Part shown: one piece after another, positions 1-64,000 of the stretch
How the letters are laid out: every line of letters starts with the position of its first letter
Position numbering within the stretch: position 1 is the stretch's first letter
DNA from: Vitrella brassicaformis CCMP3155
Taxonomy: Eukaryota > Protista > Chromerida
Length of the DNA: 64,000 bases
NCBI GenBank assembly: GCA_001179505.1
Contig: CDMY01000453.1
Span: 10,060-74,059, forward strand
Reading direction: 5' to 3'
Position numbers and translations under genes: made by a program
Notes under the pieces: model-generated
The model's database searches: none
Told to the model about the DNA's origin: nothing
The model's input: the letters and a program-made list of their open reading frames with translations, nothing else

Positions 1-61
1 GCCGTCCTGATCCGTCTGTTTCCTCCCTCCCTCTCTCTGATTCCCCATCCCAATGGCTCAC

Positions 62-466
62 CAGCGGGGTACTCGGGGTCGATGCTGACATAGGCCCCTC
101 CCGCCTTGAGGATGGCCAGCATGCAGACGTAGAACTGCCCTCCTCTGGGCAGGAAGACGCCCACCAGGTCGTCAGGACCCACGCCACACGCACGGATGAG
201 GATCGACAGCTCGTTGGCGCGCGCATTGAGCTCCCCATACGTCCACACGATGCCGTCCTCATCACACCTGACACACACATCCACGCACACGCACACCATG
301 CACACGGTGCACGCGCAGATCTGTAGGAGTCCTTTCCCTACTCGACGGCGATGTTGGTGGGGTAGGCAATGGCGGAGTTCTCGAATATGTGGTGGAGTAG
401 CGGTTCCGTTCCGCAGTGCGTGTGCGCCAGACGGGCGAGGTGGCGACTCACACCCGCATCCGCCAT
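62..466 (-). CDS. NRPS-type adenylation (A) domain protein, first two exons (466-342, 267-62); gene continues beyond the left edge
   Basis: Splicing the GT-AG intron 341-268 gives MADAGVSRHLARLAHTHCGTEPLLHHIFENSAIAYPTNIAVECDEDGIVWTYGELNARANELSILIRACGVGPDDLVGVFLPRGGQFYVCMLAILKAGGAYVSIDPEYPA. This contains NRPS core motifs A1 (TYGELNARAN) and A2 (LKAGGAYVSIDPEYP). The next donor GTGAG is at 61. Not in the ORF track. Confidence 0.88.
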
Positions 467-883
467 CGTCACCACTCACCAAATGGCCAACTGCCTTCGA
501 CCGGAGGCCACTAAATCACACCGTCACACCGCGGTGAACGCGGATGACCGGCAGAGGACAGGGAAAGGAAGCAGGGAGCTGAACTCTCAGTCAGAAGAGG
601 GGAAAACAGACGGAATGACTGAGAGAGTGACCGAGCCAGGACTGCCTTCCGGAGAGGTGGCGGGAGGGTAAACCCGCCTAGGGAGGGCCAGGAAGGGCCA
701 GAACAGCTAGAACGACGGAGAAAGGAAGAAAGGGAGCCTAGATCTCTGAGCTCGCAAAAAGGAAGGGTTTAGGACGCGATCCCCTGTGAAACCGCTTCTC
801 CCCCTTCAGTTCCTCCCCCGCCTCTCCTTTTCCCGGTTTCTTCTTCTCAAACCGGAGAAGGAACTGAGCCGAATGCAGCCACA

Positions 884-3130
884 ATGCTGAGTCCGGCGCT
901 TCTGCCACTGATGCGGCTGGTGCGTGTGGCCACCCTGCTGCTGTCGGTTGCGAGCGTCCCCCAGGGCTCGTATGGCACCATCATCCCGCTGCAAACAGTG
1001 AGGGGGGCCGTCAGGGGCCATCTCTGACGGACATCTTCGGTGTTTGTGGTTTGTGGTTTGTGTGCAGGTGTGGCGGTGGGTAGCCGGGTGGTGGCCGCGG
1101 GGGGAGGTCAGCAGGCCGAGCAGGATGCAGAGGAGGCTCATGCAGATGAAGGCGGATGGCAGGACGAAGGGGCCCACATTCTTCCAGCCTATTGCCGGTC
1201 AGCATATATAAAGCCACACACAGAGCAGTGTGTGTGACTCCCTGTTGTGCTCAGATTCCGCTCGTCCGTTTTCGTATGACCCGACATTTCTCGGCCCTGA
1301 TTTGACCTTCACGCCGCTGTCCCGTCCCTCGTCGTTTGCCTGCCGCAATGACTGCCGTGCGTTCAGTACCTGCACCTACTTTGTGTTCGACACAGCGAAA
1401 CAGTTGTGTTGGTTCAAGAGTGACAAGACGGGCGAGATTGGGAGGGCCGGGATGGTCTCGGGAGACGCCAACACAGGTGTGCATGGGATGCATAGGTGCC
1501 CGAGTGATTCACTGCTCTCTCCGTCTGCCTTTCCCAGCGGATACGTGTTTTGAGTATGACACTGTTTATCACGGCGATGAGCTGCCCTTTTCCCCAGGGA
1601 GCCTCCCCTCCCCCCTGTCGCCCTACGCGTGCCAGCAGGCCTGTGGGGCCTCGCCCCTCTGCCAGCACTTTACTACTTTTCACATGACCTCCGGACACAA
1701 TAGTAATAGTGGCAATGTGACGAGGGCGTGCCACTTGTTGAAGACCAGGGACGAGGGGAAGTCCATGACACTGCTAGAGGCCGTGTCTGGGCCCAAAAAA
1801 TGTCCAGGTACGGACACCGGCAGCCCGACTGATGTCAGCCTGCAACCACCATTGTGTCCTCTTGTGTCACAGGAATCGTATTATCGCATATGGAACAGGA
1901 GCCCGTGGTCGTCAATGCATCGTCACGAGAAGCCCTGGAAGGGGAGGCATCAGAGAGCAGTGACGAGGGGTTTGGAGAGTGTGTGACGGATCGCATGTGT
2001 GGGAATCGCATCAAGTGGGAAAGGGAGCTGGGCATACCCAGGAGGTGGACCGCATCGGACTTCCCACCTGGACTTGAGGCCTTCGGTGGCACGGTGAGGA
2101 GAGAAAGACCCAGAGACACGACTGACGGAGGGCATATCGGTGTGTCCTCTTGCAGTACCACATGGTTCTGTACAACACTGATTTGCTGAGTGGCGAGGAG
2201 CCGTGCGCACCGGACTTCACATTCTACTTCTGCAAAGATGGACTCTACCATGTAAACACCACCACTTATCCCTGATGATGCCATGTCTCCCGTCTCACAT
2301 CAGCTGAACCAGACCGCCGCCCACCTGTATTGCGGCGTCGAGGGCAGCGAGTCAATCACGCCAGGATTCGCCGTCAGATTCGCGCCATGCAGAGTGTAAC
2401 TCAGGCCACATACATGCCCATGACACTGATGGTCTCTGTCTCTGCGAATCTGCGTATGTGTCTCGGCGTTCCTCAGCTGTCGTCAGAAGAACTGGTCATC
2501 CTGTTACGATTGGGGCCACTGCGCTCAAGAGGTCGCAGCTTATCAGGGCGGGGGCCACTGCGCTGGCCACCATGAAGTCATACACCTGCAAGGGCGACCT
2601 CAAGGCGATGGGCAAGCTGTGTGACGCGTACGCCGGGGAGGTCTTTTGCTGGGGCATCGACAGCAACCTTATTGAATACGGTGGGTGAAGTGGATAGACA
2701 GGCGCGCCATGACAAGACACTTGCTGGAGTCGGTGCGTTTTGCAGATCCGCTCGACCAGGGAGACGCAAGTGAGGAGCCTGCATGGCACTGCGATAACAC
2801 CTGTCTGTCTGTCTGCGGTGCTTTCTTGCCTGCAGTAGAGCGCACCAAAGCGGTGTGCGCTCGCGCATGTGCCCTCAAATTCTATGGCGGGGCACACCGC
2901 TGCCAAGTGAGTTCAGAGGGAGGGGAAACAGACAAGAGGCGGTGAGTGAGAGATGCCGGCGTATTGTGTGATCTGCAGGGATTTTTGTGGCAGCGTGAGC
3001 ACAGCTACTGCATCCTTGCGCAGGACAAAGAGGTCACATCGCCGAGGGCAGTCGACAAAATGGAGGAGAGAAACATGGACTTCTATGAAAAAGGTCCACA
3101 CGCTGAGATGGCCACCCAACGAGCCGAAGA

Positions 3131-3165
<35 letters not shown>

Positions 3166-3776
3166 CAGTGTGTGATGCGGGTCGGCAGCTGGATCGTCCG
3201 TTGAGGGGTCTGCGCATCCACCCAGCCGACAGGTGGAAATTCTTCAAACAGCTGCAGCAAGAGGTGAGAAAACACGAAAGACATGGTGAGACACAGACAG
3301 ACAGACAGACAGATAGACAAGTGTGATACTTACTGTGTGTCTGTGCTGGCCAGGACGTATCACGGAAGGAGTGCCAGTCGATATGTTGCGAGCATCCCCT
3401 CTGCCGCGTGTGGCTTTACAACAAGAGAGCCAACCAGTGTTTTCTCCGTAAGCAAGCCAGGCCACCGTCTGCGTGTCTCACCTCTCAGCTCACCTCTTTG
3501 TCTGATTCTCCCACAGGCCACGCGCGTGCAGCCGGCCCCCGCATCAGCGATGACCCACACGACGAGGATCTCTGGTTCTGCGCGGAGGCCAACCTGCCGC
3601 CTTCACACGACCGTCCTCGTGGGCAGCACAGACGTCCCCTGCTGCCCCCGTCTTTCCCCTCCCTGTGGCAGTACGATAGAGATTGGGTGGGTGGCGTGTT
3701 TGCACACAAGGCCTTCTTCAGCCGGCCGCAGGGGGCCGCTGCGGGAGGGAGGTGCAGCGTGTCGCTAGGGTGGTGA
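884..3776 (+). CDS. Secreted Cys-rich protein with multiple PAN/apple domains (multi-exon)
   Basis: ATG 884 gives hydrophobic signal-like MLSPALLPLMRLVRVATLLLSVASVPQG. Spliced exons give apple-type patterns CRNDCRAFSTCTYFVFDTAKQLCWFK (1320-1420), CFEYDTVYHGDEL...CQQACGASPLCQHF...CHLLK...AVSGPKKC (1545-1805) and CQSICCEHPLCRVWLYNKRANQCFL (3355-3447). Exon joins around 2400-2570 are uncertain, so it could be two genes. Confidence 0.72.
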
Positions 3777-4173
3777 GACGTGAATGCATTTGTGTCGCTG
3801 TGTGTGTATGTGTCTGTGCGTGTGAGGCGTGTGCATGTGGATGGACTTTTGGAGAGTCCTACTAAGTCCTATACTAGAAAGGATTCGGCAGTGACGGTGG
3901 GGGGGTGGGGGGATGAATGCTTCTCTCTGTTCCATGCTACTCTCCGTCCATCCATCCACCATCCCTGCCCTGTCCACTCGTCCACTCGTCCACACACATG
4001 CTTCTTTCTCGGCCCGCTGGCCATCGGTGTCATTCATGTTGGTTACGTGTCATATCGAAGCCACTCACACTCGAGCTGTGTTCTGTGCACATGGAATCCC
4101 AAACACCCCCTCGCTTGACCGCATACACCCAGACATGCACACACACGCATACACATGTATACATAAACTACAC

Positions 4174-4333
4174 GAATTACATAAACCGTAGGAATTACAC
4201 AAAGCTGCAGGAATTACATAAAACGCTTTTTGAGTCAATGCTATCCCAGTCCCTCACGCTCTCGGTGTTCTATGCACTGCTTATGACATAGAATGAACGA
4301 CTGCACATCTCCAGCGCAGACGAATTACATAAA
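4174..4333. repeat. Four copies of the 12-mer GAATTACA(T/C)AAA in the intergenic gap between convergent genes
   Basis: Copies at 4174-4185, 4192-4203, 4211-4222 and 4322-4333, read directly from the sequence. Confidence 0.85.
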
Positions 4334-4609
4334 GCGCCCCGTCCCCCACCCGCAGACACATGGCGTCGCCTGCACCGAAAGCGCCACCCACCCACCGACC
4401 CACCCCACTTAAACGACCCGGCTACCTGAGTCACTCAACCATATCCGCTCTATCTTGTGTATCACCAAATTTGGGTGCATTTCTGTGTCTCGTACACAAC
4501 ACATGCCCACGCGCTGCACAACCCAATCAGTCGGTCGATCAAAAAAAAGAAAAAAAAACTCTACGGATAGATCACAGACTGTCTGTCTGGTCTATCGGTC
4601 TGTCGCTAC

Positions 4610-6599
4610 TTACACGACCGCCAATGCGCCCAGCACATGGGTGTCATCGATGACGTTGTGGCGGAGGGTCAGGCCGATGCCGTATCGCGACGCCTCGAGC
4701 CGCACTGCCCGAGCGATGACCTCGCACACGCCCATGTGCTGCTGCGGCTGGGCGGCGCCGCCTACGGCGAAGCATCGCAGCGGAGCGAGGCCGGCACCCC
4801 CCACCACACGAACGTTGCCGTGCCTCTCCTGCTGCTGCTGCTGCTGCACCGGCTGGCAGATCACACGCGCTGCGACCGTGACGTACTGGTGCACGGCTTG
4901 GTTGATTCGTGTGCCGATGGGCTCATCGCCGATGGGGATGGGAGGGGGCGGGCTGTCGGTCTGGCTGGTGGGGGCGAGATGGCTGTTGATGATCGTCAGG
5001 ACGTCAGACGGCAGGGCGATGGTGCGGCTGCGGAGGGGGATGGGCTGAGTGAGGGACGCCACGAGGCTGCGGGATGGGCGGAGGGCCTCGTTGATGGTCT
5101 GCAGGGCCAGGCGGGGGATGGACTCGTTGAGGAAGGCACTGTATGCCGTGAGCAGCCTGGGTCTTTCCCCCGGGTGAATGAGCCCCCTCGGTCTTCCGCC
5201 CGGAAGCGCCTGTGTGAGCCCGGCAGTCGCCACAGACGCGCCGTGTTCGAGCAGACCGACGAGGGCTTCGTTAGGGCACTCAGATCGGGCTGCCGCATTC
5301 CTGAGCACCGTGTTGCCCTGGCTGTCGGGCGTGTTGATGTGCCGCGCCGCCCCATACCGATAGAGACGCTCAATGGTCGCATCCGCTCTGTTCCGGTACG
5401 TGCCGTACGTCAGATGAGCTAGAGAGAGGGGCCGGCTGCCGTCATCTCCATAGAAAGAGATGGCAGGCGGCTGAACCGGAGGGACCTGGACGGGTGTGTT
5501 GACGACATCCGCCCCCAGCTTCTCGGCGAAGTAGTCGATGAGCTGCTTCTGCAGCTTCTCTTTTCTCAGTGGCCTTGAGCTGAAGTGATGGATGGGCCGC
5601 CACCCGTCGTCGCCCTTCTCCGACAGCACCGTCACGTCCCGCTCGCCGAGCATCTTGACCACACGCAGCTTGTCGGCAGAGCTCGACTTGCTGCGACACA
5701 CCGCCGCCACCAGGCGGTGTCCGGCAACTGAGATGCCGTCTTGCGGCTCCAGCATGACGTCCAGCACACGCCACTTGCCCTTCACCGCGGCCGTGTGAAC
5801 TGCGCTGTCGCGGTCGCTGTGTCCGGTTGGTGGGAGGATCGGGGCGCCAGCGTCCAGCAGCACCCGCATCACGCCGACGGCCTCGGGCTCGTCCAGGTGC
5901 TCTGCGGCAAGCTGCGGCAGGCTCATGTCGCGGTCGGCCGTACTGGGCCACGCAGTCATGACGAGCTGCTTGGCCTCGGCGCCTCGGTGGATGAGGTCTC
6001 GGGCTGACCCCTCACTGATGGCATTGCAGGCGATGTGGACAACCAGCTGCCTCGTCAGCTGGCTCGCGCCGCGGAAATCGATGACGTTAGGGGTGCCATC
6101 CGACCAAGCACTGGAGGGTCGCCAGATCTTCACTCGGTCCGGGAAGGTGGGGGGCTGGTCGGGCGGCACAGTGGCGTAGAGCGCTGGAGGAGGGGATGAC
6201 CCAAAGACGAACGACTCGGACGGCCCCTGATTGATGGACACACACGCGCACCACAGTTGTTGTGTCTTCTCTGCCTCACTGGTGTGTGGTTGCCTCATCA
6301 CTCACCGTCGGTGCGGAGGCTTCAGCTGGTTTCAGCGACACCCAACCCCTCTTGCCCTCCCACATCCCATATGTGTCCTTGACGAAGACTAGATGAGGCG
6401 TGCCGTCCGCCATCAGCCGCCGCCCTCCTCCCTCTTCGCGGCGCTTGAGCTGTCCGTCGGCTCCGATGATGCCGTAGCTGTAGTTGCACCTCACTACGAA
6501 GTCGCTGCGACTGTACACCCCTTCACGATCCTTCCTGCTTTCGGAAGGGAGGACCACAGACAGAGACCACCTCGGGCAAGTCGGCGACGGGGGACTCAT
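4610..6599 (-). CDS. Ankyrin-repeat protein (short exon 6599-~6306, then one ~1.6-kb exon to 4610)
   Basis: Ankyrin-like units SLPQLAAEH..VMRVLLDAGA, DSAVHTAAVKGKWRVLDVML, GWRPIHHF and NTPDSQGNTVLRNAA..GLLEHGASV in ORF 4610-6301. Donor GTGAGT near 6305, acceptor ...aatcag near 6228. Confidence 0.82.
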
Positions 6600-7191
6600 G
6601 GCGATGGGGTCTCGCGTGCCAAGCACAAGGGCAACTGCAAACACAGATGGAACACAAGCAAGCCGGCCGGGGCAGCTGCAAATGGGGCGGTGGGTGCTCC
6701 TTTGTCTCTCCATTCCCTCACCTGATTCGCCCTCAGCGATGTCAGAGACCTCTACACTAAACAGCGCCAACACACGGGGTCCATTCAGAGGGGTCTCACT
6801 CCACTCGGTCTCACTCCAGCCTGCACGCACATCCGCACAGATGAAGAGTGACGATACGAGGAACGTATCAAAAGGCGAGGGAAGATCTGCTGTGACAATC
6901 GTCCTCATTGTCATAGTCAGCAAGCTCCCTTACGTGTATGTCTGAACAGTGGAGCCAACGTGTGCGTCTCCAGGTCGCCCATGCTTCTGTGAAACAACGG
7001 TATCACTGAAGGAGTAGCATGTAAAGCAGATGAGTAGATTTGATGTGCTGCCTCACTTCCCGCCCCATTTCACCTTTTTCGTCCCCGCTGGAGAGATACC
7101 GGTTTCACGGAATGTCCAAGCGAGCTTCTTGCGGGTCGAAAAACCGCCCAGAGCTTTTCTTCGAGAGCAGAGCCCTCTGCCGTCATCGCTG

Positions 7192-7636
7192 ATGCGCATT
7201 CTGCTTCTTCTTTTCAGTGCAAAGTCACCGGTCGACGTCCGTCATGTCGACTCGAGTCAGCGGCAGCCGTCTGTCGCTGTGGGTGCCAGGCATTCAGCTG
7301 CTCGACGACGCTGAGGCCCACGACCCCTTCATCATCCCGACGAACTACCGCCCTGCCTACAAGCGCACACCTCGGTAAGCAAATGACATCGCATCGCATG
7401 CATTGCATACTTGCACTAGTACACGCTGAAACGTCGTTGAAATATGTATGCATGCATGTGTTGTTTGTCACAACGATAGGCCTGAGGAGGTGCCGATTCC
7501 CCCCATTGTCCGCAAGGCCATGGGGGAGAGCATCCTGGCGATAATCAAGCCGGAGGAGGACGACACGCCCCGAGCCGCTGGCAGCCGCCTCCGCGGGAGG
7601 TTCCTCCGAGGTCAGCGCGAACTCTCAACTGACTGA
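7192..7636 (+). CDS. Small putative secreted protein (3 exons, ~88 aa)
   Basis: Manual splice gives MRILLLLFS/IQLLDDAEAHDPFIIPTNYRPAYKRTPR/PEEVPIPPIVRKAMGESILAIIKPEEDDTPRAAGSRLRGRFLRGQRELSTD*. The second intron (GTAAGC...ATAG) is clean; the first exon is less certain. Confidence 0.5.
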
Positions 7637-8633
7637 TAGTCCAACAAGACCGAGGACAGCGTGTATGAAAAGGGATGCTATGCTGCGGATGATAGAGACG
7701 CGTCAAGACGGTAACACACGACAGACATAGAGAGACACATGACGCAGCGGTCTGCGTGGCTGGATGGCTCATGGATGGATGGATGGATGGATGCGATATC
7801 GGTTTTGGTTCACTTTCTTGGTTTTCTGTCAGCATATGCCTGCCCTTTTGGCGGTGCATGGTTGTCGAACCGTGTACCATATGTGGATGAGTGAGTGGAC
7901 AGTGCATTGATGGATACATGGGCGGACGCACTCGCCAATCGAACGATACAGTCAACAACACTTTATTTGAATCCAGGTTCCTTCATCATACACAACTCAC
8001 GGCATTTGAGGTGGTGGTTTGCTACCTGCTGTCTGCTCTTGGCTTTAACTTTGTTATCCACTGTGAGAGGGATACCCATCGGGTCGATTCCATGTCTCAT
8101 TTTTCACTCAATAGCTGAAAGTCAACGTGTGTATGGCAACTGACGTCTCCCTTTCAAGCCATAAACCAATTGGGACAGTGTGCAGCGACACAACCACTCA
8201 TCAGCAGCGAGAAGAGCTAAGCCAGCTGTGAGTGTGTGTGTGTGTTGCATGCACCATCACACTCAATGTCATCTCCGCTCTGAAGGCCAGCAAGCTTATT
8301 GTACGTATCCCTCACAGATTTGTGCGTGCGGCAAAATCCATCGGCCACTCACTCAAAGGTATGGACCTATATTGCAACACAGGCCACTCATCAGCAAGGG
8401 CAGAAGCAGTACGTACGAGCACAGCGGCCTATCCCCCCTAGAGGGCACACAGCAAGGACATCGACGTATCCTTCCCAAAAGCACACAGACTCAATCGATC
8501 AATCACTCTACCCCAATCACTCTACCCTGCCACCTAACGGTACTGTGGGTAGAGTGCACCCTCCTAGAATAGATGTATGTGTATGTATCGTATGCAGACG
8601 TCAAACATGTGTGTGGTGTGTGCAATTGAGCGT

Positions 8634-10170
8634 TCAGATGTCGGTCTTCATGCGTCTCCGCTGCTCTATGTAGGTCAGATCGCTCTCGTCTTTTCTTTCC
8701 TCGGCCTCTTTCTTCTTCTGGGCTCTCGTGCGAGGTATCACCATCGGGGAGACTTCGGTGACATCGCTGTCGCTCTCATCTCCATGGTAGGAGCTCTCGA
8801 AAGGCAGTCTCTCTTGTGAAATGGCTGTGGATGAGGGGGGATGCATTGGCCGCGGCGCGTGCTCGCCCTCCTGCAAACAAGCGCGAGACACCAAGACGAG
8901 CGACGTGTGTCTGTCTCCCTCCATTCAGGCCTCTGACATTCGTAGCTATCAGGCCACTGACCAGCTTGTGTGATGATGTCTTTCGTTTGACTCTCTTGAT
9001 GTCGGGGTGCTGAAAGGCAAAAAGGCAGCAAGCAAAGAGACAGGCAGACAACGTACGTGGACAGGACTTCTTCAGGGAAGTGCGTTTGTGTATCCAATCC
9101 CATTCACCGTGAAGGCAATCAGTGCTGGGCAGGACATGAGGAGGAAGTCGCACACCCAGGTCCGCTTGGAGATCAGCAGCACAGCCGACACCCATATGGT
9201 GCGAATCACCGGGGCCGTGAACAGCCTGTAAGTAGGAGCCAAGCAGAAGAACAAACAGCATGGTACATCCATCTCGCTGCGTGTGCCGAAGGATGCCCAA
9301 CCGGTGCATGAGGGCGAGGCCGGCGGAGAGATACCACTTCGACACCAGCACATGGTCAAATTTCTGACATACAAAGTAGGAAAATGAGGTTATCGTCTTT
9401 GTTCTTGCCCACGGGCTCGGCTGACCAGTATGAAGACGAGCAAAAAGTAGATGCACCAGCTGTCCCACAGCGCCAAGAAAGTGTACCCGAGGATGTCCTT
9501 CAGGCGCCAATACAGCAACATCACTCGTTTCTCGGCAGCAGTGTGTGTCTCCTCCGCTATCCGCTTGGCGAAACAGAAGCGCAAGAAGAGCGGCACGGGC
9601 ACGGCCAGAAGCACCGACCACAATGACGCGAAAAATACTGCCAAGTCGAGACAGACAGAGACATACATGAATGACCGAATGACAGCAGTGTGTCGCACAT
9701 AGATTGCTGGGCTGTGCGTCTGTCTCACCGTGCCAGCTCGGTATAAAGGGGTTGCCCAGCGGGAAACACACGTCAGCTGTACGTACCGAGGCAAATTTCA
9801 TCTTAATTACAGTGTATATATGGTCTGTGCTCATTGGTGGGTCGACTACGTTACGTACGTGATGGCTGGAATGCGCATTGTGCGTTGAAGAAGAGAGACG
9901 AAATGAAGAGCTCCGTGAGGATACCCGACAACTCGACCGAATACCGCTGCGTCCTGCATTATTAACGAAAAGGCCTCTGATGATCTCGATGTGCCGTGCG
10001 TCTGTTCACTCACTCACCGTGAGATGATGGGGTCATACGGTAGGACCTTGGGCACTGAATTCATCCACAGACAGGTAGATGAGACACATTCATTCATGTA
10101 TGAGGCACGCGTGTAGCCAGCCGTACGTGGGTGTTCTCGGATGGCCACTGTTGTGACGAGCTTTCTCGGC
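8634..10170 (-). CDS. C-terminal multi-pass membrane region of the PKD1-like gene
   Basis: Spliced WGPRKLVTTVAIREHPLPKVLPYDPIISRTQRYSVELSGILTELFISSLFF resembles the polycystin-1-type 'H(P/W)...(F)TRxQR...L...' segment that precedes the TM bundle. It is followed by hydrophobic exons (VFFASLWSVLLAVPVPLFL, LGYTFLALWDSWCIYFLLVFIL, APVIRTIWVSAVLLI) and a charged tail ending RRRMKTDI*. Confidence 0.62.
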
Positions 10171-13100
10171 CCCCACTGAGACACCCATCCAAAGAAATCA
10201 GATGGACCGCCAACAAAGGAGAGTCAGTGCATGGCCTAATACCCAAGACCGTGATCTCATCTGACTGACATCGTGATATTGGAGACGCTGAACCACACAC
10301 ACACACACACACACATGTTGGTTCATACGTATGCGCCTTCAAGTGTGTGTCTGTCTGTATGTGGCTCTCCTCTCCCCCCTCTCCACTCACCTTGGCCAGG
10401 ATCAAGTTCTGACACGACGGCATGAAGGCGAATGTGAAATGTGAGTGTACGTCACTTGCCCGTGTCTCTGCTACATCTTTCCTCTCAGCCCACTCACTGC
10501 CCGCACCTTACCTGGTTCCTCTTGGTCTGCTGTGTGATGGCCGCCCTCAGGTTGACTGCCTCCCAGGTGTAGACGACGGTGTCGTTCTGGTACTGCTCAA
10601 ACCGCACGAGCTGGTCGTGCATATACTTGCAGCACCTGCCACAATCGCCGCACCGACCAGGCGCCACCTCGCTCTCCACCTTATCCGCCCCGTCCGCCGG
10701 CGCCTTGAGCCGCTCGCTCGCCAATGGGAGCGACAACTGCAGTGGTGGCTTCTCAGCCGCATGTTCCGTGTCGTGGTGTATCAAGGCCGGCGGCTGCGTG
10801 TCTGCCTTCTGCGTCCCCACGTCGGGCCGCAGCTCCACGGTCTGCGAGGGAGATTGGAATGATGATGAGATGACCAGGTCAACCTGCTGGTCGCCGGCGG
10901 CCTGGTTCGACGCCTCTGATGATTGTGGCGAGCCCGCTGGATTTCGCTTGCGCAAAGAGGGACTACCGTGGCCGCGGGTGGGGCGGAAGGTAGCCGCGGC
11001 GGGTGCAGCCAATGTGTTTTCGAAAAAACCGAAGGAAGCAATTGTCAGGCCTGTCTTGAAGACAGCTGGGTCATCCGTCTGCGTTGGTGTCTGCTGAGGT
11101 GATGCATCGTCGAAGAAAGACGCAATGACCTCTTCGCTGGGGATGTGAGAGTCCAAGGCGGCCGAGGTCTGCGTCTCGAGCCCGAACAGCCCCGCGACGT
11201 CGAGTGCGGACAGTCTTCGGTTCCCGGAGATGGCTTGATTGGGAGAAGTGTCTGGGTCTTTTGCGGAGAAGGTGACCGACCGCGCCATAGCTGCCTGCCT
11301 GACCGCGGCCTTCTTTTTCGTCTCAGATTGGTCGTCGAAGTCTGCGAAGATCGTGATGCGTCTCCTGTTGCCGGCGTGGGTCTTGCTGCGTGTCGCGGAC
11401 GACAGTCGGGAGACGGTCGCAGCGAAGGAGCTCGCGAATGCCGAGTTGGAGAAGAAGAGACGCACGGTGGTCTTGTTGGTCAGGGAGAGCTTCACCGATG
11501 GAAGATGCGAGACCTCCAGCCCCATCTGCCCTTCGGCTGCATCCGCCTCGTCTCCCTCCATCTCCTTGAGCGACTCGATGTGAGACATGAAGACGGCGTA
11601 TACCGTGTATACCACCTCGTTCTTCTTGAGGCCCTCGGCATCCTGCTGCTGCTCCTTCCCCTCTCTGTCGCCGCCGAAGGGAAGCCGGAAGAACGACCGG
11701 ACGGTCTGGGCCGTCTGCGTCGTGCCCTGGCTCATCCTGCCGATTGAGCCCCGTCTCTCCACAGAGTGTCTTCTGGCTGGATGGGCTGACCGCGGCAGTA
11801 TATTGAGAACGTTCCCATTGTGTGACAACCAGAGCGAGCACAGGCCGAGCTGCGGGCAGTAGGCGTCGAGCGCTGTGGATGGGATGAAGAGGGGTGAAGT
11901 GCCAATATCGTGGGCGATCTCATATGTCGTGGAGGCCCATGCAGCCTTTTCTTGTTCTGTCGACTGCACCGGCTTCCAACTGTAGCTCTTGTTGGCAAAG
12001 AGCGGCGGCTGCGTCAGGAACTGCAGGTTGTTGCCCGGTGAGGTCGTCTCCAACTCCATTGCAAAGCTCAAATCCTGTCCGGACGGTGACGTAGGAGCCT
12101 TGTGCCGACTGAGGATGCTCGATGCCTTCTCCTGGGCTGCGTCCTGGTCTGTGTCGCTGTCAACGATCTCGTTGGAACCTTTGCGGACGTAGAAGCGCAC
12201 CACGGTCTGCTCGGGGACGGAGTCGTCAATCTCGACAACCACTCGATCCACTGCCAGAATGTGTCTCGGGCCCTCAAAGTCGATCTGGTCCACACGGGGC
12301 ATGTGTGAAGCAAACATATTGATATCTGTGTGTCTGTTTGTTCAAGTGCACCATGGGTTGGAGAAGCCCCTCGGCAAATGCTGCCTCGGGATGAACGCAG
12401 ACCATCCTGCCCTTGTCCGTCAGCTGAATACCCACACGGGCCGACACGTAAACGATTCTTCTCATTACACGTAAACGTACCCACAGCAGGTGTCGGGTAT
12501 CTTCATACAGGTTCTCGGCGCTTCCACTAATGTGACCCACCTGCATCGATACATGGAGACATGCATTGAGACACAGCGTGAAAGATCATGCGACACTGGC
12601 TCACGTTGATGACGGCCTCAAAGGTGAAGTCGTGTGCCGGCAGAAAGAGAGCGTTCTTCTTCATTCGACGGATAAAGACGGGAATGGCTCCCAACGGGGG
12701 CAGATAGCGAGACTGCTTCTCGGCGGTCAACCCGCGCTTCACACCGGCCAACTCGGGGTGAGTTGAAGACAAACGGATCTCTGCGGCGCTGCGCACATTC
12801 ATTCATGTGACAAATTGAGCACTCCTGTTCTTCCCCTTCCAACATGTAATGTATGCGAGAAGCCTACCGCATTTTGCTGTATGCTGTGTTGTTCTCTTGC
12901 GCATCTAACAAGGCGGCGAACATTTGCTTCTGGCGCGTGAACTATGGCAAATTGTCACAAAGAAAAACACCAGGATATTATGAAGCTCTTCATCTCCTTT
13001 GTATGCGCAAACTTACATAGTCCTGTCTCCTTTTGTAGATTTGTGACATCTTCCTGAACGAGCGGCCACGACTCACTGCAAACAATCACGCATCGACAGA

Positions 13101-16100
13101 ACAGGAAAAAGCGTGTGAATCGGTGTGAGAAATGGGAACGAAACGTGTGTGCACCCACTTTCATCTCCCTGCAACAGCTTCTCTGCTTTTCTCTCGTTGC
13201 TGATGTTAGCAAAGCTCGCGACGGCGTGAGCGACTTGCATGGCAGTGCTGCGCAGCTCCACCTCCCTCTCAGGTGAGAGGCCAAAGACGAAGAAGAGAGG
13301 CCGAGCGGCTACAGGGATCGTGAAGTCCGACTGGCCGCCGTCCGTCATCGGCTTGTGCGATCGGTGAGGGTCCTTGCGTGAGGTGGCACAAGAGATGGTC
13401 GACGCCGCGGTTACAGTCTGGCGCATGTCCGACGTGGATGCCTCTGCATCGACACACACACGGGTTGAAGAGACGTCCCCATTTGTGTCATTCGTGTGTA
13501 TGGGCGTACGGTCGTCGTCAACCATGGCCGCTCCATGTTGGGCTTCCTCCTCCATCACTCTGTAGCGCCTGCCTCGGCGAGCCACACTTCGGAGCGTGAG
13601 CAGGGATGCGGCTAGCCGAGCCTGACGGTTGCGAGACGGAAATCGGATCACTTAGACACGAGACAGACGTGGTCATCCGAGCCGAGCTATGTACCTGTAC
13701 ATCTTTGTACTCTTTGTTCTGCACGTTGTACCAAAGCTGTTGATCTGACCCCGCCTTGTCAGCTTGGGTGTCCAGCATGTCCTTCATGGCTTTCTTCGCC
13801 TGCAAGGTGCTCTTCATGTGGGTCAGCGGCGAATGCTCGTCCTCGTCCTGATGACGGACAGACAGACAGACAGACAGGCAGGCAGACAGGCAGACACGCG
13901 CATGTCCCTTGATATACACGCTTCATCCCTTTTGCATACCAGGCCCTCATCGTCTTCCCCGTCAGCCCCCTGCTTATCCTTGCCGTAGAGAGTGGGCACT
14001 GTATGCTTCGTCACCTCTGAGAAGGGCCGCTCTCGGTAAAGGATTGACGTCAACCAGCCGAAGCAGCAGAAATAGCCTATCCATCGGCCGATCATCGTCA
14101 CGTTGATGACCACGGGAGCCACGAAAATCATCCCGCCAAAAAAACTGAATGAGACACGCACATAGCGCATTGCACTTGCACTGAATCGACCTGCCCTCCG
14201 GCTATCGGCTATCCGTCTGCATGCTTACCGAAAAGGTGGGCAGATCATACAGAGGAAATCCATGTCTTTGCGGGCGTAGCGGTCTTGGAAGAAGATATGT
14301 TGGCGTTTGCGGGGAGAACGCCAGTCGTGTCTAGGAGAAAACATCGGCAAGCAGCAGTGAAGGTCGAATCGCACGCAGTGCTCTGCTCCAAGTGTTGCGG
14401 CCACCTGTCTCGTGTTCTCAGATATATGCAGGGGGAAAAGAGCAAGCCAAGGACGAAAACAAGGCCGAGAAAGTGGTGCGGTCTCTCGGCGAGCCCCTGC
14501 AGCAGCGTGTCGCTTTCCCCGACGATGCCGATGTTCGAGCTCTCGAACTTTCTCGTGGACTGCTTGGCAGCAGCAACGAAGCTGGTGAGATGGTCGCAGC
14601 TGCATGTCACATGACTTCCGTTGCTCTCGAGCTCGGTGCAGCCCTCTCTCGACCAGTTGCCGCTCCGTTCGTCGAAGAACTGGCAGGTGCACTCTGTGAA
14701 GTTCTCCCAACTGAAGGTGGTCCCCGGTTGAAGTGCAGGCGGTCCCTCCAGGTTCACGCTCGGGTTGAAAGTGCTCACGCCTGGGAGCTGCACGTATGAG
14801 TGACAAGCAGAGGAAACTCGACTTTGCTTCCAATGGACGTATTTGTTTGTCAGGTGCTCACCTTGAACAGGCGTCTCCTCATCGTTGCCTCGTGGTCTAT
14901 GCTTTGCGGCAGCAGCGCCCACACGTCTAGACTAATCAGCGGCGAGAGGGTGGCGTCGAGGCCCATCACAGACACCTGATCGTAGCTGCGCTGCAACAAA
15001 CGCACCTCTGAGTCATCACTGGCTGACGTTGCATTCGTGATGTTCGGGCACGCCATGGTGAAGTTGACGAGACGCGGTGCATCCTCTGCCGTGTCATCGA
15101 GACGTCGGCCGGTATCTCGCCTCCCGATGTTGAGCGATCGGCCATTGCACTTGAGCTGAATCGTCCTCACGTGTCCGAGTGTTGCGTTGGCTGCGGGTGC
15201 AAAAGCGAATGGGTTGGCGTTCCAGTCCATCTGGCTGACAGATATCGGCCCGTCGAGAGCCGACTGCGGCGCTAGCTCATCGAACAGCAGCATGTCATCA
15301 CCCCCAGCGAACGCGAGGCTGCCCTGCATCAGACCACAGCACATGAAATCACTTGTGTGTGTGAATGGGTATGTGTCTCTCGCATTTGATTCATCACACG
15401 TACGGCTCCCGCGCTCATGCCCGTCTGGACGAACTCGTCTTTGTTCCGCTTCATGACAAGGACCTTCAGCCCGCCTCTCTCAACGCTTTGCTCCTCTCCC
15501 TCAACGGCTTCGTCAGAGATATCGGCTGCCAGGCTCTGACCCGCCTCGAGACACCTGCTGGATATCTCTTTGGACTGGCTGCTCAAATCGGCGGTGGCCT
15601 CTAGCCTCTCCGTCAGGGCTGACAGGCTCTGCAGACCGCAAGACAGCAAGAGACGCACATCATTAGTACATGCATGAAAGCGTGGAGCGCGTTCCTCATT
15701 TACGCTCGGTGCTCACTCACTCCAAGTACGGCCCCTCTTGCGGCTGTGGCGGCCTCGGTGTCATCACTTGCCGCACTGCACTTGCCTGTCTGAGCCCGGG
15801 TCTGGCCGGCCACCAGCTCGGCGCTGAACGAACGAATATGCTCAATTAGTATACGGAAATTTGTATGCGTGTTCGGTTACGGACCCTTTGTCGAGCATGT
15901 CATGGTCAAGGTGGCTAGAGAGGCCTGCTGAGAGTACCTCCTCTATCACCTGTGATACCACGCACACCTCATCCTCGCCTAGCCCCTGAGACGTCTGCAC
16001 TCACACACATGTTACATACGCATACAACAACATATGCACAGAGGCTGAAGGAATGTCGACGACGCACCTTGATTGCGTCAAACAAGCCACTGATGAGCTG

Positions 16101-19100
16101 CGTGCCACTGATGAGCTGCGTTTGAGTCTCCCCACGTGATCGCTGGGCCTGAAGAAGCATCACTATCGAATCGGCCACCTGACTGCACGAGCTGAGAATG
16201 CCCGATGCGTCAGCGTTCAGGAGAGCCTGCAAGTTGTAATCAAGCACAGCAGGCGCATGCGTGTGCCGAGACGCGGAATTGGCTGACGAGGTACTTACTG
16301 CAGAAAGAACGTTTGTGATGTCTCCAGCGGACACATCACCAGCCTTCACAGCTTCACTGGTTACTTCCACAGACGGACACGCTAGCGCGTCTTGCCGAGC
16401 AGCAACCATGTTCCCTTGCATCTGACACTGATAGCCGTGTGCGTCCCGCACTACACCATAGAGCGTCCAACGGCCCTTAGGCAGCGGTCGCTCACATATA
16501 AGCCCCCCTTCGCTCGCTTTTGAAAATGGGCACATTCTGATGGGGCTGCTGCTGGACTGATCGTCGCCGGCAGCCGCTCGATAAAAGGCAAATGCCTGAT
16601 AGAGAAGCGACGCAGGTGCAACAAATCGCGTATGTGTGTATGGTGGGAGACGTCTTGATGAGTTTATCTCTTTGTGTGTACCAGCTCATCAATGTCGTCA
16701 TCGTCCTTCCAGCCATACATCTCCAATCGGACAGTCTCGAATGTCGATACTGTGGTTTTGCTCGCGGTAATGTGGCCGCCAAAGGGGGGACGATCCATCA
16801 AGAAAGCATCTGAGACAATTGTCTGGTCAGCCGAGAGCTTCGCCGCAACGCGGTATGTTTGCCCAATGTCCAGCGCATCCATATCAAGAGCGACCCCAGA
16901 AATTATCTGGCCGATCTGAGCCGCTTCCATCCCCTGCTTCAATAGAACAATCCTGCTCTGAGCCTGCGTCAGGGCCTCTGACGGGTCCAGCAGCGTCTCG
17001 CTCGTAATGCTTCTCCCATCCGCTCTCTGGAGCCACCACTCCACTGTGTCCGTGGAAAGTGACTGGCACTGGATGCCTGCCGCCTCCGTCGATGGGGTGA
17101 AGAGTACCACGTTGACACGTTCTTGCCTTGAAGACACCCTGCAACCGACGAAAGAAAGATGACATGCCAGTGTGTGAAAAAGCCTCCGTCTGATCCTCAC
17201 TTCTTCGGAATGGGTGAAAGGGCGAGCGGAGGCTCGCCGGAGCTGGTGAAGGCCACCTTCGTCACTGCCGGCCCTTCGTCGCTGACCGTTGTGCCATCTT
17301 TCTCGATGTGAGCCGTCAGAGCAAAGAATACAACGCTGGCAGACAGACGAGTGCCCTCGACTGGTCTTTCCCCCTTGTGGCTGGTCGTAGTTGTCGTTTC
17401 TCCATCAAAGAAGGCTGCACCTGTGCACGACTCGACGAGAGAAGATGACGTAAGGAGATCCAGAGCATCTTTGGCTGATCGATCCGCTATCTGGCTGGCG
17501 AACGTCGTTGCGCGCAACTCCTGGGTGTTGTCGCTGATCTTGAAACACTGCCACTTGAGACCGAGAGCGGCAGCCGGAGGTGCAGCCACGTTGTAGGACA
17601 GCGAGAATGGGCAGCGGTCTCCAACGACTGTCGGCGCTGTGAGACTGACAACCGGTTGAGAGTAGCCACCGACGTCGACTCGAAACTCGACCGACACTCG
17701 GTGCTCAGGGGAGTCCTTGTACCAGGCTTGGGCGACGATTATCAGCGAAGAAAACGGCTGCAAGGTATCTGGCTGGAGCAAGATTTTCAGCTGGTGGCCA
17801 GATGTGTTGTTAGCAGATAGAGACACCAACGAGTCATCGCCCGCTTCGCTGGCCGCTTGCCTGTATAGCCACTCGACAACGACATCGCTCGCGCTTGAGA
17901 CCGATGTCGAGGGACATGATTGTTGGGCATCCTGGCTGGTGTCTGCCAAGACGACTCGAAGTGAAAGAGGCTCATCCACCTATCCAGAAAATACCATTCG
18001 GCGCGTGTGAGTGCGCGCTTTTCGTGCCTACGTGTTGGCTGGAGATAGCTGGGCTGCCCAACGAAGGAACAAGGCTTGGATAGCTGACGCTTTGCCTGAT
18101 GTCGACGTCGATGGAAATCTCTTCCCTCAGCCGTGACGAAAGAAAATTCGTCGCATTGATCTCAAACACAAAGCGCACGACGTCGGTGCTTTGCAGGCTG
18201 CTGTCTGCGTCGACCGCTGCACGGATCTGTTCAGGGGTAAGCACTAAACTAGTGCTGGCGAGACCTGCACAGTGCACACACATGTAAGGTCACAGGGGGC
18301 TGTACGGTTGTCTCCTGGTGGTAGGCGACATGCAAGGTGAATCTCCGGACTCACCTTCGGTGGATGAGATGTGATCATTGAGGTAGGAGCACGCGGCGAC
18401 CGGCTCGAGACACGTCCACGAAACGTCAAGAGGACGCCCACTGCCGCCACTCAAGTACACATCGACAGCGGCCACGCTGTCGCAAATGGAGTACACTGGT
18501 CGCTTCAAAACAGTAGCGAAGAGCACGGGAAGGATCACACCTGCCTGTACGCCGATCTGCTTTGACACGTCAGAGAGGAACCAGCCTGTGGGAAGGGGAG
18601 AGGCCTCACTCATCGCTGCCTCGGCTCGCGCAATCGTGGCGTCGTTAACGGTGATCAGCTGGCCAACTTTGGCAGTCGGGGAGTCACCGAAAAGGACTGC
18701 AATCATCCGGTCAGATACGGCGATGCACTGCGGGTCAGTGCCAAATGATGCCGAGCTCTCGGCAGTGAAGATGCCGCACAGATCTCCACCGCCACGAGTG
18801 ACGGGAGTGAGAGCATTGTCGCTGCCGAGAACCGCCAAAGGAACGTCGAACGACACGAGGAGAGCCGAGAAGCCCGTAATAAAGTCGATGGACAGCAGAG
18901 TCGGCAGGGGCAGCTCTTCGCATAAGAATGACTCAGTGGGCGATGCTTTGCAGCCAATGGTGGTGGTGGCACTTGTCTGCCCCGCCAGATCGCACTCCAT
19001 CTTATGGCAAAGGACAAGTTTGTCCGGCGGGGATGTCGAGGACATGTCGCAGATGTGCCAGCCCGCGAGGAGAGGTCCCGTCGCCATGTCACACGCGGAC

Positions 19101-22100
19101 AGACGGGTGCACGTTGATGGCTCTCCAATATTGGTCGTACACGTCCACCCTTCGTCGATCGCCAAACAGTCAGCTGCGCAGCCTGAACAACACAAAACGA
19201 GCAAGACAGACACAAAGTGTATGAATCCACCAACGTTCACTGGTACATACCATCGCCCGAGACAGAGTTGCCTGCGTTGTTGAAGCAAGTAAGCAATAGC
19301 ACAGCAGATACATTACAGGCGTACTGTGTGTGTGTGTGTGCGTGCGTGTGTGTGTGTGTGACCATCATCGCAGACTTCCGCTTCGGTCTTGAACGCGTCT
19401 CCACAAAGAGATTGCTGCACATGGGAATGGCGAAGAAAACAGTGAAGCATCTCTTCTTTCTGGCCTCCATCTGGCCAGCGTCCATGTCTCTTGCTTACAC
19501 ACGAGTGGAAGAAGTTGCCAGCGTCATCAGCAGTCGTAATGCACTCGTAGCCCTCCGGACACTGGTCAGGACAACCTGCAATGCCCATGTACATACAGTG
19601 CTCCCTCGACTACTGGCGTCGAATTTCACTCACCTTCGATGACAGTGAGGACTCGCCCATGTCCAGGTGCCGTGGTGTACTTGGCATGCAGAGCATCAGC
19701 ATCTTCCCCGCTGATATCACACGACTCATCCCTCTGCTGACTGGCGTCACAATAGCAGATAGCGAGCCGACCCTCATGTGTACCGACAGGCAGCGGAGGC
19801 GTCTTTGTTGTCCCGCAGGTGACTTGTGTCGCCTCTCCCGTGCACGCCAGCCTCTGGTCAACGGCCTTGTTGGCGATGGCGGCGTCAGCAACGGCGACGC
19901 AGAAGGCAGATTGGGATAAGGTGCTGTCGTCGTGGAGGCTCGGCGGCAGGTACGCGTAGAGGATCTGGTCGCTGGTCTCGTCCATGTTGGTGCCGGTGAG
20001 TTCCAGACTGAATGTCTGACCAACACTCAGTGTGAGGCCGGTCGATCCCGGGACGCGCAGAGAGTCAACGACGGCTGCCGCGTCTTTCGGACGATATTCG
20101 AGCTGCAGGGAGAACGCCTCGGCATTGCCGTTTCCCGCCTGGTCGTGCACCACTCCAGCAGGCACCTCCAGTGCGGATGTTCCTGCAATGCTCCTCCGGA
20201 CCAGCAAGAACCACTCGTTGGTAAACACCGACTCGGGCGGGACAGAGGCCAGACCAAGATTCGCAGCTTGCAGCGCAGCGTCGAGAACAGGGCTCTGGAT
20301 TGCGACGGGCTCCGTGGAAGTAAGCGACAGATTGAAGTATCCATCCGTTGACGAGGCGTCGGTGGTGCGGATGGATTGGCTGCTGTCGTCCAGGTGTAGA
20401 GACACGGACGGCGGCGTTAGATCGTTGGTGACGCTGACCGTGTTCGACTCTGTGTTGGTCCTCCCCGAGGACACACCCACTGCCGCCCCGTCAGGGATGA
20501 AGATCGATGCAGAAGAGTCCGCTTGGATGGATATGTGTATGTCAAACATCTTGTGGCCGCTGTCTTGGGCTTGGACGCTGTCCACCGTAGCATTCGTTGC
20601 CGTTACGTCTGATGCTGTGAATGTGCTCGGATCCATGGCCTCAGTAAATGTTGCCACAACAGTGACAGCCTGTTGGTTGGTGAGAGCAGGTCCCGTGAGA
20701 ACGAGGCTGACAGTCGGCCTCGGCAGCTCTTCGGCAAATGCGAGTTGGAAGGATGATCCTCTAAGAGCGTTGTCCGTGACAGACGAAACAGACACATTAA
20801 GAAGCCCCGCCTGACTTGATGCTGCGGAGATCGTCGCAACTCCCTTGAAGAGGGTGGTGGTCAACCCACAATCCCCGAACTCCACTCCACTCACAGAATT
20901 CGCGTCCAGGCTGCAGTCGATGCTCACATCGTCTGACCTCGAGCTGACGGTGTTGTTGAAGGCGTCTGTCAGGGTGAGAGTGAGTGCGACGGAGGTGCCG
21001 ACCAGAAAGGTAGTGTTGTCTTGCACGCTGATAGCGAGGCTGTCAGCGGCTCCGGGGACGACAGAGAAACTTAGAGTGCTCGAGACATCAAGTGCTTGAG
21101 AGGGGTTCGCCATGCTCACGCTGTACGACCCGACTTGCGTGAACACATAAGTGAAGGTGACAGTGTCTTGACTTGCGAAGGAGATGCTGTGCGGGCCAAT
21201 TGTCTCTTCTGTGGACACAATCGATAGTTGGATGCTCATGGTGGTTGAAGCCGGCTTTCCATAAGTGTCCCGCGACGACATGGTGATGGATGCCGTGTCT
21301 CCGGCAGGGACAGTAGCCGCCACGCCGCTGAGAATCACATCAATCGGCACGCCTTTTCCTGGCAAGTCGATGCCTATGATAAGCGCCGCCTGATTGATCC
21401 ACGTGACTGTCTTGCCAGTAAGAGCATAGTTGGTGTCCCTCATATCCATCGTCCCAACTCGCAGCTCAAGGCTTGTGCCTGTGCTCTGCACCGAGATGCT
21501 GGCCACGCCGTGCACGATCGCGATGTCGGCGGTTCCGGCTGCTATGTTCTGGGATATCACTGCAGTTGACGGCTCGATCAAAAGGGCGGCAGAGACCCGA
21601 TTCTCGTCATCCCGCAGATAGACGCTGATCGTGCCCATGGCCTCGGGAAGCACATTGCCATGGGCGTCCTCTGCTCGTATAATGACCGAGATCGACTGAT
21701 TCGCAGCCGCATTTGCCGGGCCAGTGACTGCGACTTGCTGCGGTGAAGCTATCGATTCGGATACAAAAGGAGACGGCGGAAGAAGAGAAGAATGAGGCAA
21801 CTCGTCTTTCGCCTTTGGCAACCATGGCTGCCTACTTGGCAGGACGCAGAACGATCTTCCTAGCATATAGCGGTTCGTGCGGGTCGAGTTGTACGTCACC
21901 GTTTGTGTCCCGCCTTCACACACATTGACTCGCACTCACAGGTGAGACAGAGTGGGTCTGTGTGTCCGCGCGCACCTTGTATCTGCTCCATGACATCATA
22001 TGCTTGCCCTGTCCCATCAACAGGGTTGATCGTCACAGCCCCGCTTGTGGCTGCATTCACCGTCAATGGACAAAATCCTGCAAAGATAGATCTCAGGAAA

Positions 22101-25100
22101 CCAAGAGCCAGCAAATGCCCAATGCACAGACACACTGTCGCTTCTCGCTGCCAACGAACCGTTCGTCATTTTGCAGAAGTTCAATATGGGCTGCACATAC
22201 CACTCCATGTTCCAGGGGTCAAATACAGCGTTGGTTCCTTGCAAGATTGCGAGTATATTGGTCTCAACAGTGGGGTCGTCGACGGGCCCCCCGCTAGTAT
22301 AGCTGGCGGCCTGCAGGTTCACAGTGAAGGGCTGCCCAGCCGTGGCGTAGTCATCGCCCCCGGGCCACACCGTATACACCACTTTGTCTGCCGCGAAAGA
22401 GACATTTCCAGAATGTGTGTGCGTACAGGCAGGTGTGAAAACTCACACATGCATCCACTCACTGGTAACAAGCAGCGTCTTGCTCGTCTCGATATACTGC
22501 CCAGATGCCACTTCGTGTTTCACACGTATGTTGACCTGTCGAGCCGGCAGATCGCAATTGACTTCGTCGAAACTGACCTCGAAGACACCAATGCCTCGTT
22601 CGATGCGCACATCGCTTCCGCCGTCGGGAGTCCGGTACAGCAGACAGTTCAGCCCGGCGGCAATGTTGACGGTAGCCGAGCAAATGGTGCATCCGTCGAG
22701 GCCTGTCTCCACGATGTTGCCATTAGGGGTGTCCAGAAGGCCAACGTATACTGGGACATAGGCGTCAGCAGCAACGATGTTGTTGCTGAACTCTATTGCG
22801 ATTTCTGTCGGCTTGTCGTTCACTGAGGGACACCGCAAAAAGGAAACATTGAAGCACTTTCATGTAGGTGTGATGTGCTCGCGTGTGTCTTGACTTACAA
22901 GGCAGCCAGCTGACAGTTTGTATTGAGTCGCCTTTGAGATGCGCCGGCCCAGCGACGCGTGCCATGGTCTCCCTCGGTGACTTTGTCTCTGTCAGCTTGA
23001 TGCTTGCCAGACCTCTTGTCAGCTGAACAGTCTCAGTGGCCACTAGGGTGTGCCCAGGGAAGCTGCTCAGGCTAGTTGTCGGATCGGCAGCTGATATGTG
23101 TGACAGTAGAGACATAAATGTACAGTTGCATGGTGTCCATTCTTGCAGCCTACGGCTTTGCACGACAAGCCAGTGGATGTCCTCGGGATGCTGCCAATTA
23201 TTGAAGCACGTGTGTGAGGTGTCGTCTTTCCCCTCCATCTCACTGTCACTGGAGCCCTGCACATATGTAAGCACTCACAGATGAATGCCTGGCACCTTGA
23301 TGGAGACAAACCTACCTCCAGTGTGAGCGAAACGGATGTCGCGTTCCGATACGACACGTACTGCATTGTCAAGGCACGCATCGAGATTGTGTGTTGTGTT
23401 CTTTTCTGTGGGTACGTGCTCATACCTGTGCAAAACGGAAGAGCTGACCGCTGGGAAAGGGCTGGCTGAATTCAATCGTCCAGCGCGGATCGGTGGAAGA
23501 TCGCGAAAGAACGCCTACGTCCAGGTCTCTCACGGCGAGGCTGCAGAACATCACAGGTGCATCCATCCATGCAGCAATCTCTTTTTGTACTTAGGCCCGC
23601 GATGCTCTATGGCCAGATAGCCCACGGTGATGTCACTGTTCGACAGCGAAAGCAACACACCATCATCTGTGAGACCGACACAAAAAGGCCATGGAAGGAA
23701 GACAGCGACAGGCTGCTTGCTTGATTGTCTGTCTGTCCGTCGGGCTTGTCTGTCTGTTTGTTTGCCCTTACTCTCGTCCTGAAGGCCCAGCAAAAACCCA
23801 AGAGGTGTGACGTCACGGACGCGGACAGTCAGAAATCTCTGCTGATCAGTGTACGGCTGGACGGTCGCGATGACCACCACCTGGGTGCATGTGCACAGAT
23901 ACAAAATCGGCAGGTCGACAAAGATAGGGCGTGCCGTTCGTGTAGTGGCCCCGCACCTTGCTCGCTGCTCGAAAGGGCTGCTGGAAAATGACGCGTCTCC
24001 AGCCATCAGATGCGTACGTGATGGCCTCTGGCGTGGCGGTCCCGACAACGAAGTCGGCGGGAAATACGACAGACCCCACTTCTATGAGGTCGAGGCCCCT
24101 CTGTGGGTTTGGTTTCTGGTAGAGGCCTCTCTCAACTATGGCCCAGTCGAAGCTGGTTGTCAGTGATGAGTCGACTGTTGCGCACGCAGGCTGCTCCGCA
24201 GTGACGAAGAACGACCTGACGGCGCGTGCAATACGACAGATGACTTTCATGCTGGTGTCTCATGGGCTGCTTCCATGCATACCATCCAGTCTGCGTGCTC
24301 AGGGTCTTCCTTGCGTTTGTCGGCCCTCTGATTCGTGTGACTCGCGGCCTGGCCGAGGCCATGTTGCTGGTTGCAGAGGCCGGCATGTGGACGCCGAGCA
24401 GCACAATTGGCTGGGCGAATCCCTGTGTGACAGTGACCTGTGTCTCGTCGGTTGAGGTCACGCCAGTCATATGTCCCATCTCCGCATAGACAATCTTCGC
24501 TGCATTCAGTGAGACATAAAAAAAGAGAGGAAGAGAAAAAAGCTCAGCCTATACGTTTCTGCTTGTCGCTCACATGGACCATCCGTCCGGGTATAATACA
24601 TCGGTGAACCCCCTGGATTTGGGACCCAAAGGCATTCATGCCTGTAAACCTGCATGAGGGTCGTCGTGCAATGACCATCAATCAATTGACACCCACCCAC
24701 CTTCAGGTGTGCAGCGGAGGCCTCGAAATCCATGCGCAAGTATGCGTCCTGTGCGCCACACGGGCAGCAAGCACATGCAAGCCTTATACTTTGTATGTCT
24801 CACTCACCACAACGCCTCTCGGTATGACGGTGTACTGGTGTGTTGGGGGGCCTGAGGTGCTGTACCCGTAGACGAAGGTGTTTGTCGAGCTACTGTACGT
24901 CAGACGTATTGTTTCCTGGGGGTTTGTGGGGGAGGCGTACGTTCCCGTGACGTCCCACACTGACAGAGGGAGGAGTGACAGACAACAGTAAATGTCGGAA
25001 ATGTCTGTAGGCATTCTTCTTTTGGCTTCTCCGCTCGCGGCGTCCTTACAGGGATCGAGCGAGTAGCATTCTTGTAGGTCATAGTCGTAGCAGCACCCGA

Positions 25101-27699
25101 GAGCTTCACAGTTTGCTGGCGCAAGCGGAATATTTGGCACCATTGCACAGCGGGCAAAGGCCATGCTCTTGTTCGGACACGTCACATATTCTGAGGGAGA
25201 GAGGAAGAGAGAGAGAGACATGTGACATCGACCTTTGAAGCTGTACTCCTCACGTGTGTGGACGCCAAAGTACGGCCCGGTCTCGACGTCAATCATCGGA
25301 ACACTGTCACCCTCAGATGCGACTGAACAGAGAGAATGGCCAAACACGCTTTCACTTTAATGAGAACAAGCATGCGCTGTGCGGTCCCGTGTTGTGCTGT
25401 CGCGACCTTGTCCAAAGGTTGGACAGTTGTTATCTGCTTGAGCTGTCACATAGACATACTGCGGCGCAGTGACACGCGCCGCCTGATCCTCTGCATTGAC
25501 CATGGCCACTTTGACAGCTGGTCTGACTGCAGACAGAGGAAGATGGCTGGAGAAAGATAGACGCAGTCAGCTTCATGCGTACACGGCTCTTGCTTGACAA
25601 AAGCGTCGAAGCCGCTTGCGGGCACCAAGCTGGTGCTATTTGTCGCCTCACATCTGCTCGAGCCGCCGCTACCGCTGAACACCGCACAAAAGCACGCCGA
25701 GGACTCTGAACAGCTGCGAAGAAGCGACATACGTACACGTTAAGACAGACAGCCGTTGCAGCGGGAAGACGACATGGGTGCTGTTTGCGTACCTGTTGTA
25801 ACAAACTTTTTTCGTTACACCAGACCCCAGCACACTGCGGTCGCCCCCCGTGCAGTCATAGTCAGTGTGGGTCAGGTAAGGCACTGCATGACGCCGACAA
25901 GAGTGACCGACATGCCGTGCAGCTGCTTGTGGTTCATGTCTCTGTGACTTACCATGGGGCGCGCCCAGAATCCTCAGCCCGTACACACGCACGGGCACTT
26001 CCCCGTGGGTCTGCAGCAGCTTTATCTCCAACTCGTCCGTGTGGACGTAGGGAAAACGCACGTGGAGCCATGTCTGCAGACAAGCAGCAAGAAACTAGGT
26101 ACAAGAGACATGGCCCGGCCCTCGGTGTACCTGGTCATTGTCGGTAACCTCCGCGGCTTGCATCATTCCCGCGCCACTGTCCCCGTACCACACCTCGACC
26201 GTCTTCGGAGTGTGTGGCTGGGCGACCAGCCGCGGGATGATCTTGCGCTTCTCGTATTTGTCAAACGAGATTTCTACGCCTCCAATGTACGCAGCAGAAG
26301 TAAAATTGATAAGGAAGACGTCGGACGAGCCGTCCACCGACGAGCCTTCCCAGTAGGTGTCGGAGGCATCTGTAAGCATCTGTTCCATCGCCGAGCCGCC
26401 GCTGAAGGAATGCGCCGGGATGTGTGTGTACTCGGGCGCATTGGTCGCTTCGATGGCAAGATCGTCAAGTGGCCGCCACCCAAAAGGGTCCGTTGCATAT
26501 TGTATCTGATGCAGCGTGACGGCGACTGAAGTGAAAAGGCGGGAAACACACACACACACACAAAAAAGGAAGCAGTCAGTGGTGTTTCCATTCGCAAGAA
26601 CGAATACGTCTGCATTTGCCGGTCACACATCCAGCAGTGGTGCCGTGCTCGGTGGCCATCGTGATGTCGCCCGAGGAAGGCTGCTTCAGCAGATGGCAGT
26701 GTCCGGTGTCCTGTTGATAGTTGATGTACTTGCAGTCGTTGCGGCTGTAGCAGAGGGCGAGACAGGCACGCGCACTGGACGGGGAGAATATCATGTTTTC
26801 TCCCCCAAACCCCTGCCAGGCATAGTCGGCGCCTTGATACGCATAGTCAGCAGACATGGCTGCCGGGAGATAGCAGTAGGGAAGGCAAGAAGCGTCCGTG
26901 GCGTCAGCCTCGATCGCTGCAACACACGCGTTGGCCCACTACTCTTGTCAGATGGTTTCGAATAGTCGATTTAATCACCTGAACAATCGCCTCTGCCATT
27001 GATGGCACCGGGCTCATCTTTGAACGAATCAATATCGCCAGGATAGCTGCAAATACAGAACAGGAATTGTGTGGCGCGAGTATCCGCTGTTGAAGCGTGA
27101 GTACAGACGGATGCATACATTTCAAAGTGACCGCATTGCGCGTGGCCCATGTGCGTGGACACAGTAAAGTGCGTGCAGGAGGGTTCCGCCAGGCACTCTT
27201 GCTGGCAGCGGACGACGGCGGTTTCCTTGGTTGTGGTATCTTTCCAGCCCCCTGATGTTGAGAGTCTGCGGGGGTGCGAACTGTCAGTCGAATACGTGTA
27301 GGCCACATCAAACTGATAGCAGCCTGTCGATGAATGCATCCAACATGCAACACAGCCATCTTCAAGCGTCGGTGTTCCCTTTGACGCCTTCTCACTGGCT
27401 TTGCAGAAGGGCGTCTCCTCGCAAGAGATTCCGTCATAAGATCCGAAATCACAGTACCGACAACATAAGTGCCCCTGCACACCGCAGCCAGTCGTCGTTG
27501 CCTCGCACGTGGGGTCAAACTTGACGCGTTCGCCGCTCGACAGAGAAAGACCGGCACACGTTGATCTGGTCACGCTGATGTCATTGAGGCATTCGTCAAT
27601 CAGGCAGCAGGAGGGCTGGAAGCAGATGGCAAGCAGCAAAGAGATGGCAACGGGAGCCAGAAGGCCTGAATGCCGTCCTCCTGGATCAGGAACTGCCAT
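8634..27699 (-). CDS. Giant polycystin-1/REJ-family adhesion receptor-like protein (signal peptide, PAN, F5/8C-like, trefoil, Ig-like, Cys repeat, REJ, GAIN/GPS, multi-TM); many exons
   Basis: All recognisable coding segments from ATG 27699 (signal peptide LLAPVAISLLLAICFQPSCC) to the stop at 8634 are on the minus strand, bounded by GT-AG introns, in the canonical PKD1-like domain order. Joins that I traced (e.g. TM1-RDR/HDWRSP..PFR/FFGGMIF; IREHPL/PKVLPYDPIISR/TQRYSVEL) keep frame. Not every junction was verified. Confidence 0.72.
14575..14692 (-). other. GPS (GPCR proteolysis site) motif of a GAIN domain
   Basis: CTCQFFDERSGNWSREGCTELESNGSHVTCSCDHL/TSFVAA matches C-x-[FW]-..W..GC..C-x-C-x-H-L-T-x-F. 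A hydrophobic TM helix (HFLGLVFVLGLLFSPCIYL) follows ~35 aa later. Confidence 0.93.
15969..18283 (-). other. REJ (receptor for egg jelly)-like Ig/FnIII region
   Basis: Exons with LKWQCFKI, FFALTAHI, VEWLYRQ, LKILLQPDTLQPFSSLIIVAQA, DRPPFGGHITASKTTVSTFETVRLEMYGWKDDDD and LPKGRWTLYGVVRDAHG. The PP.GG....W.D and LP.G...L.V.V.D..G motifs are typical of REJ modules upstream of GAIN. Confidence 0.75.
19130..19420 (-). other. Myxococcus-type cysteine-rich repeat (DUF4215-like), split by two introns
   Basis: Spliced CGDAFKTEAEVCDDG/NSVSGDGCT/(T)DCLAIDEGWTC matches CGDG..E.CDDGN...GDGC...C.IE.GW.C. Confidence 0.8.
19950..21750 (-). other. Long intron-free exon encoding several bacterial-type Ig-like beta-sandwich domains
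   Basis: PTVSLVLTGPALTNQQAVTVVATFTEAMDPSTFTASDVTATNATVDSV...NTESNTVSVTNDLTPPSVSL and SLELSTEPV..VPAGVVHDQAGNGN resemble bacterial Ig-like repeats (D.T.P.V, TF.E.V..F...D, D.AGN). The sequence is Ser/Thr/Val/Ala-rich. Confidence 0.7.
25060..25190 (-). other. Trefoil (P-type)-like domain
   Basis: CPNKSMAFARCAMVPNIPLAPANCEALGCCYDYDLQECY has the six-Cys spacing C..R.C....C...GCC[FY]D...C[FY] of trefoil domains. Confidence 0.7.
25960..26500 (-). other. F5/8 type C / galactose-binding-like domain
   Basis: MEQMLTDASDTYWEG..VFLINFTSAAYIGGVEI..TPKTVEVWYG, then TDELEIKLLQ..VRVYG in the next exon; pattern typical of discoidin/galactose-binding jelly-rolls. Confidence 0.6.
26600..27330 (-). other. Two PAN/apple domains at the N-terminus of the giant receptor (a third PAN-like unit at ~25600-25900)
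   Basis: CYQFDVAY...CQQECLAEPSCTHFTV...C and DYAYQGAD...ACLALCYSRNDCKYINYQQDTGHCHLLK. The third unit is DYDCTGGDRSV..CYNRCSESSACFCAVF..RC. Confidence 0.75.
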
Positions 27700-27863
27700 A
27701 ATGGAATTTAATGCGAATGCTGGACGAATGGAAGGCGAGCTAGATGTGGGGCCCTCGTGGGGCCCAGCGCCTACCCGTCGCCCCCCTACCCGTGCCGTCT
27801 CGTCTCCACTCTCATACCGCGTAAAGGTGTCCGTGCACGTGGCGTGCGGGGGGGGGGGGGGGG

Positions 27864-28163
27864 NNNNNNNNNNNNNNNNNNNNNNNNNNNNNNNNNNNNN
27901 NNNNNNNNNNNNNNNNNNNNNNNNNNNNNNNNNNNNNNNNNNNNNNNNNNNNNNNNNNNNNNNNNNNNNNNNNNNNNNNNNNNNNNNNNNNNNNNNNNNN
28001 NNNNNNNNNNNNNNNNNNNNNNNNNNNNNNNNNNNNNNNNNNNNNNNNNNNNNNNNNNNNNNNNNNNNNNNNNNNNNNNNNNNNNNNNNNNNNNNNNNNN
28101 NNNNNNNNNNNNNNNNNNNNNNNNNNNNNNNNNNNNNNNNNNNNNNNNNNNNNNNNNNNNNNN
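27864..28163. other. Assembly gap (300 N) flanked by poly-G runs
   Basis: N run read directly, with G homopolymers on both sides. Confidence 0.99.
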
Positions 28164-28679
28164 GGGGGGGGGGGGGGGGGGGGGGGGGCGGGGTGGGTGG
28201 ATGGGTGTCCCGAAAAACCGAAAACTATACACGAAATGCGCTTGCCTTGCCAAGCGCCGAAGCGAGCCGGAGACGGTGCATATATGTTGATCGGGTCGCT
28301 CTCGCACGCGTACGCTACCATGGCATGGGTAGATGAAAATTACTTGACGAAAAGAGGTGACGTCAGCGATGTGTCGACATACATGTACACAATACACACA
28401 CAGACATGCACAGGGAGAGAAAGAGAGAGAGAGAGAGACATAGAGTTAGGAGGAGTGCGCGCATATACGCAACACAGAGTAGCAGAGTTACGTCCAAACT
28501 AGTCGGGCTGCCTGTCTCTCCCCGGTGTCTGTCGGGCAGCTGCTCAAAACGCGTCCGTCCACTACGTACATACACATCTGCATTCACACCCACACAAGCT
28601 GGCACACTCATTCGCCCACTTTGCCGCCTAGGTACAAAACCCTTCTATGCAAGACGCACACAGAAATGCAAAACAGACT

Positions 28680-28714
<35 letters not shown>

Positions 28715-28848
28715 CCATGCTTGTCCGCAGCGCTATAGAGGGAGAGGCCGCACGTGATTGACGTGCGTACGCCTCACTCACACACATACAGTACACACTA
28801 TCAATCCATCCCTACTACCCCTCAGCCAACCAAATGGCCTTGCCATCC

Positions 28849-29833
28849 TCAAGCCAAAATTGCCACCCCTGCTGTGCTGTTGTCGCTGTCATCTGTCGGC
28901 ATTGTCAGTGGCATCCGGTCGATCAGCACCTTGTCGTACTTCTCACATGAGTCGTCGTAGTGCAGGTCGCGCAACACGTTCTCGGGACACGCCATCCGCC
29001 TCATCGACGATCCGAAAGTCTCGTCAACAGCGGCCGCATCGAAGAGACTGCTCGTGTCCACATCGGCGCCAGTCACTTTGGTCCAGCACGTCTCGATCTG
29101 GGACAGCACGGGCCCTCGACAGCTCATCGCCACCATGTTGGGACCCCCATAGGCGTTCTGGATGGCGGCGACCGACACCTCCCGGCCGATGTGCTGACGG
29201 ACAAGCTTGGGCGTGTCGCTCAGAAAGAAGGCGCGCGCCATCAGGGCAAAGTAGGCGACCGCACTGAGCCCGGAGCAGCTGCCGTGCCGCGCGTACTCGT
29301 GGTCGATGAAGCCGCCGCTGACGTTGAGAGTTGCCGAGTAGGCGGGCGCAATGCGCTGCCAGAGGTGCTGAAATCGACTCTTGACGTCGGCCGGTGCGCG
29401 GCAGTGCGGCAGCTTCTTCTGTGAGCGACGCGAGCAGCTTGCAAAGCCACCACAGAACTGAGGGAAGCGATAGGGCTGCCGCGCAGCAGCAGTCGTGTCA
29501 TTGTACTGAATCAACACAGACCGCACACACAGAAACGGTATACTGTGCATCGCTCCATCTGCTCATGTATCCCTTCCTTGTGTGTGGACGCACTTGAGGC
29601 CACAGGCCATGCAGAGTGAAGTGCGTAGCGGCAAATGAGCCCGGCTTGATGGAGGTGCACTCGGCGCTGCCCTTGCCTTGCGTAAGGCACCACTCAGGCG
29701 CCCAACCCTCTGCCAGCACGTACAGGTCAAACGTGCCAGCAGGGACGCCCGTTTCTTGAGCAGTGACGCAGCATATGGCAAGGAGGCCGGAGATGACCAG
29801 CAGATGCGACAGATCTGAGAGCGGGGACCTCAT
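28849..29833 (-). CDS. Secreted ribonuclease T2 family protein (exons 29833-29594, 29505-28849)
   Basis: Signal peptide HLLVISGLLAICCVTA; FDLYVLAEGWAPEWC; CAS I FTLHGLWPQ; CAS II FIDHEYARHGSC; C-terminal LSQIETCW. Confidence 0.95.
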
Positions 29834-30030
29834 CTCGCCTGAACAATCTCCCTCGGGAACCCTGTTGAGCTCGCATTCAGTGGCTGGGCAGTTCCACGAT
29901 ACCCACCCCTTCTGGGGACAGCAGGGCGAAGCGGATTTGCGCATCTGTCAATATTGATCCAGTTGGAGCATTTTCACTCATCCCATCTCCTCGCTGCTTC
30001 CCTCTCTCGCCCTGGAGCCCCACATCAGGC

Positions 30031-30706
30031 ATGAAGGCATCGGCGCCCAGCAGCAAGGCCACAGCAGACGGCATCCACAAGCCAACAGAGGAGATGAGCG
30101 GCCGGCCGATGCTGCTCAATGTGGGCGGCTTCGTCATAGCGTTCCCTCGGGATGTGCTGCTGCGCGAGGGGCTGCGGGACACCTGCCTGGCGGTGCTGCT
30201 GAACCGCTTCGACAGCTGGATGATCACAGACGACAATCGCATTCACTTCATTGACGCGACCCCTTCTACTTCATCTGGTGAGGGGAGGGAGGGAAGCAAC
30301 ACATTGGTTGACAGGCAGCAGCACTCGCCGTGTGTGTGTTCAGGTTGGCTGTGAAGCTTCGTTACCTGAGCTCCAACCGCATCGACGTGAGTGAGATCAT
30401 CGAGGGCTGCCCCGCACTGGCCTTCTACCACGACCGCTTCTTCGCCAAGACGGCCGTCACCATCGAGCCGCAACACGGTGACCACGACAGCGAGGCGTTC
30501 CGGGGCTTCACGGCCGTCATGGGGCCCTTCATCAGCTCATCGGTGGCGGGCGGGACGGGCGGCAGTGAGGTGCTGAGTGTGCGTGTGGCGGATGGCGGTG
30601 TGGTGGCCACGACCGACGCGACGCTGGCCGACTACAGCATACTGCACGACCGATTCATCAAGTAGGGCTACAGGCGGACATGAGATGGCGTGGTGGTCAT
30701 CTTCGC

Positions 30707-30743
<37 letters not shown>

Positions 30744-32494
30744 GTATGGGCCCGTCGCGGATGTGTCGGCAGACACCTTCCACAAGTGACACACCACAGC
30801 AGCAGCCAGGCGACACACGAAATCTCTGTGTGTGTGTGGTGTGCAGGGTGGTCGACGATTACATTCGTCGCATTCGGTTGCCCCCCGACGCCGCCACGCC
30901 GCTGCCGACGAGCAGCTGGCCTGACGAGCTCTTGTACGCCTGTGACATGTACGGCCTCATGGATCGGGTGTACCTCTCGATGATCGACAAATCGCACAGC
31001 CACATCAAATGCCTCTTCAAGTGAGTCACAACACACAACAGAGGGGTGTGGGAGGGAGATGCCATTTGTTGATTTGGATGCCTTTGTGTGTCAGGAGTTC
31101 GTCTGACGGAGAGTTTGGCACTCTGGTAGAGCGAGTGGCGGGTGTGAGCGGCCTGCTCTTCGTCATCGAGGACGAGAAGCAGTACACCATCGCCTGCCAC
31201 ATCGACGGGCCCCTCATCCCCCCGGCTGACCCGACATCGACGCTGCTCACCGGCAGCCCTGTGACCTTCTACTCCATCAATGGGCCATTCGAGGAGGGCG
31301 GCATCGCCAAGATCACCGTGCCGCATGACGACCAGTACGTGATGGTCGCCGGCACAGAGGGGGCGGTGAAGGACGGCAATGGAGTGCCGGCTGGCAAGGT
31401 GTGCATCGGGGGCGTGCGGCTCTGCCTGGGGTATGGGCAGGGGAGGCCGGCTGACGACCTCCGCAGCTGCCTCCAGTGGGTGCGTAGAGGCGAGCTCCCC
31501 GGAGACAAGACGTACGTGGGCAGCATCAATTCAGGAGTGGCCACTTTGGCCAAGAAACACTCCTTCACAGCCCAGCGGCTTGAGGTCTACGAGGTCAGAC
31601 AGAAACATCAAGTGGACGGACGTCATCATGTCCATGTGGCTTATGTGTCCATGTGCGTATATGTGTGTGTGTCTCTTTAGGTGTGGAGCACTCTCCCGGC
31701 TGATCCCATCCTTCCCGCCGATGACCTGCAGGCCCTTATCGACACGACACGCGACATAGGGATGACAGCACAGCTGCTCTACAAGTGAGTCAGCCAAAGA
31801 TGCTATCATCGTATCTCTCTGCTGTCTGTCCGGCTGTGTCAGGGGCGAGCGTGACGGCTGGACGCACGAGACCATGCTGGCCAAGGTGGGCGAGGCGGCC
31901 GACCTGCTGCTGGTGGCCAAAGACACCGGCAGCCACACATTCGCCACCCACATCGAGGGACAGCTCAAGCAGCCAGCCGACCCCACTGGAGTGGCGCACA
32001 GACGCTGCCCCGTGACCTTCTACTCCATCAGCGGCGCATTCGAGCAGCAGGGCATCGCCAAGCTCACCGTGCCACAAAACAAGCAGCATGTGATAGTCGC
32101 CGGCGCCGAGGGGGCGGTGGTGGGCAGCAAGGGCGGTGCTGGCAAGGTGGTCATCGGTGGGGGCCGCCTGTGGCTGGGGTATGGGAGGGATGCGCGCCCG
32201 GCTGGCGACCTCCGCAGCTGCCATCAGTGGGTGAGGGGAGTGAGCTGCCCGACGACAAGACGTACGTGGGCAGCATCAACGAGGACAGATGGGCCACCTT
32301 AGCTGCCTGTGCGCACTTCACATGTGTCGATTTGGAGGTCTACACACTGCAGGTCAGAGGGGCCAGGGAGAGGAGGGAGGCACATGAGTGTTTTGATTCC
32401 GTTGCCCTCCTGGTTCTGTCTGTGTGTGCAGGTGCCGGATGGCTGGGAGTGGCTGAGTGCGGTGGCCGACATAGTGCTCTCACAATCGACATGA
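30031..32494 (+). pseudogene. BTB/POZ + tandem TLDc-like domain gene with two apparent -1 frameshifts (pseudogene or sequencing error)
   Basis: KCTD-type BTB start LLNVGGFV...HFIDA(D)PFYFIW needs one extra G at ~30258 to restore DADPFYF and the exon phase. Two similar TLDc-like repeats (~31095-31595 and ~31845-32350). The second has 8 nt instead of 9 at 32234-32241 relative to the first (QWVRRGELPGDKTYVGSIN vs QWV..ELPDDKTYVGSIN). Confidence 0.75.
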
Positions 32495-33412
32495 GATCTG
32501 TCTGTCGAGGGGCTGAGCGGAGCGGGGCGAGTAGCCAGTGGATGAGGATAATCGGCAGGCGTGGGAGCACGTGCCCACGCTTATGCTCGGATGTGTCTAT
32601 ACCGTCTTATGTGTTTGTATACAGCTGCTGCGTGCGTGTGCCTGGAGATGTGTATACCCGTCTCTTTGTGCTCATATGTATGTGGCCGTGGTGTCACGCG
32701 TGCGCTGCATGCCTGGCTGCCAGTCTGTCTGCCTGCCTGCCTACGTAGTCATGTTCCGACACCTGCATCCGTTGAAGACTGCCACGATCGATGTGCCAGG
32801 GAGGTCACACACATCCATCCATGCCGAAGCCACATGGATGGCCTCAGGTGCCCACACTGTGCTGGTTGGATGTGTGACCTCCCTATGTGTCTGTGTAGCT
32901 AGTGTGTCCCTGGGTCTCGGGTCATGACACTTTGCACCCCAGAGCGGTGTGGCGGCCTTAAAACTTGATTTGATGCTGTGTCCATTGGCTCATTCATTCA
33001 AACAGAGCGGTCACAATCCATATCCCATCCCACACACACCACACATGCACACCACCTCCCACCAGCCGGCCTTCTCCGCCCAACGACCACACACACGACC
33101 ACGACCGCCCACCACTTGCCAGTATTCACTCCACATGCCCTCGTGATTCACCGTCCGATTCACCGCTGCCACCGCCACCTCGTGTGCAGCAGCAAGGCGC
33201 ACAAGGTGTCGGTGAAGATGATGACCAGATGATGACCTCAAATGGACGAAACCGAAACCGAAACCGAAACCGAATCAGCAGTGAGGATCCAACCCGTCAC
33301 ACACCATACAGCAGTGTCGTCACATCAGCAGTCGGTCGCTCGGCACGGATGGATCATCACCAGAAGGACGGCGGGCGAATGAGGCCGGCAGTGGTTGGTG
33401 GCAGGCTCAGGC

Positions 33413-33736
33413 TTATCGGGATCTCTGTCGCATCTTCCTCCTCTTGCGCTGGAGGCGGCGAGTGCGCTTCTTCTTCCACTGAACACACACACACACACAC
33501 ACAGCATGACCACACTATCGTCTGGCGCTTCCTCCCCCTGGCTGCCAACCCCCCGGCATCACTTCTTCCCCTCACAGCTGCCCCTTTGGCCTTGCTGAGC
33601 GCCCATGACTGCCCTCCATCCCCCCTCTCGCGTGTCTTTGCTTCCCCCGTGTCAGATCTGTGTCGGGTGTGTGTCTTCTCACCTTCCAGCGCATACGCGC
33701 CGTGGACTTCTTATACCGACTGGCTCCGTGTGCCAT
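33413..33736 (-). CDS. RPL41: Ribosomal protein L41 (eL41/eS32), apicomplexan-type with N-terminal extension; exons 33736-33683 and 33478-33413
   Basis: Spliced product MAHGASRYKKSTARMRWKWKKKRTRRLQRKRRKMRQRSR* (39 aa). The C-terminal part matches the RPL41 consensus WxKKRxRRLxRKRRKMRQRS. Clean GTGAG...TTCAG intron. Absent from the ORF track. Confidence 0.97.
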
Positions 33737-33829
33737 CTTGTCAACACCGAAGCGGGAACGGCTTCGTTCGTCAGTTTCGAGCTCGCAGGATCGTCTTACC
33801 CTGAAACCCGAACTCTACTAGTGAAAAAT

Positions 33830-36468
33830 ATGAATTTTGATGTGAGGATGATGGAGAGTCAGCGTGCTCACGAAGATGCTGCAGGAGAATCGGATTTTGA
33901 TTTTGACAGTCAGGTGTGCTTTATCAGCGGCATCCCGCTCTTCTTCACCATCTCCCACCTCCGCAGCTTCTTCCGCCACTTCACAGAGGTCTCCCGCTTC
34001 GCTTTGTTCCACTTCTGTGGCCGTCGGGTTCGGCTCAATCGCAGCGGAGTCACCGAAGTGCCGTCGTGCGGCTGTTGCTGTCTCGTCCGCCTGTCTGGTG
34101 ATTGCTCTGTGGACGACTTCATCAGCCACTATCACGGCGTCCAGTGGAGCGAGGCGCTGCCCCACCTCACCGAGAGAATCGGCTGCTACACGTCGTGCCG
34201 CGTCACTCGGCTGAAGCGAGTGTCTGGACCAGGTGATACGTCTGCGGCGCGGCCGTGCTACCTGACTAACAGAGAGCGGCGAGAGAGAGCCGAGGCGTCA
34301 GGCGGAGCGGCCGAGTGCTGGGAGCCGGCTGATGAGGGGACTAGTCTGTGTGAGGAGGGTGTGAAGGGGCGGGAGGGAGCCGTGATGCGGCCGAGCAGCG
34401 ATTGGGTGGAGATGCACCCGCCGTATGGGCTGCCGCAGGGCAATGTGGGCACGCCGGAAACAGACCTCCTGCAGCAAGTCAACCAGGGGTGCGCACATGG
34501 CACTCTCGCATTGATGGAACGATTGATTGATGCGTCACTGTTTTGCGGGCGTGTGTGTGTGTCAGGTTGCTGCCACCCCGCCTGCTGTCCCACTTCGGCC
34601 TCTCCCTCTCTCACCTGACGGCCTATCGCCACCCCAGGCACACAGAGATCCCCCCGCCACCGTCCCTCATCCCACGCCAGCAGCAGCAGCAGCGGCCAGC
34701 CCCCGCCAGCAGTAACGACTCAGCGGCCGCCACCGGTGGTCGGACCAGCAAGGGCAAGAGAGCCCTCTCGGATGGGGCTGAGCGGCCTGACCATGGCTCG
34801 CTTTTTCGGCCACTCAAGCGGGCCAAGAATGAGCTGCGTCTGCGTGACAGCGAGGCCCAGAGACGTCGCGAGAAGGGAGCTGAGGGTGCAGAGGGCGTCG
34901 TGCGGCGGGGTGCGAAGGACAAAGGGGCCGTCAGAGGGACCTTTGTGGAGCGGTGGCGGGAGCAGCAGAGGCGAGCCGAGGCAACACGGCGGAGGAAGGC
35001 ACGGCAGCAGGCAAAAGGTGAGATGAAGATCAGACCACCGGCTGGATCGGCATGTTATTGGATCTGCATACGTGCCTATGTGTGTTGTTTGGTGTGTGTG
35101 TTGTGTTGGGATCAGAATCGCCCGTCATCTATGAGATCGAGAAGGATTTGGCCCGCAAGGAGGGATACGACCCGGACGACGAGCCGGAAGGTATGCACAG
35201 ACACAGAGGCAGACGGCACACAGACAGACAGACTGCCGGTGATCATCTGTGTGTGTCTGTTGTGCTGTTGCGTGTCGACCAGCATGGGAGGTGACCGAGG
35301 CGGCGCTGGGCGAGCACCCCGACGTCCACTACGAGAAGAACGACCGGCTCGACAGCACCGCCGGCTATCTCTATGAGGACCAAGTCACCAACCCATGGGA
35401 CAAGCACGAGGCCAGCGGTCTCGTCCACTACACCGACGACTCGTTCTGGGACGCACAGTAAGTAACCGAACCAACATGGCATGGCGACATGCAGGCAATG
35501 CAATGGATGTGTGTGTCCATTCATCCATCCATGCATCCATCCATTCGCTCAGGGCGGGTGGCTTCGACGAGCGCACTGCCGACGACCTTGACGTCACGTG
35601 GGAAGAGGCCGAGGATCAGCCGCAGTGGCACTCGAGACAAAGGAGGAGGCGGTCGCGGCGCGGCAACAAGGGTGACGGTGAGGACATGACCTTCACCGAC
35701 CCACACGTGCAGCAATTATACGGAGGTACCTCTGCGCAGACACACGTCATGAGTCCATGCACACCATCTCTTTCTCTGCATTGATGCGTGCATGCAGGTC
35801 CCCAGAGCGTGTTCCGTCTGCTCGACCAGTGCGGCTTCGAGCGCTCTGTCCGTCAAGGCGTCGCCGGCCGGCTGCTCCACAAATGGGGCTGGCGTGACGG
35901 CTATGGCCTCGGCCGTGATGCGCCGCCCCTGCCAGCGTCTGACGACGCTCCCCCCTCACCCACCCGGCAGCACAACGTCCGGCGCTTCGCTTTGGCGCCT
36001 GGTGGTGCGGCCGCTGGCCGATCATCGCGCGTCTATGAGGAGGTCGTTGAGGGGCTGCCGGTCAGTTCGGGCCAGCGTGGCCTGGGGCACATCGGTGCGA
36101 TGGAGACCCTGAGTGAGCGCACAGAGGGGGCCACGGCTGCCACTGTGTATGGGGGAGCCGGCGGCAATCTGAAGGAGAAAGGGAGAGACACAAGACGGCG
36201 GCGTGAGCGGCAGCCCCACCACCAGCAGCGCCATCACGATCCGGGCTACATGGCGTCGTTTGCCTTGCCGAGGGACGGCAGCAGCGGCTGTGGGGGCATG
36301 TACAGAGTGCCGTCGATCGCATTTGTGTCGAGCCGGCGGCCGTACTCGTCGCGGCCGCCTGATCTGCCTGTGGAAAGGACTGTGGGTGATGACGGTGCTT
36401 GGGGTCTTGGTGGTGGTATTGGGGTAGAGAGGCTGCGAGCACTGGTGGACCCAGAGTGGGAGGGATGA
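33830..36468 (+). CDS. GPATCH3: G-patch domain-containing protein 3 orthologue (multi-exon)
   Basis: Family motifs EMHPPYGLPQGNVGTP, WDKHEASGLVHYTDDSFWDAQ/AGGFDERTADDLDV, and G-patch GFERSVRQGVAGRLLHKWGWRDGYGLG. Confidence 0.85.
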
Positions 36469-36908
36469 TGGCTGACTGGCAGTCGCCTTTCTCTCTCTGT
36501 TGCTTGGGTGTATGTCCGTTCTGGCAGACTGCCACACACGCATAGAATGGTATCGACTGTCCTGCTGGGGGTCCTCTCATCAACTCGTGCATCGTGTCCT
36601 CCTGCTCACCCCCTGGTCGATGGGGTGTGAGCAGGTCGGCACGCTGGACGACTCACATGAGAGCCAACAGCCGGACAGACAGATGAGATTTGGGTGGCAG
36701 GTATGGCTTCCCCTGCTTTGTGTGTGTCGTATCGAGCTTGTTGTCGATATCCTCGGTGGATGGATGGGACGACGAGTGTCTCATGTAAGATGAGCTGACA
36801 CCTTCACCCCCCACGGACAGCTCGAGTTCACGGGCGTGTTATATCGTATTAGTCCATGCAGCAATAGATTGAAAGTGACTGACACAATATAAAATGTAGG
36901 CACCGATG

Positions 36909-37838
36909 TCATGATGTCACCTCCCCGGTGCCACGCCTGTGCTTCCTCACGAAGTCCTGCAGCATCTCCACGGCCTCTCGGCCCTGCACACACAATCGAT
37001 TCGACCGACAACAGAGACACACACACAGACACACAGGCAGATGCATGTGTGGTGTGGTGTTGCTGCTTTGTGTGCGTTATCTGGCATCAACACATACACA
37101 CATCCACACTGACTGAGCCACTCAGTCGTCCTTGTCCTCCTCGAAGAGCTTGCGCTTCCGTCGGGCACGCCTCCGCCGCCTGCGAGCCGCCTTGTCGGCC
37201 GCCAGCTGGGTCTTGAGGGGGTCCTTCTGAAGCAGCGGCCGGGTGCCGCCGCGCCTGCAGTTCCTGACGAAGTCTCGGAGCATCCCAACGGCCTCGCGAC
37301 CCTGCACACACAGTTGATTCAAACGACAACATACACACACACAGACACACAGAGACAGGTACACGGATGTGTGGTGTCTTCGGTGCATTCATTGTATGTG
37401 CCGCCCTTTGTTGGGGTGTGTGTGTGTGTGTGTTGTCTGCCTGCCTGCACTGCCCGAACTCACATGATTCGCTACATCCATCCATCCATCCATACAGACA
37501 GACAGACAGACAGACATCTGTACACCCACCCTTTGGCGGTCGAGGGCGGCTTCGGCGTCATCGTCAGAGGACGAGTGGTGGGAGTCGCTTGAGTGGCAGT
37601 CCTCCTGACTCGAACCAGAGGGTGGTGGGGCTGCCGCAAGTTGAGCGGCCTTTCGCTTGCCCAGCTGCGCGCCCGGCGGGCGGCCGCCGGGCTGCTCCTG
37701 GTCCCTCCCAGCCCCCTCGTCCGTCTTGCCGCTACAGTTCTTCTTGTCCTTCTCCTTCTCCTTTTTGGCCAGCAGGTCCGCCCAAAACTCCATGGCGTCT
37801 TGGTCGTCAAACTCGCCATTGTCGTTGACCGCCGCCAT
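36909..37838 (-). CDS. Small charged (probably nuclear) protein with two paralogous alternative terminal exons (37301-37122 and 36983-36909)
   Basis: Exon 1 MAAVNDNGEFDDQDAMEFWADLLAKKEKEK...AALDRQR. Two downstream exons each follow a tgtgtgcag acceptor: GREAVGMLRDFVRNCRRGG...RRKRKLFEEDKDD* and GREAVEMLQDFVRKHRRGTGEVTS*. Confidence 0.6.
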
Positions 37839-37906
37839 GGAGGGGATGGCTTCGGTGAATGCAATGGGTGGACAGCAGCAGATCGATCAGATCTATGCGC
37901 CCTCGG

Positions 37907-40900
37907 TCAGCTGAGCGTGGTGGTGGTTGATGGGATCACGGCTGCGGCCAGCTGTGCTGATGCGGTCTGATCTTGGTGGTCAAGATCTATCCCCGTAGGG
38001 AGGTGCGGGCCGGGGAGGGCGGGGAGCGGCTGGCAAGAATGGGGCGGGGATGTTCGGGGCCACCGACCAACCAATGAATACGTACCTGCAGCAGGCCACA
38101 CAGCACAGCACACAGCACACCTCACACCTGAGATGGATGGATGGATGGATGAATGCCATGCATATACCGGACAGCTAGAGATCCATACGTAGATGCATCC
38201 GTCTCCCGGCCTCTCATACATACCTTTGAGATTTGACCCATTGGCGTTCGACCCATTGGCATTGAGATCCGTGGCCGTGTCAGACAGGTGGGCTCGTGAC
38301 ACCAAGACGATGACGTTGAGTGCAGATGCGCCGAACAGGGCGGCTGCTTGCCACGGCGACATTTCGGGCTCGATGAGGGCATAGATGAGGAGACCGACAG
38401 CGATAATGTACTGAAACACACAACGACAAACCAACCACATTGACCGGCTAGACACACCGTGGTCACGACTGAGTCTGCCTCCTTACCTGTGCAGAGTCGG
38501 GCTCTCCGAGTTTGTCGAGGAGAAGCCTCTTTCCGCCTGATAAACTACAACAATGTGTTAACAGACGGGTGCCGGCAGAAGGAGGGGTGACTGCGACTCG
38601 TAAGTAACTCGACCCACCGGTGCTGCAATGTTCAGTTCAATGTAGCTCTTACACGCGGCGTCATACACGCCACCTCTCGAGTTCGATTTGCATGACGCCC
38701 TCGGGGCGCCATCCTGCTTGACCACTGCACGCACACACGCACACACACACACACACACACGTGTGATGGTGTGTGTGTGTCTGTGTGTGTGTGCGGCGCC
38801 GACCTCTCTGCTGGGTCTTCCTGGTGAGTTTGAGGTTGGTGAAGAAGGCCACACCGGTGTGGTCATTGCTCCCGCTGAGGAGCACCTCACTCGAAGATGT
38901 GTAGGGGTTGTCTGTCTTGCTCGCTTGTCACACCACCGCCTCCGCCGACAGCAGGGCCCGAGACACGACAAGGCCTTTCGGGCTCCACGGGGTCCATCTG
39001 CAAAGAAAAACACATACTACGCGTGTGCACAGATGCATCCATTGCAGTGTTCGCAGATGCATCCACTCACGTGCGTTCACACCATTAGCAGCTCAATGGT
39101 CCTGAATGAAGTCTCGCCACCTGCGTCTTCGGGTTCTCTATGCCTGAGACACACATACAATGTGCACGTGTGTCTGCGTGTGTTGTGTACGCTGATTCTC
39201 AGATTTGTGGTCGCCCCTGAGGTTGGCCAGAAGATCGTGTTAGTGCTTCTTGATGCTGTCCATCATGGCCTTCTGCTCAGATGCCATTCTGCGCGCACAC
39301 ATAATACACACACACGTGTGTGGTGACGGTAGCTTAAGGGTGGCGCTTTTCCTCTTCGTGTGCCGTGACGTTGGCCCGCCACGGCGGGTTCATGAACATC
39401 TCTTCTGAACAGCGACTGGCTCTTCTGCTGGTGAAAAAACCTGCATGCAATCACGTGCGGACCACATCATGATTGACTGAATTGTCCAGCCAGAAAAACG
39501 CTGCTGAGAGCCGAAACCTTCGCCGAAATCCTCGAACTTGACTTTGATCACAAATGGAATGCCAATCGGCTGTACCTATCAATCAGCAAACAGCACAGAG
39601 GCAGGTTGTGGTGTGATGTGGTGTGCACTGGCCGTTGCTTTGGACGTACCGTGTGCATGCGTCGAGGCGTGTGTTGAATATGACGGTGCTGAACGAAAAC
39701 CCTCCCGCTTCACCACCTCGTAGACCTCCATCGCGAGATCAACCTGCACAGTGATACAACGGCGCATTGCACCACACAGAGCGGCGTCCGTGGAGTGCAT
39801 GCATTCCATGTGTCTCTCTGTCCCACCTGAGCGCCTTTCGCCAGGGCTATCACCAGCGTGGCGTAGACCTCGCCCTTCTCCTGCTTGCACTTTGGCCGAC
39901 TCGCCTGCTCACTGGCGGCGAGCGGCTGCTCCAGGAACGAGTGCTTTATAAGGTCCTGGAAGATCCTGTAGGCCGCTGTGAGGTCATTGTGTTGAATGGC
40001 TTCGACAAGGCGGCCGTATGCGGGGGAAGGTGGCTGGTATCGCCCTTGATGAATGTCGACAGAGAGTCGAGGTCGACTTTGGCCTGCACGACCAACGTAA
40101 CGGCCTGCAGGCATTTTACCGACCGCAAGCCAAATGTGTATGCGGCAATATCGTGATGACTCTTTGTGAGTTTTGCGTACGTGGCGTCAGACACGACCCC
40201 TGGCACCCATTGCCTACTCGATCGCAGAGAATAATCGCAGAGAATATCGCAGAGAATATCGCAGAGAGTATCGCAGCCAGCACAGCAGCGCCAAACAGAA
40301 GTCCGGGGCACACAGTCGCTTCTGAAACAAGAAGAAGACAACTCAACAGCAGCCCGAGAAGGAGGGAGGGTGACTTACTGCAGCTTCATCGTAACGGATC
40401 ATCATCTGTCTCTCCACCATGATCACCTGAGCCCCTAGGTGGAGCCGGTCGACCACCCTAGCTGTACAGCACACAAACTCAGATACCGTCATTCCTCAAT
40501 ACCAAGATCCGAGAGGAACATCTGGTATTCCTTTTTCTGATCCTGGAGACGATGCCTGTAGAAGACACGATGTTGACTCCTTTCCCTTGCCTCTTCCCTT
40601 ATGTGTCCTGGGCCTACGGTGACAGAGGAAGCCGGCGATATAGTGTACGATGACGTCGGACAGTCGAATGAATGTCCCTCTCGCACCATGTAGCCGAACA
40701 CCAGCGCCCCGATGAGCATCACAACGCATAAGAGAACAGTCGACGTATTCTACATGGAGAACACCACAGGCGAGAGCCAAAGATGGGCTGCAAAGATGGA
40801 CTGTGGCTCATCAACTTTCTTCCCATCAACCTACCTTGGCGCCGTTTGTCCATCGATGGGGCACCCAAGACATGAGGCTTGGCTTGGCCTCTTCGAACTT

Positions 40901-41320
40901 GACTTTGATCACAGATGGAATGCCCAGGCGGCCAGCATTTCCCATGGCGTGTCGCCCACACATACGACACACTCCTTGGTCATATGGCCTGGGCGGCGGT
41001 CAAACTCCTCTACAAGGGTCAGGGTCTGAAGGGTGAGAGGCCAAGATACTGCTGGCGGAATGTTTTCTATCCCCCTCGTGTGTGTGTACCTTGCAGACCT
41101 CTCCCGGAACCGCTTGACTATCAACCTCGCGACGCTCCGCTCTCTCCCTCGCCGTGCAGATGGGCTTGGGTAGACACCGTGTGAACGAGATGCCCGGCGT
41201 GCGAAAGCTGTCGGTGTTGAAGGAGGACAGCTCAGAAGTGGCACAGAGGCTGCTGACAGCTCACAGGGCGCCGAAAGCACTGCTGATGGGACAAAAACCG
41301 CCAAAAAGCCAAAACATCAT
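37907..41320 (-). CDS. Pentatricopeptide-repeat (PPR)-containing protein, multi-exon; boundaries uncertain
   Basis: Spliced VYATLVIALAKGAQ/VDLAMEVYEVVKREG (39868-39699) is a canonical PPR helix pair. PAYGRLVEAIQHNDLTAAYRIFQDL (~40026-39945) is a second PPR-like unit. Flanking minus-strand exons with GT-AG sites extend from about 41320 to 37907, but I could not verify all joins. Confidence 0.6.
40221..40276. repeat. Minisatellite, ~4.5 copies of ATCGCAGAGA(A/G)T
   Basis: atcgcagagaat-a-atcgcagagaat-atcgcagagaat-atcgcagagagt-atcgcag, read directly. Confidence 0.9.
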
Positions 41321-42030
41321 TAAAGAATATTGGCCGTCTCGGCTGGCAAGCGAATTCTCGCCAATGAAGCTCGCCTTTTTGCCTATGCCTTTGAACCTCT
41401 TATGCCATGATTTCATGGTTTGATGTTCCGCATCGGATTGCATTGAGGCGGCTGCGTGCACATCCGATGAGGAGTAGAAAGGTGAGGGCCATGTAACTCT
41501 GCCGCGCCGGACACCCAGAGTGCGAAGACCATCGTCTTTCTTACCTCCCTGTCCAGTGTTGCTTTTTGTGGCCTCCATTCGGCTCCTCGGGCGACCAGTG
41601 TCAGCCGCGGAGCCAAAGCAGCTTGTAGAAGCTTACAGAGCAAACAGCGAGAGGAGATCTCGGCGTGTGCTCGCAAGAGAAGACCTGCAGGCAAGACAAC
41701 AGCCTCAGCAATCGTCCCGTTGCTTCGCTGCTGCGGGCTCAACTTTTCCCTTCGCACGTCGGTCGTATTTCAGTGCTTTGAGGGAAAGAGGGCAACCGAT
41801 GAACGGTCTCGGGAGCCCCCGAGCAGAGGTGGGTGGCAATTGGTGGGTGGCAATTGATCTTCTCCCAACCAATCACTCTTTCGCCAGATCATCTAAGTGT
41901 TTGCTTGTCGTTTGCTCGTTCAGGGGAGGAAGCGAGGGCGGTCGAGGAAGGGCATCACGACGGCAAACCGCAGGTACGGTGCACGGATTCATGTGGCACC
42001 ACTTTGATTGGCGTATCACTGTTGGTTCAA

Positions 42031-43261
42031 ATGAACGGGATGGGGACGGCCTTCATATCCGGACAGCTATCGACTGATGCTGGGCTGACTGATGACACAT
42101 TTGCAGCTGCTCTCCAGGTACACAAGAAATCTTCCCTGTCGGCCTCACATCGGGTGTGTGTGTGTGTGTGTGTGCAGCCAATGGGGTGGCCGCATTTTTC
42201 ACCCAAGCACGCGGCTGCCTTCGGCATGGTTGGCACTGACGCGGCGCCTTTCGGTCATTCATTGTGCGCCGAAGGATCTACAGCCTCACGTCATCGCACA
42301 GGTCCACTCCCACCCTCTCTGACCCGTCAATCGGACTCACAGGTGAAATGACTGCACCCAAGCAAGAAACACGCCCATATGTCCGTCTTTTCTGTCTGTG
42401 TATTCACCTCCAGATGCGCACAAAGAATGCAGTCGAGGTGACGATCGGCGAGCGGCTCCAGCTGGTGGACGAGTTTGAGAGCCGCAAGCGAGACGGAGAA
42501 GCCATTTCGATGCTTCAGTTCGCCAAGGAGAAGGGCATCACCCCGCCGACCAGATTCAAGCAGTGGTGCATTGACATCAAGAAGCAGACGGCGGCCGGCA
42601 AGCAAATCGTCGATCCGACCAAAAAGCGCAACAGACAGCCCAAGTACCAGCCGATCGAGGACGCGATGTGGCAGTGGATGGCCAGCCGTGGTGACCCAAT
42701 GAAAGTCCCCCCGAAGGACATCAGGGCCAAGGCGATTGAGATCGCCAGTCGGTTGGGCATCACTGGCTTCTCGGCGAGCGATTCGTGGACTAAGGCCTTC
42801 AGGAAGCGGTGCCAACAGGTCAGGAAAAGACAACAAGTGAAGTAAGAGATTCACTCTTTATCGATCCATGCCTGTTTCTCAGATTCGTTTGCCGTCCTCT
42901 GAGGCGCCTGTGTCGGCTGCAGCTGCACGTCCCCCTTCCCCAATGCAGCCGCCCCACCCCCATCCCCCACCCAGGCCCCTCATCCACCAGTCGGAAGCAG
43001 CTCCAGCTGCCGCTGCTGCTGATGCTGCCGCTGATGCTTACATTCGTGTGGCGGATGGGTTCCTCGGACCGATCACCAACCTCAGCCGACAGGTAACACA
43101 CTCGGCGTGCCGACACCACGGCCGACACACCAGAATTGAGAAGGCTACGAATCTTTGGTCGGCTGCAGAGCACTTGGCCGGCAGAGGATAGCGCACCTGG
43201 TGACGGCGATCGGCCGCTTGACACACAGTCGCAGCCATCAGAGCCACCGAACACCATCTGA
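42031..43261 (+). CDS. CENP-B/Tc5-type double HTH DNA-binding protein lacking a DDE transposase domain
   Basis: Exon 42414-42818: VTIGERLQLVDEF..AKEKGI..FKQW then KYQPIEDAMWQWM..VPPKDIRAKAIEIASRLGITGFSASDSWTKAFRKR (HTH_Tnp_Tc5 signature F.AS..W...F..R). It is followed only by Pro/Ala-rich exons and a stop at 43261. The start codon is uncertain. Confidence 0.82.
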
Positions 43262-44825
43262 GCGACCGAGGTGGTGGATGCGGAAGACGGTGGGTCGCCG
43301 CAAGGTCAGGAAGACAGACGGTTTCGTGATTCTGTTTTTTGCGTTTGTGCGCGCCCATGTATCAACTGGCTCTCTCTCCATATGCCCTCGTGTTCTACAT
43401 TTCACTTCATCGGTGTTTTGTTTCATCTCTCTCCGTGCACTGCTCTATCTGTGTATGTGTGTGTGTGATCCATGCCCGTGTTCCTGCCTCGGTACCTGAC
43501 GTCAGTAGATGCTCTCCTTCTCTTGCCTCCTGCCTGGATATATCCGCCGTGTTTAGGACGATAGATGCTAAGCACTACACACACAGGCGCTCTCGGGCTC
43601 CGCCTGTCTATGTCTCTTGGGTGTCGTCGGGTTGCGAGTGACCACGCCAACTTGCTCCCTGCCTGCCTGCCTGCCTCGTGTCTGTCTGTCTGTCTGTCTC
43701 TGTGTACACACCAGAGATGCAATCGTACATACGTCACTGGGCGATACCTCGTACGCTCCTTTGCGTGATTGGCTGCCTTCGTCTGTCTCGTCTTCCTGTG
43801 TGTGTGTGTGTGTGTGTCTCATAGTGCCTGGCAATGCAGAAGTGGGCTTCTTTCTCGGGCTTTCTCCGCCCCTTCACCTGCCTGCGTAGCTGCACGCGAA
43901 CAGATCTTTGCCCTTGTCTGGCCCGCACGTGTCTCGTCTCATGCGCGTGCTTATACCGACTCCACAGTTTTGCCGTCAGAAACAGGGCTTTTGAGCTCTG
44001 GTGTTTTGCCTTTAGAAAAATCACGGTGACTTAGTACACATCGGTGCGACATGATGATGCACTTGTGCTCGGCGAACTCGCCAATGCCATGACCTCCACT
44101 TGTGCTCCGCGAGTGCCATGACCTTTATCGTGCTCCTGACATGGGTAGGCTCCATTCTGTTGCCTCCTTCCTGCCGGAGCTGTCGCATGTTGCCTGTGTG
44201 GGTTACGAGCAAACATAAATGATCGTAGAAATGTACAACTTATGAGCGTATGTCTTATGAATTGCTCATGGATGGTCGGTCAGTCCCTGGTGCGTCCATC
44301 CCATGAGACAAACGCGTGACAAGGTGGGAGACTGCTCTCATTTGAGAGAGACAAAAGTGTGGTGTGGCTCACTCTCTCAAATGAGAGCAGTCTTTTGCCA
44401 TTCTCTCTAGCCTCTCCTGCTGGTGTGTTTGCTGGCTGCCTGATATGCGGTGTGCGTATCGATGATGGACATTTGAAACACATGGAGAGATACGCAAAGT
44501 AACGAATGACCCCATAAAGCTGCATCCGCCGAAAGGCGCATTGAATGGAATTCAAAGTCTCATCAGTGACATTATGTCCTCCTCACTGCATGCACTGTCC
44601 ACCTGCGTGTGTGTCCCGCCTTTGTGCACTGCCTGGGACGGTGCACAGGGACGGGTCATACACGCACACAAACACACACACACAACACGGCACCTCACTC
44701 ACCACGCATCCACCCATACACACCACACCACACCACACGTCACACACGCACACGCATGCCCAAGCCGTGGACTCTCAGACGAGACCTAGGCAGTCTTGTG
44801 GCGTCGCGGGCAGCTGAACGGATTA

Positions 44826-45080
44826 GCCGTCTGTCTGTCTGTCTCTTGCTTGATACCTTCACCACACAAAGACACGCCAATCTACATCGAAAGAGAGAGA
44901 GAAAGTGCGGCCTCTGGCGGAGGGAAAGAGGCTGTTGAAGACTCCTGACGACGGCGAGACACGATCCAGATGCAGACTGCCTGAGAAACGGAAACTCGAA
45001 TGGCGTATGGCTGTGTGTGTGCAGGTAGAGTGTGTCGTTCGGCGTGTATGGAATGATCGATAGTTCGTAAACGACACGCG
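44826..45080. repeat. Copy 1 of a diverged ~260-310-bp direct repeat
   Basis: Shares ordered blocks with 46661-46973: ttgcttgataccttcaccacacaaa, aaagacacgccaatctaca, gtgcggcctctggcg, ggcgagacac, cggaaactc, tcgaatggc, gtgtgtcgttc. Confidence 0.85.
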
Positions 45081-45438
45081 TGAGTCGGTCGTCAGGTCTT
45101 TGAGTGCACGAGTGAGTCCTTTCCCCCTCTTCACCCGCACTGTCCACTCAATCATGTGTGTGTGGTCAGTCCGCTGGCCCCACCTACACAGGAAACGATC
45201 CTATTGCCATGGAGTGGCTCTTGCCGGTTCTCATGCCGGATGCAGTGGCTCTTTAATGTTTGTTCTGACAGGCGACCATCCCCGACCACAAGATTGGAGG
45301 CACGGGCAGGCAGTCATACTCATAAACGGACCCGTCTGTGAACTTGTTGCAGCCTTTCCCCGGCTTACTGCACAGTTGTTGAACGACAAAGGGTGACACA
45401 AGCAAACAAGTATATAAGATTGAGCTGCTCAGTCAGTC

Positions 45439-46064
45439 TTACCAGTTGTCGCCGTAGTTGCCAGCCACCTGCACACAACAAACAAAGTCGAGCGATCAAA
45501 AGATACGAAGGAAGGCTTTGTACTTTTGAGGATGGTACCGACCTTGCACCTCTTGGGATTGGACTCCGGCTTCACGTCGTTGGGGAAGCCATACACTTTC
45601 TCGTAGCATTTGGTGGCTCGGCCCAGGTGGTCCTTTTTGTCCTTGCAGTCCTCATCCTTGTCGCACGGGTTGCACGGGTCCCTGTCTGTGCACCACGGCT
45701 TCTTCTACACACACACACACACACCCACACACACACACGCAAGGCAGCTCCTGAATCGCTGTAAATCGGCGGCCTGTCAGCCCACCGGTGCGGTCGTGTT
45801 GCTCAGCAGTGGTGTCCCCCTGGAATTTCCGGCAGGGAGAGACAGCTCCTTCTCGGTGGCCTGAATGGTATGTGCCTTTGGCTCTGCACCGCACAAAGCG
45901 TGCACACACGTGCACACACATTGATTGCATGTCGGCACACTCGTGCGCACGTGCATAAATCCATCATGCCTAGTACTACCCTGCACGAGAGAGACTGCTG
46001 CCGTAGCTGTGACCGTCAGGATGATGGCCAAGGGAAGCAGTGGAGAGGGGCTGCGCTGCGCCAT
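45439..46064 (-). CDS. Small secreted cysteine-rich (pre-pro-peptide-like) protein, 4 exons
   Basis: Spliced MAQRSPSPLLPLAIILTVTATAAVSLVQG/GTYHSGHREGAVSPCRKFQGDTTAEQHDRTGGLTGRRFTAIQELPC/KKPWCTDRDPCNPCDKDEDCKDKKDHLGRATKCYEKVYGFPNDVKPESNPKRCK/VAGNYGDNW*. All introns are GT-AG with compatible phases. Confidence 0.7.
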
Positions 46065-46660
46065 CGCGAAGACGACAACGGGGTGACGAACTTGAAGAAG
46101 ACGAACTTGAAGACGGTTGGGGGGCGTCTCCTCGGCGACGCGCGTCCTGTGCGACTCGACAAAGCTGGCAGTGGAGACTCAGTGACAGTCGGTCTTCGAC
46201 TCAACAGCTCACGTACTCTCAGAGGGATCGGAACTCAGACAAAAGGAGGACGCGACACAAAACGCGAGCTCGGCTCCGCGATACCGATCGCATCACTCAT
46301 GAATCGCTATGAGTTGGTGAGCTCACATTGCCCATAACTGTACCTGCCGCATGGAGGGAGAGACATACATCAGAAGGAGGAGAGGCTGTGAAAGGTCCGC
46401 TGCGAATCGCTCACTCGTTGTCAAACATTAACATTTTCAGTGACGAACGCGTTGACAAGTGCATCACATCAGCGAGAGTCAGAGTGGCTGGCTGGCAGGG
46501 AGCAGACACACATAATCACACAATGGGAAGCAGGCAGATATATACATTCATGTGTAATTCAGAGTTGCATCGTTTTTTTTTTTCAGCGGATGCCAGAAAC
46601 AGCACACAAGAAACGATGCCTCTGAGTCATTGGAGCGATAAAGGTCTCCCTCCCTCCCTC

Positions 46661-46973
46661 GCCGTCTGTCTGTCTGTCTGTCTGTCGCTTGCTTGATACC
46701 TTCACCACACAAAACGCAGAAAGACACGCCAATCTACACATGAGTCATACTCAAGGCATCAAAGGAGAGAGAGTGCGGCCTCTGGCGCGGGGAAATACAC
46801 GAGGGCGAGACACAATCGAAATGCAGGCGCCCCGCGACACGAGTCGGCCGATGTGAAAATCGGAAACTCCCACGCCGTACATACACATGAGGATCGAATG
46901 GCCTGTGGCTGTGCGTATGTGCGGACAGGGTGTGTCGTTCAGTCGGTGATTGGTAATTTACGACAGACACACG
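46661..46973. repeat. Copy 2 of the diverged direct repeat
   Basis: See 44826-45080; same blocks in the same order, with small insertions. Confidence 0.85.
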
Positions 46974-47232
46974 TGTGGATGGATGGTGTGTGGGCCTCCG
47001 CTGGCCCTAGTAACGACCACGGCAGATCAGCATTCCGTTCAATGCTGTCACTGACCCTGCTTCCAACAATGAAGACAACGATTCAATTCAGCACATCACG
47101 TGTGTGTTATCGACAGTCATCAGATGACACGAGCGCATGCAGTCTCTTTGAGACGCACTCATACACGCAAATACCCACAGAGACCATGTGTAACCAGCCG
47201 CATGGATGGATCGCACCAATCCACCCATCCAT

Positions 47233-49110
47233 TCACCCCTCGTTGAGCAGCTCCTTGAGTCTCTCTTGGTGCGCGGCTGGCGTCGGCTCCTGGTGCTCCC
47301 TGCACACACACAGACTCGCGTGTTTGACGGGACAAATACTGAGTGCATTAGTCACCTGATCCATTGGGAGATGAGCAGCACCAGGGGGTTGGTCCACGAG
47401 TGACGCAGCCACGACGAGTCGCCGCCGGCACGCGACTTGACCGCTGCACTCTGCACCACACCCACACAAAGGCAGCCACCACACACGTGTGTACGCTATA
47501 AGCCCCTGCTCACACACTAAGTGACCTACCTGTGTGTTTGCCGTGGAGTCCCCCTGCTGCTGCTGGCGGTCTTTGTTGAGCGCCTCGATGAACTTGTCGA
47601 CATGGCCGAATCTGACCATCTTGCCGGACGCCATGTGTGCGACGTGTGTGGCCCACGCCTGCATGCCGTCAAATATGTGGGTAGCGTAGACGATCGTCAC
47701 GCGGCGCTGCACCGACTCCTCATACAAAAACTGCAGCAGCTGCACCGCGCCAACCAGAGAGAGACAGAGAGAGAACAAGTGTGTGTGTCTGGGTGTGGCT
47801 GTGTGGCTGTGTCGCTAAGGTTACGTCTTGCCGCGCCACGACGTCCAAGTCGGTGGTGATCTCGTCCAGCAGCAGCACCTGCACACACACACACACACAC
47901 ACACATAAACACACGTGTGTGTCGGTCTGGCTGGCTGGCTGTGTGAGGATGATGTAGGTACGTCGAAAGGTTTGACGAGGCCCAGCAGCAGCTGCACGCG
48001 ACGCCGCTGACCCTCAGACACCTGCACAGCACACAAGACACACATAGACACACACACACACACACACATAATACACATGCCATTCGGTGCTTGCCTGGTG
48101 CATCCTCCACTCGAGGTCAACCTGCACACGAAGATACACACATTAGTGGCCTACACGTGTGTCTGAGATTGTGTGTGTGTGGTCAATGGCTCACCCCCAG
48201 CACGTGTATGAGGTGCTTCAGCCTCTCCGTGTCCGGCACAGCAGCTCCCTTGAGCATCGACCACACAGGAAAGTCTCCCTGACACACACACAGACAAGCC
48301 CACAGACACACACGTGTCAATCAACGCCCACAGACACACACGTGTCAATCAACGCGGCCAGACACACCAGACACATCAGAGAGGCCATGGGAACCGACCT
48401 ACTCAACTCACCTGGTAGGCCACGCCGTAGCCGCAGAAGGCCACATCACGCACCCAATTGCCGCCTGCAGACATCAACACATCCATCCATCCATCCATCC
48501 ATCCATTGCAGTGTGTGTGCCAATCCACCGGTCGGCCGACCTACCTAGGTATGACACGCGCGCCTCGACCTCTCTGTCGTGGAAGGGCGACCCGCCCAGT
48601 ATCTCTATAGACGACCTACAGACACAGACAGAGAAACAGACAGACAGACACATGAGGGAACGAACAAGGACAAGACAACACCCATGTGTGGCCACGGCGT
48701 TCAGTCAGTCACCTGGGCACCATGTTCTTGCCGCCCAGCAGCCGCAGGAGGGTGCTCTTGCCTGCAGCCGTCAACGCAATTCACACACACATCCACACAC
48801 ACACACACACACGAGCCCAAAGTGTGTGAAGATCCACGCACTGGCAGACCGCGCTCACCTGCTCCATTCTCTCCCACTAACAGACACCTGCACACACACA
48901 AGCACACGACCATCATTGTGTGCAGATCTGCCATCCATGAGCTGTGACAGTGATGCCCTTCCATCTCAGCACTCCAGCAGTCACTTGCCTGTCGCCCTTC
49001 CTCAGCTGCAAAGACACATCGCGCAGCACGTGCTTGCTGCTCGCGCCATAGGCGAAGTCCAGCCCCCGGACAGCCACAGACGGCGGCCGCTCTGTTTTGT
49101 CCGAACACAT
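47233..49110 (-). CDS. Soluble single-NBD ABC ATPase, CAF16 / plant ABCI19-21-like (many short exons)
   Basis: Walker A LVGENGAG/KSTLLRLLGGK; family motif WVRDVAFCGYGVAYQ; signature VSEGQRRRVQLLLGL; Walker B VLLLDEITTDLDV; H-loop TIVYATHIFDG. No TM domain. True ATG is at 49110 (the track start 49140 is TTG). Confidence 0.9.
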
Positions 49111-49206
49111 CGATGTCACCCGTGCCCTAAGATTTGGCAAGAAAAACAGCGCTGATCTGTGCGAGCTCGGAAATCTGCGAGCTTAGCGAAAAAGAAAGAA
49201 GCAAAA

Positions 49207-50944
49207 ATGGATGAGAAGAAGGAGATGGACGAGAAACAGCAGACAGAGGCGAAGGAAGCCACGATAGCTGTTGCTGCTGCTGCTGCTGATCCTTCGGATG
49301 GTGGTGATGCGGAGAAGGCAGCGTCCGCACCCAAAGCAGCGAAAGCATCTGAGGCATCTTTCTCTCCCTCTCCCCCTCCTCATCCCCCGGGACACGCTCA
49401 CACACAAGATGACAGCAAGCGTGACGCCAGCCAGAAGCAGCAGCATCCGCAGCCAGCACAGCCTCCTGCCGAGGCTCCTCCCCTTTTCGTCAAGCCTCGC
49501 GCATTCACCAAAGGCCGAGTCCGCAAGAGAGAGCGAGACGACCACGACCAAGACCAAGACCAGAAGCAACGACCGACGACATCAGCTGGCGATGGAGATC
49601 TGGATCAGGAGCCGCACCATCAGGAGAAGGGCAGCATCGGGGAGGTGCAGATGCTGCAGCGGATGCGCGAGCGGCGGAAGGGGCTGAGTGTGGAGGTCAT
49701 GAACACTACCATGGCGAGGGAGAGGGAGGAGGAGAAAGCTGCCGAAGAGGTAGCTGGGCTGCACACACACTCGCAGCCAGACAGCCAGCCAGCCAGCCAG
49801 ACAGACAGACAGGCACGATGAACAGAATCGAACACATCACACAGACGAGAGGCTCGATGGATGGACGCTTGATATATATGTGTGTGGTGTGTGTGGTGTG
49901 TATGCCATATGTAGGAGGAGGAGCAGTACGGCCTGTTGGATCGGCAGTTTGCCAGCGCCGGGATGGGCGGGGCGGGCAGGAGAGGCAACGAGGCCATGGA
50001 CCAACACCTGTAAGCCAAGCCAACCCAAGCCATCCTCCCACCCGTCATGCTGTCGTCATTACATTGCCCTGTGTGCGTGGTGTGTGTTGTCTGTCAGCGA
50101 GGAGTTTTTGCGGGAGCGTTTGGATGTGACGGAGGACAAGGGCGATGAGGCGCCTCAGGAGAAGACGCGCGAGCAGGAGCTCTACGAGATACCCCCCGAG
50201 CTCAGGGTAAGTGGACCGTGTCTGTCGGTGCCACGCAGGCACAACACAGCTGTGCGTGTGGTTTGTGTGTTGTGTTGTGTTGTTTGACCGGACAGATCAA
50301 GGATGCGACCGAGGAGCATGCCGAGAAGATGAATTGGGTCACAGGCCTGGTCGAGGTGCCGCTGCCCATCGAGTAGGCAATGACACCGTCAAACCCACAA
50401 TACACACAGCAACCACACCAGACAGACACACGAGTGCATCTGTCTGTGTGTGATTGTGTGATTGTGTGATTGTGTGTGTGTGTGTGTTAAAGGTACAAGC
50501 TCAAGAACATCGAGGCGACAGAGAAGGCCAAGCGCGAGAAGCTGCAGCTGGGCGGACAGAGCGTCGCTGCGTCGGGACGGCCCTGGGCTCCTGCTGCTGC
50601 TGCTGGTGGTGCTGCTGCCGCTGACGGTGTGTACCCATTACCCATCCATCCACCACTCACACAACCATTTTCCACCACTGTGTGTGTGTGTTGTGTGTTG
50701 TGGCATGTGCAGCAGGTGATGAGGGTCTGGAGGTGGTGCACAAGGCGTTCGGCTCCCGCTTCTTCAACCCCCACAGACCCAAGTCACAGGTGGGTGGGTG
50801 GGTGAGTCAGTCAGTCAGGGGCACAAGACATGTGGCTATCTATCGTGTGTGTCTCCGATGTGTGTGTCTGATATGTGTGTATGTCAGATGGCGACGGACG
50901 ACCAGACGCTGGAGAGGTTTCGGAAGCGGTTCAGGGGCCGATAG
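49207..50944 (+). CDS. C9orf78: C9orf78 / Tls1 / HCA59-family spliceosome-associated protein
   Basis: Spliced motifs QRMRERRKGLSVE, ELYEIPPELR, MNWVTGLVEVPLPIE/YKLKNIEATEKAK and C-terminal MATDDQTLERFRKR* match the Hep_59 family (GI.EV.L..E.K.KNIE.TE.AK; ATDD...E.F.K). Confidence 0.88.
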
Positions 50945-51614
50945 ATAGGCTGATACATAGATTTGACTCACTCGTGAGATTGATGAGACCAGGCCGGTGG
51001 TGCAGACGGAAGAAACACTAGAAATGAGACTGGATAAGCTCCACTATCGTGGCGATTCCGTGAGCCAGGCGGGACCAAGTGGGCGAGGTGGTCATCTCCA
51101 CCCTCACCTGCATGGTCTGGACGGGCTCGTGAAGTCGCTACGATCGTGGAGTTCATCTCACTTGCAGCGAAACAACACGTGTGTGTGATGTCCTGTCTTC
51201 TTGACTTGAGTGTCTTATTGAGTACATCTACAACAGACAGACAGAAATGAGCAACAAACGGCCATGAACATGACAATCCCCAACACACAAGCAAACAGCC
51301 GGGCAGGGTTTGTTGGGTGTGTAGGGTTTTTTTTGCCACGTCACAAGCTCGCAATCGCCGGGAAGGGAAGAGTGGATTGTGGGCGTGCCTCGCGCATTCC
51401 GAAGGTCACGTGAGCCTCGTTCTCTCAGCGGCTGTCGAATAGCTCGGTCGTTTGGGCGGCCTCTTGAGTGAGAGAGAGGCTTTCCTTTGGTCCTTTGCTC
51501 GGTCGGCCTGTGAGGCGCTGGTGTGAGCCTGTGAGGAGCTCCTCTCGGTATCGGTGTGGGTCGGTACTTGTATCATTGTTTGGTGAACCGAATTCTCACT
51601 GACAGTACGATACG

Positions 51615-51935
51615 ATGGCGGCCTTCAACTGCATCTGGTGAGTGGAGTGAGCCAAGAATGGATGGGTGGGGCAACAACAACACGGACACACACACGCACG
51701 CACACGCATGGGCGTGCACATGGATGCCTTTGCTCATTGTCTGTGTGCCGTACTGTGTGTGTACATGTGTGTGATGTTTGTCACTCAGTGAGTTTTTGAA
51801 CGCGATCAACGGTCAGATTACTGCGGCGGCGGCGGCCAACTTCGACATGGTGACGGACGTGGCCACCGACGCCACCATCGAACCGCTCCCCACACAGGGA
51901 GGTAAGCAGTGACGAGAGCCGAGCCGACTACACAG

Positions 51936-51971
<36 letters not shown>

Positions 51972-52293
51972 CCTTGCCTTCGTCAACATATGATGGCGTG
52001 TGTGCGGTGTGGTCGGTGTGGCTGTGTCATTTGATTTGACCAGACACTGCTGCCGTCATGACGCCGGGCACAGTGCTGCTCACCGTGCTGCTCATCGCCT
52101 ACCTCGTGCTGACATTCCAGGTGTGTACCGCCCCGCCCCGCCCACACACGCGCGCACTGGATGGATGGATGTGTTGTGGATGTCTGTGTGTGTGTGTGTG
52201 TGTGTGCAGCGTGGCGGCTCAGGCGGGGGGAAGCCCAGCGGGGGCGGGAGGGGCACACCGCCCCCCGGGCCCTCGCCGGACCCCATATTCTAG
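51615..52293 (+). CDS. ~98-aa single-pass membrane microprotein, SMIM14 (DUF2615)-like; 4 exons
   Basis: Spliced MAAFNCIC/EFLNAINGQITAAAAANFDMVTDVATDATIEPLPTQG/DTAAVMTPGTVLLTVLLIAYLVLTFQ/RGGSGGGKPSGGGRGTPPPGPSPDPIF*. N-terminal CxC, one TM helix and a GKP..PPP tail recall SMIM14. Clean GT-AG introns. Confidence 0.55.
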
Positions 52294-52299
52294 ACACGC

Positions 52300-55197
52300 A
52301 CACACACCATCACACACACGTCACATCACATTACTCCACACCACACCGCCCCACCATGGTGGGTAGCTAGCTCGGTCCGGCTTGCTCGTTTCTCTCTCTC
52401 TCTCCCCCTCTCTCTGTCTCTCCCTACCTCTGAGTGAGTGTTTGTCCTACCTCGTTGTTATCCTGGCCGTCCTGTGCGTGCGTGTGGACGTTGTGCGATG
52501 AAATGGAATCGATGGAGTGGGATGGGATGCGGCCGGCTTCTACCGTTTTTGGCCTGGCTGCCTGGCTGGCCGGCTGGCTGGCTGGCTGGCTGCGTCATCC
52601 CATCGCGAACGACCATGAGAGTGCAAGTTTTTCTTTTGCTGTGTGCTGTCTGTCTGCCTGCCTGCCTGCCTGCCTGTCTGGCTGTGTGGCTGCATCTGCA
52701 CCTGTCCGTGCGTGGGGCGATCGTAAATACGACACACACACAGCTAGAGAGAGAGAGAGGGACAGGCGCGGAGAGAAGGAGGAGCCTTTCAGGCAGGCAG
52801 ACAGACAGGGCTGGCAGATGGGAGGCTGGTGCTCAGCACTCGGCTCACACACAAGCATAGACAGACAGAGAGACAGACAAATGGGGGTCAAATGGGACTC
52901 TCCATGTGTGTGTCAATGTGCGTGGTTCGTTCGAGACTCTGTGTGTGTGTGTGTGTGTGTGTGTCGCGCCCTACCTAATGATGATGTACAGATACTCTCT
53001 GTCCTTTGCTGTCCCGGGCGGCGCTGCTTGGCGGCGTCCGACGCCGGCAACTGGTAGACAGTGAGCAGCGGCACTTAGCCAGCCAGACTGACGGACACGG
53101 GCGCACACACACACACACACACACGGCGAACCACACACAACGGTCACAGACAGCCAGACAGACAGACAGGTGCGTCTCTCACTCACTTACCCTTGTCGAC
53201 TTGTAATATGGGATGGATGGATGGATCCAGGTGGTTGGTTTACTGTCTGGTTGTCTGTCTGCCTGCCTGCCTGCGCGTGTGTGTGGGTGTGCGTGTGTGC
53301 GTGTGTAGCGCGGGCAGTGATGCAGGGAGGGATGCGGGGAGGCGGGCAATAACGTACGACCCACGTTCCGTACGCACCGATGTGTGTTATATACCATATA
53401 TACTAACTAGTGTACAGGTGAGCGTCTGTCGAGCGTCCCTGGCATGGCTGATGTGCTGGTGGTGTGGCGGATGAGGGTATGGATGGATGGATGCGCCCTT
53501 TTTTCGTCTGCGGGTGAAAGGAATGTCCGTGTGGCGTGTAGTCCGAGAGAGAGAGAGAGAGAGAGAGAAGTTTGCCCGCACATGGACATGGGTGATGTAT
53601 GTGTTGGTGACGGTGTGATGATGGTGCCGTTGGTGTGTGGTGTTGGTGTGGACGGACCTGTCTGCCTGCCTACGTCATGTCATGATGAAGGCACACTATA
53701 TAGTCTATACGCAACCAACGGGCCCACTCCACTGGATGAGCTTAGCTCTTGTTGATGGGAACCATAAAATCACCGTCTCTTTATTTTATCGTTCCGTGAC
53801 ATCCGAGTCAGGCCGGGCAATCCATCCATACATCCACCACGCCACCCCCCCAGTCACCACCCTTTAGTTGCTTACCGTGCGACAAACGAACAGACAGACA
53901 GACAAACCAGGCAGGCTCTTCAGCACATCCAGCCACTCCATAGAAATACCCACACACGCACACGCATTGACAACAAATCTATAGACACAGGTGGACAGCC
54001 AGACAGACAGCCATGCAGCTGAGTGGGCGGGTGGAACGCCGTGAGTTTGGTTACTTATGTGTATGTATGTGTGTGTGTATGTGTGTGCATGTGTGTGAGG
54101 GGTGTGTGTGGTCCTCTGAGAGCGGTGTGTTGTGTGTGACGTATCCGGCTTGCTCACCATACCACGACAAATGATTACACACACCACGCCCCACACACAG
54201 GCGCCGCCTGCCGCAGCACCCGCCCACCTCTCGAACTCACACACACATATAATGCAGATGGATATATAAAAAACACAAACAAAGATTCAGAGGGAAAGTA
54301 ACCTCGACATTGCAATCAGTCCACACACTAACAGCCATCCATCCATCCATATGGACAGGCAGACAACAGAGAGCGGACCGTATACACACTAGAAATGAGC
54401 TGGGCGGCTCCTCCTCCCGCTGCTGCTGGTGCTGCTGCTGATAAAAGGAAAACGCAGCGAGGCCGGCAGAACAGAAAGGGAAGGAAGCTGATGCACGGCG
54501 GCACGGCTCTCTGTGTGTCTGTGTATCTCTGTGTGTCTGTGGGTCTCTGTGTCTGGGGGTAGTGGGTGCATCCTTTATCGAGAATCACTGTGTGCTGTGC
54601 TGTGCTGTGCTGTGTTCCTAGTAGGCACATTAGAAGCGATTTCCACACGCACACACATGCACACATACACTCACACACGAGGCAAAGGCACCGCAGACAC
54701 CACCCAAGGGAAAAGACAGCCAGCCATCCAGCCGTTCCACCGTGCCACCACTCTTTTTCACGTAGCCGAACGAAATAAGTATACACAAAGACATTCATTG
54801 GCGAGGAGAGGCCTCTCATTGCTAGTAGGTAGCAGAGAGAGACGCACACACACACAGTGGGAGAGAGGGTCAGGCTGAGTGTGTGTGTGTGTGTGCGGGG
54901 TGCCTTCCCTTCGCTATCACTCGGTGCGGCTGTACATGGCCCAGACACACACACATCCAGCCGTCCATCCATCCAGGCAGACAGCCAGGCACAGCCAGGT
55001 CTATAATACATCACCCACACACACCCAAACACACCATCCATCCACTCGCCCCGGCAGGCATGCAACAAATCGGCCGGGCGAAAAACGAGATGATGAAAAA
55101 GAAGACAGAGAACATCTCTCTCTCTCGCCCGCTCCGCTCCCTCTCCCCGGCAACCAATCCACAAAAGACAGACCTCCAGCTCACTCCCCCCCCCCCC
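52300..55197. repeat. Microsatellite-dense, apparently non-coding stretch ((TG)n, (AG)n, (CTGG)n, (AGAC)n, (ATCC)n)
   Basis: Dense simple repeats; ORF-track translations here are repeat-derived (CVCV, THTH, DRQT). Confidence 0.7.
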
Positions 55198-55497
55198 NNN
55201 NNNNNNNNNNNNNNNNNNNNNNNNNNNNNNNNNNNNNNNNNNNNNNNNNNNNNNNNNNNNNNNNNNNNNNNNNNNNNNNNNNNNNNNNNNNNNNNNNNNN
55301 NNNNNNNNNNNNNNNNNNNNNNNNNNNNNNNNNNNNNNNNNNNNNNNNNNNNNNNNNNNNNNNNNNNNNNNNNNNNNNNNNNNNNNNNNNNNNNNNNNNN
55401 NNNNNNNNNNNNNNNNNNNNNNNNNNNNNNNNNNNNNNNNNNNNNNNNNNNNNNNNNNNNNNNNNNNNNNNNNNNNNNNNNNNNNNNNNNNNNNNNN
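55198..55497. other. Assembly gap (300 N) flanked by poly-C
   Basis: N run read directly. Confidence 0.99.
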
Positions 55498-55609
55498 CCC
55501 CCCGCTCTCAGCTGATATGTACACAGACAGACAGAGAGAGAGTGAGACGGACAGGAAGAGAGAGAAGGAGCGAAGGATTTAGCTCTACTAGGTAGGTAGG
55601 TAACTAAGA

Positions 55610-56511
55610 CTACACCGACAGTGGGTCGAAGTGGGCGGCCTCCTCCTTGGTGGCGGTGCGGGTGGAGGGGTCGCCCTCATTCCCAGTCGTCTTGCCCGGG
55701 ATGTCGGCCGCCGGGCGCTGGGGGGCGGCCTCGGGCACCGCCTTGATCTCTGTCAGCGGACCCTCATCGGCTATCACGGGCAACTCTGACACACACACAC
55801 ACACACACAGAGGCCGTGTGCTTGTGGTGCTGCGTCTCTCTGTGTGTGTTGGGGGCGGGCCGCTGTGCATGTGTGTGTGTGTGTGTCAGGGGTTATTCTG
55901 TCAGTAAGGTTACCTTGAGCGAGGTGCTGTGCGGCCCTGTCCTGTGTGTCCTTAGTGGCGGTGAAGGCGCCCACACTGCCCAGCGAGTAGGCCAGCGTGT
56001 TGGCCACGAAGATGATGAATGCCAACATATACTGACAAATGGACAAACAGCCAGACATACACACACAGACACACACACACACACACAGGGATGACACACA
56101 AGAGGTACCTGGAAGCAGTCGCCCCCGTCGCGGATGTGGAAGAATGACTGGGCCGTCAGGCCGCTGCGGTCCTTGTAATGGTAACCAAACCCCATAGTCT
56201 GCAGAAACAAACAAACAAACAAACAAACCAACCAACCACACACACAGAGAGAGAAGCGTCTTAACATTTCCACATAAGCAAGCTTGCCTTCATCGGCTGT
56301 GCTGACGCTGACCTGTCCGGCAGTGAATACGGCCATCATGCCCGTGAGCACTGGGCCCACAGGGTGGTTGCGGAATGGACCGAAGGCACTGGCCAGCGCC
56401 ACAGCGCTGCTCACCATGAGGTTGAACGAGTGGTGGAACACAAACGGCTTGGGATCCTCGAAATTGAGAATACCTGTACAATGTGCCACATCCCCCCCTC
56501 TCCCTCTCTCT

Positions 56512-56542
<31 letters not shown>

Positions 56543-57472
56543 CTGTGTGTGTGACGCACCGAGTGCCATCAGGAAGCAGCCGGATGCGAGCGCCCACACG
56601 GAGAAGGTCCATGCGGCGCCGTTATGGGCGTCGATCCACTTGAGCGGGCCGACGATGCGGTCCGAGTACACGGCGAACAGCAGCCATACCGACGACACCA
56701 CCACAAACAGCCACGCCACGGCCGTCTGCACACACACAAAGAGAAATGGATAGGGACAGAGAGAGAGGGAGAGAGGGATGGATGGGTGTGTTACCTGCAG
56801 GATGTCCCAGCCGTCGTCATTCCAGAAGAACTGGACGTTCTGCGGGTTGTCGGACCGGGTGGCGTAGACGAGCCCGGCGCCGGCGCACTGGCCGGCGAGC
56901 ACCCAGCTCCAGGTGAGCAGGGCGATGCTCGACAGCTTGTGGTCCCGCCACGGGTGGAAATACAGCGACGTCAGGAGCATCGCCGTGATGAACAGCAGAT
57001 TGCCCCTGCACACACCACACCACACCATAGGCCGAACACACAGATATGGTGGCCATGGCGCCATGGATGGATGGATGAATGGATGCATGTGCTGCTGTCC
57101 TGCTGACCAGTGGTTTGCTTGAATCCACTGGTCGTTGCCCGCTGGGAGAAGAGACCCCACCCCACACACACATAACACCCAGAGATGACCACATGCATCC
57201 CATGATCCGAATCTCATGCCACACGCATACCCTCGATGGGGTCGTTCTCCGTAGTGGGCACAAAGCTGCTATCGACGTCCCAGTCGTTAAGGGTCAGCAT
57301 GCCCGCCACCAGCAGCAGCGCGATGAACAGGCCCGTACCCGCCATCCAGCAGATGACCTGTGTACACGCATCAGGCAGGCAACCACATCTCACACCCCTA
57401 AGGATGATGCGGTGATGATCCACAAACGAATCTCACATGGTTGCGCTGAGACTTTGGGATGGTCTTGCTCAT
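55610..57472 (-). CDS. Multi-pass (about 7-8 TM) membrane protein of unknown family, ~10 exons
   Basis: Spliced MSKTIPKSQRNH/VICWMAGTGLFIALLLVAGMLTL.../GNLLFITAMLLTSLYFHPW..LLTWSWVLAGQCAGAGLVY../TAVAWLFVVVSSVWLLFAVY..AAWTFSVWALASGCFLMAL/..FHHSFNLMVSSAVALASAF..VLTGMMAVFTAG../..QSFFHIRDGGDCFQ/YMLAFIIFVANTLAYSLG..HFDPLSV*. Confidence 0.7.
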
Positions 57473-58466
57473 GAAGATGGTCTCGTTCCCCATGGTTGAT
57501 TGACCACTAACACGGCTGCACAGCGGGGGAGATGATGATGCAGGCGGGAAAAACCTTTGCGAGCTGCAAGCTTATGAGAGGATCGCGGAGGGAGACGAGA
57601 AGCCGAGAAGGCAGCCTTCGTCGGCGTCATTATGGAGGTGTTGGCATGTACATCGTTATGCAGTTGAGAAAAAACGCAGCGGACTCATGTTTTCTGCGTG
57701 TGGAAAGGTGGGTGGCGGCGGGTCCAGTGTACGGGAGCAGATGTAGGGATGTAGGTGCGTGTTTGGGCTGGGCTGGGACGCGTGTGCGCGGCGAGGAAGA
57801 TTGAGTGATATGTACGCATGCTGGACTCCTCATCCAGACGCTCACTCTCTCTCTCTCTCTCTCTCTCGTGTTCGCCATTCCCTCATCCATCCAGCCCATA
57901 TGCAGTCGATGAGCAACTCACTGACACGCTGATGCATTCCACTGAGTATTGTGAGTGACACACAGCTTATTATGCGCTACACAGCAGCTTATCAACCAGC
58001 AAACAAACACTGCAGCAACCACTAGACGGCACATGCTGGAAACAGGCCGACCGACCCCCGGGATGTCGACCATACAGAAGCCGGGGCTGGCGCATGACTT
58101 ATAAATATGTACCACAACAGATGCACCGCGCCCCAGGCACTAGTCGGCTAGTGTATGTGGTCAGTCGATTTCTTTTAAAGCCAAGAAATAAGAAATGCCC
58201 CCACAAGCAAGCAAAGCCTTTTCGAAGGAGCGAAGCTTAAGGGAAAACGGCCAATCGCAGACACACGCGCGCCACGCACCCACTGCAGCAAAGGAAGGCG
58301 CAGACAGTAATACAGACAGACGAAAAATACTCAGCAGACGTCCGTCGTAGGCAGGCAGTCGGCCATATATTGCGTTCATTCAACGTGCCTAAATCCTATG
58401 TATACCTCTAAGGCCTAATGAGCCCCGCCCGCCCTCTGTTCTCACTCCTGGGTCGGGGTCGGGTGG

Positions 58467-61400
58467 TTATGGGGCAGGGGGAGGGAGACAGTCGTCACTG
58501 CACGTGAGCTTCCCGGACGTCGCGAAAATGGTGAAGTGCTTAAACGTGGCGCAGTTCCTGTGCACACACACATTCAAGAGATTAACAGGTAGGGCAGGGG
58601 GCAGTGATCAAACCCGAGATAGTCTGGTCCCTGAGCTGGGTCGATCGTCAAGCCAAATGTTCTCATGGTGTTGAGGGACTGCATCTCGCGAAGAAGGTCA
58701 AGCCAAAGATCGAACGGTACTGAGGGATGGCAATGGACAGATGGCCATCATGCAGTCAAACAGGCAGGGAGACAGACAGAGAGACAGACGGGTAGAATAA
58801 GAGTCGAGGGTGGAGTGTCCCTTTGTCTCACCCAGTGTCTGAGTCATCGGCAGCGTCTCGCTATGGCAAGCATAGCCATCTCCATTGTTGTCGAGCTTTA
58901 CGAAGTGGCGCAAAAGGTCCTGACACGCCTCCTCCTCGCAGGGGACCTCTTGAGGGAGCAATTCCTCCTCTCCTCTTCGGCCTGACCGAGAAGGGCAGAA
59001 AGGGTCTGCGTCACGGTCTGTCTCTGGAAATATGAGTGACATGGCTTACAAGGGTCCAGTTCGGTTATCATTTCCTTGAGTGGTGACGGGTGGCCATCCA
59101 AAGTGAGCCAACCGGACGAGCAGATCGGGTTAATGCCTGCAAACACATACCAACGGCAGATCACTTTTTTCTCAATGTTTCAGCTGCGTGTGTCTCTCTG
59201 TGTGTGTTTGAGCCGACCCGTGTTCAGAACGTTCAGCGTGTCCCTGAGTCTTGTAATCTCTATTGGCAGGCTGCCCAGCAGATTGTTCCTCAGAGAAAGG
59301 ATTTGCAGGCTCCTTGCCTCCCCGACAGTGCTGGGCAGGTCAACGATCAAGTTGGAGTCGAAGTAAGCGCGAGACAAGAGAGGCAGCTTGAACAGAGAGG
59401 ATGGGAGGGCCTTCACGGCTGCAAGAAACAACCATGTGACACAGACGGATGGTGGGGTGCTGCGACCGCTTGTTCACCTGAATACTCCCAGATGACCAGC
59501 CTTAAATACTTGAGGTGCTTTCCGATCTCGTCTCTCATCTCGGTAACGTTGTGTTTCAGCCTGTCGGTCGCATGCTAATGCAAGCACACCAGACACAAAG
59601 AGACAGACAGGCAGATATGCGCGAGAAAAGTGCCGTGCAGTGTCCGGCTCACTTCCAACTCGGGGTAGAAAGCGGCAACCTATCGTAGAGAACACCAGCA
59701 CGCACCACACGCCGTTGCTGCCGCAGCCAGGGCCGTGCCGTGATTACCTCTAGCGTCGAGTAGTGGCTGATGGCTTCATTGAATGCTTCAATGTCAGTGT
59801 CATCTTTCGTCGTCATGACTCGACAGTCACACCTGCAACCAAACATAGCAGAGGGGCCGGCGAGCGCATGTGTGTCCTTAGTTGTGTTATGGGTGTGTCT
59901 CTTGTCTGACGGGATGCGGAAGCCGGGTAGGATGAAATCCTCGGTTTCCCGCTTCAGGCCTTCGTTTTGGCCCAAAATGGAGTCCGAATCCAGCTGTCTG
60001 AACGGTGGTGAGGTCGGATAGGTGCAGATATGAAATCCAGGCAGGTGACGGCATACATATCCAGCTGACACATGTACACAGACACACAGATAGGTACATG
60101 TCTCTCTTCCACGACGGATCGCGGTATCTTTGTACCTCTCGCAGTCTGCATGATGATCCACCCGAAGGGGGCCCAGGCAAGCAAGAGCGATAGCGCAGAC
60201 ACCCATTTTGCAATGAGCACGTCCAACACGCGAACCATCGGCACCTTCACTTTGGCTCTTTTTGTGCCATGACGGGTCGGAGTGCCCTCACGCGCGGCTG
60301 ACAGGTCGCTGTTGGCTGGAAGCAGCTCGGACTCCCGGCGCTCTTCCCGATCGTCCTCCCCTGTGGATATGCTGGTCCTGTGCTCGGATGGGGCCAGGGC
60401 GATGCTCACGCGAGTAGCCTTGCGGTCAAGACGTGGTCTGCTGTCAGATTTGAGGATCGACTGGAGTCGTTTCATCTCTGGCTTCATGTCTGACTGCTCC
60501 TCAGAGGCTCCCTCGTCAAGGCTGTCACGCTTGCTTGTCGAGCTCCGCTGGCTGATGGTCGGCGACGAGTCAGTTGAAGACGAAGCGAATTGAGATGAAG
60601 AGGCAGCGTGCTGTGAGGCGTCTACTGCCATCTGTGTGATCTCGGGTACCGGCGGGAGGAGGCCCTCTCCTAGCACGTCCAAAAGGCTGTTCCGCTTTGT
60701 GGAGCGCCGTCGCCCCTGGTCCTCCGGGAGGTCCGGATCGATGTCGATGAAAATGTCGACAGCTTCGATATGTTCAGGGACGTCAGAGTCCACTGATATG
60801 CGTGGCGCTCTTCTGGGCACTTCTTCCTTGCTGCAGTCTTCCTCGGTGTGGACGTCCTTGGGCGGTCGATGCGCTTTCAGTGCGTGCAGGAGCAGAACTT
60901 CGTGGCGGATACAGAATGGGCTGTCGCCTGCAGATGCAGAAGAAAAAGGAGTCAAGAGAGAAAAGCTGGCCGGACTGACCTTCACGCACGATTGACAACT
61001 GGCTCCGCCGGCCGACTGAGGCGTGGCTTTCGCTGAAGACCCGATCCCGCTGCTTTGGTGACACCCGTTTCTCGACGGCAGCGGTATCGCCCTCCTGCTG
61101 CTGCTCGAGGTCGTCGAGGCGGGTCGGCATGGACTTGAGGGAGTCCTTCTTGTCTCTCCTGCTAGCCGTGGAGAATATCGACCACCGCTCTGGCTTCCGC
61201 GACTCCACTTTGCCCCGCTTGTCGCTCACATCGGACCGCTGACTCCTCAGCTCAGGCTGAGGCATGTCTCGCCAGCCAGGCATCGCCAACCGAGCGAGCA
61301 GCGAGGGGCGCTGTCCCCCTGGCAGTGCCATCTGAGAGCCACGCTTGGCGCCTCGGCCAACCCGTCTGGATGAACGTCTTTCGGGAGACCGCTCCACCTT

Positions 61401-64000
61401 TGGGAACTGGAAGTCGGTGTCGAGCCACTCGTCCAGATTCCCAATCATACCCAGTTGGTCAAAGAACAACTGTCTACCACCGCTGACAAAGGAACGGTAA
61501 GCAAAACCACCGAATCGCTTCTAAACACGACTTGCTCGCTTCCGTACCTCTGGAGGCTCGACTTTCTCTTGGATCCCTTCCGTGAGCCCGATTTGCTGTC
61601 CCCCGTCTGCCTGCGGGACTGGGCTGAGCTCTGGAGCTGGGTTGTCGGCTTTCCAAAAAAGGCAAAGATGGACTGGCGCATGGTGGATGACGGTCTCGAC
61701 TCCCGGGATGGTCGTTTGCTGGACGTGGCGATTGACACTGCCGGTGAGCCGCCCCCCGCTTCTTGGCCACCGATCTCCTGAGGATATGATGATAGCTTAA
61801 TTCCAGCACCGAAGTCATCAACAAAGATGGATACCTGGAATTGCTCGTAGAAGGTAACGCCAGAACGGATAGTGGGCTTAGTCGCCAGGACGGGGATCAT
61901 TGGCCGCTCGCCCGCTTGCTCTGGGCGTGGCAGCGACAGCGCCGCATCGGCCGTTGAGATGTCTCCTTCCGTGGGGCCTCCCTCCTCGCCTTCCTCCATC
62001 ACAGCCGTCAGCGCATGTGTTGGCTTCGCAGACCCCTTCTCAGCCTCTGCATCCTCTATGGCTTGGTTCACCTCTTGAAGCTGCCCGCGAACACCCAAAA
62101 AGATGAATTTGCAAGAGACTTCAGAACCGTCGCTTGGCTCACTTACATGTAAGCCGGCCACTCGTCGCTTCTGCCGGGCCTTGTATGAGTAGCTGCCCTG
62201 TAGATAAGATAAGACGCACAAGCAGAGATAAAGGCGGTCAAGTCTTCGGCAGAGAGGCGTCTCTTGCCTTGAGAAGGAGAAGGGCGTCAAGCGTGCGCAA
62301 ACTCCTGCGGTGACAGACAGCCCGAAACATGCCTTCTCCCTGCCTGCGTTGCAAGTTTTGCATCCCCACCACAGTGCGACAAGGAGGGGAATAACCGAAG
62401 AGAGCATCCACAGAATGCCTGTGGACCTCAAGCCGAGAAGCGACGCGTGCGAGAAAGGATTCCAAGAGACACGCGTCTGCAAGAAGCTCCCAGCGACACA
62501 GAAAGCGTGGAGGGCATACCTGCAGAGCAAACACAAAAATGAGACTCATATCCTAATGCAGCGGGTGAAAAGTGCACTTCAGGGCGTACAGCAGTGGAAG
62601 GACAATGGAGGCAAAGATGGCAAATCCTCGTTGGCTCGTGTAGCAGAGAAGAGCGACAACCTGCAGGCACAATGAAGCAACACATACACAGTGAATGCAA
62701 CAGAGGAGTTTGTGCAGCAGGCGGCACGCTCGGGCAGCCCAGCACACCAGGGCGTGAGATGCTGCACACCACAACCAGCAGAGACATGGTCTGGACATCG
62801 TTCACTGGCTTGAGTGTCAATCGTGCTGCGAACCTATGATTCCGCCAAGCGATAGGAAGACCTATGGCCACACACACGCACACAGAGTCCACTCGCTTTG
62901 GGCGATAACGGCACTCACCGCCGCAGGTGCGGCAGGGATTTCGGTCACTGGGAGAGGGAAGAGCTCCAAGCCGCAGTAGCTGATCATCCTGAGGATCTGG
63001 AGGACAAGAGTACCCACCTGCACAAACAAACACACACGTGTGTGTTCCTTATCCACGCGCATGGACAAGTAGAGAGCACCGCACCTCAAGTACGCTGTAG
63101 TTGACCCAGAACAGTTTGCCGGTGACTCCCACTGTGAGGCATACACACACAGATGGCTGCCGGGATGCGCGGGTGACTTCCACCGGAGCGCTTACCGTTG
63201 CGCACAATGACCAGCCACACACCATAGACGAAGTTGCGCACTTTGATCCAAGCGTCCGACAATTGCCGCATCCGGGAGCTCGTGGCCGTGGATGTCGTGC
63301 TGTCCTCCTTCGGAGGCTGCACCGTCTCAGCTGCCTACGCAGACAGACGATAGAAAGGCAGAGCGTGTGTATGTGTGCTTCCCGTACAATCTACCCCGGC
63401 GTCGGTGTCATTGGGAGGAAGACAGCGAGGCGTTCGTGACTTGTCTTCCCCACTGGTGGTCTCCTCGGGTGACGTTCGATCAGAGGCGTGGGGTGACCTG
63501 GCGTTAAAGGCGGTTTTCGGCGAGAGGAGGCGCTTCTCACGGGCTTTCGTGGCCGACTCACTGATCATCGAACCCTCTCTCATGCGTCGGGTGAGTTTCT
63601 GCAAAGCATCAAGCAGCAGCACGACACAACCAAGAGCTTGAGCATGAGCTTTGTTGGCCAGAGGCTCTCTCTCTCTCTCTCTCTCTCTTGCATCCGTCAG
63701 TCATCGATTTACATTCAGTGTGGCCTTCCACCGCCTGACGTACGACACACAAGAATCACCGTTATGCCGTTGCGCCACCACTATGCATTTCAGGCTTACT
63801 TGAAGTTCCAGTACTACACCCAAGCAAACAAGCAAGGCAGCCAGGCAGACAGACAGACAACGACATGAGCAGTGAAGACAGACTGCCGGGCTGCGCAGTC
63901 CTTACCTCGACGCACTGTTTCCATCTGATGATGTGTGAGTACAGGATGGCGAGGGCGAGCGCGCAGAGGCAGATCCACCCACTGCTGAACCAGAAGCGGT
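58467..64000 (-). CDS. Multi-TM protein with a long low-complexity loop, C-terminal Cys-rich segment, LRRs and an EF-hand-like loop; 5' end lies beyond the right edge
   Basis: TM exons: WICLCALALAILYSHII, VGTLVLQILRMISY, FAIFASIVLPLLYALK, GILWMLSSVIPLLVALWW, KWVSALSLLLAWAPFGWIIM. LRR exon 59418-59218: VKALPSSLFKLPLLSRAYFDSNLIVDLPSTVGEARSLQILSLRNNLLGSLPIEITRLRDTLNVL. Loop DNNGDGYACHSE at 58892-58857. The terminal exon and stop are approximate. Confidence 0.7.

Follow-up and report, generated by a model that had tools for sequence, protein, structure and literature searches.

A predicted lysine-adenylating synthetase of the Pls/PosA family, encoded by a duplicated and intron-containing gene in the chromerid Vitrella brassicaformis

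At the extreme left edge of a 64,000 nt stretch of the Vitrella brassicaformis CCMP3155 genome (hereafter the window; positions 10,060 to 74,059 of contig CDMY01000453.1, here C453), two short exons carry adenylation motifs of non-ribosomal peptide synthetases (NRPSs), raising the question of what kind of enzyme begins there and what it might make. The original prediction, drawn from the window sequence, proposed a spliced eukaryotic NRPS with an adenylation (A) domain at its very start and an unknown product, and listed A-T-R reductases, A-T-TE enzymes and membrane-bound Pls/PosA synthetases as possible types. Our analysis favours the last of these. We consider it likely, with a probability of about 0.85, that the product is a membrane-bound homopoly(amino acid) synthetase with a single module, that it belongs to the Pls/PosA family and adenylates L-lysine, and that the gene has prokaryote-type ancestry and was duplicated in the lineage; this reading is built on sequence comparison.

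A split gene at the window edge

The gene starts at the left edge of the window, and window positions 1-480 hold its start codon, exons 1 and 2, intron 1 and part of intron 2. Coordinates on C453 are window coordinates plus 10059, and about 10 kb of C453 to the left of the window was examined too. The original prediction had recommended a check of this flank, and the gene does continue there, through 20 more exons (C453:10023-4171, minus strand, outside the window) to a TGA. The full model comprises 22 exons at C453:10525-4171 on the minus strand of the V. brassicaformis nuclear genome, with a length of 4,581 nt or 1,526 codons, running from the ATG at C453:10525 to the TGA at 4173-4171 without a single internal stop. 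All 21 introns have GT..AG ends and measure 61-112 nt. To build the model, we combined a frame-keeping GT-AG search with tblastx matches that run collinearly with a paralogue (scaffold C384), and curated five junctions by hand. Exons were searched and scored one by one.

Exon 1 (window 342-466, minus strand; 41 codons plus 2 nt, with the ATG at 466-464) encodes the N-terminal start of the adenylation domain and reads ..LLHHIFENSAIAYPTNIAV. It is followed by intron 1 (window 268-341, minus strand; 74 nt, phase 2, GT..AG), with the donor GT at 341-340 and the acceptor AG at 269-268; retention of this intron would introduce an in-frame TAG at window 340-338. Exon 2 (window 62-267, minus strand; 206 nt, 68 full codons) carries motifs A1 and A2 and is matched by PF00501 and TIGR01733. 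Both exons had been placed at 466-342 and 267-62, and these coordinates are borne out by the GT-AG junctions and by collinearity with homologues. Comparison with homologues supports the splicing of intron 1: set against a profile of 55 prokaryotic homologues that have no interruption here, the two exons stay in register to within 2 residues, with exon 1 residues 12-41 on profile positions 18-47 and exon 2 residue 7 on position 53.

Intron 2 (97 nt, phase 1) has its first 61 nt in the window (window 1-61, minus strand), opens with the donor GTGAGC at 61 and ends at C453:10024, 35 nt past the window edge. At this site the frame of the C384 paralogue is uninterrupted and reads ..DPEYPPERVQST.. 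/ ..DPEYPPERVQSTLED..; on C453, exon 2 ends in ..DPEYPA, the split codon G+AG supplies E, and exon 3 starts with RVRSTIED. Splicing at window position 61 restores exact collinearity with the paralogue, which confirms the donor at that position.

The 5′ end of the gene had been left open in the original prediction, where a GGTGAGT at window 480-474 was offered as a possible donor of an upstream exon. This sequence need not be a donor. An in-frame TGA, read from the sequence at window 476-478 (minus strand), lies 9 nt upstream of the ATG, and in the alignment to the 55-member profile of full-length prokaryotic Pls/PosA proteins the initiator Met lands near position 7. Together, these two observations indicate that the N-terminus is complete, and argue against an upstream coding exon.

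Base composition follows the same boundaries. In-frame GC3 is 0.78 in exon 1, 0.81 in exon 2 and 0.85 in the exons gene-wide, against an overall GC of 0.57 for the introns, a contrast that supports the gene model; intron 12, read in frame, has a GC3 of 0.55. At the 3′ end, GC3 is 0.86 in the 50-codon C-terminal tail and 0.50 in the sequence past the stop. For four exons (3, 12, 16 and 17) the prokaryotic profile gave no significant match, and these were delimited by GT-AG sites, frame closure and composition. An extra in-frame intron inside exon 9 (C453:8595-8416) was considered and rejected, its GC3 of 0.93 being coding-like.

Pfam scans of the nearest ORFs on either side of it revealed no sign of a gene cluster. 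Just upstream, on the opposite strand, window 1336-1986 (plus strand) holds a 216-aa ORF with a weak PAN/Apple-like match (PF14295, E 0.0024, below cut-off), which may be an exon of an adhesin-like gene. About 500 bp past the gene stop, a 300-N assembly gap lies between poly-G-encoding runs (C453:3400-3700), which leaves the 3′ UTR and the neighbouring gene beyond it poorly defined.

Domain order of the predicted product

Exon 2 alone matches PF00501 at 60.5 bits (E 1.7e-16; cut-off 29.9), positions 1-61 of TIGR01733 with an E-value of 6e-18, and positions 53-114 of our own prokaryotic profile at 64.6 bits. The two core motifs that had been predicted for the first two exons are both found in exon 2, WTYGELN being A1 and LKAGGAYVSIDPEYP (LKAGGAYVSID) being A2. 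Its best models are those for amino-acid adenylation, many acyl-CoA ligase models matching at weaker E-values, and in a search of the PDB with exon 2, short exons do not place Pls (7wew) over other A domains. For the sequence beyond the window, the original prediction had looked to motifs A3-A10 and a carrier domain, and both are present. Motifs A1-A10 are all legible in exons 2-10, where individual exons match PF00501 and PF13193 and cover profile positions 53-519 in order as the A domain. The carrier (T) domain follows in exon 11, with the motif FFKLGGNSL, which includes the phosphopantetheine serine (PF00550, 36.5 bits against a cut-off of 20.8).

The C-terminal half of the product is matched by TIGR02353, the Pls/PosA terminal domain, in exons 13, 15, 18, 19 and 20. 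Exon 20 alone scores 206.5 bits (E 6.5e-61), and the single-exon scores total approximately 330 bits, to be read against a curated cut-off of 423.1 bits that applies to a whole protein; two complete bacterial comparators pass this cut-off, at 674.5 bits (Schlesneria, 1,370 aa) and 555.2 bits. Our own profile, built from 55 full-length prokaryotic homologues, has 1,332 positions. Of these, the exons cover positions 53-1330 in order (613-1330 by the C-terminal exons), and the sole departures are cross-matches among three internal repeats. The exons also map in order onto residues 84-1368 of the 1,370-aa Schlesneria protein, one of three complete bacterial proteins that align to them in the same order. 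Ordered coverage of a profile of full-length homologues argues that the gene is complete.

Some 900 aa of transmembrane (TM) and TIGR02353 sequence come after the carrier domain. Kyte-Doolittle analysis gives exons 13 and 17 two TM segments each and exon 20 a strong segment with a weaker one ahead of it, which makes six predicted TM helices in three pairs. The repeats are apparent in both directions, as the bacterial C1, C2 and C3 segments cross-match exons 13, 18 and 20, and the exons cross-match regions of the model. In an AlphaFold2 model of exon 20 (mean pLDDT 80), residues 75-143 fold into a helical hairpin (pLDDT >90), which is followed by core helices and then beta-turns. The order in this model is the order given for PosA, in which a TM hairpin is followed by core helices and a left-handed beta-helix (PMC10522769). 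Hexapep matches were below cut-off (E 0.006-0.008), and a Foldseek search of the exon 20 model against the PDB returned no significant match, with only non-significant serine acetyltransferase rows. The layout can be written as A - T - [TM1-TM2-C1] - [TM3-TM4-C2] - [TM5-TM6-C3].

No exon matched the condensation domain PF00668 in the Pfam scan, and no thioesterase or reductase family was matched by any exon in the Pfam and NCBIfam scans. With neither a condensation domain nor TE/R, the product departs from the canonical modular NRPS (C-A-T...TE). The proposal that the protein starts directly with its A domain, with no condensation domain ahead of it, thus agrees with the position of the Met near profile position 7, the upstream TGA and the absence of PF00668. 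Of the enzyme types originally listed, the Pls/PosA option is upheld by the TIGR02353 C-terminal half, while the A-T-R and A-T-TE options fall away, neither R nor TE having been matched; the domain scan that had been suggested found T and the Pls-type TM/TIGR02353 region, and none of C, R or TE. The acyl-CoA ligase models that match exon 2 would suit a plain acyl-CoA ligase, and one might also think of an A-T-R or A-T-TE NRPS-like enzyme or of a fragment. However, the ligase models match less well than the adenylation models, a carrier domain and the long TM/TIGR02353 region follow with no reductase or thioesterase match, and the frame stops 50 codons past the terminal domain, exon 22 matching no other family. 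We regard these alternatives as excluded, and a complete Pls/PosA-type synthetase as the far better description.

The A domain has one peculiarity. An insert of about 93 aa lies between A6 and A7 in exon 9 (C453:8640-8365); it is partly of low complexity (GEKERERERDG) and has a GC3 of 0.93. It is absent from all 55 prokaryotic homologues, and the C384 paralogue also has an insert at this place, interrupted by an intron.

Pocket code and proposed product

The ten Stachelhaus positions of the A domain, located from motifs and then from profile columns (10/10 match states), give the pocket code DAESIGTVVK, in which the diamino-acid pocket residues Asp235 and Glu239 are present. This code is identical at 10/10 positions to that of Streptomyces albulus Pls, which is marked as experimentally lysine in the published code listing. 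As a control, the same columns were read in prokaryotic family members, yielding DFECLSAVTK in Streptomyces and Embleya loci, DMEHNGTVSK in Rugamonas and Janthinobacterium, and DGESVSVVNK in two others. Recovery of the published DAB, Orn and beta-Lys codes in this way validates the choice of columns. Code identity with the lysine-loading S. albulus Pls makes L-lysine the predicted substrate. The specificity code that the original prediction had asked for is therefore of the lysine type, and its description of the product as unknown no longer holds as far as the substrate is concerned.

By analogy with the S. albulus enzyme, we infer that the product is an epsilon-poly-L-lysine-like polymer. 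Our data are consistent with a model in which the A domain, judging by homology, would adenylate L-lysine and attach it, as a thioester, to the phosphopantetheine arm of the carrier domain. From there, the three-fold C-terminal beta-helix/TM domain would repeatedly hand the lysyl unit on to a side-chain amine, either that of free lysine or that of the growing chain, and the resulting cationic isopeptide polymer, resembling epsilon-poly-L-lysine, would be released without a thioesterase. Carrier domains need a phosphopantetheinyl transferase for their activation. A 4′-phosphopantetheinyl transferase gene was detected at C666:48340-48648 (plus strand; PF01648, 48.4 bits) as the sole match in a scan of Vitrella's own genome, in which four candidates were scored, and its product likely activates the carrier domains of the Vitrella genome.

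One alternative is that this Pls/PosA-type enzyme makes something else despite its lysine-type pocket, such as a chain with a different linkage, only a very short oligomer, or a polymer built from another diamino acid. It is the C-terminal domain that determines linkage and length, and in Vitrella this domain is at most 44% identical to the prokaryotic homologues found and has no solved structure; the A domain bears the lineage-specific insert of about 93 aa; and the pocket code is degenerate in the Pls/PosA family (PMC10522769). Nevertheless, all ten pocket positions agree with a biochemically characterised enzyme, and the same ten columns cleanly split the Orn, DAB and beta-Lys enzymes. On balance we consider a different product unlikely, and a lysine polymer of the epsilon type remains our preferred reading. 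No report of polylysine from Vitrella was found in the literature searched.

Gene copies, introns and known relatives

A six-frame scan of the whole genome placed the Pls/PosA family at only two loci, the C453 gene and a paralogue at about C384:60380-66530, recognized by collinear tblastx matches. The C384 copy is collinear with the C453 product, about 67% identical to it over approximately 1,300 residues, and has the same code, DAESIGTVVK. Over 1,145 codons the two copies differ with a dN/dS of 0.28 and a dS of about 0.96, the former indicating that both are under purifying selection. It is thus improbable that the C453 locus is unexpressed or decaying, with only the C384 copy functional, a scenario that sits poorly not just with the dN/dS ratio of 0.28 but also with 1,526 codons over 22 exons free of stops and frameshifts, with intact A motifs, carrier serine and three repeats, and with a GC3 of 0.85 throughout, insert and C-terminal tail included.

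The wider family is prokaryotic. A genome scan with alignment of exon 20 and fragment homologues yielded at least 591 prokaryotic loci from many phyla, including archaea, and the best 80 of these are only 36-44% identical to exon 20. Used alone as a query of genome contigs, exon 20 gave no match. In a search of protein fragments, the lengths of which exclude the full-length product, its best matches were metagenome fragments of at most 44% identity, with no 100% self match; the corresponding search with exon 2, among candidates of 120-381 aa that likewise exclude the full-length product, returned generic NRPS fragments of at most 63% identity and no self match, and hence nothing derived from a transcript that spans the 341-268 junction. 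A quick maximum-likelihood tree of exon 20 (LG+G4) pairs the two Vitrella copies (SH-aLRT 99) on a long branch, and no prokaryotic sequence is a supported sister to them. The nearest row to the pair is a JGI metagenome fragment, P0045 (385 aa), also on a long branch, which could come from another eukaryote with the Pls/PosA family. Eukaryotic homologues besides the Vitrella pair include those of Nematostella, Planoprotostelium and fungi. From the distribution of the family, prokaryote-type ancestry is plausible for the Vitrella gene. The horizontal bacterial origin raised in the original prediction is plausible on the same grounds, but no donor can be named at an exon 20 identity of 44% or less.

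Given an overwhelmingly prokaryotic family (at least 591 loci), and the fact that bacterial scaffolds had to be removed from the Vitrella assembly (PMC4501334), contamination by bacterial DNA has to be weighed. Against it stand the 21 spliceosomal introns, the paralogue on another scaffold with its own intron set, the identity of no more than 44% to the prokaryotes found, the sister relationship of the two copies (SH-aLRT 99) and the host-like composition of the 74-kb scaffold. We consider contamination excluded because of the introns and the divergence. The gene is better seen as nuclear: an ancestral gene of prokaryotic type would have resided in the nucleus long enough to gain 21 spliceosomal introns and would have been duplicated in the lineage, giving the C384 copy.

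The two copies differ markedly in where they are interrupted. Only about eight intron positions are common to both, and at least 16 differ. At least nine introns are private to C453, following DPEYPA, ASVEEI(W), GELLVG(G), PPGPET, RKKIPM, VVLRLF, MLGAKL, HMTLKK and DRIMKM, and at least seven are private to C384, at GRIDSQ|VKIRGF, AELFSD|VLNVER, SLSAAQ|FISALR, VPGEHP|WGWYFL, LTFAHQ|FYSTMF, YSFLLA| and DDVTVQ|. Wherever one copy has a private intron, the other has an uninterrupted open frame. Intron 1 is a case of its own, being of phase 2 in C453 (window 268-341) and of phase 0 in C384 (C384:66283-66424), 1 nt apart; the offset can be explained by sliding of one intron or by two separate insertions at a shared AG|GT site.

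The approximately eight common introns predate the duplication, and the private ones, 16 or more, are the outcome of gains or losses since then, the copies having a synonymous divergence of about 1. Given an intron-less ancestry, the pattern suggests many intron gains since the duplication. As a family of prokaryotic type would ancestrally have been intron-less, the two copies would give a polarised record of intron gain. The combined proposition, that Vitrella makes an epsilon-polylysine-like polymer with two diverged synthetases which record polarised intron gain, is possible, if somewhat doubtful, and we put it forward as tentative. If true, this would be the first epsilon-polylysine-like cationic polymer from an alga or alveolate.

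Overall, the gene is sound, complete and of a known family, and what began as a hint at the edge of a window is now a full gene model open to testing. According to it, a coral-reef-associated relative of apicomplexan parasites would be able to make an antimicrobial polymer of the polylysine type, which has so far been demonstrated in bacteria and fungi alone, and the differing intron sets could inform how fast introns colonise bacterial-type genes in chromerids. The novelty is modest, as the membership of Vitrella in the family was already tabulated in 2023: Supplementary Table 2 of Patel and Gulick (PMC10522769) gives CEM14083.1 of V. brassicaformis with the code DAESIGTVVK. CEM14083.1 is the sole Vitrella entry there, the C453 and C384 loci both match its code, and the paper makes no mention of a duplication or of gene structure in Vitrella. 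Since the family had been tabulated, the added value of our work lies in the exon structure, the two copies under purifying selection and their differing intron sets.

Among known systems, the closest parallel is S. albulus Pls (BAG68864.1; A-domain structure 7wew), which shares the order of A domain, T domain, six TM helices in three pairs and three tandem soluble repeats, lacks a TE and has an identical pocket code. The Vitrella gene differs from it in being eukaryotic and nuclear, in its 21 introns, in the insert of about 93 aa between A6 and A7 and in an unconserved C-terminal tail of 50 aa; the C3 region of its product is approximately 36-44% identical to prokaryotic family members, Streptomyces loci included. 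The delta-poly-L-ornithine synthetase PosA of Acinetobacter baumannii (PMC10522769) belongs to the same TIGR02353 family, and the predicted AlphaFold order of TM hairpin, core helices and left-handed beta-helix appears to be shared; its pocket, in contrast, is the Orn code DMEHNGTVSK, whereas that of Vitrella is the lysine code. Lastly, Epls of Epichloe festucae, a eukaryotic Pls-type enzyme described as having a conserved lysine pocket, has been shown to make epsilon-polylysine (PMC7179176), and differs from the Vitrella synthetase in being fungal.

Follow-up and report, generated by a model that had tools for sequence, protein, structure and literature searches.

A giant gene of the chromerid alga Vitrella brassicaformis probably encodes a polycystin-1-like GAIN receptor devoid of PLAT and channel-like domains

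Members of the polycystin-1 family (human PKD1, PKD1L1-3 and PKDREJ, and sea-urchin suREJ) have a large modular ectodomain followed by a GAIN domain whose GPS motif, carrying the HL/T site, lies directly before the first transmembrane helix (TM1), and a large cytoplasmic insert separates TM1 from TM2. In Ectocarpus, the male-gamete-specific protein Esi0130_0068 (1,427 aa) combines REJ and GPS with multiple TM helices, and it has been proposed to be a gamete-recognition receptor under positive selection (PMC4700764). The GAIN fold and its autoproteolysis motif are shared by adhesion GPCRs (latrophilin, BAI, GPR126 and others). Alveolates also have GAIN proteins: according to the passages of Arac et al. 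(2012, PMC3321182) considered here, Tetrahymena has more than eight GAIN domains, and those passages deal with GAIN only, mentioning neither the membrane module nor a likeness to polycystin-1 TM1-TM5.

We analysed a stretch of 64,000 nucleotides from Vitrella brassicaformis (hereafter the window; contig CDMY01000453.1), in which the whole 8634-27699 interval is most likely a single expressed nuclear gene of this chromerid alga. Its product is probably a 4,756-aa multi-pass, polycystin-1-like GAIN receptor that lacks both the channel and PLAT, and not an 11-TM polycystin. Compared with polycystin-1, PLAT is absent and an unrecognised TM1-TM2 loop of ~950 aa is present instead; the TM6-TM11 channel-like domain (PKD_channel), the coiled-coil tail and the PKD repeats are missing, and REJ, a polycystin-1-like trait that does occur in relatives of the window protein, was undetected. 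The ectodomain also differs from that of polycystin-1, being built of PAN, lectin-like and bacterial-type Ig modules. Judging from its described architecture, Esi0130_0068 resembles the window protein in belonging to a SAR protist and in having a large extracellular N-terminus and few TM helices after the GPS, but it is far smaller, has a clear REJ and contains no PAN or Ig array. The ciliate proteins are, like this one, alveolate GAIN/GPS proteins, whereas adhesion GPCRs differ in their membrane part, since that of the window protein is not a 7TM class-B2 domain.

The gene model was assembled from RNA joints, a spliced alignment to P0001 (CEL92750.1, a 3,799-aa Vitrella paralogue) and an ab initio chain. 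It runs on the minus strand, as do all features described below, from an ATG at 27699 to a TGA at 8634-8636, and comprises 64 exons and 4,756 codons plus the TGA. The CDS of 14,268 nt is a multiple of three without in-frame stops, and all 63 introns are GT-AG (50-152 nt, median 74). An earlier note, made from the sequence letters alone, had read about 30 ORF fragments in this interval as one giant gene in coherent order, with in-frame splice joins and a product of 4,500-5,000 aa; the single gene, most of the order, the in-frame joins and the size were borne out, the number of exons being 64. An 8,165-nt spliced RNA contig from run X6 has 15 listed CT..AC joints between 25407 and 22076, and the exons that it joins form a 693-aa open frame, the other two frames containing 23 and 26 stops. 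P0001 is collinear with 24094->8685 (28-81% identity), and the spliced alignment to it gave 49 exons with zero stops and recovered nine of nine RNA-proven introns in the overlap. The ab initio chain (27699->25407) shares three exon boundaries with the ends of RNA pieces (26916, 26525 and 26131). About 40 of the 63 introns are based on homology-guided or ab initio modelling, and several micro-exons (18-27 nt) should be taken as provisional. RNA read mapping covered 21900-27860; downstream of this region, continuity is suggested by the size of the RNA contig, the paralogue and the k-mer shares (sampled words present in run X6, 0.59 and 0.56; 31-mers wholly within model exons, 0.584 and 0.557). 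Upstream, the assembly has a gap of 300 N (27864-28163), 165 nt away from the ATG. Because no stop interrupts the frame between this gap and 27699, the start was chosen from two clues: the X6 contig ends at 27713, 14 nt before the ATG, and the N-terminus resembles a signal peptide. The last exon (8634..8870), which encodes the cytoplasmic tail and the stop, was placed by the spliced alignment to the end of P0001 and by the end of the ORF.

The ectodomain (~3,350 aa) comprises a signal-peptide-like start, PAN/apple modules, an Ig-like array and weaker lectin-type modules. Its hydrophobic N-terminus (aa 1-34, 27598..27699) reaches its highest hydropathy, 2.03, at aa 16-34. Two PAN domains had been proposed earlier; the second, in exon 4 (26608..26916), was recognised by PAN_1 (E 1.7e-6, 28.2 bits, cut-off 21.4), and its exon ends match the RNA piece 26610-26916, while the first, in exon 2 (27119..27323), stayed below threshold (PAN_2 E 0.0014, 19.1 bits, cut-off 21.1; PAN_1 E 0.008). 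The intron 27324-27395 fits both the consensus GTGAG...CAG and the end of an RNA piece. The F5/8C-like and trefoil modules of the earlier note stand as leads. For the discoidin-like module in exons 5-6 (25953..26525; exon 26131-26525 is identical to an RNA piece), the Pfam search gave no match, and a language-model lead comes from ESM-Atlas, where every one of the closest clusters is F5/8 type C (score 0.94); the trefoil (P-type)-like Cys module (25050..25190), with RNA-supported introns on both sides, is below its cut-off (E 0.0024, 18.2 bits, cut-off 21). A weak H-type-lectin-like beta module (23591..24130) is indicated by a full-profile H_lectin match (E 0.014) in the homologous residues 34-102 of P0001, which is collinear with the gene there, and a beta-rich region extends from it to about 21836. 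The proposed Ig-like array was recovered in a 2.1-kb exon (19634..21748; Ig_GEX2_N 7.1e-8, Filamin 9.3e-5, Big_12 4.7e-4). A Cys-rich repeat (19363..19575) shows a weak likeness to DUF4215 (E 5.5e-4; 4.8e-5 in P0001 and 2.8e-7 in P0003).

The autoproteolysis module predicted by the earlier note was clearly present. A GAIN domain (14578..15994) is supported by the GPS match (E 1.1e-10), by the alignment of the GAIN body and by a model of the relative P0005. The GPS motif (14578-14685), directly before TM1, retains the canonical His-Leu/Thr site (14584-14592), and cleavage is predicted between codons 14587-14589 and 14584-14586. Without the GPS motif, the GAIN body still aligns to other family members (97% probability, E 8.5e-11), and the P0005 model matches solved GAIN domains, adhesion-GPCR crystal structures, with Z 17-19.6. 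The REJ assigned to this protein was not recovered: the ~1,060-aa region where relatives have REJ (15404..19182) corresponds to it in position only, Pfam REJ had no match in the window protein even at E<=10, and hhalign of this region against REJ-bearing relatives gave a probability of 11.6%. REJ was detected in the relatives P0007, P0012, P0047 and P0094.

TM1 (14419..14475; hydropathy 2.05) is conserved in the family and, in the P0005 model, lines up with TM1 of polycystin-1. It is followed by a conserved Cys/Pro-rich hydrophobic motif (14000..14330; hydropathy 1.6-1.8), flanked by basic residues on both sides and modelled in P0005 as low-confidence beta hairpins, which we consider a hairpin or membrane-associated element and not a clean membrane pass. 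The region from TM1 to the motif is conserved across the family with E values of 1e-9 to 1e-61. The very large loop expected after TM1 was also found. It spans ~950 aa up to the C-terminal bundle (10018..13847), sits where polycystin-1 has PLAT, is 41% identical to P0001 and yielded no Pfam domain, only faint PH-type leads. Its Cys content (0.85% vs 2.74% in the ectodomain) and the basic residues on the loop side of the helices suggest that it is probably cytoplasmic. The C-terminal bundle is a four-helix TM module with a short closing helix (8962..9953), the equivalent of polycystin-1 TM2-TM5; phmmer matched it to P0001 (3e-126), P0003 (3.6e-50) and a dinoflagellate protein (5e-30), the weakest family match being about 7e-25.

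The GAIN domain is predicted to cleave itself, leaving a large adhesive N-terminal fragment non-covalently attached to a 5-TM C-terminal fragment. The GAIN/stalk would transmit ligand binding or mechanical pull on the ectodomain to the loop and the 5-TM bundle. PLAT and the six-helix channel-like domain are absent, so the protein would not act as a pore subunit in the manner of polycystin-1, and any ion channel or other effector would need to be provided by a partner protein. The flagellar or zoospore sensor of the earlier note is a speculative role for such a receptor. Alternatively, the protein could serve adhesion or surface structure alone, its GAIN/5-TM part anchoring it in the membrane and transmitting no signal. 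A lectin/Ig ectodomain of this enormous size would suit such a role, and neither the loop nor the tail showed a recognisable effector domain. However, conservation from chromerids to ciliates extends over the 5-TM module, the post-TM1 motif and some of the loop, more than an anchor would need, and we regard this alternative as unlikely.

The gene belongs to a large, expanded and uncharacterised alveolate family with members in chromerids, dinoflagellates and ciliates. The combination, for which the earlier note named no characterised counterpart, is not unique: the gene has paralogues within the same genome, and the GPS plus 5-TM core also occurs in dinoflagellates and ciliates. P0001 and P0003 (CEM12961.1, 3,344 aa), both uncharacterised Vitrella proteins, share with the window the order H-lectin-like/Ig array, DUF4215, GPS, TM1, loop and four-helix module, P0003 differing in its N-terminal region. 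The P0001 model begins inside a conserved exon, and a gene of its own (802 aa) has been annotated for the PAN-bearing part, so that the public annotation of the paralogue locus L001 (802 aa + 3,799 aa) would favour two genes in the window as well: a secreted PAN/lectin protein (27699 to ~24300) and a GPS receptor (~24250 to 8634), for which an in-frame ATG exists near 24250. This possibility seems quite improbable. In the corresponding interval (23957..24499, with exons 24283-24499 and 23957-24215), a single spliced RNA contig crosses via introns 24500-24573 and 24216-24282 with the frame open, and thus the window gene, unlike the P0001 annotation, includes the PAN-bearing part. At L001 itself, conserved coding sequence runs past the annotated gene boundary, the 214 nt annotated as intergenic being in frame with the P0001 ATG.

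The channel-less polycystin-1-like reading was also compared with known folds. An AF2 model of the P0001 four-helix module (which shares 56-81% identity with that of the window) had a pLDDT of 79, and its top PDB matches were all polycystin-1 residues 3245-3620 (Z 7.5-8.4; Foldseek E only 0.1). The model of the distant relative P0005, which includes TM1, matched 13 polycystin-1 entries (residues 3063-3623) with Z 9.8-12.2, the next unrelated row having Z 7.2. For helical bundles, Z values of 8-12 lie in a range where common arrangements can occur, according to the tool warning, and the two models were built from alignments of just 8 and 11 sequences. Searching the PDB with a sequence profile of the module gave no match; the AFDB neighbours beyond the family itself were PKD1L2, PLAT-domain and PKD/REJ proteins (probability 1.0). 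In the P0001 and P0005 models, TM1 and the four-helix module thus appear to superpose on polycystin-1 TM1-TM5, in agreement with the polycystin-like similarity expected earlier for the TM region. The PKD-like bundle of the earlier note holds in this fold, but not as a channel-type TM6-TM11 bundle. A full polycystin-1/PKDREJ-type protein, with REJ, GPS, PLAT and 11 TM helices, the last six channel-like, would account for the GPS immediately before TM1, the fold match and the REJ in relatives, including the Blepharisma protein P0047 (CAG9312590.1, 'GAIN-B domain-containing protein'), which carries the C-terminal module as well. It is nevertheless highly improbable: even with lenient cut-offs, no match to Pfam PKD_channel, PLAT or REJ came up in the window, in P0001 or in P0003; there are just TM1 and four helices, the structural match ending at polycystin-1 residue ~3620, before TM6; and the stop comes ~95 aa past the four-helix bundle (~70 aa past the short closing helix), all family members likewise ending after this module. 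Least credible is an adhesion GPCR, a GAIN domain with a G-protein-coupled seven-helix class-B2 receptor, of which GAIN/GPS is the hallmark and to which some Foldseek and VIA rows point, given that five helices and not seven are present, split by the loop, that 7tm_2 had no match, and that GPCR matches cover 3-4 helices with Z <= 7, below every polycystin-1 row, reaching in the 5-TM model Z <= 5.2 vs 12.2 for polycystin-1.

Between 27699 and 8634 on the minus strand, in DNA with a GC content of ~57% and short GT-AG introns, we observed stop-to-stop ORF pieces that are coding-like and lie in consecutive order. When the piece carrying the GPS motif was searched against 1.8 billion representative proteins, it returned P0001, a Vitrella protein of 3,799 aa. 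Among proteins of 2,090-6,648 aa, no full-length model of the window protein was found in the collections searched; the closest proteins are CEL92750.1 (P0001) and CEM12961.1 (P0003, 3,344 aa), both from Vitrella CCMP3155. Over window positions 24094 to 8685, P0001 aligns collinearly with 28-81% identity. It is a paralogue, encoded on another contig, and we used it as the query of our own protein-to-genome spliced aligner on the target 24300-8400. This alignment yielded 49 stop-free exons and recovered all nine of the RNA-proven introns in the overlap. For the region 27699-25407 we built an exon chain ab initio, with codon usage and splice matrices learned from the P0001-aligned exons and introns and a bonus for paralogue similarity; the boundaries of its exons match the RNA piece ends 26916, 26525 and 26131. 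The in-frame intron 27324-27395, absent from this chain, was added from an RNA piece end and the consensus GTGAG...CAG. The joined model comprises 64 exons with a coding sequence of 14,268 nt (4,756 aa) from the ATG at 27699 to the TGA at 8634-8636, with 0 in-frame stops, and its 63 introns measure 50-152 nt (median 74). Several micro-exons of 18-27 nt in this model, among them 19251-19271, 14862-14888, 10391-10408 and 10270-10287, are provisional.

The public annotation of the paralogue locus (CDMY01000104.1, 5742-25959) places an 802-aa gene with a faint PAN match 214 nt upstream of P0001, and this two-gene annotation raises the question of whether one gene encodes both the PAN and the GPS parts. 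The 802-aa gene is collinear with the window from 27621 to 24384, and the annotated 214-nt intergenic gap contains coding sequence that is conserved with the window exon 23957-24215 and shares the frame of the P0001 ATG. The public model of this locus probably divides a single gene into two by mistake.

Transcript evidence was obtained from X6, an RNA-derived sequencing run whose contigs we mapped on the stretch 21900-27860, chosen since the junction at ~24.2 kb is the least certain part of the model. A contig of 8,165 nt shows 15 listed CT..AC joints (equivalent to GT..AG) from 25407 to 22076, and it spans the boundary between the PAN and GPS parts through the introns 24500-24573 and 24216-24282. 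The exons joined by the RNA form a stop-free frame of 693 aa, and the other two frames contain 23 and 26 stops. This contig extends 5.8 kb past the mapped stretch; from its length only, and following the gene model, it would end at ~15030, just before the GPS exon. As an independent check on the gene model, we compared the X6 share of sampled 31-letter words (0.59 for 8700-14700 and 0.56 for 21900-27860) with the fraction of 31-mers lying wholly within modeled exons (0.584 and 0.557, respectively). The agreement fits an RNA assembly that contains essentially all modeled exons and no introns, with the 3' part included. One giant gene encoding 4,500-5,000 aa, as the earlier note had proposed, is borne out by the 64-exon model and by the RNA contig across the junction.

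A second X6 contig has its end at 27713 and so reaches 14 nt beyond the ATG on the upstream side. An assembly gap of 300 N (27864-28163) is located a further way upstream, 165 nt from the ATG. Because no in-frame stop separates the gap from the ATG, the start at 27699 depends on the end of this contig together with the signal-peptide-like character of the N-terminus; an extra exon could formally lie beyond the gap. In the introns and flanks, short CA/TG and CT-type microsatellites were observed (19240-19330, 13860-13900, 28380-28640 and others), whose ORF translations are His-Thr or Cys-Val runs, and the translation just beyond the gap is proline-rich.

Pfam was applied to all 30 large ORF pieces and then to in-frame exons at E<=10; for domains interrupted by introns, single exons or the paralogue served as the query. 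On the minus strand, exon 4 (26608-26916, within the piece 26579-26938) matched PAN_1 (PF00024) with 28.2 bits, the gathering cut-off being 21.4. Below threshold, a PAN module was detected in exon 2 (27119-27323, minus strand; PAN_2, 19.1 bits) and a trefoil in the minus-strand exon 25050-25190 (18.2 bits). The exon 26131-26525, on the same strand, has no Pfam match; its nearest ESM-Atlas clusters that bear a Pfam domain are all of the F5/8 type C (score 0.94), which is a lead, not proof, for a discoidin-like module. A weak H-type lectin match covering the whole profile was found in the region of P0001 homologous to window residues ~850-945. This part is followed by a beta-rich region, an Ig-like array (Ig_GEX2_N, Filamin and Big_12 in the 769-aa piece 19629-21935, minus strand), a DUF4215-type Cys repeat (weak Pfam match at 19316-19609, minus strand) and a domain-less region of ~1,060 aa. 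The mosaic ectodomain predicted earlier is present, with the PAN_1 match and the Ig-like array as its firmest elements and weaker matches for the other modules.

No Pfam match to REJ, PLAT, PKD_channel, 7tm or F5_F8_type_C was obtained in the window ORF pieces or in-frame exons at E<=10, and REJ (PF02010) likewise gave no match in the window exons, P0001 and P0003 even at this threshold. Pfam REJ is present in the relatives P0007, P0047, P0094 and P0012, at the position of the ~1,060-aa region of the window protein; an hhalign comparison of the pre-GPS region with the REJ region of relatives gave a probability of only 11.6%.

The GPS motif was recognized by Pfam (1.1e-10) in the piece 14248-14931, with its cysteines, tryptophans and HL/T triad intact (C..W..GC..C.C.HL/T). 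The ~300 aa that precede it in the window protein, P0001 and P0003, with the motif itself excluded, aligned with other family members with 97% probability (E 8.5e-11). In the AF2 model of the distant relative P0005 (residues 97-1296), pLDDT is ~70-92 over most of the GAIN part, and comparison of this model with solved GAIN domains (Gpr126, BAI3, latrophilin and others) gave a Foldseek E of 1e-7 and VIA Z values of 17-19.6. From the intact motif and the modeled fold, it is a well-founded inference that the GAIN domain of the window protein would self-cleave. Residues 15-281 of the P0005 model (GAIN region) also matched the axonemal doublet-microtubule chains 9fqr_Hn, 8glv_AE, 8j07_k3 and 9y6s_9K (Z 11-12, Foldseek probability 0.96-1.0), which hints at ciliary proteins with a GAIN-like fold.

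The first helix past the GPS, TM1 (14419-14475, minus strand), starts ~35 aa after the motif. It is followed by a conserved hydrophobic Cys/Pro-rich motif flanked by basic residues, a loop of ~950 aa, four helices within ~180 aa and a tail of ~70 aa; the stop codon lies ~95 aa past the four-helix module. The Cys content of the loop is 0.85% vs 2.74% for the ectodomain. The GPS, TM1 and very large loop described in the earlier note were all recovered. PLAT was not matched in the window pieces, in P0001 (whole and loop pieces, E<=10) or in other family members. The best-conserved part of the loop (window ~12352-12788, P0001 ~2840-2940) contains a GRAM/PH-like stretch, 'LLW-LTDKGR-L'; an ESM-Atlas search with the loop gave only faint leads of PH type (0.70-0.75). 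This stretch may be a lipid-binding module in place of PLAT.

The order GPS, TM1, Cys/Pro motif and four-helix C-terminal module characterizes an unnamed alveolate family of GAIN + 5-TM receptors, of which we compared P0001, P0003, P0005, P0007, P0012, P0015, P0044 and P0047, and the window protein follows it. Its region from TM1 to the motif matched family members with E values from 1.6e-61 to 1.6e-9, and its C-terminal module matched relatives with values of 3e-126 (P0001), 1.6e-21 (P0015) and down to 4e-6. Within this module, R, P, W, W and D are invariant. Conservation of the module (~200 aa) and of the TM1 region extends to P0001, P0003, P0044 (dinoflagellate), P0047 (Blepharisma) and several transcriptome or metagenome proteins, and PLAT and PKD_channel are absent from all these relatives.

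We compared the folds of the membrane part using models of the paralogue P0001 and the relative P0005. A homologue search with the C-terminal region of P0001, and then with an 8-sequence profile, returned only P0001 and one weak match of 370 aa, so the alignments for structure prediction were shallow. The AF2 model of the P0001 four-helix module reached a pLDDT of 79, and its best solved matches were all polycystin-1 chains (Foldseek probability 0.93, E 0.1). The top six rows aligned it with polycystin-1 residues 3245-3620, which we take to be TM2-TM5 (UniProt topology), with VIA Z values of 7.5-8.4. Among Swiss-Prot models, the best TM-score corresponded to residues 1694-2016 of mouse PKD1L1, and the neighbours in the AFDB fold clusters, beyond alveolate GPS proteins, were animal PKD1L2, PLAT-domain and PKD/REJ proteins (probability 1.0, E 8e-4 to 2.5e-2). 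The P0005 model, which includes TM1, matched polycystin-1 residues 3063-3623 in 13 entries with Z values of 9.8-12.2, although for helical bundles a Z below ~13 can reflect a common arrangement; the next unrelated row had a Z of 7.2 and GPCRs did not exceed 5.2. The structural match stops at residue ~3620 of polycystin-1, before TM6. A shape search of the ESM-Atlas with the module was uninformative (TM <=0.33).

An adhesion GPCR of class B2 is very unlikely, since there is no 7tm_2 match, five helices and a ~950-aa loop past TM1 are present, and the structural matches to GPCRs are partial and lower-ranked. Homology of the membrane part to TM1-TM5 of polycystin-1 is, on these models, likely, because the hits are consistent, a gap separates them from unrelated rows, the order GAIN-TM1-insert-four helices is shared and the neighbours include PLAT-bearing proteins. 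It is not proven, given that a sequence profile of the module matched nothing among all PDB chains at E<=10. With the polycystin-1 family the window protein has in common a GPS-bearing GAIN domain directly before the first TM helix and, according to the P0001 and P0005 models, the N-terminal TM1-TM5 fold. In contrast, polycystin-1 has PLAT in the loop after TM1, and the last six of its eleven TM helices are TRPP/PKD_channel-like, whereas the window protein has TM1 plus four helices, no PLAT match, no match to PKD_channel (PF08016) and no channel half. Of the REJ, GPS and multi-TM PKD-like architecture claimed earlier, the GPS, TM1 and a polycystin-1-like TM1-TM5 stood, and the full architecture with its channel did not.

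On the basis of its sequence and these models, the window protein is probably a PLAT-less, channel-less GAIN receptor of polycystin-1-like type, with an adhesive ectodomain of mosaic composition, and its membrane part corresponds to the front half of that of polycystin-1. In the likeliest mechanism, autoproteolysis of the GAIN domain would generate an adhesive N-terminal fragment held non-covalently; binding to this fragment, or a pull on it, could be relayed to the cytoplasmic loop and the bundle of five TM helices, and a channel, if any, would have to be a separate protein. A broader proposal, which we advance only tentatively and consider rather unlikely, is that the window gene and its relatives encode the front half of polycystin-1 as a protein in its own right (GAIN and TM1-TM5, without PLAT and the TRPP-like half), forming a family widespread and expanded in alveolates, with a PH/GRAM-like lipid-binding module possibly replacing PLAT in the lineage-specific loop.

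In humans, polycystin-1 is of major importance in disease, and debate continues over the roles of its TM1-TM5 region and of GAIN cleavage. The existence of a large protist family with exactly GAIN and TM1-TM5, minus PLAT and the channel half, suggests that these elements can function as a self-contained module. The family also supplies outgroups for tracing the assembly of 11-TM polycystins. If these are true homologues of TM1-TM5, the animal 11-TM polycystin-1 may have arisen when a receptor of the GAIN-5TM kind fused with a TRPP channel, and the family would be a simple setting for studying the function of the enigmatic TM1-TM5 domain in isolation. With regard to chromerid and apicomplexan biology, the gene joins apicomplexan-style PAN adhesive modules to a predicted self-cleaving receptor, which makes its product a candidate for cell-cell, cell-substrate or gamete/zoospore recognition.

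Our literature search turned up no publication on chromerid polycystin-like proteins. GAIN domains of a ciliate were reported in 2012 (PMC3321182), and in the brown alga Ectocarpus a multi-TM protein with REJ and GPS has been described as specific to male gametes (PMC4700764). The relatives carry automatic database names such as 'GAIN-B domain-containing protein'. A relative from the representative protein search, P0140 (1,019 aa), shows an unusual combination: a weak GPS match and a C-terminal module in two parts, separated by a Tetraspanin-family match (697-874) and an IQ motif.
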